Shown: piece after piece, positions 1 to 64,000 of the stretch
Layout: the number at the start of each line of letters is the position of its first letter
How positions within the stretch are numbered: position 1 is the first letter of the stretch
Assembly: GCA_028023455.1 (NCBI GenBank)
Contig: JAQFVV010000010.1
Span: forward strand, 7,688,001-7,752,000
Direction of reading: 5' to 3'
DNA from: Epiperipatus broadwayi
Lineage: Eukaryota > Animalia > Onychophora
Length of the DNA stretch: 64,000 nt
Translations under genes and position numbers: made by a program
The notes under the pieces: generated by a model
What the model was told of the DNA's origin: nothing
The model's database searches: none
What the model saw: the letters and a program-made list of their open reading frames with translations, nothing else

Positions 1-111
1 TGAATCATATGATATAACCTCTTCGTTTTTACACCCGCATAATGTGGGTATGAATTTTCAAATTATAAACACCCGATTTCAGCTTAATATTAATGGAAAT
101 CTACGCAGTCT

Positions 112-121
112 ACGCATGCGC
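112..121. promoter_or_regulatory. CGCATGCG (NRF1/EWG-like) palindrome in a CpG-retaining patch, candidate promoter
   Basis: ACGCATGCGC at 112-121. Several CpGs cluster in 20-125 in an otherwise CpG-poor window. A consensus 5' splice site (AGG|GTAAGT) follows at 349/350. Confidence 0.3.
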
Positions 122-243
122 TTTTTATACCTTCAATGCCATCTTTCTTCCTAATTTCAGAAAGTTTTATTTTTCTATGACAAAAATTAAAATTTTTATG
201 ATAATTTTTGTGATCAAGTAAATTGAATTTTTTTATCCTTCAG

Positions 244-349
244 TTTTTTTCATTGTTAATGGAACAATATTCACCCTGAAAATTACATTAGTAAACATAC
301 AAGCTTTTACTGATGCATTTAAAAGAATGAACATTATTGGGAGCTGAGG
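244..349 (+). other. Candidate non-coding (5' UTR-type) exon
   Basis: Polypyrimidine tract plus CAG acceptor ending at 243 and GTAAGT donor at 350-355. All three frames contain stops. Confidence 0.35.
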
Positions 350-3300
350 GTAAGTATTTATTTTTATATTATTTGAATATATTTTTTAATTATTATTTGA
401 ATTTATATTTGATAAAAAATATCAGAAAAAATTATTATAGAAACTAACATATACTCTGATCAAAAAAATAGCTCGTGATTGTGTAAATTTATATCGTGAA
501 TAATCTGCATTTTTTGGTATGATGTGGGCCTGGGTCCAGTATATGAATTAGGTGATATGAGACAAAGATAAACATATTTTGCAAATATTATGACCAGATT
601 TAGATTTTTCTATAAGGTCTTGTCTGCATTTTAATAATAATAAAAATATGCAAATGCTAAAAGTAAAGATTTTGACAGTATATAAACTTAGGCTGATTAT
701 ACACTAGTGCAATGTAAATTTCAAAGCTGCATATCAAATGCAGAGAGGTGGCAGTTGATGAAGCTATTACTAAATTTGTGGTCATAGTAGCGTGAAGCAA
801 TATGAGCCCTCAAAACCTATAAAGATAGGGTAAATAATACTACATTGCACTGACTTTAAACTACTAACTTATATAGCTTAAGCTTAACTCTATAATGAAT
901 TTAGTATTTTATTCACTTTTTATTCTATTATTTTATTTTGTATATAGTGACTATTTTAGTAGTAATTTTTAATAAATTACAAACTGTATTGAACTTCTTT
1001 ATTATAATATTCAAATTATACTAACTATTGATTAATATTAACTATTTGTTGTAAGGGATGTTATTAGGGATGACATTCATTGCAAACCTTTGTATAGAAA
1101 TACATGTTGAAGGGCTACTAGGAAAAATGAGAGGGACTAATGTCTTTATTCTACGAAGTTTTGAAGTGATGGATTACCTTAGGTAAATGTTATTATATAC
1201 CAATTTTTTAGAAATTTTATGATGAATCCAACTAACCTATTAACAAAATTATACCTTTAACATATATGCATGGTAATTTTAAATTTATGAAATAATATGA
1301 AAATAATTATTAGAAATATTAAGTTTTATTCTTTTTTTTATTACTTTGAATATCAATGACTATATTTTTTTCACCTTGATTACATTCTTAGGTGTTTTGT
1401 GTTTCAAAGAATATATATTATGTCATTTTTGAATAATACAAACTTAAATTATAATAAAATTTGTGGCTTAACATAATTTTTTAAATATTCAATATGGCTG
1501 TTTCGCCAGCAAAAAGGATAAAGGACATTTCAAACACTACTCTCCTGGGCCAGTAATAACTATGGGTCTTCATGAAAAGTAATTTATTTTATATCATAAA
1601 GATGAAGATAATTTTGAAATTTCTAACCAAAAAATAAATTAACATCAATACAGTCATTTCAATTTTGCCAAATGAAGCACCAACAATGATAGTAAATAAA
1701 AACATTTTTTTAAAACAACACATGAAGCGTGATAGATTTATCTTTCATTATATTATACATCAAAACCAGCATGTGATCAAACATTTCCTCCAAAAATTGT
1801 AAAGATCAGATTTACTAGTTAATAAACCACAAATAATGATGAAAGGCCAATATTCTAATTTAATATTCCATAATAAAAATCTGTTGGTTGTCTAGAGAGC
1901 TAGTTTTGAAATGATTTGCTTCACATCTTAAAAGATATCCTCAGGACATTCTTTTTCAAAAGTAGCTTGAATATCTAAAATTAAATAACCATGAATAATT
2001 GCAAAAAATTGAATTAACATTGATATGTCATTTCATTTAAATTTAAAGTTACAGTAGCAAATAGTGTAAACTACTTTTTCATCAGAGCTCATGTTGGTAA
2101 AATATATTGAAAGAAGAAACCTAATTCATTTTAAAACTTTTAAAAAATTATCAAAAAGATACACTTGACAACATTGATATAAAGTTATTTGTAATAATTA
2201 AAAAAGAAATGGAAGGGTTTTTCAAAGGTTATTTTAAATGACCGATCTCAATTTAAAATGCAACTAACAGATCTGGAAATAAAATGTTTTGTGCTCTTCT
2301 AAATTTTTGGCTTTAAAAATTGATTTACAAAACTTGGAAAGAGAAAATACAAATTTGGCTTTAAAACAAAAATAAAGATCCAATTGCCACAAAAAAATCA
2401 AATTACCTTTGAAACATGGATAAGTCTTCTGGATTGTTACAATCAACTTGAATAGCCATTTAAAAATCTTTATAGTTTTTGGATTTATTTTTGTGAACAA
2501 ATCTCAATATGTAGTTTACAAAAAGCAAATTAAAAGATTAACAATGTGCATTTAAAAAATTTAAAACTAAAAATTACCCATCACTAGCTGAAATTAGACC
2601 AGTGTATTACTGTTAGAATCTCAAAAATCTATTCAAAGTAATTTTTTTTTTGTTTGCTTTTAAGAGAATTTTCTATTTTCATTATATGTATACTGGTTCT
2701 ATCTCTAAAATAAATGTAAATACAATCATAATTTTTCATCAATTTATTATTTTTCACTCTCCCTTGCAGCTCATTTAATTTTTTAGTTGAAATATTTAAA
2801 CAAAATAGCTCTCCATATTAAAAAGATTGATCTCTAGATTGATAAAGAGATCATAAATTAATTACTACACACATATTTTAGAAAATCTTGAGATTGCATC
2901 TTTTTTCTTTCCTTCTGCCATTGCACATACCTTTTCTCATCATAATCATATTTAACATATTTTTAAGAATATATTTCAACATCTTTATTTTGATAATTCA
3001 TATTTTTGTTGGTGCTCAATTCTTAAACCAACAATAAATATAGAAATTGGTGTGATTCAATTAAACTGTTGAAGGGTAAATATATATAGCAAGAGGTTAA
3101 AAGTATAATGCTTTTAATGAATTGAGAATGTGATCAACAGATTTTTTTTTCTTTCAGTTGTTTAAATTCTCTTAAAGAAGCAGTACAAAATAGTGATTTG
3201 TGATATGTATTTGTAATAATGTATTGATGAAAATTTTGAACATCTAAAATTCTGAAAATGCAAATGATATTGAAGAATTATTATTGAGAAATGTTTAGAT

Positions 3301-3722
3301 ATATATTTGTTAATCTTGAGACTAGATTTAGATATGTTTTTTTTTTTTTAAAAAAAAAAAATGGCACAAATGAAGCCAGGAAAAAAAATTCTATGTGAGA
3401 AAGAATATATTCTTAAGATTAATACAAAAGAGAAAAAATATGAGCAACAACAAAGTCTGATTTACAAACTATTCAAACAAGTTTTGCTTTGACAAAAAAA
3501 GAAATAGATTGAGAAAAGTTCATGGCATCAGATTTACTGAAAATGTAGCAGTTTGCAAATAATGAGATTGAACAAACAAAATAGTTAATTATTTATTTAT
3601 AGAGAATACAATGGAATCCTATGCAACAAATATAATTATTACAGGAGTATATTTTCTAAACAATCTGGTCATTTAACTTTATATTAAAAGTCACATTTAT
3701 GGGAATCTGTCCCAGGGCAGAG

Positions 3723-4181
3723 CAGGGGATGAGAAATTGTGGCTCCCCAGCTGACGTTTTGATCACAATATAGTGGCTCTTTTTATCATGATAAACATAA
3801 ATATATTTTTTATGTCTAGGAAAGAAAAAATGCTCATTACAAAGTTGTTTGTTGAATTCAGCATTTTTATAGAATAATCATTATTATATTAAGATGAATA
3901 TTTGAATATTAGAAATTTAGGAATAAGTCAAACTGTCAAGTAATTTCTTTGTTTTTATTTATTTGTTTTTAAGAGAATTTTAATTTTTGTTAGGATATAC
4001 AGATTCTATTATGTTCATATTAAAATAAATGTTCAAATATATCTACAGTCATTCAGAAATTCATATTTTTCATGAACATATTTTTAACCGCTTTCTTAAT
4101 ATCTGTGTGTTGGATACCTCTTTCGTTGCAGCTTTGGGGTAAACAAAATGGTTCCTGTTAAAAAAAATTTGTCATGCCCTG
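3723..4181. mobile_element. Old hAT (Charlie-type) MITE
   Basis: TIRs CAGGGGATGAGAAA and TTTGTCATGCCCTG match at 12/14. Flanks GGGCAGAG and GTCTAGAG are a decayed 8-bp TSD (5/8). The interior minus strand has a decayed 'NMNIIESVY' resembling the Charlie transposase C-terminus. Confidence 0.55.
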
Positions 4182-7100
4182 GTCTAGAGCAAAGTTAGCT
4201 TTTAAGGAGGAAAAATATAATACAAAATTTAAAATATGATTATATTTCATTCATATAGATTGTATTATACATATAAAATTAAAATCAAACTTAAAAACAT
4301 TAAAAAGAAATTATCATTGCCATTTGCATTTTGTTAAACCACATTAGTGAGTTCCCATCTGTTCCATGATACTACAATATGAATTACATAATGTGGAAAT
4401 TCTTTTTTATTCATTTTTTTAAAATGGCAGTCCATATTCAGTACTCAGATCTCTGGTTTTACTAATCTCTACTTTGGAAAACATTTCTTTTCCTGGCATT
4501 TGTGTTAATTTTCTAATTCCATTTTTCAAACTCATAGCTAAAATTATTGTGCAGTATGTAAACAGAATATTTTTAAAAAAAAAACCCAGCATTTTCACCA
4601 TTTAATATCCAAATAAACAGATAAAAGAACTAAAGTGATAATAAAACTCTTAAGAAGTGTATAATAAATGTTGAATGAAAAAGTAGAAACAAGCATTCTC
4701 AAGTTTTATAACAGATACACAGTTAACATTACATAATGATGCTCATTATAATATTTGCATATTTAGCACTTTTGGCGGGAATTGTTTACATTAGTAAAGT
4801 TATATAAGTATAAAAATAGTTTTTAAAATGCTATAGATAATAAAAATGCTATTATTACATGGTTCCCACCTCAAATTACATATAAAAAATACATTTTTTA
4901 AAGACTTTTATGTTTTATATATTAATACCATCTACTGACTTTGCTGTCATATCTTTGCTACATTACACTTTAGCGGGAATGGGGGAATAGTACAAAAAAT
5001 TATATTTATTGACTAAAACTATAACTAAAATACATTTTATGCAACTCATTTGTAGACTACAAGAGATATAAAGATAAAAGTTCTATGGGGAAAATAGTAA
5101 CCTGTTAGCAGTATTACTGCGAGACCTATGGTGATGACAAATAACTGAACTAAAAAAAATTTTTTGCCATAAATTTTATTTAAACTGAAGACCACTTATG
5201 CAAATATATATATATATTGTTTAAGCCTACCTGGACTTAGTTATATTGAATGATTAACATTATTAACTTAAATACATTTTTTTTCATTAAATTTAAATTT
5301 AATGCATTCTATTACTATTATTTATGAAATTATGAAATATTTAATATTTAAATTTAATTAAAATATATATTATTGAGGAAATAAATTAAGTATCTCAAAT
5401 ATTGTAGGATTAATTATTTGATGTTTGACAGTAATATCTAGGGATGAGAACTTGAAAAGAGAAGCCAGTAATTTGAATTAGGTGAATTAAATTGGTAATC
5501 AAATATTGGCAATCATTGTATGGAATTTAATGTAAAATAAAATATTCACAATACTTCCAATAGGATTTTAAAAAAACCACATTTGAATATCGGTTTGATG
5601 AAATTTGTAATAAATTGCTACATTTTTAAAATGTTTAGAAGCCGATTAATAGCTAACAAAATTAGTACTAAAAAATTAAAAATGAAGATGAAACAATTTT
5701 TATAAAGGAAAAAGGTAGTGTTAAGAAGCTTAAATTGGAGATTTGATAAATCTTTTACTTGGATTGTAATTCTGTCCAATATCAAAATATAAACAAAATA
5801 GATGGAAATAGAGTAAAGCTTATTTATTTTCTGAGAATGCACCAGTAATAATCATTATGCTTTTGAAAAAAGTACTCCGCACCAAAAATGCATTAAGATT
5901 ATATTTACTAATCTTAATATTTTCTTTATGTAAAAAGCAATAGTATTGTTTTTGTTTCATAATCATTTTACCATGATTTACATCTACTTAGGTCCTGTAT
6001 CTATATAATTTTGAGAAACATTGTGTACATGACATAAAAAACTATTGATCTAATAATACCATCTGTATTTAAATTCTTTTGAAAAGGCTATTAATCTATC
6101 ATATTTCTCACATATTTTAAAGCTTTTATTAAATACATGGCAATAATTCTATAAAATAGAATAAAAGCTGATGTTTCAATGGGCCTATAGTATACCTTTT
6201 AACATACAAAATATTTATGAAAGTATAAGACAACAGAATTTATTATCTATTAAGGTTTCATTAATTATAATGACCATAGTGAAATATTTGTATTGCTGGT
6301 ACCAAATAATTATATGAAACTTCACTAAATTATCTCCATAAATATGATGCCTGATTTTATGACCGTGTTAATATTAGGAGAGAAATATTACATAGTGCAA
6401 TATTCAAATATTTAAAAGATATATTGCAAATTATAGTTTAAAGATTTTTTTTAAAAATCAATTTTTTGAAAATATATTTCAGATTTCCAAGTTACTAAAT
6501 GATAGAAATATAGTTTTATTTAGTTAAAAATGATATTGTTAATTAATAGTTTTCATGCATTGATTTTAATCTTGAAAAAAGTAAGTATGTAAATTCTTTG
6601 CAAAAGCAGACTGAGACACCTAGCTGACAATAAGATACTACAACCAATCACATAATACTTGAGTTATTTTAATAGTTCTGATCTGTCCCTTAATTCATTT
6701 AAATTTCTCAATGTTTGCATCTATGTTACAAAATTTAATGATCGCTGTACATCTTAATAAACAGCATAATGGAAAAAAGTACAGTGTAACAGGCAATAGC
6801 TAAATTAAATACCTAGCAAACTTCATATTGAGTTACCAAATTTAATTTATATAACGAGAAATAACCATTTCACAAACAACTAAGTATATGCATATGTATT
6901 ACAAATTTTGGTTAATAAACTTTAGCATAGAAACATTAGATTACAGAGAATGTCAGGGTAAAATAAATATTACAAACTAAGGAATATTAATGATAGTTGC
7001 TATTAATAAGTTGGCTACAACTTAGCTTATGAATGAAAATAAAAAAGCTATACCTAAATTTTAATTTAGAATAAGAATTATTATCATAGCATTGCTGTGG

Positions 7101-7739
7101 AATATTGACATGAACCAAATGCTAATACTAATATAATTAGCTTAACATTATATTACAATTCAAGATTTTGATAACAATTAACATTAAACATTCATATCTG
7201 TAAGGATATTCAGATATAGTATTTATCATTACTATGTATAAAGCATTCATATAGACATTTTTTTAAAGATAATTATTAAAGTATACTGGTTTTAAATAGT
7301 AAGTTTGTAAAATATGTTTGATAATAAGACTTGTGTTAACATTCAGCTAATGGTAATTTCAGCATTTAAATTAAGTAGCTGATGGAAATTATTTCTTATA
7401 GATTAATCCATTGTACAGTTATCCAGTTAAATAATCTAGAAATGATAAATTTAGTGGATAGTAGATGGTGAACAAAAAAAAAAAATAGTACTGCATTTGG
7501 TCCACAGTTCTATTTAAATGTCATTTCAAAATCCATATAATACCAATAGCAGTGATATTCATTGTAAGACATGCTCTGAGCATAGTGCTTAGATATTGCT
7601 GACAACTCTGCATTTTTTCAGTTATGTAAAAACAAAAACAAATTTCTAAAGATAATTAAGAAAATAAGATAATATATTTCTTTTACACTTAATCTTATAA
7701 TTATTACAAATTCAAAAAAATATATAAAAAAAATCTTGT

Positions 7740-8079
7740 TTTAAATAATGCTTTTATGTAAATAGCCAACTAAAAATTACAAAACAACAAAGTAATCTGC
7801 TTCTTGGTTAATTTGCCATTCTTGAAAAATATCAGAGATCTTAAGAATCTAGACTTGTTATAAAACAATTGGAAATTGCAAGAATATTTTGAGGCTTAAA
7901 TAAATCATAAAAATGAAAAGGGACTCAAATGCTTTTATGAAATGATAATATTCCTGAAAATTTATAACTAGTCTAGATTCTTAAGATCCCGATATTTTTC
8001 AAGAATGGCAAATTAATCAAGAAGCAGATTACTTTGTTATTTTGTACTTTTGGCTATTTATATAAAAACATTATTTAAA
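7740..8079. repeat. Foldback element, ~125-bp inverted arms around a ~95-bp spacer (MITE-like)
   Basis: Arm CAAAGTAATCTGCTTCTTGGTTAATTTGCCATTCTTGAAAAATATC... is mirrored by ...GATATTTTTCAAGAATGGCAAATTAATCAAGAAGCAGATTACTTTG. Confidence 0.85.
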
Positions 8080-9721
8080 TTTTTTTTTTTTTTTTTTACA
8101 TATTTTTTGCCTTTTTAGTTATACTTACATATTGTTTAAAAAAATAGTTAAAACTACAAAAAAAATCTGACAAAAATTATAATTTAATAATAAGACATGA
8201 AAATAAAAAATACAACCTCTAACAAATAAATTCTAAATTTAAGTACATGATCTTCTACTATATAAAAATATTTATCTTGTGCTGGGCACTCTAAAAGTGC
8301 CATGAACAAATGGCTGTAGTTAAAGCTACAGCTCAGTTATATTAAACAAAAGTATTAAATTACATAGTTATGATAAATATAGTATAAAATGGATGAAGTC
8401 GGTCTATGTATACATTACTTACCCACACACACGCTCAAAAGTTGTAAATTGACGCATATAGCATATAGCATATAGAATATATGCGTACAATATATTTTTT
8501 ATTATTATTTGTTTTTGATGTAGCCATAAATGTAAACATCTTACAGTCATATATTTTCTTTCATATTTCTTGTAAAAAGTTATTTACATGTTGGAACATG
8601 TTATAATTGAATAAAAATATACGAAATAATTAAAAGTAACTAAATGTTCCAACTGTCTATATCTTTTTTTTTTTAAATTACCAAATTTTCTAGATTTAAT
8701 GCATTAAGAAAATTCAGATGACCATTGTTTTACTAAAAATCAATGTATACCTCTTATTTTTCTAAAAGAAAGAGTTTGAAGAATCCTGATGCCAAGGCAG
8801 AGATAGAAAAATCTTGTTTATTGTTGTAAAGGTATTTATAATTTCTAATGTAAAGGAATTTTTTTTTGTTGTAATTAATTTTTTTAAAACTGATATTTAT
8901 CAGTTGAGTGGTCTGAGTTCACCTAGATAAAATTAAAATAATAGAATTAATTAAGAATAAAATTCTGTAATCGAAAGGAATGTGCTTTGCTCAAATTAAT
9001 TAGCCACCAAGATAAAAGCTGGAGGCAATTATGTGAAGGGGGGGGGGGTAATCAAATTGACTAGGTATTGGAGGTGCTATATATACTGCTTACCAGGTGC
9101 AGTGATGAATTAATTAAATACAATTTTTGATGGAGAAACTAGCAGTTAAACAGAGAGGGAATGACCAGTGGTAAAAACAGTAGATCTGTTCATGCAGAAA
9201 CCATCAGTTAATGATTCAGAGTCAATCATTCCAGCAGTCGTTAATCAGTTAGAAAGAAGAAATCCCCACAATTATTCATCAATCCAAAATAAAAGCAGAG
9301 GTTACCTATGAGGACTACCAGCGCTTTGAATACTGACAATTTAATGGTGATGGCTGCGGTCAGTATGGAAGAGATTTAAGATTACTAAAATCCTGGCATT
9401 GCTTTCGAGCCCGTTGCTTCCAGTTGTATGCTGGCTTGGCATCATATTCAGGCCTTAATCCAGAAGAATACGTGGAACTGTTAACAATATATTGAAATAG
9501 AGAAAGAGCTTAGAACCGAATCTCTTATGAAAACCATTTATTATAAAGCAAAGTAGCAGTTTTTGTGCAAATACCACAGCAATAAACCAACTCGAGATGG
9601 AGAGAATTCCTACATCAGCTAAAGTGACAGCCATGGGGTAGAAGCCTGCTTCGGTGCACCCATCCTGCTCCTTCCCTCTGTCGAAAGGTAGCTACCCAGG
9701 TCCAGTCAGTGAGGATGATGA

Positions 9722-9821
9722 AGATCGCCAGACTAAAATAATAAAAGAAAGAAATAGATCACCAGACTAAAATAATGAAAGAAAAAAATAGACCGCCAAA
9801 CTAAAATAATGAAAGAAAGAA
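9722..9821 (+). repeat. Minisatellite, 3 x 34 bp
   Basis: AGATCGCCAGACTAAAATAATAAAAGAAAGAAAT variants start at 9722, 9756 and 9790. Confidence 0.9.
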
Positions 9822-11296
9822 GTCCTTCTCGCTCGGTGAGATAGATGTATATAGCATGTCCAGAGTCCCAAGTCCGGAAGAAATCTTCAGACTCCATAGG
9901 GTAAAATTTATTTTAATCATTTGATATTGTTTCTTAACTACTATTCATATATTTATGTACTACATTTATAACATATTTAAAATATAATCACTGCGAAATT
10001 AACTGATATTTCAGTAGTGCATGTATGCAGATTCTTTAAATTAATCATTCTTCCACATTTAGCTTAAAATTACAAAATATATGACAAGAATGTGCGTCTA
10101 CCCTTATATTGCATTTATGTTTCAACCATTTAGATACGCATCAATAAAGTCAAGATAAGATGCATAAAATAATAGTTTTATTTTTTTGTGTACCTACGTG
10201 TAAGATAATACACTACTTTCAAAATATTAAATTGTGGAAGGAATGCAGAAAGAAGCATACGTGATCACATATGATATTTTTTGATTTATTCTTTGTAATC
10301 GGTGATGGGTAATGGGGTTTAATCATTATACATATTTATGTGTGCATGAATAAATATTCTACTTAAATTAATCTGAGATAAAGAGAGCTGAGCTTAGCAT
10401 TATGGGACACTACTATATCTGGTAGTAGATATTTTAATATCCCAATAATATGTTAATAAAACCTATTGGTATGATTTAATGGATGGACGCTGTGTACCCT
10501 TCCAAGGGGGAAATCTCTTCTGGGGAGTGGCGTGTAAAGATATTGCAATAATGCCTTTCAAAGGTATATAGCAGACATCTTAACGTCCATAAGCATGGAA
10601 ATGAAATAAATAATGCTTCGAAACCATGCTGAATTAATAGTATATTCTTGAAATTAAGTTACAAAAATTTATATCTAGATTAGGATTAGTACCCAAACCT
10701 TACGTACAATTTTTCATGCTTAATCTGTACACCAGATTGAAATGTATGAGTGGGGTTGTGGGATAATCCACCGTTACAATCTATAGGTTTTTTAATTAAT
10801 TCTCTAACCTTTTTTTACACATTTATTTTTGTCACAAAATATGAAATATTAATTATTTCAGAACAATAATTCAGATTTTTGTAGAAAATATTTACTTTTA
10901 ATTAATGAAGCATGAGTTAAATGAAAATATTAACAAAATATTACACTACAAACATAATATTTCCATTGGCTCAGTTGCTAAGGGTTTTTCCTTTGAAATG
11001 TAAATGTGTGAGTTCAGAAGGGGAATAAAAATTTTTTTCACTGTTAAAAAATCAAAAATGTGGACATATAATAGCATTTAATATAAACAAATAATATAGT
11101 ATAACTTCATGTGAATTATTACTACATAATATATTATTTCATTATGTACTATCAAATCATTGAATTTAAACATGTTGAGATCATATTTCAATATATATAT
11201 AGCAAATGCATTTAGATATAGAGAAATCATTAAAATTTATGAAATAGCTCTAAATATTAAAATAATAAATTTATTAAATAAATGTTAAGTAGTCAA

Positions 11297-11370
11297 GCGT
11301 TGATGGCCGAGTGAGTTAGCACAGCTACCTTACAAGCAGTTGTGCCAGGGTTCGCTTCCCGTTTGACACA
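11297..11370 (+). pseudogene. tRNA-Gly-derived short SINE or pseudo-tRNA, degenerate
   Basis: GCGTTGATGGCCGAGTGAGTTAGCACAGCTACCTTACAAGCAGTTG...GGGTTCGCTTCCCG aligns by eye with tRNA-Gly(TCC) and has A- and B-box-like motifs. It has the same TTGACA tail as the 56295 copy. Confidence 0.7.
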
Positions 11371-12249
11371 TAACTTTAGGGGGGGGGGAGTGAAAATAGA
11401 ACACACTAAAAAAAATACATTGTAAAAACATATGAATATTTAAGTGTGTAGCACATCTACCTAGCATGCCCATGATCTGAATTTGAGTCCAAGCCAGATT
11501 AATCTTGGAAAATTTTCAAGAAAACAGGTAGGCTATTTACTATGTAAATTTTTTTACTATAAACTAAAGAATGGTTTTGTCAGATAAGATAGTTACTTTT
11601 ATAAATTAATAATAATTTAAAACTAAGCCTTAATTATTAATGCACTGCTAACTATAACATAAAATCAACAAATATAGTTTTAATATGATGTGATCTTCAT
11701 CTCTGGTAGGAAGTGCTATAATCCTAAAGACATTGAACTCGTTGATTTATCTATTGTTTTGAGCAAACACCCCCCTCTCCCATAAAATAATATTTCAATT
11801 TTTATTATTTAAATAATAATCAAGTTTAGGATTTAAATGATTAAAATGTCATCTCTCTTAGAAATATAAGCCTTTTCAATTTTAACAATTTAAAAACTAC
11901 TATCTACAACAAATAAAAAAAAGTATCAGAATGTTAATAATATTTTGTATGGATGAATTTAATTTATCAAAAATATATAAGTAATTTTTATATATATACA
12001 CATAACAATATTAACTATTATTTTGAGGATTGTTGCTTATTGATATAATTTTCTCCATAACTGAAATAATAATTTAAAAATAGATGTAATTAAAAAAAAA
12101 AAAAAATTAAAAGCAGGCAAAAAGTTTGTTTAATGAAGAATTAAAATTTTAATTTTGCATCTCATTACATTCTCAAAATAATTGGACAACTGTGAAATAG
12201 GTTATTATACATCATTGCTGATAGTTTGCCTGTGCTTTAAAACTTAAAT

Positions 12250-13100
12250 TCGCACTTGCCTAATCATGAAAATATCCACCCTCCCTCAATATTATCTACT
12301 AAAATATTTATTCCTGCATTACTTCTGAAACAAATAAATATATAATTTTTTTTAAATATTATTTGTGCCAAATGCATTGAATATTTCAAAATTGCTTTAA
12401 AATTATTATTGCAACTCCAAATCATAGTAGGCAGTTGAGCTAATAACATTGAGATCATAGTTTCACAAATTGGGTTACAATTGACTTATTTTATCATCAC
12501 TGCAACTGTCTAGTAAAAATTAACATTCTTTTTTACATTTTTATCTCACATTTTAATTTTTGCCCCCTCCCCGTCCATAAATAAATAACATTCCATTTCC
12601 TTTGTAAATCTTTAAAATGATTTCTTGCTCTTTTCGTAAGTAGAATAGATAATACTCTCAAGTAGGGAATATATATATATATGAAGATAAAAATCAAAAG
12701 ATGCTCTGTAAAATTTTTTTTTTTTGTATATTTGAAAGAGAAGTTTTAATATAAAACTACTTGTTAATAAAGTTACTAATAATCTCATTAGATTAAAATT
12801 CTAGGAAGTGTTAGCTTTAATATTAAGATATATCATGACATCAGCATCTATAGGTGTAACAATCCTACTAGTCAGTTCTGAAGACTGCATCATATTATGA
12901 TCATCATTTTCCTGCAACTTTTACTCTTCAACTAAAAAAATAACCTGATTAATTAAATTGACTATAAGCCCACCTATATGAAAAAATCCTAAATTTGCTT
13001 GGGAAATCCTGAACATCACTTGAATTTAAATTAACATACAGGCTATTAATGCTGCTAACCACTAATTCATGAGACAGTTCAACCTTTTTTTTAAATATCC
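12250..13100 (-). mobile_element. Very old CR1-like RT remnant (tentative)
   Basis: Frameshifted S-G-x-P-Q-x-x-L-G-like motif near 13000, followed by a DD..MQ.....M.LN.K-like segment at 12820-12915. No intact ORF. Confidence 0.3.
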
Positions 13101-14817
13101 AAACCATAGTACAATAGATTTACTATACATATCTTTACAACCCATTGATTAAATAATTAGTTTGAATATATATAAACAATAAAGTTTGAAATTTATAAAT
13201 TTTACATCTAGCATCTATGAATCAATGTATGAATTATCAAATTAAAATTTTGTTCAAAATACTCAAAGCACAGTTATTCTCTCTAGGCATTTGAAAAAAA
13301 AGAGAAAAAAACATTCACATCCATACTCATTCACATACATTTAAGAAGTACATATGTAAATATGCTTCTTCTCAATTTAGTGTGTGGACATAGTTCAACT
13401 GTAATTTTTAGTGATAAAATTTCATGTGAACTCCTGAGTATTTGATTATTATTACTAAATTATTTTTCATTACTAATTATTCTATTTTTATTGCTATCTT
13501 AATGTGTATAATTTTTAACCAGCATTAATTTTGTTTGAAAGAACAAGTTCTATAAATACATAAATAATCCTACACTATTAACAGAAATGTGTTGGAAGAA
13601 AATATATAATTTATAAAGGTAATGCTTTTTAATTTCAAACAACAACATTAATAATCATGTATTTGAAGTAAACATAATAATTAAAATAATTTCTATAGAT
13701 GTAAGGCATATATAATTTTAAGTAATAAACTTTATTAACCAAACCCTAAATATGTACAGGAAATATCTACAAATTAGTTTTGATTCACTTTATCCATTAC
13801 CATAAATTTACTGATATTTTCCCAAAAACACCACAATGTGAGTCTATAAGATGTTAAAAATGTATATATACTTTATCATCATCTATTGATTTCAATAGCC
13901 ACATGAAAGCTCAGAACTAAATGGTGTGAATACACTAGACATTATATTATCAACAAAAAAAATGCTCAAAATTTAAAATTTAAATATTGCATTGCTATGA
14001 GAAAAATTACTGGCATATTCAAACTTACTTTCTTACAATAACTATCAGTTTTTTAAACATATCCTTTCAACAGAAATTAAATTGTCTCATAAAAATTATA
14101 CAAACAAAAAAACTTTCACCCTCTAATGTATCTGAAATCAAGATCTTTCTGGGTATAAACAACAGAAAAATTATGATGCAAAAATATGAAATCACAAACA
14201 AATTTTCAGATGCAACAATAAAGCAAGTGATCTTCCTTGATGTTATTTGCCTCTGACCGAATAATTTAAAACCGTTCACTCACTTATATTTTCCTGATCC
14301 AAAAATAAAACTAAGCCCCCATCTAGTTGAGGCAAATTTATCATAAATTGTAAAATATCTTGAAGTTAAGCTGAAAATTTATCTTCTAGTTGTAATCTCT
14401 ATAGTTTTCTTTATAATGGTTATGAATGGTTAGCGTCAATAAAAAAAAAAAAAAAATCCATATGCTAGATTTTTTTAAAAAGATGATCTTTATTAAAAAT
14501 TTAGAAATATATAGTAAAATTTATGAAATAAAAGATTATTAAATTAGTACAGAATTTTTAAAATAGAAGGAACTAAACCAAATGAACATAAAACATAATA
14601 AGGGTGTTAAAACCATAGGAAGTATAACAATAACAACAATAACAAAAAATTGAAACCGCTATATAAAAAACTACCAATAAAACAAATTTCTATTTTTTCA
14701 GTAAGCATGAAATCTCAAATACAGAGATTAAATGTTCAGAACTTTATTGCATCAATAGTCATACTGGAAATGTGCTGGGATTATTAGTTTATGTGAAGAC
14801 GTGACAAAATACTAGAG

Positions 14818-15312
14818 CAGGGGTGGGCAATTGTTTTGGCTCAAGGGCCACAGAGGTTGGCATAGGGCCGCATCGGGGGCCACTTTGTGGAAGCAAAGTT
14901 TAGCGGAGGGCTACACCTTTTTTTCATGACACAATAAACACACTGCTTTATTCCCTGTATTACCAAAGAAATATTTGTTTGTTCATTCTTCATTAAGCAC
15001 ATGATATTCATCACTGATTTTACATTTTTTCAGAGGGTTCATGGTTTCACTAAAGTTGGAAATGTATATATTTGCTAATGCAAAGACAAAATTGAAAATA
15101 ACCAGATCAACTGGAAAAGCACTGCACATCATATCTGCACTGCACATGTGTATTGATGTGGCCATCATAGTGGAAAATACAAGATGAATCTTCAGTCTCA
15201 CACAAAAAAGAAATCTCAGTTCAAGGCAGATTTTTCTGATTGTCTTGGAGGGCCGCATAAAACCTCTTAGCAGGCCGCATGTGTCCCCCGGGCCACTATT
15301 TGCCCACCCCTG
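14818..15312. mobile_element. hAT (Charlie-type) MITE, 495 bp
   Basis: Perfect TIR CAGGGGTGGGCAA...TTGCCCACCCCTG. Perfect 8-bp TSD TACTAGAG at 14810-14817 and 15313-15320. Subterminal GGCCGCA/GGGCCAC repeats. Confidence 0.95.
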
Positions 15313-15943
15313 TACTAGAGGAATATACTACACACAGTAATTTGTATGGTTTTAATTTTATATTAATGATGGAATAATAATTATACAAAATCCATTCAAC
15401 ATACTGCTTATCAAGGAAGGTATTGCTTCTGCATGTGGCTGCTTCAAACTCAACAATTTCAGTAAATTTTAAACTACAGAATCTACAAATAAAACACGTC
15501 TTGAAAACGACAAGTGGACAACATAACCATGGGTCTAAATTAATATCTTTTTAGTAATAAATCATTTTTAAATTGACATATTAAAATATAATAAATATAT
15601 ATAACAAATAGCATTTTTTCATACATACTTTTTTCCAAATATCTATTTTTTAAGTATACATCTGTATATAATTAAAGCAAATGATAAATACTTTAAAAAT
15701 TTTATTTAAAAAAAAAAAGGTTGCCATAAACATATTAGCTGAAAGCATCTTGATTTGATCCCAGGCCAAGAGAAAAAAGCTTATAAACAAAATAACTTTT
15801 TATGATGTTTGCTTATATTTAAAATGCTTTTTTCATTCAGAAAAATGTCAATTAGTGCTTCCTGGATTAACTTTAAAAAAAAAAAAAACAACCTAGTTGT
15901 AGATATCATGACATCGTATTTCACAAAAATATAAAAAAATATT

Positions 15944-16075
15944 AACATGTAAATATATATTGGAGATCGTTTACCTTTTTCACATGTATGTGGTCATGTC
16001 TATTGGTTATATTAAACAAAGTAGATGACTGTGGGAAGTTTGAAAGTCTAGATTCAAATCCCTTTAATTACTCAT
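15944..16075 (+). mobile_element. Dispersed fragment of hammerhead repeat family A
   Basis: TTGGAGATCGTTTACCTTTTTCACATGTATGTGGTCATG...TTGAAAGTCTAGATTCAAATCCCTTTAATTAC matches the units at 49230-49345 and 53474-53586. Confidence 0.8.
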
Positions 16076-19000
16076 AAAAATAATTATTTTTTAAAAATAT
16101 ATTTATATTAATTAGAGCAAAAGGATATGTTAGTAAAACTCATTCTATAATAAAAAAAATTACTTAATACCTTGCTCCGAGGTTATACGTTATTAAAAAA
16201 AATCTTAGTGTTAATTTTGATGTTTGTTGATATCTGAATATTTTTAGATAATTAAGATGATATACCTTAATAGTTCTCTGTTCCTGTTGCAAATATAGTC
16301 AATTTCATTAAAATCAGCAAATAGTATGTATATTTACATGAAATTTGTACTATACATATAATCATTAAACAAAGTAACTATTTTGAATATAATACTTTAG
16401 TAAAATGTATTGATATTTTTTAAAAGGTTAGTTAGTTAATTGTAAAGGAAAATTAAAAACTAGTTAAACAAATGTATTTATGACATTTATAAATGAATAC
16501 AGAAGTTAGATATTAACAACAACAAAAAAAGACTAATGCAAAATAAATAAATATGAATGCAAAAAGTAAAAAATGAAACGTATTGTGGAATGCATGGTTA
16601 ATTCCAAAAAAATAGTACAGAAGTAGCAATATTAAAGTGACATGTGTCTGTATACACACGACAAATAAAGCTTTTACTTGTCTATGCATATTGTAATTTC
16701 ATTTATACATATATACCCTAGTAACAATAATACACACAGAATTGAATCGACATTATATAATAAATTCCTTTTTTTTTTAGTCCAATATAATACGGTAATA
16801 CAACATTTTATAACGTTGATTTTTTAAACTTTCGCAGGCAGAAAACGAGGGGGGGGGATATTAGTAATCTAATAATATTTACTTTAAAAAACATAACGTA
16901 AAACAGATTATGAAAATATGCACTTCAACAATACAGCATGTTGTGCTAGGCTCATTTCCAAGCTAGCTCCACATGCGTGAAAGCTACCTTATTAGAAAAT
17001 TTAGCTGTCCTGAATATGGAAATGACATGAGTGGGCGTGTTGGCCAGGCTGCAGGGTCAAACCTGCTGTTGTGAAAACACTCCTAATATATTATTGGCCT
17101 CGAGTGAAAAAGTAAAAAAATCTACTCCAGACGCGTTGCCCAGTTTTCATTCTAATCTTTTATTAAAAGTAATATTTTAGTTATTAATAGAAAAATTAAA
17201 AACTTTTTTTTTAAAAAAAAAAACACCACCCAGCATTTTCATAAACTAATAAAATAGAATTGAAAATATTTAGTTGTGTAAGATAAGACGTGAGCTCTGA
17301 CACAGTCTAATTCTTATTCAAAGGAAATGATCTCACAGCTTGGATATTGAAAACTATTCATTCACCATTTCCCAACCAAATCAATCAGTACGATCATTAC
17401 AATTAATTTGTTTTATACCTCATTATTTGATTTTTTTTTTTTTAATTTTTTTTTTGAACTCTGAGCGTTGTGCAAATAAATGTACACAATGTCTTCTGAC
17501 AATAATTTACAAATTAATACTAAAAATACATGTATACAAATCTGCAGAATTATGGTGGCTCTGCTAAATAAAGCTTGCAACATGTTTAATACATTGTTGC
17601 CAATATTTGAATGAGGCCAACACAACATCAGAAAAATATATATATATTGAAATTAATTTATTTCTCAAATAACTTAACCCGACAAAAATATAAATTAAAA
17701 GTTTTGGCATGATTAGTTGATATATTATCCATTCATAAGCCAACAAAGTTTTCAATCTTCTAGCTCGATATCAAAGCAAGCTTGAAGTTGCAGAGGCAAT
17801 CCCAAAATATTCTAACATGCTTACATTTTAAAAAGATGTTTGACAATTAAAAAAGATTTCAAGTTTGTACTCACTTTGCTGACATCACCAATTTAGAAAA
17901 TTTAGGCACACCATGTTACTTGTGGCCATAAACAATTATAATTCTTTGATGCAGGCAAAAAAAATATACACACACATGTATAATTCTCATAATACGGCAG
18001 CTAAAGAGCCTTGATGGGCGATGATGTGCAAATCACAGAAGCAAGCGAATGAGCCAAGGCCCGTTCAATAAAATAATCTGGCACAGAGTAAGGGCAACTA
18101 ATAAATAAAAAGTCAAGGTCAAATATTAGTTTAAGTTATGAACCCACCAAATACTTCACACAATTAAAAAGTCAACCTGTATTACCTATAATGAATGAGA
18201 TATTCCTTCTAGCGCCATCTACGTTTAATTCACAATTTACTAACTTCGTTTGGAGATTTAGTTTATTTTAATTAATAATATATTATTATGACTAATATAT
18301 TTTTTGTTCTAAAAAACCTCCAGATATTTGGCAAGTTTTTTTTTTTAAAAAAAAACAAACAATTAAGCACAATTACATTTTGGAAAACAAAAATACAGAG
18401 GGGGGGGGGAAGGCAATGCAAGCAGTTTACCACTCAAAACTTTTAAAAATTACAAATGTGCAAAACGAATAATAATGTAAATATACCTACAATATTTATA
18501 TACAAATACATACATACACAAACATGTAATCGCATGTATGAATATAGAATGAATGAATGAAAATTGAGAAAATAATATAAATACTGCGTAATCTCCAAGT
18601 TAATTATTCGACAATACCGATTTCAAGTACAGTTATGGCAAATAGCTAATCTCTTAAAAAAAAAAAACATCAAGGTATATCAGACAATTATTAATATCAA
18701 TTCAAATACAATCTTCTTTATAAATAGTTTGATATGATGAACAAATCAAATAAATGGGATTTTAACATTAAACAATAAGGGGGAAAAAATCTAGATGATG
18801 GAATTCAAACTATAGTACAGATTTTTTTTTTTAAAAAAAGGTTAAGTATGCATCCATGTACCACTAACAATATGATATAATAGAGAAATATAAAAGGCAA
18901 AAGTGCATCTCCGTAACATATATGAAATAAATTTTTTTAAGTTCCCTACTATCACTTTTTCTCTTCTGATTTATTTAACTCCATCTTAATGCAGCTTGCT

Positions 19001-19298
19001 CAATATACAATTCTTTATCATATTTTGAATAGATTTACATTACTGAAGCTTCATAATCATGAACTCAATATTATCACAATCCATGCTTTATTCAATGATT
19101 AATTTCTTTCATTATATTAAAATCCCTGAAAATATATTGTTTAAGAAATTTCTACCTATTCATATTTTCTAAATACCTGTCTACTTTTGTAATGTAGTAG
19201 TAGTTTGCTGCTTATTTGTCTCCCATTCATTTTAAATTTTCATCTGATGACTATAATTTTATCACATTCACTATACCCATATACCAACATCATCATTA

Positions 19299-19634
19299 TC
19301 AACCATTATCAATCCACTGCAGGATGAAGGTCTCTCCAAGTTTAATCCATCTTCTCCGATCTTTAGCTTCTCTTCTCCACATCACCCCTGCACACTTTCT
19401 TATTTCATCCATCCATCTCACATGTGGTCTCTTTCTGGGTCTTTTACAATCTCTTGGAATCCAGTTTAAAATTTTAATTGTCCATCTATTATCATCTCTT
19501 CTAACAATATGTCCAGCCCAACTCCACTTCAATCTTTTAATTTTTTCAATGAGGTCAGTAACACCTGTTTGTTCTCTTACCCATACATTGCGTTTACGAT
19601 CTCTTCTTGTTACTCCCAACATACATCTCTCCAT
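19299..19634 (-). pseudogene. RTE ORF2 C-terminal segment, separated from the RT by a frameshift
   Basis: KRLKWSWAGHIVRRDDNRWT...WIPR..KRPR.RP..RW is the typical RTE C-terminus. It is out of frame with the RT because of a 29-nt deletion near 19720. Confidence 0.9.
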
Positions 19635-19674
19635 ACTTCTTTGAGTGGTCTGAAGTCTCTGAATTGCTCTTCTA

Positions 19675-21216
19675 TTAAGTGTCCAAGTTCCAGATCCATA
19701 AGTAAGAACTGGTAAAACACATAGGCATATTTCCTTTTAGTATCAAGTTATTTCTACCAAAAGCACTCCAACCAAGTTTAATTCTATGATTAATTTCCTC
19801 CATTATGTTTCCATCTGTATTAATAATCTGACCAAGGTATTTGTAACTGTTAACTTCTTCTAATTCATCATAATCAATCTTTATTTTCATATTTTGAGCA
19901 AATCGATTAAACATTACTTTAGTCTTTTTAACATTTATCTTTAGTCCTACTTTCCTACTTTCATCTGATAATTCCTGCAACATTTCCTGCAGATCTGAAG
20001 CATTATTTGCAAAAACAACTACATCATCTGCGAAATCTAAATGACTTAAATAATCACCATTTACTTTCACTTCTTTAGTTTCCCATTTTAATCCACAAAA
20101 TACTTCATGCAGCACTGCTGTAAAAAGTTTTGGAGATATGGAGTCACCTTGTCTTACACCTTTCTCAATGTTGACTTTCCCAGTGTCATTATGTAATCTA
20201 ATTGTTGCTGTTGCATTTTTATAAATATTCTTTAAAATATGACAATATCCTGGATCTATACCTTGATGATCTAATGCTTTAATCACTGAAGAAATGTTTA
20301 TAGAATCAAATGCCTTTTCATAATCTACAAATCCTAAACATAATGGCAACTCATATTCATTTGTTCTTTCTATAACTTCTCTCAATACCTGGATATGATC
20401 TACTGTACTAAAACCACTTTTAAATCCGGCTTGTTCTCTTGGTTGGTGGAAGTCCAATGTTCTCTGTAGACGAGTAGTAATTATCTTGGTAAAAATTTTA
20501 TATAAAACTGATAAAAGGCTGATAGGTCTGTAATTTCTAATATCTTCTTTATCACCTTTTTTAAATATTAATATTATTACTGCATTCTTCCAATCATCCA
20601 GTACATCTTTATCATTTAGACATTTGGTATATAACTTTGCTAAAAAATTTTCTATTTCTTCACCTGCTTCTTTTAATATATCAATTATAATTCCATCATT
20701 ACCTGGAGCTTTTCCTTTCTTCATACATTTAATTGCATGTCTCACTTCTTCATTTAAAATTCTGGGCAATTTGGAAGATGTAATAGATATAGGAGGTACT
20801 TGTTCTTTATTACTATATAATTCTTGATAAAAATCTTCTACCAATTTCATGATGTCATCTCTCCTTTTAGTAATAATTCCATCTTTTTTTCTTATTGCAG
20901 ATATAAATTTCCTACCAATACCAAAATGTTGTTTTACATTCTTAAGACTTTTATTTTCTTCTACAGCTTTCCTTGCTAGTTCACAGTTATACTTTCTTAT
21001 ATCATTTTCAACTCTTTTCCGCACCATTTTACAAAATTCGAGATATTCAATTCTTTTTAATGCATCATTTTTGTATATCTTCATATTCCTTCTTTTCTTC
21101 ATAAATTCTCTAGTCTCAGTAGAAATTTTATTGGTCAATTGCTGTTTCTTTCTACCAGCTATCTTTGTTGCAGTTTTCAAAAGTGTATTAGTTATTTTCA
21201 TATTAATTTCATTCAA
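19675..21216 (-). CDS. RTE reverse transcriptase ORF fragment (513 aa)
   Basis: Open frame with KAPGNDG, IFKKGDKEDIRNYRPISLL, QAGFKSG, FVDYEKAFDS, KGVRQGDSISPKLF, LDFADDVV and YKYLGQ. Confidence 0.93.
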   Translation of the reverse strand: MNEINMKITNTLLKTATKIAGRKKQQLTNKISTETREFMKKRRNMKIYKNDALKRIEYLEFCKMVRKRVENDIRKYNCELARKAVEENKSLKNVKQHFGIGRKFISAIRKKDGIITKRRDDIMKLVEDFYQELYSNKEQVPPISITSSKLPRILNEEVRHAIKCMKKGKAPGNDGIIIDILKEAGEEIENFLAKLYTKCLNDKDVLDDWKNAVIILIFKKGDKEDIRNYRPISLLSVLYKIFTKIITTRLQRTLDFHQPREQAGFKSGFSTVDHIQVLREVIERTNEYELPLCLGFVDYEKAFDSINISSVIKALDHQGIDPGYCHILKNIYKNATATIRLHNDTGKVNIEKGVRQGDSISPKLFTAVLHEVFCGLKWETKEVKVNGDYLSHLDFADDVVVFANNASDLQEMLQELSDESRKVGLKINVKKTKVMFNRFAQNMKIKIDYDELEEVNSYKYLGQIINTDGNIMEEINHRIKLGWSAFGRNNLILKGNMPMCFTSSYLWIWNLDT

Positions 21217-21299
21217 ATCTGAATCATGTTCAAAATCTACTAATACTTGAAACCGATTTGTAAGTTCTAATTTAAATTCATTAGAATGTTTCTGAAGAT

Positions 21300-22075
21300 T
21301 AGGAATATCAACTGTAAATATTGTTTTTCTTAATTTTTGTCTCTCTAGTTTTACATTAACAAGTATCTTACACCTTACTAATCGATGATCACTTCCTGTG
21401 TTAAATTTATTAAGAACATTACAATCTTGAAATATGTTTTCCTGTTAGTCAAAATATAATCCAATTCTGCTGTACCTTCATTTGGATGCTTCCATGTCCA
21501 TTTCCTTTTAACATTTTTCTAAAAAAAAGAATTCATTAACTCCACAAGTCTATGTCCTCTCTCATTTCTATTACCATAACCAAAATTATCCACAACACTT
21601 TCATCTTTCATTTTTTTTTACTAATTCTAGCATTAAAGTCTCCCATAACAATTTTAAAATGGTGTTTACTCTGATCAAAAGCCTTTTGTACATCCATATA
21701 AAAATCTTATACTACTTCATCACTATGAGAACTTGTTGGGGCATAAACCTGAATTATCTGCATTTGGTATCTGCTATTAAGTTGTATAACTAATCTTGCC
21801 ACTCTGTCCGATACACCATCAATCTCCACAATATTGTTCTTCCACTTTTTATTTATAATGAATCCTACTCCACTTGTATTTCCAATATTTGTGCCTTTAT
21901 AATAGAGTATATGTCCACTTTTTAAATCAATTGTCTCTTCACCTTTTCTTCTAACTTCACAAAGTCCAATAATGTCCCATTTAATATAAGAGAGTTCTTC
22001 TTCTAATTCTTGCAATCTTCCTTCACTTGAAAGTGATCTGCAGTTGTAAGTACCTAAATAAAAAGTCGTCATCAA
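21300..22075 (-). pseudogene. RTE AP-endonuclease domain, disrupted
   Basis: ORF 21707-22075 (LGTYNCRSL...WDIIGLCEVRR...IIQVYAPT) ends at a premature TAA. GDFNARI, WTWKHPN, ELDYILTN and GSDHRL follow in shifted frames. Confidence 0.9.
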
Positions 22076-22095
22076 ATGGCAGCCTGGGTCCGCAA

Positions 22096-22200
22096 TCAGG
22101 GGATTCTTAGCACCCTCCGCCTTCGGCCACCAACGCTGCCTTGGTTGGTGACTTTACAGCCTTCTGGGAATAAGGGCCATGCTTTATTTTTGTCTGTCAT
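22096..22200 (-). CDS. Short RTE ORF1 (34 aa, MTDKNKAWPLFPEGCKVTNQGSVGGRRRRVLRIP) overlapping the ORF2 frame
   Basis: ATG at 22200 and TGA ending at 22096. The ORF2 frame (-1) is open from 22153 into the APE start. A short overlapping ORF1 is described for RTE-1-type elements. Confidence 0.5.
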   Translation of the reverse strand: MTDKNKAWPLFPEGCKVTNQGSVGGRRRRVLRIP

Positions 22201-22358
22201 AATTGTATATATGTATTGGGAAAATATTTATCATTTACACAAACATTCATTCTGCCGTATCAGGCACCGAGAAGAAAGACCATGATGTTTCTTGATCTTA
22301 AACTCAGAGGTAAAAAGCCAATAAACTCACCACGCTGGCTAATGCGTGTTGGTGAGCA

Positions 22359-22527
22359 GCCCATCCATGTTCGTATACTATATGAATAATCACATAGTAA
22401 TAACAGCTGCAACGACAAGAACGTATGGAGTGGACATTAGGAATTTGCCCTGCTCGGTTCCTTTAAGGCCTCCAAGAGGAATCAAAGGGTCTCCTTTCAG
22501 TTAATAGCAAAACTCCTTTCTGCAGCC
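22359..22527 (-). ncRNA. HDV-like (CPEB3-type) self-cleaving ribozyme
   Basis: P1 GGCUGCA/UGCAGCU with G1.U wobble. P2 GUCCA-C-UCCAU/AUGGAUGGGC. P3 ACG/CGU. L3 UUCUUGU. J1/4 GU. P4 UACUAUGUGA-UUAU-UCAUAUAGUA. J4/2 CGAAC with the catalytic C at 22373. The 85-nt J1/2 has its own stem. Confidence 0.9.
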
Positions 22528-22917
22528 TACCCATATATAATGACTATTAAAAATAATCATTATATAAAATAAATTTAAAAACCTGCAAATTGAAGACAAT
22601 ATGAATATTCTTCATTTACCAAGTTATTACATATATATTTAAAAGGAATTACTTTTTGTAAAATACTCTGCCTGCTTCCAAATTTATAGCATTTTACAAC
22701 TTTTTGCAGGTATGACTTAATTCTTTAAAATTTGTTATATTTATTGTGATAAAAAGATTTTGTTTAAAATATCTATCAATGCACACTAACATTATAATAT
22801 ATAATTATTATTTCAATTCTTTAACCATATGAGTATTTGGTTGTAGTTTTTATGAATAGCAAATATTTCTTTGTTAGATAAAACTTTTTAACACAACTAC
22901 CCCTAACAAATAAATAT

Positions 22918-24060
22918 AAGAACAAATGAATATGAGTTGCCATTATGCTTTAGATTTGTAGATTATGAAAAGGCATTTGATTCTATAAACATTTCTTCAG
23001 TGATTAAAGCATTGGATCAAGGTATAGATCCAGGATATTGTCATATTTTAAAGAATATTTATAAAAATGCAACAGCAACAATTAGATTACATAATGATAC
23101 TATGAAAGTCAACATTGAGAAGGGTGTAAGACAGGGTGACTCCATATCTCCAAAACTTTTTACAGCAGTGCTGCAAGAAGTATTTTGTGGATTAAAATGA
23201 GAAGCTAAAGGCATGAAAGTAAATGGAGATTATTTAAGTCATTTAGATTTTGCAGATGATGTAGTTGTTTTTGCAAATAATGCTTTAGAGCTACAGGTAG
23301 TGTTGCAGGAGTTATCAGATGAAAGTAGGACTAAAGATAAATGTTAAAAAGACTAAAGTAATGTTTAATGATATGAAAATAAAGATTGATTATGATGAGT
23401 TAGAAAAAGTTAACAGTTACAAATACCTTGGACAGATTATTCTGACAGATTGACTATGATGAGTTAGAAAAAGTTAACAGTTACAAATACCTTAGTCAGA
23501 TTATTAAGACAGATTGAAACATAATGAATGAAATTAATCATAGAATTAAACTTGGTTGGAGTGCTTTTGGTAGAAATAATTTGACATTAAAAGGAAATAT
23601 GCCTATGTATTTGAAAAGGAAAGTTTTTCATAAATGTGTTTTACCAGTTCTTATTTATGTATCTGAGACTTGGCCACTTAATAGGAGCACAATATAGAGA
23701 CTTCAGACCACTCAAAGAATTATGGAGATGCATGTTGGGAGTAACAAACAGATTGAAAAAGCAATATATGGGTAAAAGAACAAACAGGTGTTACTGACCT
23801 CATTGAAAAAAATAAAAGACTGAAGTGGAGTTGGGCTGGACATATTGCTAGAAAAGATGATAATAGATGGACAATTGAAATCTTAAAGTGGATTCCAAGA
23901 GATTATAAAAGATCCAGAAAGAGACCACATGTGAGATGGATGGATGAAATAAGAAAGTGTGCAGGGGTGATATGGAGAAGAGAAGCTGAAGATAGGAGAA
24001 GATAGATTGAACTTGGAGAGACCTTCATCCTGCAGTGGACTGATAATGGTTGATGATGAT
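22918..24060 (+). mobile_element. 5'-truncated second copy of the same RTE, inverted relative to copy 1
   Basis: Near-identical to the reverse complement of 19284-20365 (FVDYEKAFDS...GVRQGDSISP; same ...CCTGCAGTGG.(C/T)GATAATGGTTGATGATGAT end). It has internal stops and deletions. Confidence 0.95.
23383..23517 (+). repeat. 64-bp tandem duplication inside RTE copy 2
   Basis: AGATTGA(T/C)TATGATGAGTTAGAAAAAGTTAACAGTTACAAATACCTT repeats at 23383 and 23447. A third AGATTGA is at 23511. Confidence 0.9.
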
Positions 24061-25735
24061 ACCTAAGAAATTGACTTACTTATGATATTGAAATCAGCTT
24101 TCAATCATTTTTATAACTTGATTTTAAAAGCAAAAGCAACTTCAGTATGCTCAATTAATCATGTACTCTTTTCAGTCATCATAAATTTCTTTCGTTTAAT
24201 ATGTGATTTTTTTTCAACTAATTTCTCCAAATATATTTGAAGACTATTATTTCCCAATACTTTTCCATAAATTCAATGATAATATATTTTTTCTTAAAAA
24301 CATATATACAACTTCAGATATTGTTAATTATTACACATCATATCACAAAACAAAACTTTTCCACATATTTTATCAAATTTCTAGTGACTGAATCATCTAT
24401 TTTTAAAAAGTAATCGCACTTTTATTCTTATATTTAAAAAAAAATTACTTATGACTATTTTATTCATAATAATTAAACATATTTATGACTGGTATGTACA
24501 TTAATAATTTGCTGAATTAAATTTTACACCTTCAGTTAATCATTTGACAAAGGGACCAATGATTGTCAATTTGCCATTATTTTCTACAATTATCAACAAA
24601 ATTATTATATCCCATTATATATATAATGGAAGTGGTGTAACATTTGAGCACATCAGAAACAGAATGCTGAGTTTAGATTCAGAAACACTTATTTCTTGAA
24701 TTTGTTGCTATATCACTACATTAAAATTACAAAGGCACTTCTTATTCAATATTCATTACAAAGCAATGATTTCAATGTTAACATATATATATATATTGTT
24801 GGTAAAAGATGCCAGTAGGCTTTGAACTGAATAAAACTTCATCATTACAATAACAAATGTACCAAAAAAAAAAAAAAAATCAAACAAATCTTATTTGGCA
24901 AATGTTATTTACATAAACTCCAGGAGTCCAAACTGATGGCATCTAATAATAATAAATTCTCATTTTTTTAATATATATATATTTAATAAAGTTTTACACT
25001 TCTTTTTTTTTAATTCACAATTTTAAAATTTTCCTCAAATTTACAACATTAAGATATTTTTTAATAAAGTTTTTCAATAAGTTTTCTTCTTTTTTCATAT
25101 TCCAGTTAGTAAATGAAATTATTACTAACTTAATCTTTCTTATTTCTTCAATTTACTGTGAATCTATTCTAATGTCTCCTTCCCCCAATCAATTCATAAC
25201 AAGTTTTTGATCAAACTCTTAATTTATTAATTCATCTTTCTGTTGTTGATATTATCAATATCAAGTATTCCAGCAAAATTTTGAAGTGATTTTTACATTT
25301 ATCATTGAATGACTATTTCATTACAAAATACCGAACTTATGGATGTATTTACCAACATATATGATTTTTTCAATTTATTATAATATTACAACCATGAATA
25401 ATTCTTTTTTTATTCACGCTAGCACCAATTACTGGTGCAATTTAGTCTTTACCCAAACTAAAGAGGCCTTGAGATTTAAAGCTGGAATTTTAATGTAGTT
25501 TATTTAACTGACAGTCATTTCTAACTTTTTTACTATCAAGCTTATAACTCTGTAATTGCGCTTTAAGCACATGTAATGAAGCTATATAATTAATAATCCT
25601 AAATTAGTAGTCTGAGCGCCCTACGGGAAAACTATGTTAATACTATTCACTTGAATTTTTCAGATTGCTAATATTATAAATAAGAGATTTCAAATTAACC
25701 TATTACCACAAGCAACAGAAAAAATAAACATATTG

Positions 25736-25967
25736 ATACAAGTAGCCAATATTTATGAATTTCTTTAAAATATATCTTTTCTAAACAAACACACCCTTAT
25801 AAATAAAGTTTAATGGAGAAGATATAATTTAATTAATAAATACAGATAGGCATACAAGTAACCAATATTTATGAATTTCTTTAAAATATATCTTTTCTAA
25901 ACAAACACACCCTTATAAATAAAGTTTAATGGAGAAGATATAATTTAATTAATAAATACAGATAGGC
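25736..25967 (+). repeat. 116-bp near-perfect tandem duplication
   Basis: ATACAAGTA(G/A)CCAATATTTATGAATTTC...AATACAGATAGGC occurs at 25736 and 25852, immediately followed by TTAA. Confidence 0.92.
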
Positions 25968-25971
25968 TTAA

Positions 25972-28122
25972 CATTTTCGAGGATCCATGCCTCATAATCA
26001 TAGCCGTAATAAAACACATATCTAAATAAACAAACATGAATAAGCTGAGTTTGTTTGAGTTAAATATCATTATTAGTACTTTTATACTACTTAGTGTTGA
26101 ATGGAATTTGTGCTCATGCAAGTGCATTTCTAAGAAATATATTTACAAATTCTGAAAAAATTTTTTTTGACGGTAATTGACAGCTGATACGTCATTCTAA
26201 CTCTAAGTAATTATTTGATTTCATTATTTTTACAATTAGCTGTATTTGGTTGTCATTAAATCTTATCGTCCTCAAATGATGACATTTAGCATTACCACTA
26301 TATAATGTTATGTTTTTTCTTTTCATATTAAAATGTTGACAATCACTTATGGACCCAAAAGCATTTTATGGAATAAAATAATTTCCACGATTGGAACAAG
26401 CTTTAGATGATCTCAATGGTGAGGAATATGATGGATCAGAAAGTGTGGAGTTATGTGTAGTTCCTCCAAATTTAGATGAACTTAAGGACTATGAAGAATT
26501 TGATGATATAATTGATAATCCAAATTTCATTCCAAATGAAATTCCTGGTTCAATTGAAACTACTGTTATTACTTCTAATGTTGATGTAAATAAAGGGAGA
26601 CTCGAAGAACAAGCATTTGAATTTTCAGTAAAGGAATACATAGAATTTGAGAGACCAGAATGGATAAAAAAAAATATCCTGAATATCTCCATTTGGAATT
26701 ACAAGAGATGAATTTGTTGATGAACTAAACAATGTAAAAGATAATTTAAAATATTTATCGCCCCAAAACATTTTTGAAAATTTTTTTTGTGATATTATTA
26801 CTTACTCTCATAAAAAAATAATCATAATTTCACTATCCAACCCAAGGAAATGAGAATATTTTTTTGTAATTCTCTTTCTAACTGGATATCATCAGTTACT
26901 GCAAAAGTGATTATACTGGTCACTTAAAGATTTGGGAGTATCTTGTATTTTTAATGCCATGTTGAGAGAGATACCTTGAGATAAAAAGATTTGTGTATCT
27001 GGCTGACTAAAATAGAATTGAAAACTACCATGATCGGATGTATAAAGATCACTGATGGATAAGCTTATAAAAATTTTTGTCAGTGGGGTAGTTTTCACAA
27101 AGATATGTCTATAGATAAATCAATGGTAAAATATTTTGGCCATAACCCAACTAAACAATTCATAAAAGGAAAACCGATTAGATATAGATATATGAAGTGG
27201 TAATCAGTATAGTTCTGGTTATTGCTATGCTTTTGATGCATACAGTGGAAAAAGCAATGCAAAATAGAATATGCAAAATAGAATCTACTAAAGGTTTACT
27301 GCTAGGCGCCAGGATAGTTACTGACCTTTTGAAAAATTTACCAGAACTGTCAAAAACTGAAAAATTTTTAACAACTATTTATCTAAAATATATATATATA
27401 ATAGCAACTGGAACTGTAAGAGATAACAGATTACAAAAATATCCTGTAAAAGATTCTAAGTAATGAAAAAGGTGGGAAAAGATGCACACGATTATAGGTT
27501 TGATAAAAATAATAAAATATGTATAAAGTGGAAAGACAATAATGTTTGTTATATCCTAACAAATTATGATTTTTTGTCTAAAAATACAAAATTGAAAGCA
27601 AATATACCCCAATCAAAATTTTCTTCATACAATACAAATATGGGATGTGTGAATACACATAATCAACGTATTTGTCTACACATGATTTCAATTAGAGGAA
27701 AAAAATGTTAGTGGGTTTTGCTCATTTATTTTCTGGACTTGAGATTTGACAATGACAAATGCTTCAGAAACTAAAAAATTAGAATTTTGACATACACATA
27801 AAAAAAGGAAAGCTAGTTCAAGTATTAAAATTACTGAAGGCTACCATTTTCCTGAAAAACTGGATAAGCAGTTAAAATGTTGCATGTGCTACAAGAAAGC
27901 CAGGTGGTCTTACAAAAAGTGTAAAAAGACAATGTGCATTGAGAAATATTGCTTTGAAAAATATCACATATCTGCCTAATGTCTTCATTTGAAGATACTC
28001 ATTTTTTATAAAATCTATAATATAATATAAATATAATAGTATCTTAAAATGTATATAATTTTCTTCAACTTTACATATAAAATTATTTTATTCATTGGGT
28101 TTTTCTTAGGCATTAATAGGGG
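25972..28122 (+). mobile_element. Decayed piggyBac (PGBD3-like) transposon; left end uncertain
   Basis: Fragments LCVVPP..., LFLTGYHQL...YW, SIDKSMVKYFGHNPTKQFIKGKPIR (27108-27182), YNTNMGCVNTHNQ and the Cys-rich tail KCCMC...C...C...YCFEKYH (27839-27979). The right end is ...GGGG|TTAA at 28122/28123. Confidence 0.85.
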
Positions 28123-28299
28123 TTAAGAAACAACTTGAATTGCTCAACCTCATACATAGTATCCAAAACAGTTATATTATAAAGTAACTAAAATCTAAAG
28201 TAACAGAGAATGGTGTGGGGGTTTAAAATACAATTACAAAAGATAATAGCAGCAATATTTAAATAATTATTAATTCAATTCATTTGGCACATTTAACAT

Positions 28300-30250
28300 A
28301 TATTACAAACAAATAAAAATGCACAATTTTAAATTATTCACTGATCCTCGTATAGAAATGTGAATTCTTTTACTATTTGGTCCAAAAATATTTACAGTAT
28401 TAAAGTACTTATTACAGAATCTAGGCCATCTTATTAGAACTGGATTTTTTTTTAAACATCCCATTTTTGAATTTTGGAATAAAATATTTTGCATCTGTTT
28501 TTATTTTAAAAGCTATTGTCATTCAACAATGCCTTACATCCATCTCATTTGATGTAATTTTCTTTAAAACCATCCTCATTCAGAATTCCTTTTTTATACA
28601 ATGGACATTGTGTATTTTTCATAATCAAGACATTTCAGATAGCAATTTATGACTAAGTTACTAGAATTCTATACCACAGAACCATAGCTTAAAATTGATA
28701 GACTCAACATACCAAATAAGTACAAATATATACTTTCTCAAATATTTCATAATTTTTGAATATCAAATCCTATGATTTTGCAGCTTTTTACGATGATATA
28801 CTGGACATTCTTATTAAATATTCCATTATCATTTTCTTGGGATACTTTTTGAAATTAATATGTAACTAAAAATGTTATTCAATAACTTTTTAAATAAGGA
28901 TATGGTACAGTATTTTTCAACAATAACTTCCATATTGTTTCTCTTACATCAAGCTTGTAATTTTTTAATATCAGACAAAAATTTTATGATCATCAAAATT
29001 AACAATAGTTTTATATAATTTAATATCATCAGCAAAACAAAGTAATAATAATAACGATCTATTTCTTTTATTCAGGATGAGTATTCTCGTTAATTTTTTC
29101 ATTAATGTAAGTGATAACTTGTTTTTTAGCTCACCATTGATTAAAAATTAAATATAATATTTATTCATGAAATTATTCAATACATCATAAATTATATTTC
29201 AATTAAAACATTTTTATATAGAGAAATAATGAAAGGGGCTTTTAATGTTTACAAATAATAAAGGAAATTGTTTGGTTAATTTGCTAATCCTTTGAATGCT
29301 TTGTCTTTTCTGATCTATCAATATTAACTCCAATAAACATTCTGCACACACCCGCATATCCCCTCAACCCAAGCATCAACTTTATGTAAAACAAAATCAT
29401 TTAGAAATCAGGTGCAAAGCAAGCTCTTATATTATTTATATAACATGCTTATTTTATTTGAATATTCAAATGATATGTGTTTTAGAAAAATACATAATCA
29501 ACTTTTAATTGTTATTCTTTTCTCTTTTGTAAAGTCAGTAATTAAAAGTTTTTCCACTTAAAAATTTTTCTGTCAAAAAAATGGAATTAAAAAAACAATT
29601 GGTTTAACAAAATTAATTTAATTTGATTAAAGATTAATGCTTCTTAACTAAATAAAATTAAACTGACCAGATAAATTTAACATTAAAAAAAAAATTACCA
29701 GGAGTAATGTATATAATTTGATCAGATAATTAAATTGCAATTTAAGAAAACAAAAAAATATAGAAAGCCAGAAAATTTTAAATAACTTTGATTCTATTTT
29801 TGAGTTCCAAAAATTACAATTTTCAATTAATAACATTGAATTATCAGTATTGTATATTCTATTTCATTCTATGGATACATTCTGTTGTTTTTAAAGCTTA
29901 GTTCAACAGTTATGTTACCATAGTCATTACTTGGAGACAAATTTGTTTTTTATTCAACTCAGCTTTCAAATATTTTTGATAGTTACTGTAGTCAGAAATT
30001 ATATGGATTTCCTGGATGAGGTGGAAATAAAAAGAATAACAGCAATGGTTCATATATCTTTTACTAACAGTGTTATTAATTGACCACTTTTTAAAAATCT
30101 GTCACCATCATTATATCTACTTCAGAGATACAGAAGTTTTTTGAGATAAAATCTCATGCCGGAACTATAAACATACCATACAAACATGCATAAAAACAAA
30201 GCTTTACTTCCAACTCATAATAAAGGCAACCCAAATCTGAAATATTTTTA
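28300..30250 (-). mobile_element. Highly degenerate CR1-like LINE (RT, possibly APE remnants)
   Basis: LLLCFADDIKI at ~29015-29050, followed by an LQA*CKRNNME..EKYCTIS-like CR1 segment. APE-like traces near 30000-30200 are weak. Confidence 0.5.
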
Positions 30251-32713
30251 AGATCTCTTAAGATATCTATTATTTTTTTCTTTTATTATTCCTTTTTTAT
30301 TTCCATTACAAATCATTTTAACACATATTCTTAAGTAAATGACTAATCCAAAAATGATTTCATTCTTTCAGTACTGTTAATTTTTCTATCTAACATATCA
30401 ATTTCCCAAAATTACTAAAATGTTTTTGATCCAAAAATTATCTGTGTATTTATACAGATTCTTAGTCAAAATCAAAGTTGTTCTACTTTAAATCAATCAA
30501 CTCACATAACTCTTCCTAATAGTCCAATGTTACAATTTATCATTGCTCAATGTCACATTCATTTGTCCACCTACACCTCCTTTACACAAACATTATTAGC
30601 ATATACATCTACAATATTATCCACACTTCCATAAACTAATCATTGAAATAAATACATCTAATATTTTGATTTTCTCTCCATCCAACAACAATTGCATTCT
30701 TTTCACAAAGTATTTTCTTCTACAAACACATAAGTATTTAATATTTTCTTTTTTTTCATTACTTAAAATATTGTCCAATGAATATTTCAAATACATTTAT
30801 CAAAAGAAATAATACTAATTGGTTTTATTATTACTTTTAGAAATTTTTTATTTTAAAATCCACCCTTTTATTCTTTTCCTGGAATTTAAAAAGATATATT
30901 TAAATCAATGATTAGATAACTGTTAAATTAACAATATTCTTTATTTTAATCATCTGATTTCTAATTTAGACAACAATATATAGTCTAATGTTCTCGCTAT
31001 TGTTTTGCTTTAAATTGTTATTTAGCATTTATCTTTTAGTAAAAATTTGAGAAATTAATTTATATTATGTACATTTGTGTTATGAGTTTTCCCATTTCTT
31101 TCAGTTTAACAAAGTTATTGTTAATATCATTTTTTTTCCATGTCAATTTTTCAACTCATGAATTTCACAGCTCATGATTACAATAGATGATCATTAACAA
31201 ATGCAAAATAATTTTATATACAATGTAAAAGTAAAATTGATTTTTGAAAAGAAATTGAATCCTTTGGATTATTTTACTAAATTAATGTTAGTATTTACTT
31301 ATTTAAAATGGGGGCAACAGGAATCTTCAGGACAATTTGCATTTTATACAAAATACTGATGTTTACAATAAAAAAATTCAGAATGTATAATCATAAATCA
31401 AATGCATTTTAGGTAATATATTTTAACAATTTCCTATTTTGAAATAAGCAGAAAATATTTAATGGAAGGTTATATCAGTATATTGATTTTGGCAATAAAT
31501 TTCCAATAGAATACTTTGTAATTAATAGATTTTTTTAAAAAATAAAAAGACAGGATTTACTAATTTTTATTTAAAACAAAGTTATATAATAACTAAGATA
31601 TTATACTTTGATATTTGTTAGAAAATTTGGAGGGGAGGATTTATACTTTAGATATTAATATATTAATGAAATTTATTATCAAACCAGGCAAAAAATGAAA
31701 ACAGAAAAAATTACTGTTCTCTTATCATAAACATACTATACAATTGAGACAGCAATCAATACCATTTTATTTCTAATGTTACAAACACATATATACTGAA
31801 CCAAACAGAACAAAGCTAATCATTTCTAATGGGTTTACATATTGAAAAAACTTATAATAGTGGTCAAACTGAGACAATTTGATTGGCAATTCACTTCGAA
31901 TAGGTTCTACTGTGAATAAATAAAAATGTTTTTAATCTAATATATTATTCTGAAAGATATGACAATCCAAATAAAAATAAATAATTATAACCATGTGGTT
32001 AATTATCAGGATCATGTGATGCTCAAACAGTTATGTGACAGATTGAGATTATTCCATTTAATTGGACAAGCTGATATTTATTTTCCCCAGAAACCTTTTA
32101 GCTCCCAAGTCTACCAATAAGCTAAATTACAAAATACACAAATAAATAATTTTTATAAGCCTCTTTCAATGAGAAAGTATATAAAACAGTAGAATTTACA
32201 AAATATTTGACAGACTTTATAATATACTGAAGTCATACCAATCTGTCATATTTATGACCTGAGGGTGAATCTGGACCAGATAAAACAAATTTTCAGATTT
32301 CAATCAGGCTTATAATTTTTTTTTCTTTCAGGTAGCTGACAATCAAACATGGTAGCAAATGAATAACTAGATAATTCTTAATTACAATATATATAAACAT
32401 TTGCTCAAATTTTCACAATCCATAACCAGCAAGCCTGCTGATTAATGTCTTCACCACTGCCACTAGTCTAAGAAAACCAATTGGAAAAATATATTGCTAT
32501 GCAATAGGCTACTTAAAGGCTGTATTAATTTTTTTAACATTTTTATAAAATGTGAATACAATATTGAGAATTCAATCATATATATATATTATTTACAATT
32601 TTGTTATCTTAAAATAGTCATCATTAAAATATAGCAGAATTTATGTCAGAATTTTTCTCAATTTACAATTTATAAAATGAACTATGATAATATGTTGGAT
32701 TATTTCCATCTAT

Positions 32714-32889
32714 CAGTAAATGTTGAATGTATAGAAAATTTTAAACTTTATTTAAACTTTTCAAGTACAAACAACTTGTTAATAATAACACACAAGTGTT
32801 GTCTATTTGTATGTTATTACTTAACAAGTTGTTTGTATTTGAAAAGTTTGAATAAAGTTTAAAATTTTCTATACATTCAACCTTTACTG
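32714..32889. repeat. Near-perfect 176-bp foldback (Tc1/pogo-type MITE-like)
   Basis: Arms of ~83 bp with ~5 differences and a 9-nt loop. Ends are CAGTAAA...TTTACTG with TA on the right flank. Confidence 0.85.
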
Positions 32890-34964
32890 TAATAGTCCAA
32901 GTATTATCAGACCTAATAATATATTATTATCACAAACCTCGAGGCAAATACATAAAATGAACTAGCTCAATACAAAATAATGGATGATTAAATTTTGAAA
33001 AATTAAAATAATTTTAGAAATATCACTTACAATGAGAGTGGCAATAATATATTTGAAAACTACAGATAAAAAATACCAAATAACAAAATTAGTTGTAAAC
33101 ATTTACAAACAGCAAATTTATCAAAGGATGGAAAGATCCAAATATATTAATGAACATTTCTGAAAATAAAATGTGTACCTGCAATCAAAATTTAAATATG
33201 ATATATTTCTTCAATGTTTTAAATAATTTGAAATTTGTTTCTTTAAGCATATTGAAAATATGAATTGAATGAGTGACATCAATAAATATTTATGACCCCC
33301 CCCTCCCCAGATTCTGATTTAATTGACTTCAATTTTAAAAGAAGAATCAAATTTCACAAAATATCAAAGCAGATATCATTTGTAGAAGATTTTCAAAATC
33401 AGCAATTCAGAAAATAAATAGCAAAATTTTTAGTGTGAACATGAAGCTAAAAAATGTTTTGGATTAAAATCTTTCAATAGCTTTTCAGCAGTTGCTGGCC
33501 AGATATATGGTGGATTTATATATACACACAGTCTAAAGATGAACAAAACATTTTTGTATTTAGCAGTAAAATTGTTGATACATGATAAACAGACATCTTT
33601 TCACTGTTAGGAAAAAAACAATTTATAATATCACCCTAACCAGAGTAGAATTAACATTTAGCAATTCAGAAATTAATTAGCTACATAATTTTTAAAAAGC
33701 CAGTTTTACAAATCAAAATAGAGAAATACATTTATTAGTTATTTAAATATATTATACATGATTAGCTGAAATGTAGTTAACCTATAGCATGTCTTAAAAG
33801 AGAACAAACACAGACGTTTACTGATTTTGCACTGCCAAATAATAATGAATTTGATGAAGCATTTCATTTAACTATCATTTGTGCCTCAAATTCAAAAGCC
33901 ATTTTGCTACAGAATAGTATTTTTGTGAATGACTTGTTAAATGTACAGTATAGGTATAAGAGAAAAAGAAGTGCACACTGATGAGAACTCTCATGCTTAG
34001 ATTGAAAACTTTTCACTTATCCTCATATATTGCCTATTCAAAATAAAAAACATTATATTATATAAAAGTAACCATGCAAAAAAATTTGGTGCAATTATAA
34101 CATATATTATCCACTAAATGGCACTAAATACGACATACTAAAGACTAATGGAAAAACTAAATAAGAAATAAAATCTGCATATTTATTATTGAATTTATAG
34201 TAAAAAATATATAAAATACATGCATAAAAATAATTTATTTAACAAAGAAAAAAAATCTACATAATAAAAGAATGAAAATAATTTATTTTGCAAATAAAGT
34301 AAACAAAATGAAAGTCTTTTCATGTTTTATATTGAAATTAATTTATGACAAATTAAATGAAAGCATGAAAATAAATCACACTATAGCAAACAAAAACTAA
34401 ACCATGATAGTATGACAAATGAAAGTAATCTACAAAAAATGAAATGCAATTATATATGCAAATCCATAAAAAATTTCAAAAAATAATCCATATAGTGATA
34501 ATTATATTAAAGAAAAGCATGAAAATAATTTAAACTTTGAACAGCAATACAAAAAGTAATCCTTAAAAAAGTAATTGATGTTAAAGTGTTTAAAGCAATC
34601 CATAAAAAATGAAATACTAAAAAGTGATCCATTTATAGAAAAAATGTATGCAAACAAAAATCAAATTTCTTAAAATGTAAATAGTCACATTCTCTGAAAA
34701 TGGAATCCTTTTTTGGGAATTTCATTTCTTCTGAATTTTCATTTGGCCTTATGCCTGCATTTCATTTCTTATAAATTTTCATTTAATATACTTTTTGATA
34801 TGATTCTTTTTTTGCTTGCTAAAGCAATTTTTTTTCATGGTTTTATTTAATACAGTTCTTCCTATAAATAGATTACTTTTGAAACTTTGTTTCTTATAGA
34901 TTGTTTTCACTTAGTATATTTACTGATATTATTTACTTTCTTTTACTGAACTTATAAATTTGTT

Positions 34965-35140
34965 TAGAGTAGCAGAATCAATCCTGGAAACTCCTGATCC
35001 TAAATCGGACGTTCTACCTATGTGCAGGAAAAAAAAAGCACTAATGGTTTTATTGCTCAAGAGTTTATAAGAAGTTAGAGTGCCAGAATGGATCTTGGGA
35101 CCTCCCGATCCCAAGTTGAATGCTCTATTGCTATGCCAAA
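34965..35140 (-). repeat. Tandem pair of degenerate tRNA-derived SINE heads (period ~112 bp)
   Basis: Minus strand reads TGGCATAGCAATAGAGCATTCAACTTGGGATCGGGAGGTCCCAAGATCCATTCTGG, followed by GGTAGAACGTCCGATTTAGGATCAGGAGTTTCCAGGATTGATTCTG. Confidence 0.5.
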
Positions 35141-36453
35141 GGGTAGTTTCAATATAAAATACAAAACAAGATTTATTCATTTTGGTTGATAAACAAATTA
35201 CTTGCATATTTTTACTTAATATACTTGTTGTAAATACAATAATAAATACATACATTTTTTCCTTTGTTAAGTAAATTATTTTCATGCAATTATTTAATTT
35301 ATTTCTTGCTATAAATTCAATATTAAATATGTTCATTTTATTTCTTATTGGTTAGTTTTTTTCAATGATCATCAGATGTTTTTATGTGCAAATATCTGGT
35401 TGATAGAGCACTCATTAAAATAGCACCAAAATTTAAATATACAATTCATTTTTAGTTTACATAAAATTCAATTATAAAAAAGATTATCGGTATTTAAAAT
35501 GCAAATTTAATATTCAAAGACACTGTTACTATCAATACTAACTTATTCTACTTATTAAATTAAATAATTATGCAATATGGATTAAAATGAATGGCAAATA
35601 TATAATATCAATATTTTAAAAAGCAATAAATAGCTTTGAGAAAAATTCCTTAAATAATTTGCAAGTGCTATTTTCTTTTTCCCTTTTTTTTCAAAAAAAA
35701 AAACTGAGATTCAAGACAAAATAATTTACACATCAAATAAAAACAAAGGTTAAGTTGTTATGCCCTGGAAATCTGTCATTTAAATGCTTATGAGAAATAG
35801 AATAACAACAATAATTTTCTTTCTTTTAGTGTTTCTCTTCTGGTGAAAATAGATATGTCATCAAAAGGAAAAGTGCCCTGGCAAATACATTAGTGATCAT
35901 TATAGGCAAACATTTTATTTTCTCCATTGATTGATTTTTGTATGTCTTATCCTCACTAAATCTTTTTCATACATTTTGATTTACAAATATATGATATCCT
36001 GCAGCATGATCCTAACATTAATTTTATGGTTATAAATCTAAAAGATCTTTTCCATAGTTGAGAAATCTATCAATGTTGGGAAGAACTCTACAAGCAATAT
36101 TAAAACTTTTTTGAAAGTAACTGATGATTTGGCAGAATTACCACAGTTATATGATATCAAACTCAAAAATTGTTTGAGCTCTATTTAATTCTAATGTATA
36201 AAGTTTGACAATTATTAGAAGGAATATATATAAATAAATCTTTGCTATATTTGATTGTTTAATTCATTTTTTAAGTCTTTTCCAAAAAAAAAAGAAGCCA
36301 TCAGAACTAATATTTTATAAATAAAATATACAAAAAGGCAAAGGTCAATATATTCTTTATCAGAAAAAGATTTAACATGTATTTAAAAATCTACAATCCA
36401 AAACGCAAATAGTTTGACTGACAACTTCAAGATTTTATAGTAAAACGTTTAGC

Positions 36454-36915
36454 ATCTATATAAATTTATTAGATTACCAAAGATAAAGATGGATTTCCAC
36501 CTTTACTGTTAAAAAGGTTGCCTTGACAATAGATTGAGATTGTTATTGTTTAAGTGCTGATTGCTAGCATATATTTACTTTTATAAATCTATCTAGTCTT
36601 GAGCATTATTAGCTTTTATTATCTAAGTAATACATAGTTGTAATGTAGTTTGAATGTCATAGTTGCAAAGTTTGATAGTTACAATTGACTGTTAGTCTGC
36701 TTTCAGAACAGGTTATATTTATCCGTTTATATATATATTTAATTAATAATTCACTCTCCGTACTCAAGTTGCAATCTTTAGTATCTATATAAATTCATTA
36801 GCCCACAAATAAAGACAGAATTCAATCTTCATTATTAAAAAGGAGGTTGCATTGAGATTGGGATGTTCGATTATTATCAGTATTGTTTAAGTGTTGACTG
36901 CTTTCATATATTTAT
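36454..36915 (+). repeat. Diverged direct repeat, period ~329 bp
   Basis: ATCTATATAAATT.ATTAG...AAAGAC/T...AAAAAG.(A)GGTTGC...TATTGTTTAAGTG.TGA.TGCT occurs at 36454 and 36783. Confidence 0.7.
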
Positions 36916-38189
36916 AAATATTGTTTAGCTACATGAACAAATCTTTGACATATATTGATATTATCTTGCCCCTAATAATATTCATTTTCAAAATACTGTA
37001 AAATTACATATGTGCTGAACAAGGACCAGCCTTTATTTATTTTAAATATTTTATAGTAATGATAACAATTAATTTTCATTTAAACAATATATTATTTATA
37101 AAATGCAACATATTTGATCATCTTTTTTTAATATTTTATAATTTCATTGGATAATTGATACTTTATTGTTTCATAAATTTTTGGTAATGTTGAAAATATG
37201 CATAAAATTGATATCAATACAAATATTTAATTGTAACAATAAAATCAAAAAATTAAGTAACAGTGTGTTGGTCAAAACCTAAATTAGCAGAAAATTAAAA
37301 TAAGTTCACACAACATATGTGTATTTGAAAACATAATAAAAGATGAATTAATCTTTTAGAAAAATCCAATTATTAAGAGTCCAATATCATATGAATAAAT
37401 ATATAAAAAATGCAAAACAGAATTTCTATTAAAATAAGTAAAAATAAGTCATGTAATCTTGATAGTGTAGATCCTGTTTTAACCTTTGAAGAATATGCTA
37501 ATAACTATGTGTTATTATTGAATTTTACTTTTTAACTTTAATTTTATCCAAGTGAAATTGTTTCAATTTGCTCTTGTTCAGATATATTACAATATATAAA
37601 AATAAAATATTAATTCTATAACAATAGATTATGGGATTTGTGATATTAAAATAATTTTTTTCATTTTAAAATCCCTTATATGAATTTATAATTAATAGTA
37701 GAAGGACTACAGTAATTATGTTAATTATCTGAAAACCATCAAATTAAAATATCTATTCTTTTATTATTAGGTTAAAATATCATTACTCCAATTACTTCAT
37801 GTTTTTAATTATTGAAAGATACAAATACAGTATGAGATGATTGTTAAAAAAAAAATACAAATATTTAGAAAGTTTGAAAAATATTTCTTTATGATTCCAA
37901 TTTAATTTCTAACAGTTTTGAATTTAAAATACAAGCTTCCTGTACAAAAAAAAAAAAATGTAAATTTTTTTTTTAAAAAAAAAGTTTATTATTTTGATGT
38001 AACATATACAGTATATTTGACATATTTTTATAAATAGATTAGAATAGCAACTCTTTTCCTTAAAATAAAATTAGAGAAATAATTTTATACATTTATAAAA
38101 ATCTTAAAATTAAAAAAAATTTCAATAAAATTTATTTTGATGCATTGCTATATTTACTTATCCAGTTTTATATAGTTATTTTGCATAAG

Positions 38190-38500
38190 GCTCGATTTTT
38201 GGAACATATACTATATTCTAGCTGAGAGCTGTATACTTGTTTCTTCAAAATGTTTTAGTATAACACCTAAATCAATGATTTTTTTCATAATCTTCCATAT
38301 TTCAAAATTTAAAAAAAAGCAATAAGTTTGCATAATTATAAGTTTGATATTAATTTGATATATTGACATGTTTGATTATTCAAACTAGTTAGTTTTCCTG
38401 TGGAAACATAGCTTATGAAAGTCAAATCTATAAATATTATTCCTCTGGGCTTATTATTTTCCAAACATTATTGGTCCCAATTATTTTGAATAATTGATAT
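38190..38500 (-). mobile_element. Degenerate CR1-like RT fragment
   Basis: LGPIMF-like motif near 38470 and IDLGVIL near 38270, in the expected order on the minus strand. Confidence 0.4.
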
Positions 38501-41022
38501 CTTTCAGTAGATATGTAGTCTAATATACATAATTGCAGTCTAGAATTAATCTTGGATTGATTAGCATTTCCAATCAACTTATGGTTTACCTTCAATATTT
38601 CACTTTCATTTTGAATATTCTAAGGCAATGTAATCATAAAGAGTAATATTTAGATTGACAATGAAGTTGGATCTAATAGATATGTATTCTCTCACATGTA
38701 GCAAATGAAGACTAAATCAAATTATTTTTTAGAAAAATAATTTATTAAAAAATAAAGTATAGATACATATAATACATCGCAATTAGTAATAACTGCCACA
38801 CACACTAGTAAATATTATACATCTAAATGAAACTAACTCAATATTTAATATTATCAGCTTGCATTAATAAATTTACTGAAACATAATCACATTTTATGCA
38901 TATATGTATCATAAGTCAATTATTAGCATAACAAAATTATAAATTTTAATAAATTCTTAGATTAATATATAACTTGTTAAGCTTAAACAAAATTATACAA
39001 CATATTACTAATAAAATAAATTCTTTAGCAATCAATGAGAATAGAATACTATTTTAGATACAGCTAAATGATATAGACTAATGAAAATAATATTTAAATA
39101 TTAATTTTATTATTATATTTTTGACAATTTTATTGCTATGATGGGCAACAATGTTATTTCATGATAATTACTATATTCATTTTCATACATTGAAACAGTA
39201 GAAGAATTTTTAAAATCAAGTGACACAATTTCATGGGTCCACTAAAAAATTCCCAAAGTTTTGAAATTATCAATCATTATCATATTTTAAAACTTTTTAT
39301 GTATCTCATCAAGAGTACTTAATTAAAATGGGTATTTTTGTTCGAATTCAAATGAGTAGGCAGAAGGGACATCTATTGTTAAAAGCTGTCATCTTGATTC
39401 TTGCCATTATTTGAAAGTTGATAAAAATAGTCTCTACACTTATTTAAAATATTATCACCATCATATAAAAAAAATTCAATCCATATTTAATAGGATATTT
39501 TTCTAATTCATATTTTGCTTTCAATATATATACAAATCTAATGACATAATCAGCAAATTAATGTCTGCCTCTAATCTTAAAAATCCAAACCTGCAATTTT
39601 AGATTTAAGTTGTTTCAGTTTAGCATAAATAATAGATGCTTCTGAAAAAACAAGGATTAAATTTCATATATATAATATTTGAAGCAACAATCATTTCAAA
39701 AGAGCATATTAGTCTACGATCTGTCCAGAAATATATATTTATATAATGTTCATACAATACATAAAATGCTACTCTTTGAACATGAATGCATTCAAATATA
39801 TTTACTTGTGAAGATCAATCCATAAGAAATGCAAATACTTAATAATAACAGCTATTTAAGTTCACAAAACCAATAACTCTGAGTCAAAATAAACTGCTAT
39901 TATCAATAATGTGCATTAAAGTCTTAAAATAAAAAAAAATTTTAATAGCGATAATGTAAAAACACTATTCAATAGGAAAGAAAAGTTTTAATTCTTTGAA
40001 TCTAATGCTGGAACATAAACATAGAAACTGGGCACAAATTTGTGTACATCCACTTTTAATAATTTTTCATGAATTCCAAAAATAGAAGATATCACATTTA
40101 ATTTCAAGCAAAACTAATACTGCACTATCTTTTGTTCATTCAATGATCTGCCCTTCCAAAAAAAAAATATATCGTAGCCTGTATATGACATTGTAATCTT
40201 TATTCATATTTAGATATACTCCCCCAAAATGTCTTCCGGTTTTCTTCATTTCAAAAGGCCACAAATATTATTAGCATCTCAAAGTTTGATTGTTTAACTA
40301 TTGTAAATTCACATGTACAAATATATATTGTACATACAAAACAATTTTATCTTGTAGAATATACACATCATAATAAAATTATTGCAAAATTTTAGACAAT
40401 CAATTATTACATCCTTTTATTATATTTTTGAACTTTCAGAAAATATGTATATTTAGCCTGTTTGAAATCAAAATAGATAGATACAATCCTCAAGCCATAA
40501 AAATAAACTTGATTGATATTTTAAATAGCTAAATAAAAGTATTATATTTTTTAACCACATATACCCTCTACCCCTAATTATAAAACAATTATGCAGCTAT
40601 CTTAATTATATATTTTTAATTCAAATATCCTCTAATATTTGTAGGGAAATAAAAACATAAATAGGAAGTTTCTTGAAATTGATTATTGATGCACAAAATT
40701 TTTTTTTATTATAAAAAAAAACAATCAATTATTATATTCAAGCAATGTATCAAAAAAAAAGTTTTCTCAAATAAAACCACAAGCAATAGTCAAAATTCAT
40801 ATGCTGACTTAAAATATTGTATTTACTGGTAAATAGAACACAGCAATGTATAATGTAACTCCATTTTTTCATGAACTTCCATAATGATTTACTGCACTAA
40901 GAGTTATCTATGAAGAAACTGAGTCTATGTATAACAAATCATCCTTATAAATATATTAAATAACCTCAAAACCACCATATATTCTTTTAAATTCATATTA
41001 ATAATTATACAATAAAAGACAA

Positions 41023-41141
41023 ATGACTCAAGATACATTTCGTGCTGAACCAGAACTGATCTGTTGGGTCGAGGTCACCATCTCTCATATATATCTATTA
41101 TATGAGTGCTAGTTCAGCACAAAATGCATCTTGGGGGTCAT
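41023..41141. ncRNA. Palindrome of two opposed, degenerate family-A type I hammerheads
   Basis: Minus arm: CCAA CAGAUCA GUUCUG GUU CAGCAC GAAA UGUA UC UUGA. Plus arm: AUGA GUGCU AGUUC AGCAC AAAA UGCA UC UUGG GGGUCAU. Confidence 0.7.
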
Positions 41142-41394
41142 GTGGTAATACTGAGGTTATTCAATATATTTATAAAGATATTACACGTGAGAAAGAGAAA
41201 TGTGAATACCTATGTGTGTGTGTGTTTAATTAGGAAAAAAAAAATCAGATATATTAATCTATCTCTGTGGTAGAGGCAACCTCTAGTTTATTAAATGATT
41301 AGTAATAATCATTACTTTATTTATCCAAAGTGGATGGTGTTCAAAGATATGAGTTGAGTTAGTTTGACACTTGTAATTCAAAATGTAATTAACA

Positions 41395-41790
41395 AATCAT
41401 CCACTGTGTTATCAAGTGAGTTACTAATTCCACATTTCTTAAATCTCTTTACAACTGTCTCATGTTTCACAGCATCCCATGAAATTTTGACCATCTGCAA
41501 AATGCTAGCTTCTTCCTGATGGTGTCACTTTAAAATCTGTAGACTACATCCATTTCTCCTTCATGAATTCTTTTGAATGGTTTATTAATGCAGACATCAA
41601 AAGGTTGAAGCTAGCTCATTAGGCACTTTCTTTTTCACAGCTTCTATGACTCTGAGACTGATCCCATACTAGCAAGGCAGGTTTCTTTAACAGTCCATCA
41701 GGATGCCTAGCCCAGACTTGTCTATTCACACCTTCATCCCCTCTTTAGGCAGTATTTCCTTAGGCAACTTATTATCTTTATAGAACAGAA
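41395..41790 (-). mobile_element. pogo-like (POGK-type) DDE transposase remnant
   Basis: Minus frames give VWARHPDGLLKKPALLVWDQ, QPFDVCINKPFKEFMKEKW, TPSGR and SWDAVKHETVVKRFKKCGISNSLDNTVDD. Confidence 0.85.
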
Positions 41791-42414
41791 AAAAAATTAT
41801 GGAAACAATTTATTCAAAATCACCGTTTCGCAAAAGAACAAAATGGAATAGATCTTATATTTCTGTGTTTTCCTGAAGGTTTGTGATGATGGTATTCTAG
41901 TTGTATTTTTATATTGGACTATTTCCATCATCTAATATATGTATTGAATTTCTTTAGAAAAATTTAACTTTATTTAAATATTCCAAATACATTCAACAAC
42001 TGTTAGTAATAGTACATCAGATTGACAAAAATTTCAACTCATAATTTTGATTACCAATGAATGAGATGCACCCCATATTTTAGGCATTTTGAGATATAAA
42101 AAAGGTATGTCCTACATATTGGCAAATACAGTAATTTTCATGGAGACATTTTCAATCATCATACTGCAGAAATGTTTTGAAATTTTTAGCTATGCAAAAA
42201 AAGGGGGGGGTAATATTTATGTGATTAATATAAACAGTTAATTAATATTTAAAGTGTAGATCAAATACTGAAATTGTAGAATGCAACAAAGAATAGCAAA
42301 TTATTGATGAATGATCAAATGTTATCACTTGGTTATACAGTTCTAACATCTAGATACCTTGACATGCTTTCAATCAGAGTTTACATACATTTTTAGAAAT
42401 ATTTATAACATATT

Positions 42415-42462
42415 ATGTGTACCAATATTCAAGGACATGAGTCCTTGAATATTGGTATACAT
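42415..42462. repeat. 22-bp perfect hairpin with a 4-nt loop
   Basis: ATGTGTACCAATATTCAAGGAC-ATGA-GTCCTTGAATATTGGTATACAT, with one G.U pair. Confidence 0.9.
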
Positions 42463-42717
42463 TATCTAAAAACAAAAAGTCTCAAAGCTACAAGTATAAT
42501 ATATGACCTAGAATGTTAATTCTAGGAAGCATATATTATTAGATTGATAAAAGTTAAATTTGAAATTACTGCTAATCCTCATATAATTTTTATAAATGCT
42601 AATGAAATCTTCATTTCACACTTAAACATTTACAAATAAGTTTAATAAATAGCTATAAATAGCTAACACTTTTTATTGACACTAACATTATTATATCAGT
42701 TCACACATTTATTTTAG

Positions 42718-42735
42718 GTAAAGTGATGAAAAAGG
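42718..42735 (+). other. Candidate 18-nt microexon (phase 1-1, x-KVMKK-G)
   Basis: Branch-point ACTAAC at 42681, TTTATTTTAG acceptor and GG|GTAAGA donor. Only the phase-1 frame is open. Confidence 0.5.
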
Positions 42736-43379
42736 GTAAGAGCTTCTCAACTGCAGTATATATTAAAAAAGCAGCATGCAATCACAATCAAACCCACATA
42801 TATATTTCCAATTACTGATAGAAGTAAAAATCCCTAAATTTTTCATGTAAATAATGTATACTTTATTAGTATTTCAACAGTAACATTGCTCAAAATCTAC
42901 TGACAAGATTAACACTAGATTATCTAATTACAAACACACTTCAAAATGAACTATTTATCTTAAAATATGCAATAGAACCGTTTAGTTTACATATAGGATG
43001 TTTTACCTTAAATTGTGTCTGTGTATGATATCTTTTTAAACATGCAAATTAATTTATAGTTCATGTTTTATAGAATTAATGTTGTAAACAATTTTTTAAA
43101 GTATTAAAAAAACATTACTAATAATTTTAAATTTACTTATTATATTTGTTATTTTGTACACACTTAAATGTTATTAAAATATTTTTAATTAAAAATGATA
43201 ATGTGCATTTACAATATGTATATATATGACTACATAATGAAACACCAGACAAGGAACTTCACACAAACATATATATACTAAGATCATTCTATAAACATCC
43301 CAATAAGTTATTACATTTTCCCCAAAATATCATCATGCTTTAACAATAATACATGTATTTGGATATGAATCTTCTATAT

Positions 43380-43836
43380 CAGTGGTCTTCAACCAGCTGT
43401 GCCAGCCAGCCGTAGAAGTGTTTTGCTGGTCCACGATAGACTGGCAAGAAAGTTTTAATAACAAAATAATAAGATTTTAAACTTTTAATTAATATAAACA
43501 ATTTTTATTTATTTTTTTCATAGCACTTTTACCTGATTAAAAAAAAAAGAAACAACAAAATCTAATCAGTCATACATAAATTAATGTTTTTCTAGTTATC
43601 ACAGATGTTTATGGGGGGGGGGGGTAGAATTAAATTTTTTATTACTTTTCTAAAAAAATTCAAAATTTTAAAAAAAAAAAAGTTATTTATTATTCAAACT
43701 CCATATATATATAACTTCGTCTAAGGCTAAGCTGTTTACATCTTTAAGAAAATTTATCTATAGACTTCTGCTGGTCCATGAAACCTTATCCTTATTTTTA
43801 CCCGGTCCGCAGGTGTGAAAAGGTTGAAGACCACTG
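43380..43836. mobile_element. hAT (Charlie-type) MITE, 457 bp
   Basis: Perfect 15-bp TIR CAGTGGTCTTCAACC...GGTTGAAGACCACTG. Perfect 8-bp TSD TTCTATAT at 43372-43379 and 43837-43844. Confidence 0.95.
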
Positions 43837-43949
43837 TTCTATATCTATTAATTAATTTTAACATTTTTATTTTTCTACAAAATGTACTATTTCTCTTCTT
43901 ATATATTTATTTTACATGCTTGGTAAAACTGATTATAAACTATCTTTAA

Positions 43950-44212
43950 TGTTAGATATATGTTCTATCAAAAATAGATTCATATATGTGAAATTGTATA
44001 AAGGCAAAAAAAATATATATATATTAACCAGTCTTTGGCAAGAGGTATTTATAATCTAATAGTAAGCAATTTACCTATATTACCTAAATGTTTTCTTAGT
44101 ACTTGATTATAAGTGTCCATTGCCAAAGATTTGAGCTAATTAATATATATATTATACAATTTCTGATACATGAATATATATTTAAAGATTTAATGAATAG
44201 ATAGAACATTTA
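43950..44212. repeat. Degenerate foldback
   Basis: Nested inverted matches GTTCTATC/GATAGAAC, AATTGTATA/TATACAATT, TCTTTGGCAA/TTGCCAAAGA and TTATAATC/GATTATAA. Confidence 0.6.
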
Positions 44213-45160
44213 GTTTTCCTAATTATTTACAAAGCTAATTAAGTGATGATAAAAGGAATTTTAAAAACTGATAACTGCAAGATTTATTTTGAAAGCTAAG
44301 TAGACTGAGAAAAAACAATCAAGACTGAGAAATATGACCATGGAAGAAAATATAAATGTTGAAAAAAAAAAAAGTGATGAATGCAAAAAATCTAAATTAG
44401 ATAATACTGTATTTAGAAAATTATGAGAGCTATAATTAAAAGCATTACATAATTGAAGGAATCGTAAATAAATAAAAAATATTTTTTGGGGGGGATAAAT
44501 AAACATTGCTAGCACGTCAGGATATTGTGTATATATATAACACACACTGTAGAATGGCATAATATCCATATTTCATTCCAAGGCTCCTTATAGATAACAA
44601 ACACTATAAATACAATACTATACATAAATACAGTATATAGAAAACAGATTTTAACATAAAGCATGCATATACAATAAATTTAATATACAGTATATATATA
44701 ATATTTTTAAAAATACAAATAATAGAAATATAGAATGTGGTACAAAGACAAATACAGATGAATTTAAACATTCAAATACAACTGTTTTCTTATTGTACTG
44801 AATTTGTATCAGAATGTTTTACATAAATTATTTTTGTTAACCTTTTGGATATAGAATCTTAATTAACATAAAAAGACTTGACAAAATTAGGTAATGAAAA
44901 TTCTGAAAATAAAAAACAAAAATCATATTCATAATAACTATTCTATTGCTATAATTGTCTTTCTATTCTTTATACTGAGATATTAAAAACCAAAACTTGA
45001 AAATTTAAAGCTTTTAAATGAAATCTCTTAAACACTAAAAATTAAAAAAGCTTAAAAAAATTGTACTTGTATTTAATCACCATTCCATTTTTAAATCCTA
45101 ATTGCTGTGATGTTAAAATTGCATACATATAGTGAATATATATTTACACACTTTTTGTAA

Positions 45161-45267
45161 TATATAGGGTGTATGAGCACAGACTTTCACACGACCTACC
45201 ACTCTCCACTCCATCTCATAATATTACCTATATAGACACAGGTATATAATAAGCCTGTATTTCAGTT
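45161..45267 (-). mobile_element. Family-A fragment flanked by 13-bp direct repeats
   Basis: Minus strand ATGAGATGGAGTGGAGAGTGG...TGAAAGTCTGTGCTCATACACCCTATA matches family A. ACACTTTTTGTAA occurs at 45148-45160 and 45268-45280. Confidence 0.65.
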
Positions 45268-48200
45268 ACACTTTTTGTAAGTAATATTTGTAATAAAAAT
45301 TAATATTAAAATGAAAAAAAAAAAAAAATACAATATTTAAATGATAATGGTAAAAATTTCATTATTTTTAAAATTTTACAATCTCCCTTCTCCCCAACTT
45401 GTGTTGAATGATTCAATGAATATTGAGAGAATAGATATAGAGCATTACTATAAAACTAAAATTTTAAAATAAAATGCTTTAATTAATCATGGAAAATTTA
45501 GGAGGATTGGGAGATTATTTATATACAGTTGTAATTTGAAGTTTCATGCTATAACAATGAGGATTATATACATATTTAAATATATAACAAGTGACTACAA
45601 CAAATGATACTAAATGTAAATATATATTTCAATTAACTTTACTTATTTTTGCTGTTTAGTTAATTTTTTAAATATCAGAAATATTTTTTAGTGCCAAAAA
45701 GAAAGCGAATATTTTTTCTTACATATCTAGGTCATAGATTCATTATGTTTATGGCTTCAAGACTGATACTTGTCTTTACTATGATCACTTACCATTGTCT
45801 AGTATTTTTTCTTGCTTGCCTATGTACTATTTCTAAGTACTTTTGATTTAAAAAAGTACTTTTTATTTCAATATTATATATATTCACATGCATATATATA
45901 TACAATGCAAGCCTTCTATATGGCAATAAAGACAATGGAGTTCTAAGATCAAATAATGTTGTTCCTTATTGTTGATTGCTCGATATTCTCTTAATTCTTA
46001 AATTAACATTTTATATTTACAAAGATAAAATAAATCATGTTATTAATGCGCCATCAGAAGAGAAATATATATAGTTTATGAGAATAAAACACTGTATTAT
46101 TATAATTAGTAATAATTTACAATAGACCAAAAATAATGATCATATAAGTTGTGTGCTAAAAGGCAGATTGATTAACTATACAAAAAATACTATGATGAAG
46201 CAAAAACAATTGACAATTGCTGATGCAATTTTCCATTGTTTGCTATTTTCATAATATATTTAATCTTAGCATTTCAATTTTGGAACTGAAGAAAGTTTAA
46301 TGAACATTTTTATTTATCATTAAGACATATTTCTGAAATAGGAAGGCTTGATAGAATTTACAAGTTTACCATATATTTTTACAATATCATACACATAATC
46401 TTTAAACTACGTTCAAATCTGAGCATATTACTTAGTCTTTCCCAATATTATTCAGTCCATTAATACAATTTAAGCACTTTCAGATCAGAATGCATTCAAA
46501 TAAGCTATACTTTAAATTTTGATTATATTAAGAGGCTTCTTTATTTTATACTATAATTCTAAATCTGATATGTAAGAATAAAGTATGACTTGCTATTACC
46601 TCAAACTATTTAGGACAAAAAATAATATACATAGTTTAAGAAAGAAAGAATAATATTTACATCATGGAAGGAATTTGATTTTTGATAAATATTAAAAGGT
46701 ACATGTTAATAGGATTATTTGGTACTGATTTAGTATGTGCTCAAGCCCATCACATCTTTAAAAAAATATATTTATATCTAAAATACAATTACTTAAAAGA
46801 TAGAGTGTAGATTGCTGAAAATTATTTCATATATATATTTTAAATTTGATAATAATTCCTTCTTTTATTGAGAAATATTTTTGTTCGGATAAGACCAATG
46901 TAGTGGTGTGTGGATAAAAGAAAAAGATGTCTAAAGCAGTATGACAGCAACTATGATCTCAAGAACTCTTTAGCTTCTAGAATCCTCTCTTATTACCCAT
47001 TAGAAATTATATGCAATTAAATGACTATCATCAATATAACAATGTTTATAAATAAGAAAATTTAAACCTCTAATCTGAAAACTTCTACTCTCTGGCCTGC
47101 AATTTGATTTTCAATCATAATCTGTATTTGCTAATATGATTTCATTTATTAATTACATTTTCTTTATATGGATTAATGTATATCATTATGTATCAAAAAT
47201 CTAGACTTCAGTAAAAAATGGTGTAAGCATATCACCAAGTGCTAATATAAATTTTTGTGATTCTAAAACTTTGAAGCCTAATTAAATGGATTATATCAAA
47301 CTATTTATGCCAATTACTTATACATTCTACACTAAAAATAATTATATTTATCTGTAACATGATCAAGAGTATTAACTTAATTATTCTATTTTTTCACATT
47401 ATGTATGTAATCATATATTCATTTAAATATAAGCAAAATCATTTTTATATAAAACATTTTCAAGCAAACACAAATACAATTTTTAAGATATGTGATGTGA
47501 TTAATGTATACATTATGTGTGTGTTCATGTGTAGAGAATTAATGCACACCCCCTACTTCCCCCCCCCCCCCAAAAAAAAAGAAGCCCTGAAAAGTTGCCT
47601 TAGATATACTGGCTTGTTAAAACAAAAGTCCCAGGTTCAATCCAAGATAATAAAAAAATTATATTGTATACTAAAGTATTTACTTATTTATTTTGATCAT
47701 TCTTTTTCATTCAAAGAAATAATTTCACTTTCAATAAACATTTCCTAGACTGATTTGCAATAGGCAAAAAAAATTTCTCATGTTATCATATATGTTGCAT
47801 AAGAAGAAATTGAATAATTAAATAAATGAAACCAAGTAATTATTAATATCGATCTAGTAAAGATTTGTGTACAATATATAAATTGCAAACTGTCAATGAA
47901 AAAAATAATAAAACAAAAAAATTCTTATTCAATTCAATGCTATAAATATAATTATTATTTTACTTGTTTTTCTTAAATCAGTATTACAATTCTCACAATT
48001 TAAGTAAAATAAAAAATTGTTTGTTTACAGTTCAAAAATGCAATTATCATAACACACTATATTCTGGAATAACTTCAGGTATCTACAGAACTAAAAAAAT
48101 GTCTGAAACATTCCCAATATTATTTATTCTTTGTAAGTTTAAATTGTATAGTTCTTTATTTTGATTGGAAAAGTCTCTTTCTGTTTAATTTTGTACAAGA

Positions 48201-48731
48201 CTGAAAATTTATTAATACAATTGAAAGGTCCCTTTTGCAACAATTTATATCATAATTTCTACAATAATGTATAATTTCCAGTAATGCCCAGCATAGTTTA
48301 ATGCAGTGGGAGAGTGTTAACTCTGGAAAGTAAGATTTTTGGATGGATTCCAATTCTGTGTCACTTCCGGAGTTTAAACTTTTTATAAACTCCCAAATAA
48401 TAAAGCCATTAGATTTTTTTATTTAATTTTCAATATTGAGAGGAGGTACATAAACACAAAGAGATGTTGTATACACATCAATGTACAACATATGACAAAC
48501 AAAAAAAAAAAAACTTTTTGCAATAGTTATTTAAGATTTGATTTCTTTTTTTTTTTTTTTTGTGTAAATAGTATTTTTTATTTTCTGTGCTAGCTGATTA
48601 TTAAATAAATGAAATTGTTACAAGTAATAAAAATTCAGTTAGTATTTTTTGATATATAATTTATCAACAATTTCTATACTAGTTTAATTCACTTAAAAAA
48701 ATTTTTTTTTTTTAATATGATAATCAATATA

Positions 48732-49810
48732 GACCAACTGATGTTCGTGTTCAACACAAAATACATAATTGAAAATCATTTATCTTTTTCACATATGTGT
48801 TCATGTATATCGGTTGTATGAGATAGAGTGGAGAGCTGAAGGGAGCTTGAAAATCTGGGTTCAAATTCTCTATATTACATTTAAACTCTGAGTATATGAA
48901 TCATAATTGTATTTCAAAAATATTACATACTCAACCTATATCCTACCCATCTCTTTTCTGTTTATTTAAATGAATAAGATACTATTCATGAGAGGTCAAT
49001 GATTTAATTCAACAGCGACATGATTATAATATTGGCATCAACATGGATTTGAGCATTCCATCATCAGATTTTCAATGGTATGGATGGTTGAAGAGTGGAA
49101 TATATTGAAGCCTGTCCATTAAAGTTTTAAGATTTGCTATTGACTACAAACCGAGCACTGATTATATATGTGAGGGAGATGATAACCTAGACCAACTGAT
49201 GGATGCTAGTTCAACACAAAATATGTATATTGGAGATCATTTATCTTTTTCATATGTATGTGATCATGTGTATCGATTGTATGAGATAGGGTGAATAATT
49301 GAAGGGAGCTTGAAAGTCTGTGTTCAAATCCCCTATATTACATTTAAACTCCAAGTATATGAATTATGCTTGTATTTCAAAAACATTACAGATTCAGCCT
49401 GTATCTTGCCCATATCTCTTCTGTATATTTAAATGGACAAAGTCCTATTAAGGCCAAATGAGCATGACAATAATATTGGCATCATCAAAGAATTTGGATG
49501 TTCCATCTTTAGATTTTCATTGGTATGGATAGCTGAAGAGTTGGAGGGTGGAGTAGATTAAAGCCTGTTCATTAAAGTTTGAAGATTTGCTATCTCATAA
49601 TGCAAGCACTGATTATATATATATGTGGAAGATGATGATCTGAACCAACTGTTGAGGGTTGGTTCATATATTTATTTTTTCACATGTGTGGTCATGTGTA
49701 TCGGTTGAATGAGATAGAGTGGATAGTGGAAAAGGATTGAAAGTCTGTATTCAAATTCCCTATACTACATTTAAACTCCAAGTATATGAATTATGCTTGT
49801 ATTTCAAAAA
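48732..49810 (+). repeat. Tandem array (~2.4 units of ~455 bp) with one type I hammerhead per unit (family A, retrozyme-like)
   Basis: Hammerhead C3 positions are 48738, 49196 and 49649 (periods 458 and 453). Each unit also has TTGAAAGTCTG(T/G)(G/A)TTCAAAT(C/T)C, with a B-box-like motif. Confidence 0.85.
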
Positions 49811-51006
49811 TATTAGAAATAAACCATCTAATTATTCAAAAAAAATATTTTAAGGTAATCTTTCAGAGATTATGAAACAAAATCGGTAATTTCTTTTTTT
49901 TTTTTTCAGAATTATATATAAAATCCATAGCAAATAGTTTAATAAAAAATACACAAAATCATTTTTTTTTTTCAAGATCAGAAGTGTTTTAAATATGTTA
50001 GATTAGTTAAGTTATGAGACCAGACAATTTCTGCACTGATTCTCAGTGAAACAAAGTAGAAATAAAAAAGAGCAGAAAAAAAAATTGCTTGGTCAACTAT
50101 TATATTAATACAATGCAAACATTATCAAGAATCTTTTGATCAAATGGCTATAATATTAATTTGACTTTTAAGCAAAGTGACCATATGAATTAATGGATAG
50201 ACACATATAAATGACTTCTTGAATTAAAGAATAATCCATAATTAGAATTTTAAGAATATTTAAAAAATACTAAATATTGAAAGATTGATTATTAGTTTCA
50301 TCATTAATTTATACTGAAGTTATTCAAATCTTTGAAATACCAGCTTATATATTAATATAACAGTCATTCAATATTTGGATTCCTGTAGTATTATAACTAA
50401 CTGTCAGAGAATATAAAAAAACTTTATATATCAAGTCAATTCAATAAAATATAATTTTAATTACTATATACTAAAAATAGAGAATAAAAATTGTTAAGAC
50501 AATAAATATTAAAGACTCAGTGGGTTGTCTTAGATTTAAGTTATTGCTTAGTATAAAGTATTAAAACCAGCACTTAGCATTAAAGATGGAAATTTTTAAA
50601 AGCATTTAAAAAAAATATATAAACTCTTAAAATATTTTGAAAAACCAATTTCCAAATATAATATATTTAGTGTCTAGTTTTATAATATTTAATACTATAC
50701 ATTAAATTCCAATAATGATATATATATATATCTCAACTAAAAATTAAGTTTTTATGTAAATTTACTTAATTTAAGACACAGTCTTTTGTACTTAAACAAT
50801 TAAGTTTAATAAAAACAGTAGGAAGTATTTAGCAGATATAGTATATATTTTTATCTACAATATTATCAGTGTAAATAAATATTCAAGTTTACTGTATTTA
50901 CAGACTATAGAATTTATTTAAATATATATAACATTAAAATAAATTTTTATACAGAAGCTAAAACATAAGTATCTATTTTATATTAAATATGACCTATTTA
51001 TGTTTT

Positions 51007-51113
51007 TTTTTTTTAAGTGTCATAGCATTGGCCGGGACACGAACCCGCAACCCGGGCAACTGCCTGCAAGTGCAAGGCAGTCGCGCTGACCCTCTCGACC
51101 ACCAATGCAAGAT
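51007..51113 (-). mobile_element. tRNA-Gly-derived short SINE with A-tail and 15-bp TSD
   Basis: GCATTGG...CCAATGC acceptor stem, CTGCC/GGCAG stem and GGGTTCGTGTCCC T-arm, followed by TATGACACTT and an A-run. TSD ACCTATTTATGTTTT at 50992-51006 and 51114-51128. Confidence 0.88.
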
Positions 51114-51519
51114 ACCTATTTATGTTTTAATAAAATAGATTGATGTTCTTTAGATATATAAAGCAAATGTGTGAGCTATAGAACAATAAATAATATCTTA
51201 CCAACAATTATAAAATATTGGGAAGAATCGCAAGAAATCAGTATAGTTTCGTAATTCGAAATTCATATAAAGATCATACATTCACGATTATTAATAAAAA
51301 GATCAAAGCTAGACAAAGTGACATATGATTTTAGGTGAATATATGAAACAAAATGGATGTCAAATGAAATAGTTATAAAGCTATCAGAGGAATTTATAAC
51401 AAAAGCATTACTGCAGAGAAATTATGTTACTAACTATCCTCAAAATCTATATTGACAAGGCTTTGACAAAATAGACATAACAAAATAATATTTATTTTAT
51501 TTATTTTCAAATGACTAAA

Positions 51520-52000
51520 TGATTATAGCATAGAATTTGGAGGATACTGAATACATGGGGATTAAATATTAACTTTAAAAAAATAGCTTATTTATTTATT
51601 GATTGGGGGGGGGGGGATCACCAAAGTGAACAGTTGTCAATATTTAAGACCAACTGTTGAAAAAAACCAACCCATCATCAAAAAGAGAAATGTAGAAAAA
51701 TGGATGAAATGGCTGACCTCAATTTTATGGAATATTAATATAATAATGAGTAAAAAAAAAAAAAAAATCCAGAATACATTATTATATAGAATTGAGATGT
51801 CAACAATAACAGAGAAAAGTGAACAGATGATTGGCAAAAAATAAAAAAATGGATTATTGGAAATCAACAAGATTAAGAATGGAAAAAAGGACAAATCTAG
51901 AGATCAGAAAAATAGTTTAAGTAAAAAAAAATTTGATAACTATCACTGAAAAAAAAAATTATGGTTATGTTAAAATGATAACTGAGAAATGAAAAAAAAT
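51520..52000 (+). mobile_element. Old RTE-like LINE 3' fragment from a different lineage
   Basis: ORF 51599-51844 gives ITKVNSCQYL...KWMKW...LLYRIEMSTITEKSEQ, resembling the RTE 'KV..FKYLG...W.KW...LLYG.E.W.LTKK.E' segment. Confidence 0.45.
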
Positions 52001-53059
52001 GAAAGACCAAGAAAATGATGGTTCAATCATCAATATGGGAATGAATGATCTATCCGAAATAAAAGTTATGGATAGAGATGTAGAAGAGAAAAAATATGGT
52101 GCCTTGGAATGAGAATCCTCAAGAAAAATTTATATCTAATTTTGGTTCCTCTTTCCAACAGACAATGAATGTCTAAATTATTTGAAGATTTAATATACGG
52201 TCTAAAATCAAGGAAAGAGTCGTTTTGTCCGTCCCCCCAATTAAAAAGATGAAAAAATATGTTCATTAAAAAATCCGAATTTCTGAGCGGCTGGGATATT
52301 TGGACTATTTTAGTAATAGAATACAATAAGGCTAAATTAAAACAACAACATTGTAATGCACATTTTTTCTCTCCTGGAATCATCAAGATATTTATTTACA
52401 AATTACAAGAGGAAATAAAAAATGTGTTTATGTTTATCACCATAAAGAGCCATGAGATTGGGATCAGTCACAATTTGCCAATCTCTGGTCTAGACAATCA
52501 TTATCTATTTAATAAAAGCAAATGAATAATGGTGATTTCTTTATAATATTTCAAAACAAATAGGGAATATTCATGTAGTATGTAACATACTGCTTCTACA
52601 GTTAAAAATCAAACAAAACGAAGTGAAATCATTTTACAAAAATTTTACATTTATTTAGGCATATGTCATAAAATCAGGAATTCATATTTTAAACCATAGA
52701 GATTCAAAATCAATTAAAAGATTTCTGTCAAAAATAAATTACACATTTAAAATTGACTAATTTCCCTATTATCTAGTACATTCACTTCCCTCTATATATC
52801 TTTTTTTGTTGTTGTTCTAAGATTCATGTACAGAAATTATGCCATAATCAATTATTATTAATCAGAAGGTAATCAGCCTGTTACTAACTCTCAGATGTTA
52901 TAGTGAGTATGTAGTACACTCAATTATCTAAATTATGTTAAAGAACAGAAAGTTAGAAGTTAGAATAATAAACTGTCAATATTATGAAAAAGATATTAGA
53001 TAATAGACAACTTCTGGATTGTAATCTAACTTCAGAATTCTGGTTCAAAAAATTAAGCT

Positions 53060-53620
53060 CTTTAACATACATAATTTATAAATGATAATATTAAAGGGGA
53101 TTTGAACATAGACTTTCAGTCAGTCATTCATTCTATCCTATATAACTGATACACATGATCACATACATGCAAAAAAGAGAAATGATCCATGTTTCGTGCT
53201 GAACCAACATTCATCAGTTGGTTCAGATCATCATCTCCCACACATATACAATCAATGCTCAGTTTATATTAATGGACAGGCTTCATTCCTTTCCACCCTC
53301 CAATTCAGCATTCCTCTACCAGATTTTCAATGATATGGATGGCTGAATAGTTGGAGAAGGGAAAGGATTGAAGCTTTGTCCATTAAATTTTGTAGATCAA
53401 GTACTGATTATATGTGTGACAAATGATAATCTGGATCAATTGATGAGTGCTGGTTCAGCATGAAATATGTATGTTGGAGATCATTTATCTTTTTTGCATG
53501 TATATGGCCATGTGTATTGGTTATATAGGATCGAGCGAATGACTATCAGGAGATTGAAAGTCTGTGTTCAAATCCTCTTTAATTACATCTAGCTTAAATA
53601 TTATATACTATACTTGTATC
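53060..53620. ncRNA. ~550-bp palindrome of family A carrying two opposed hammerheads
   Basis: TTAAAGGGGATTTGAAC (53091) mirrors GTTCAAATCCTCTTTAA (53582). The minus hammerhead has CUGAUGA at 53211-53217 and GAAA at 53192-53195. The plus hammerhead has UUGAUGA at 53440-53446, stem II GUGCUG/CAGCAU and GAAA at 53462-53465. Confidence 0.8.
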
Positions 53621-53669
53621 CAAATGACTGATTATATTACATGCATGAAATTTGCAGAATAAAAAAACT

Positions 53670-55797
53670 AAATAGAAATAAATATGGAAACATTCAAACT
53701 AAAATATAGCAGAATTGGATTATATTTTGACTAACTGAATGTATTGTTCTTAATTGATTCAAAACAGAAAGTAACTAATAATTACTGAAGATAAGATACA
53801 TATGTTATTGCAAATTAGAGACAAAACTATTATAAAAGACAATTTACAGAAACAGAAAGATTGTATATTATAAATTCTTTCTTTGAGAAAAATGCTGAAT
53901 GGAAATGAACATGGAAATATTCAAAACAAAAATGTAACAGAATTGGATTATATTTTGATTAATATATTGTAATGTTCTTAATAAATTCAAATTAAAGTAA
54001 CTACTGGTCAGTGAGATATAAGATACCTATGTTAAAGCAAACTAAAACAAAATTTTTAGAAAAAAGACAGTAATAATATTTGATATTCTTAGCCTTCAGA
54101 AACATTTCAATGAATTTAAATTAGACAAATATTAATAGACTTTGAAAATGGGTTCAAATTTAAAAATCAATAAGATAACTGATATTCTACTAAGAATGAC
54201 AACAAAAATAAATGGTGCAAAAAAAAAAAGGCCACTCACAGTAAATTTTCAATTGAGATAAAATAGTGTATGAAAAAAAAAGGAAAAATACAAAAAATAT
54301 TTGAAACTGATTCAATAAGAAAAATAAAATATTTGGAGTTCTGTAAAGTGGCAAGGAATAAAATAAGTTTCAAAAGTATAAGAATGTGTGGTATTAGGAA
54401 AAAAAGTTATTTCAGCAATAAAAAAAAAAAATAATAATATAAAATGTAAAAACCCAAAATATTATAAATGGAGTAAGACATATAGTTAAATCCAGGAAGA
54501 AATTCCAAAAAATGATAGAATTATTAATATTTTAAAAGCAGACAAGAAATAAAAAAAAATGTTGGTAAAATTATATACCAAAAGTCTAAATAATAAAGAT
54601 GTATTAGATGACTGGAAAATTACAATAGTAATATTGATATTTAAAAAAGAAGATAGAAAGATATTAGGAATTACAGATCTAATGATTGTTTATCAGTTCT
54701 ACATGAAATTTTTACCAAGATAATTACAACTCATCTACAGTAAATATTGGATTCAAATCAACTAAAAAAACAGAATTTGTTTAAAAGTGATTTACCATGG
54801 CTTAAATCCAAGTATTGAAAAAAAAAAAAACTAATAAATATGAATTGCCATTGTGTTTTGAATTTATAGATTATGAAAAGGAGCATTTCTACAGTGATTA
54901 AAGTTTTGATCATCAAAATGTAAACCAAGGATATTGCCATATTCTAAAAAATATCAAATGTAGCAGCATTAACTAGATTATATAGTGATATTAAGATTAA
55001 CAATGAAAAGAATGTAGTAATTCCATGTACAAATTTTTTTATAGCAATTTTACAAGAAATATTTTGCTGATTAAAATGGAAAGCTAAGAAGTTAAAAGTA
55101 AATTGAAATTATTTAAATCATCTAGATTTTGCAGATGATGTGGTTGTTTTTGCAAATAATGCTTTAGAGCTTCAGAGTTATCAGATGAAAATAAATTAAG
55201 ATTAAAAATTAATGCTAAAAAGATTCAAGTCAAGTTCATTGGCTTTTCTCAGAAATATAAAATAAAGATTGATAATGATAAATTAGAGGTTAACAACTAC
55301 CAAGTATCTTGATCAGATTATTAATAATACAGATGGAAACAAAATAGACGAAATTAGCTATAGAATTAAACTTGAATAGAGTGTTTTTGATAAAAATAAA
55401 TACTAAAAGAAAATATAACTATTTGAAGAAAAAAAACAAGGTTGTAACCTATTCATTCTTATACACTGAAAGATGTATGGAAAGAGATATGTTGGGAGTA
55501 ATAAAAGGGATTGAAAGTAAAATATTTTGCCGAGGGAACAAATAGTTACCAATAATATCAATGAAAAAATTATGAGACTGAAACAGAGCTAGGTTAGGAA
55601 TGTTGCTAGAAGAAATGATAACAGATGGACAGCTGAAGTCTTAACTTGGATCCCAAGAGATTGGATTGATCTAGAAAGAGACCACATGTGAGATGGATTA
55701 ATGAATCAGTAAGTTTGTTGATGCAATGTGAAGAACAAAGAAACTGAATTAAACTTAAGAGACTTTCACCCTGCAATAAATTGATAATAGTTGAAAA
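53670..55797 (+). mobile_element. Third, much older copy of the same RTE family
   Basis: GCAGAATTGGATTATATTTTGACTAAC (APE, duplicated at ~53710 and ~53938), CATCTAGATTTTGCAGATGATGTGGTTGTTTTTGC (FADD), AAGAGACCACATGTGAGATGG and the 3' end ...CCTGCAATAAATTGATAATAGTTGA. Confidence 0.85.
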
Positions 55798-56294
55798 TAA
55801 TTAATTACATGCATGTTTAAAACATTTTACAATGAGTATAATAATTAGGTATATTTGCCATATACTACTATAATATATTCATATACGCACTTATTAAGAA
55901 AATATATTTCATCTATTATTTTTTCAAGTTAATCACATTTTGTATATATTTACAATAATATTTATATAAAATACTGAGGTTAGAATTCCCGCCAGGAAAG
56001 AATAGAAAAAGATCACATTTAATAAATGATAATTATATTACATTTTTCACACTTTCAAATAAAGTGAATAAAATATGCTTTATATACTATAAAATTCTAG
56101 TTAATTCTGATTTGAAATTAGTGATGTTTAGAGTTTGCCACAACCAATAAAATAATTCTGAAATTAGTTGTATGAAACTTGTATTATCACATTTATAATT
56201 AGAAGTCAACTATTATATAAATTTTTACTTCATAATGAGATTAAACTTAAATTATATTATATTTCCATGTTATTCTTTTCCCCAACAATTACAA

Positions 56295-56366
56295 GCATTG
56301 GTGACTTAGTGGTCATCATAGCTGCCTTCCAAGCAGCTGGCCCGGGTTTGCTTCCCGGTCAACGCA
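56295..56366 (+). pseudogene. tRNA-Gly(TCC) pseudogene or SINE head
   Basis: 72 nt with the TCC anticodon in CTGCC-TTCCAAG-CAG and about 11 differences from the canonical animal tRNA-Gly(TCC) as I recall it. It has an A.C mismatch in the acceptor stem, a TTTG T-loop in place of TTCG, and a TTTGACA tail. Confidence 0.8.
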
Positions 56367-57809
56367 TTTGACATATGAAAAATAAAAATTATAAGAATGA
56401 TGCGTCATGGATATTTTCAAAATAAAAACATGGTATTTCTTTTTTTTAAAAAATCATGTCATAAATTTGATAAAGGCTTATCGTGATTCATAAAAATGCC
56501 ACCATAAAAATCCAATAATATTCTCTTGCTATGCATCTTTATATAAAAGGTGCCAGTTTTATTATATTGTTATAAAAAAAAATTTAATTTGAAAAATTAG
56601 TATCATTATCAAAATATCATTCACATATTATAAAAATGGATTTCCATCAAAACATGGAAATCCAGTATCTTTTGACATTCAAGAAAAAGTGAGACTAAAA
56701 TAAGTAATAAATACATAAAATCAAAGAATCAACAGATCATGTGTGACTGATTAATATCAGAAGCTGATTCAACCTTCAAGCGAACAAGAGTGAAAAAACA
56801 AACTACAATTGACATAGTATTAAATAGATTCAGATAAAGCATAGCAATAAATCCTGAATGAAATAATTTGTATTCATAGAATTTGAACTAACATTTTAAT
56901 GTCCTTTAAAGTTAGCACATTTAAAAGCCTTAGTTATGTGTTTATTCACTTCTCTCTTTAATGAATAAAAATATATTAAAAATTTACTAGTAACAGTAAT
57001 AAAAATTTTAAAATAACAAAAATGAATTATCTGCTTTGAAAAATTGCTGAATAAATAAAATAAATGAAGGCATTGAATATATATATATATATTACAATTG
57101 TAAACAGATATATTTCATCAGATGGAAAAACTGCTTGCAATAATATTTAAGAAATATTATTGACTTTTTTAATACAGTATAATAATAGAAAGCAAAATTT
57201 AGTATAGCTGGTTATTTAAAAATTATGTTATTAATCCTGAGAATGATTATTATCATTAATCATTGATAACTTTAAATTAATTTTGGAGATCAGAATAATT
57301 TATTAAAGAATTGTTTCTCTTCAGATTACTACTCTATTATTGCATTTTTATTATTATTAATATTATTAGCGATCACATTAACATAAGGATTAAATGATTG
57401 AGGATTAGTTATTTTCGACTATATGCAAATATTGCTTATAAGCTGTGAATATATATATATATATTTGGATTTTTAGGTAGTAGTTATTTGTTAAATACAA
57501 TATTAAATAAATAGTATAAGCATATTGTATATACAAATTCAGTTCATTTTTATCTATGGCAGTAGAGATGATTTATTTTTTATCAGAGCTGGTAACATTT
57601 AAAAATAAACAATCTACAAATTCATCATATATATGTTGTACTTTATTACCATTCTTTTTAAGATTTTTGCTTTTATGTCTAAATGATAGCCAAGTGTAAA
57701 CCTGTTATTTGGTTTGTGGCACTCTATGACTTAATTAGTCAACCTGTTTAAACAGAGATCTTAAATACATTAAATATATAAACAAATAAAATTTGCTATT
57801 TAGTGCCTC

Positions 57810-57915
57810 CTTATCAATATTCTGACTACTTTCTAGCTTGTGGTTTTCATCAGTGAGGAGTCTTGGATCTGAGAGACTGAACCTAGATCTTCATAAACTT
57901 TCTTGAATCCCATTG
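57810..57915 (-). ncRNA. Family-B hammerhead, inverted degenerate copy
   Basis: AUCCAAGACUCCUCA CUGAUGA AAAC CACAA GCUA GAAA GUA GUC AGAAUAUUGAU. Confidence 0.65.
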
Positions 57916-58196
57916 ATTATTACAGCTTGCATTGGTAGCATTACTATATGAAGAGTTTGCTACTATTTAAACAGCTTAGAAAATGACCATGTGATATTCA
58001 AAGGTTCAATACCAATCCTGCCCATGGGATGGTGGTTAATATGATTATTAACCAAAGATATCAAAATGTATAGATAGTGAACTGTTTTCAAGTCTGTATG
58101 ACTATACAAGCGAATAAGCTAGGATTGAAAACATTATTGTGTTTTCATTTTGGACTCATAGTTTTATAATTAACCAAAAAAGCAAAAAATAGCTGT

Positions 58197-58485
58197 TGGA
58201 GGATTACATTCAATCCTAATACCTAGGTGCAATGCTCTCACATCCAAGGCTACTCATTGATAAAAGCCGCAAAAGCTAGAAATTGGTCTGGGGATATTGG
58301 ATGAATAGACACAAGATAGGGATATTATCCCCAAACCTTGTGGAGGATTGCATTAGATTCTAAGATCTAGATGTACTGTTATTAGATCCAAGACTCTTTA
58401 CTGATGAAAGCCACAAGCTCGAAACTAATCTGGGATATTGGATGACTATGTACTAGATAGGGATTTTTATGCACAAACCTTTTTG
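58197..58485 (+). ncRNA. Tandem dimer (144-bp unit) of family-B type I hammerheads
   Basis: Copy 1: AUCCAAGGCUACUCA UUGAUAA AAGC CGCAAAA GCUA GAAA UUG GUC UGGGGAUAUUGGAU. Copy 2: AUCCAAGACUCUUUA CUGAUGA AAGC CACAA GCUC GAAA CUA AUC UGGGAUAUUGGAU. Confidence 0.75.
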
Positions 58486-60530
58486 CATCTATGAATTACT
58501 ATGTTTTGTACTGGATAGCACTACTATATGGAGTTTGCTACTGTTTTAACAGCATACGTAAGCATAGGAAATGGTGATCATGTGATGTTTGGTGGTCTAA
58601 GAAAAAAGATAGCATTCAACTTCTATTTTTCTATCTTTTTTTAAGTAGAGATATGATGAAGAGTTTTTCATAAAAGCATCTGAGAAAAACATCATGTAAT
58701 GTTGAAAATTAGTAAAATGTACTTCACTACTGATTTCTGAATATTTTTTTATAAAACATTTTTTATCAGCTATTAATAAATATACTTAGTATTTATTTAT
58801 GAACAGAAATTTCTCTTTAGTAAATTTTTTTTTTTTAGTCATATTAATTCCTTGATATCCATGGATAAGTTTTTTAATTTACATGACTTAATCAAATACA
58901 GTTCAGTGAATTTGTAGCTTATCTTTCTGTTTAAGAATAGTTAGATACTGATTTTGGACAATAACTGGTGATCTAGACATAACCACTTGGAAAAAAACAA
59001 CAACTTATGTTTGCTTGGAATCCAAAAACAATATCCCAATACTATGAGCATAATTTTATAAGTGATACATTCTTTTAAATACAAGTATAAGTTATAAAAT
59101 GATATCCAAGTTAAATTTATGTATCTCCTTTTGTTATTGTCAGCAGTTTTAATACTTTCAGCCTGAATATTATTATATTTTTTCTATTTAATCAAGAAAG
59201 ACTGCTTAAATTAATAATATTAACAAAGCTAGTTGACTAGAAATACTGTACATTTGATTTTATGAAATAAAATTAAACTAATTATAAACAACTGCATTCC
59301 ATCAGTAATTTTAATTAGTTTTCCTTTCTTTCTAATACTTTTATATTAATAAACTATCATGAATTAAATCAATACAATTATGATGTTTTATTATACATAG
59401 TTGTTTGCTTGAAGGCAAGTTGGGATAACTAGACAATAGAATATTACAATTTAATGATAACACTTGAACAACATCAGTGGAAGATTGCCAATGCTTGTTT
59501 TTAATTTATTCTAACATCTCAAATTTGGAGCTATTTTATAAAATAATGAACATTACACTATTAAAATGCAAGATTAAAGATTAATTAATAATTAGATTTT
59601 AAAAAAATATGAAACAAGAAATTTGACCTTTAATAAAATTTTACTTGTTTGTCAAGGCCATATTTTTTAATTATTTCTAAAAGAACTCACTTGTGCAAAA
59701 ATAATATTAAAAAAAGGCCATTCATCTTACAAGTGATATAATTTTTAGATATTAATATTTTTTGGTGACATACTAATCATTAGTGAAATTTAGTTTTGAA
59801 AGTTACTGACTATTTTTAAAAATACTGTATACACTGCTTTTTTAAAAATCAAATAGCTTGTCTGGCATAACACTTCCATTTGCTTAAACACCAAATCATT
59901 AGATAATAAAGTTAAAAAAAAAACCATTTCATTATAAAAGAATGATTTTGCAAATGAAGTTAACTTTAAGATTGGGGTAGACAACTTGCTTTAAAAGTTT
60001 TAAGCATTTTATTAATCCTAGCAGAATCATAAGAAGTAAAACTTTTTTAGAAAATTAACAGTACAAAAAAAAAATGTCACTTTTTCCAAAAAGATAAAAA
60101 AAACAATAAATTCAACTATATTTATGGTGGATTTAAAAAAATGTTTCCATTAGTGCAGTTGTAAAGTAAAACTTTGTACTGAGATAGGTTTTAATAAGTG
60201 ATAAGTCAATTAAAAAATTGGCCATTTTATCAGAGAATACAATTACAATCTACAGATTTTAGCAATTTTGGCATTTTATATAAAACATTATTGTAGGAAA
60301 AATTTGATATTAACATATCAGTCATAGGTACAAAATGAGCAAACTAAATATTTTTGAGCATAGTGCAACTATTTTTGTGTGAATAACATACAGATAAGCT
60401 TTGCTTCTTATTTGAATTATCTCTAGGAATTCCAGCAAAGCTCAGGAAGTTAAAGTTCGAAAATGCACAATTTTATAATTTTTACTAGATGAATTTCATT
60501 AACGAGTTCTATAATGAGGTTTTTTTTTAG

Positions 60531-60553
60531 TACGCAGCAGGGCATTATTACAG
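60531..60553 (+). other. Candidate 23-nt microexon
   Basis: T-rich tract plus AG acceptor (with alternative CAG acceptors 7 and 10 nt downstream) and CAG|GTAAAC donor. Confidence 0.35.
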
Positions 60554-61316
60554 GTAAACTTTATATTAAGCTATTTATGTGGAGCTTTTCCTGCAAAGCA
60601 TTTCCATGTGTTTTACAATGGATGTACCACTATCTATTATAAATAAAGAAAATATCAAAAGCAGTATATTATACAACATGCTTTTTAGAAAGATGTAAAA
60701 TAACAAATGAAAGCATTAAGTGAAAGTTTTTTTGTTTTGTTTAAGGCAGTTTGCAAACTACACACACAAGGTAATACTATTCATGTAAAAGCATTCAACT
60801 GTTATTTTATTTTGCTGCTAAAATTGTTGTTAAGTTTTAATTCACAGTAAAATGTATATTAATGTAATTTGCACTGGATGTACATATAAGCACGTGACAC
60901 TGTATAAATGCGTGAAAATATATAAAAGGTTGAACAAAGTAATGGAAACACTTATATTAACACATTTCCGACATCATGTAAGAGATGAGATTGTTGAATC
61001 AATTAATGAAAATATTAACATTCAAGTTATAAACTGGTTAATATTTCAAAATCAAGTCTTAATGGTGATGATTAATAAAGATCAGATAATGAAATTTTTA
61101 AAATTGTAATCCAAAATCAAAACATACTGGGTGGAAATGAAAGACTTAATAAAAGACTATAATCAAAAAAATAAAAAATAAAAATACAGCAGAACATGTC
61201 TTGATATAATTGAAAAAGTCTATCAATCTGACTACCTTTATTGTCCATGAATTATCTCAGTACCATCCTGCATGAATGTTTAACAGCTATTGATTAGAAT
61301 ATATATAAAATTTTAG

Positions 61317-61337
61317 AGGAGCAAGTTCATTTAAGTG
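61317..61337 (+). other. Candidate 21-nt microexon
   Basis: TTTAAC branch-like site at 61279, TTTTAG acceptor and GTG|GTAAGA donor. The length is frame-preserving. Confidence 0.4.
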
Positions 61338-62814
61338 GTAAGATTGTTTCCAAACTGTCAATTCCATGATGATAATGCTCCAGTTCATATAATTTTAACA
61401 AGCATTGACTTCATGATCATGAGGATTGTTATATATAACCTTATAAGGACATCCAATTTAAATATTGAGTCTTTATGAGCCATTTTTGAACAGATGAGAA
61501 GCTAAACCATCAACATTTCTCAAAGGACTAAAAAGTTTTCATTCAAACGTTTACATTATATTAATCCATCTCAAGTTGAGTGTAAACAATTTTTAAATAA
61601 ATAATGATTTACATATTATTTTAAAATAAAGGTGACACAAGTATTACCACTATTTTGTCAACTCTAACATGAAAACATAAGAACAGTAAATTACCGTATG
61701 TGAATATATATATAATGCAAAAAAGAAAAAAAAACTAAAAATAAATTATCAAGTAACTTATAATTCACAAAAAAGTATTTAACAGAATTTTTAAAAATAC
61801 TAATAAAAAGTTTTTCTCCCATTTTATAGAAATTGTATATGGTTACATTTCAACTAGTATAAATTGGTTAATAAAAAGTTCAAATCAAGAGAAAAAACTC
61901 TTTTATAATTCTAAAATTGAGACCAATTTAAAAAAAAAAATTCACTAGTACTACTTTTACAAGAAAAACTAAATTCTTTTCACTATTCACCTTGCCACTT
62001 CAGTATTAAAATCAAAGCTACTTGACTTACAAGTCATGTGATTTCACTGACAAGAAAATTTCAAGTATGTATATAGTAATAGATAACTAATACTATCAAT
62101 ATTATCAGCATCACTACATCAGCTAAAACAAACTACTATTACATAATAAAAATCTAAATTTAAAAATATTTCCTTAAAAGACACATACATAAAAACAAAT
62201 ACAACGGCAATTCCATGCTTCACCTATCTGAGAATAATAAAAGAAAATAAAAATTGCAATGTCCTAGATGTATAAATGAAGAACTTTTACTTTATCAATT
62301 AAAAAGGATTCAAAATCTATGAAAATTTAAAACTTCTGAATTTATCTATGAAAAATCATTAATTGCATATAACAAAAATTTATAATATATACATGTGTGT
62401 TCACAATGCTAGAAATGTTCCAGAAATGGAGTGACAATGTCAGAAATATAAACTTTATAGAGGAAAATAAGATCAATATATATATTTTAAACAAAAGAAT
62501 GTTTCTGCTGGTTATTGGAAATGAATAAAACAATTTTAAGTAATAGTAATAATTTGTATTTAAAACATTTAGCATTTCCAAACCTCACATTCCCATTTAT
62601 TTTGTTTATTTAAATATCATATAATTATTGGAACAATACTTTTTATAAGTGAAAAACAATTAAATAAAACCTGAAAATAATATTTAAATGCAAAATTATG
62701 TATATATACTTGTACTCCCACTCTCCAATTTGCTTTATATATTAAATAATCATAATATGTTATTTAAATTTACACAAATCTAATGTATAAAAAACTTTAT
62801 CATAATAATTATAA

Positions 62815-63720
62815 TATAGATACCCAAAAATAACCAGATTTTTGTAATGATAAATTGTGTATTTATTTTTAGGTTATAAATTGCATCCCCTTTGAAGTAT
62901 AGTCTATTTAATGCAATGCACCAGTTGATTTTCATTTTTTTTAATGCCTGCATCATTTTTTTCTTTATCACCTTTAAATCAACAAAAATGTTTTTCTGAT
63001 ATAATTTTTTTCATTCGAGGCAGGCGAATATGACTAATGCGTAGCCGGGTCTTGCTAAATTTAATAAAAAATTGTACCACGTTCAAGGCTGTGTGCACTG
63101 GCGCATTGTCATGGTAAAGCTTGCACTCCCCACTTTCATTTTACCACATAATATTAGAACTTGTAGTTAAAATCCTGATCATTACAAATAAATTCTAAGT
63201 GTACAATGTCACTTGGTATTTTCCCCAGAGTAGCTTGCTTGCAAGCTGTTCATGTATCATAACTGCATTTTCCTTAACAGAAAACAGAATTTCACATTGT
63301 TTCAACTTTTCAGCTAATTCAAAAATTGACAAATGAGATGCACTTAACAAAAACATTTACTATGCCATAATAAGAGCTATCAATAAAGAAACTTGACAAA
63401 TTAATATAGGAAGACTTCCATAAAAGCCATTTAATGACAAAAGCATGTCGTCCACTGCGTTCACTTTCCAGAGAACAATTCCAATTTTGGGTACAAATTT
63501 ATATATAATTAATATTATTATCAATGTGTTTAAATGCTCTCTATTATATACTATATAGTATATATAGTATATGGTCAAATTCTGAATTGTGAATAACAAT
63601 GAAAAATCCCTTCATCAGAAGTGACAAGCTCCAACATCACTAAAAATAATTTCAACACAATTCAAAAATGCTTTTTATACATCTTTTGAATATTTATGGA
63701 CAATCACCATAAAATTGAAG
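62815..63720 (-). mobile_element. Decayed mariner transposon
   Basis: SLESERSGR (63448-63474), LYHDNAPVHTA (HDNAPVHTA at 63087-63113), a YSP remnant of YSPDLAP, and the C-terminus WCIALNRLYFKGD. TIRs were not resolved. Confidence 0.8.
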
Positions 63721-64000
63721 GAAAGCTACTTAGTATTGCGACTGAAATTTAAATCTACCTCAAGTTAAATAATATATAATATTTCATCTATTAAAGAATG
63801 AATATCACTTAAAAAAAAAAAAAACCCAAGAATCTAATAATAATTGTATGACTTATTGCTCACTTAACAAACAATCTAATTTTTTAATTATATAGCTGTC
63901 TGTTAATGGCAGAATGAAAATGCTAAGCTTATAATTTTTTTAATTCTTTCTATCAACAAACAACACTATTATTATAATTTGTTAATTAGTTATAAAATTC

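Follow-up and report, generated by a model that had tools for sequence, protein, structure and literature searches.

Where does the RNA of a mobile element begin if the element, as reported for RTE-clade retrotransposons, is not known to carry its own promoter (PMC6765202)? The question is raised by a full-length RTE insertion on the minus strand of a 64,000-nt stretch of the genome of Epiperipatus broadwayi (Onychophora; contig JAQFVV010000010.1, positions 7,688,001 to 7,752,000), hereafter called the window. The first 169 nt of this element very probably encode an HDV-like self-cleaving ribozyme of the CPEB3/drz-Agam-2 type, acting by the mechanism outlined below. This type is distinguished by a single C-G pair in P1.1 together with a large structured J1/2 domain.

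Boundaries and coding state of the element

The first base of the element is fixed by its target site duplication (TSD), the exact 10-bp repeat TATATGGGTA. Since the bases flanking the two TSD copies are unlike each other on both sides, the element is exactly 22527 to 19284, and G22527 (G1) is its first base (Table 1). The first-pass annotation had placed G1 directly beside the TSD and had called the ORF dead, and both statements hold: the 5' TSD copy adjoins G1, and the frame map displays several frameshifts and stops in the ORF. The coding content of the element is this single ORF, comprising an N-terminal APE endonuclease and a reverse transcriptase; the Pfam search found RVT_1, along with a sub-threshold Exo_endo_phos match (22.5 bits at a cut-off of 24.5).

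The length of ~3.2 kb, one APE+RT ORF, a short 3' UTR ending in a tandem repeat, and the TSD are all typical of the RTE clade, to which the element is assigned by its domains, closest proteins, and layout. Its closest proteins are full-length APE+RT ORFs of RTEs residing on ~3.3-kb metagenomic contigs (54–57% identity), and its relatives include a Bombyx “endonuclease-reverse transcriptase”. A TGA stop followed immediately by (GAT)n also terminates the relatives L001, L002, L004, L006, L272, L273, and L275. Most RTEs ending in this way have (AT)n on one or both flanks, which suggests a target preference for (TA) repeats.

The window harbors other copies of related elements as well. One copy of this RTE, truncated at its 5' end (22918–24060, plus strand; the 3' 1.1 kb, 85% identity), lies in the opposite orientation ~390 bp from the 5' end of the full-length element, and an older relative, roughly 70% identical, occupies 53661–55801 of the plus strand.

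Table 1. Coordinates of the RTE element, its predicted 5' ribozyme, the adjacent hairpin, and predicted tRNAs (window positions unless a relative is named)
Feature	Position	Strand	Remarks
Full-length RTE-clade non-LTR retrotransposon, dead	19284..22527	-	3244 bp; 10-bp TSD, frame map, Pfam
TSD, 5' copy TATATGGGTA	22528..22537	-	exact 10-bp repeat, directly adjoins G1
TSD, 3' copy TATATGGGTA	19274..19283	-	exact 10-bp repeat
Very short 3' UTR with degenerate (GAT)n tail	19284..19298	-	straight after the TGA stop, as in relatives
HDV-like self-cleaving ribozyme, nested double pseudoknot (predicted)	22359..22527	-	169 nt; predicted cut 5' of G22527
P1, 5' strand GGCUGCA	22521..22527	-	pairs with 22411–22405; covaries across relatives
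P1, 3' strand UGCAGCU	22405..22411	-	script annotation
J1/2 peripheral domain	22436..22520	-	85 nt, P1.2-type elongated hairpin; folds and RNAalifold
P2, 5' strand GUCCA[C]UCCAU	22425..22435	-	10 bp with 22368–22359, one bulge
P2, 3' strand AUGGAUGGGC	22359..22368	-	script annotation
P3 ACG/CGU enclosing L3	22412..22424	-	ACG 22424–22422, CGU 22414–22412
L3 UUCUUGU	22415..22421	-	between the P3 strands
J1/4 GU	22403..22404	-	its G forms P1.1 with the third base of L3, a C
P4 hairpin	22374..22402	-	29 nt; 10-bp stem capped by UUAU; two more outer pairs, separated by a bulged U
J4/2 CGAAC	22369..22373	-	putative catalytic C at 22373
“AAC” hairpin CUCACC-AAC-(A)CGC...GCG(U)-GGUGAG	22326..22356	-	conserved; 2 nt downstream of the ribozyme
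“AAC” hairpin in relatives	L001 229–264; L002 247–282; L003 2912–2947; L004 375–410; L005 219–254; L006 543–578; L007 1964–1999; L246 246–281; L273 248–283; L274 535–570; L275 215–250		
tRNA-Cys(GCA), prediction	51024–51108	-	
tRNA-Gly(TCC), prediction	56295–56366	+	

The double pseudoknot, its homologs, and its covariation

Starting from G1, the parts of a nested double pseudoknot follow each other along the minus strand in the order P1-J1/2-P2-P3-L3-P3'-P1'-J1/4-P4-J4/2-P2'. The script annotation found this order complete and recovered every ribozyme part listed in the first-pass annotation at its place. P1 consists of 7 bp, with G22527 pairing with U22405 as the G1.U wobble, and the closing stem of J1/2, AGGAGUUU[U]GC/GCAAAUUCCU, has 10 bp and one bulged U. 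A 3-bp P3 encloses an L3 of ~7 nt with U in the first and G in the sixth position; P1.1, formed between L3 and J1/4, is the single C-G pair C22419-G22404 plus U.U. J4/2 carries the catalytic C and the A-A pair of residues equivalent to C75, A77, and A78 of HDV. The putative ribozyme family thereby agrees with the HDV-like class in every structural feature that can be checked from sequence.

A descriptor match as such is not a strong argument in DNA of this composition. The loose HDV descriptor, which allowed J1/2 of up to 120 nt, matched the 64-kb window once, at the ribozyme site, and dinucleotide-shuffled windows yielded ~0.6 matches each (at least one match in 24 of 60; 23 matches in 40 shuffles) as a consequence of the AT-rich base composition (74% A+T) and the long J1/2 allowed. 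About one in eight shuffled windows had matches with a P2 of at least 8 bp. The P4 scoring function undercounted, giving the real P4 only 3, so the combined criterion was not usable on the shuffles. At the same time, 0.6 chance matches per 128,000 strand positions correspond to a probability of ~5e-6 that a match would fall by chance on the exact TSD-defined base and on the correct strand. The motif match by itself is not beyond chance in this AT-rich window; its position, homology, and covariation are.

Covariance models were searched as suggested in the first-pass annotation (HDV-like, CPEB3). The drz-agam-2-2 model of Rfam (RF01788), the only ribozyme family matched at relaxed thresholds, gave a weak full-length match at 22360–22517 (model positions 1–191, E=0.93), scoring 11.4 bits against a gathering threshold of 38. 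The gathering-level Rfam scan of the window returned nothing for the ribozyme region, a tRNA being the sole family found, and neither HDV_ribozyme nor CPEB3_ribozyme (RF00622) appeared at E<=10 in the scan of a 301-nt segment. The absence of HDV and CPEB3 matches is expected, since the 85-nt J1/2 is an insert with respect to these models and pseudoknots are not modeled. In ten homologous loci, the E-value scan found no HDV-type families, with L001 and L002 giving no drz-agam-2-2 match at E<=1.

More can be learned from the two closest relatives, the metagenomic RTEs L001 (57% amino acid identity) and L002 (54%). Their 5' ends begin with GG(G)CUGC directly after the flanking (AT)n and bear a homologous structure starting within one base of the junction. 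Used as nhmmer queries, their 5' UTRs each gave a single match in the window, 22526–22333 of the minus strand (E=1.1e-13 and 9.6e-12, respectively), and L002 satisfied even the strict HDV descriptor. Among the window element, L001, and L002, nucleotide identity was ~65% in the non-coding 5' UTR, 62–64% in the ORF, and 41–46% at third codon positions. The 5' UTR is thus as conserved as the ORF and far more so than the third positions, which shows selection on the RNA.

The peripheral part of the fold is retained in these three elements, the only available lineages of the long-J1/2 type. Independent MFE folds of their J1/2 domains have the same elongated-hairpin architecture, and RNAalifold recovered 24 common pairs, 10 of them with compensatory double changes, while the closing stems have nearly no sequence in common. 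The internal-loop sequences AAC...GRAGAC and GGAAYCRA of J1/2 are invariant in the three lineages, whereas the stems covary. Three pairs of P2 are compensatory in L001 and L002. Both relatives also possess the G1.U wobble and the same CGAAC in J4/2. L001 deviates in having A.G within P3 and 6 bp in P1, and its P4 differs in sequence yet also forms a stem. In L002 (217–245), P4 has shrunk to 7 nt (UUUAAGA) with the rest of the fold retained, making it a natural near-P4-less variant.

The core was compared over a set of six elements comprising the same three and the more distant L005, L273, and L275. In P1, P2, P3, and P1.1, 94% of the cells were paired vs. 39–55% in slid controls with the partner shifted by 1–3 nt, in a table which was annotated to fit the fold and therefore leans towards it, and in which L273 and L275 are near-duplicates. 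MAFFT columns were structurally inconsistent in the variable stems, so per-sequence annotation with slid controls was used instead. Changes on both sides were recorded in 15 of the 17 core pairs, including the P1 pseudoknot and P1.1, in addition to the 10 compensatory pairs of J1/2. The P1 pseudoknot is made by three unrelated sequences among the six elements, and P1.1 appears as C-G, as G-C, or as A-U plus C-G. Fixed in all six are U1 and G6 of L3 (matching U20 and G25 of HDV) and the C and A-A of J4/2, which reads CGAA or CAAAU in the distant relatives.

The distant elements feature an HDV-like layout of another design, likewise situated right after (AT)n-rich flanking DNA (L005 88–220, L273 109–250, L275 77–217). 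In these putative ribozymes, J1/2 takes 4–11 nt and P4 71–77 nt with a common CAGGUUYAACCAU motif; P1 opens with C1-G in place of the usual G.U, and P1.1 covaries. Neither strict nor relaxed descriptors found the HDV motif in two psyllid loci (L003 and L007) or in the loci L004, L006, L272, L274, and L246, where the 5' ends either differ or lie beyond the fetched sequence.

Searches for further representatives were carried out in metagenomic, genomic, and viral contig collections. A 14-base J4/2-P2' pattern lacked specificity, with chance matches at ~240 loci that belonged for the most part to bacteria or viruses; the lone descriptor match among them was rejected as a chance one as well. A 27-base gapped pattern had no match in genome_contigs or viral_contigs. 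The protein-guided locus search yielded no additional long-J1/2 ribozyme in genome_contigs and none in viral_contigs. It is worth mentioning that the genome_contigs loci L246–L270 are eukaryotic RTE sequences inside assemblies labeled as bacterial MAGs, e.g., about nine RTE-bearing contigs in one Metamycoplasmataceae MAG and others in bins labeled Breoghania, Fibrobacter, and Citrobacter freundii. Very likely, these represent contamination of the bins by host or other eukaryotic DNA.

Genomic copies, the proposed mechanism, and the state of the window copy

Assembled contigs of the DNA run X1 and of three RNA-labeled runs were aligned to positions 22200–22700. As many as 35,603 contigs of X1 matched this 500-nt stretch, so the family is present in a very high number of copies. 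The summed depth amounts to millions up to ~22527 and drops more than 1000-fold just beyond it. The consensus of the contig ends runs ...CTGCAGCC (...CTCCTTTCTGCAGCC) and then gives way to a non-consensus AT-rich flank. Hence, the other copies likewise begin at GGCTGCAG, the common start that the first-pass annotation had proposed to look for and that is evident here from both the contig depth and the end consensus. Near-identical RTE 5' ends were also encountered in runs labeled as several other organisms; one related organism has a fixed difference at 22473, within a hairpin loop.

A precise common start is what the proposed mechanism would produce. The RTE would be transcribed as a part of a longer upstream transcript, in which the J1/2 (P1.2) hairpin draws P1 and P2 together and allows the double pseudoknot to form. 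The J4/2 cytosine, C22373, would then catalyze scission 5' of G1, releasing an RNA with a 5'-OH that starts at the first base of the element. This RNA would be translated, and its cap-independent initiation may be aided by the ribozyme fold, perhaps along with the conserved hairpin next to it. Finally, the RNA would be copied into (TA)-rich targets via target-primed reverse transcription. Copying of an RNA that begins at G1 would leave full-length copies beginning exactly at G1, beside the TSD. The ribozyme would thus explain how a very abundant RTE family obtains a precise 5' end in spite of lacking a promoter of its own.

Copies differ from each other nearly exclusively by paired C>T/G>A changes at the CpGs 22333/4, 22345/6, 22372/3, 22413/4, and 22455/6. 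Such changes reflect neutral, methylation-driven decay of the inserted copies of a high-copy family. The catalytic C22373 itself belongs to one of these CpGs, and ~34% of the genomic depth lacks the C. The window copy has retained it and agrees with the majority of the copies wherever the ribozyme varies, save for 22413 (P3'), where the copies are evenly split. The fold had been described as undamaged in the first-pass annotation. This remains correct for the core residues and helices and less so for the closing stem of J1/2, in which one extra U at 22509, as compared with the majority of the copies, bulges from the otherwise perfect 10 bp.

These data bear on whether the fold, being the ribozyme of the family, is in the window copy an inert relic, untranscribed on the minus strand or hindered in folding by the extra U or the AT-rich flank. 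Such a state of the copy is conceivable, though we consider it rather unlikely. It would be in line with the dead ORF, the neutral CpG loss among the genomic copies, and the 1-nt insertion, the more so as the activity of large HDV-like ribozymes depends on the stability of the J1/2 stem (PMC4908430). Moreover, the contigs of the three RNA-labeled runs over 22200–22700 gave no evidence for transcription of the unique flank of the locus or for a minus-strand transcript. Contigs of these runs do extend past G1 into flanking sequence, so these runs contain either RNA that was not cleaved or DNA contamination. On the other hand, all core residues and helices of the window copy are intact, its letters are otherwise those of the majority bar the split at 22413, and folding is unlikely to be lost through a single bulge among the 10 bp of the stem. 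P2, P4, and the J1/2 domain also persist in the nested MFE fold (z-score -2.5), in which the 5' strand of P1 stays unpaired and free. The copy is a dead insertion whose intact core would probably still cut a minus-strand transcript crossing it; cleavage of a host transcript, as envisaged in the first-pass annotation, is plausible.

A different objection concerns the family as a whole: the conserved 5' UTR structure could be non-catalytic, binding the RTE protein or working in an IRES-like manner, with the 5' end set by a transcription start site. HDV-like folds of R2 and L1Tc have indeed been proposed to be IRES-like elements and protein-binding sites as well (PMC6765202), and the sequence conservation of the J1/2 internal loops and of the downstream hairpin goes beyond the needs of cleavage. 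However, the residues required solely for catalysis (G1.U, the C and A-A of J4/2, the U and G of L3) are conserved despite wholly different helix sequences, and P1 engages the very first bases of the element, a signature of a cleavage-site helix. Those RTE ribozymes of the class that have been assayed cut at the 5' junction of the element, according to PMC3774820 (citing Ruminski 2011). All this renders a purely structural role improbable. The view that low-complexity AT-rich DNA here resembles the HDV descriptor by chance is favored by the frequency of loose matches in shuffled windows, also of those with a longer P2, but it is effectively refuted by the exact coincidence with the TSD-defined first base, the homologous structure in independent RTEs, and the covariation backing the fold.

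A possible wider 5' module and known ribozymes

The self-cleaving ribozyme predicted here seems to have a conserved neighbor. The “AAC” hairpin located next to it (Table 1) is composed of a 6-bp outer stem, a conserved AAC bulge on the 5' side, an inner CGC/GCG stem, and a loop of 8–9 nt. Over 13 RTE 5' UTRs, 86% of its cells pair vs. 39–54% in slid controls; 7 of the 10 pairs change on both sides, and the observed score was reached in none of 500 shuffles. The hairpin is present also in the loci in which the HDV motif was not found, the psyllid copies included. In L246, the RTE contig binned in the Breoghania MAG, a tRNA (58–130; 30.8 bits, above the Rfam gathering threshold) lies ~115 nt upstream of the hairpin, in the place taken by the ribozyme in other relatives. 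This tRNA may serve as another kind of module for 5' processing or as a promoter module, unless it is just a neighboring gene.

The occurrence of the hairpin without an HDV motif, the different ribozyme layouts, and the tRNA in the ribozyme position together suggest a modular 5' UTR. Tentatively, the ribozyme may belong to a larger conserved 5' RNA module (J1/2 plus the “AAC” hairpin), an as yet undescribed platform of this RTE clade for protein binding or translation initiation, with a swappable 5'-processing device in front of it. The devices exchanged would be the long-J1/2 HDV type, the long-P4 C1-G type, and possibly a tRNA.

For the genome, the family means very many potential self-cleaving sites, and where sense copies with an intact core lie in introns, they could cut the pre-mRNAs of the host. 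For the HDV-like class, it adds natural sequence variation, with a P1.2 domain that covaries well and a relative nearly devoid of P4, in a family currently undetected by Rfam. The known picture of RTE 5' processing is left unchanged. The class has been described since 2009–2011, and the family extends it without constituting a new kind. The reports of HDV-like ribozymes at the 5' ends of RTEs go back to Webb 2009 and Ruminski 2011, as cited in PMC6765202 and PMC3774820, in agreement with the first-pass annotation, which had regarded them as established. Its suggestion that the long J1/2 may be undescribed has to be abandoned: the structured J1/2 corresponds to the P1.2 “pinch” domain analyzed in drz-Agam-2-1 (PMC4908430, Webb 2016), and drz-agam-2-2 has the same layout.

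The closest known counterpart is the drz-Agam-2 family from RTEs of Anopheles gambiae (RF01788), which likewise forms an HDV-type double pseudoknot at the 5' ends of its elements and whose large, structured J1/2 (P1.2) likewise sits on a stable closing stem. The two have the P3 sequence ACG/CGU in common, and L3 is UYCUYGU-like, with UCCUCGU in the Rfam consensus vs. UUCUUGU in the window. The differences include CUAAA in J4/2 of the drz-agam-2-2 consensus vs. CGAAC in the window, a long P4 vs. one of 29 nt, and the host, here a different animal with a very AT-rich genome.

The core of the CPEB3 ribozyme comprises a 7-bp P1 with G1.U, L3 of the form UUCNNGU, J4/2 CGAAN, and J1/4 GU, which gives rise to one C-G P1.1 pair plus U.U. 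The core arrangement of the predicted window ribozyme is the same as in this mammalian ribozyme (RF00622). The two differ in J1/2, which is 1 nt long in CPEB3 and 85 nt long in the window, and in the location, a conserved host intron in the former and a mobile element in the latter.

Among other retrotransposons, the HDV-like ribozymes at the 5' ends of R2 and L1Tc likewise process a co-transcript to set the 5' end of the element, and their folds may also serve translation initiation or protein binding (PMC6765202, PMC3774820). These elements belong to LINE clades other than RTE. R2 occupies a specific site in 28S rDNA, and its ribozyme often cuts at a point upstream of the junction, while the cut predicted for the window element falls exactly at the junction, in a (TA)-rich target. 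Within the RTE clade, Perere-3 of Schistosoma mansoni also relies on a 5' self-cleaving ribozyme for 5' processing; in that case, it is a variant of twister, a class unrelated to the HDV-like one (PMC8501958).
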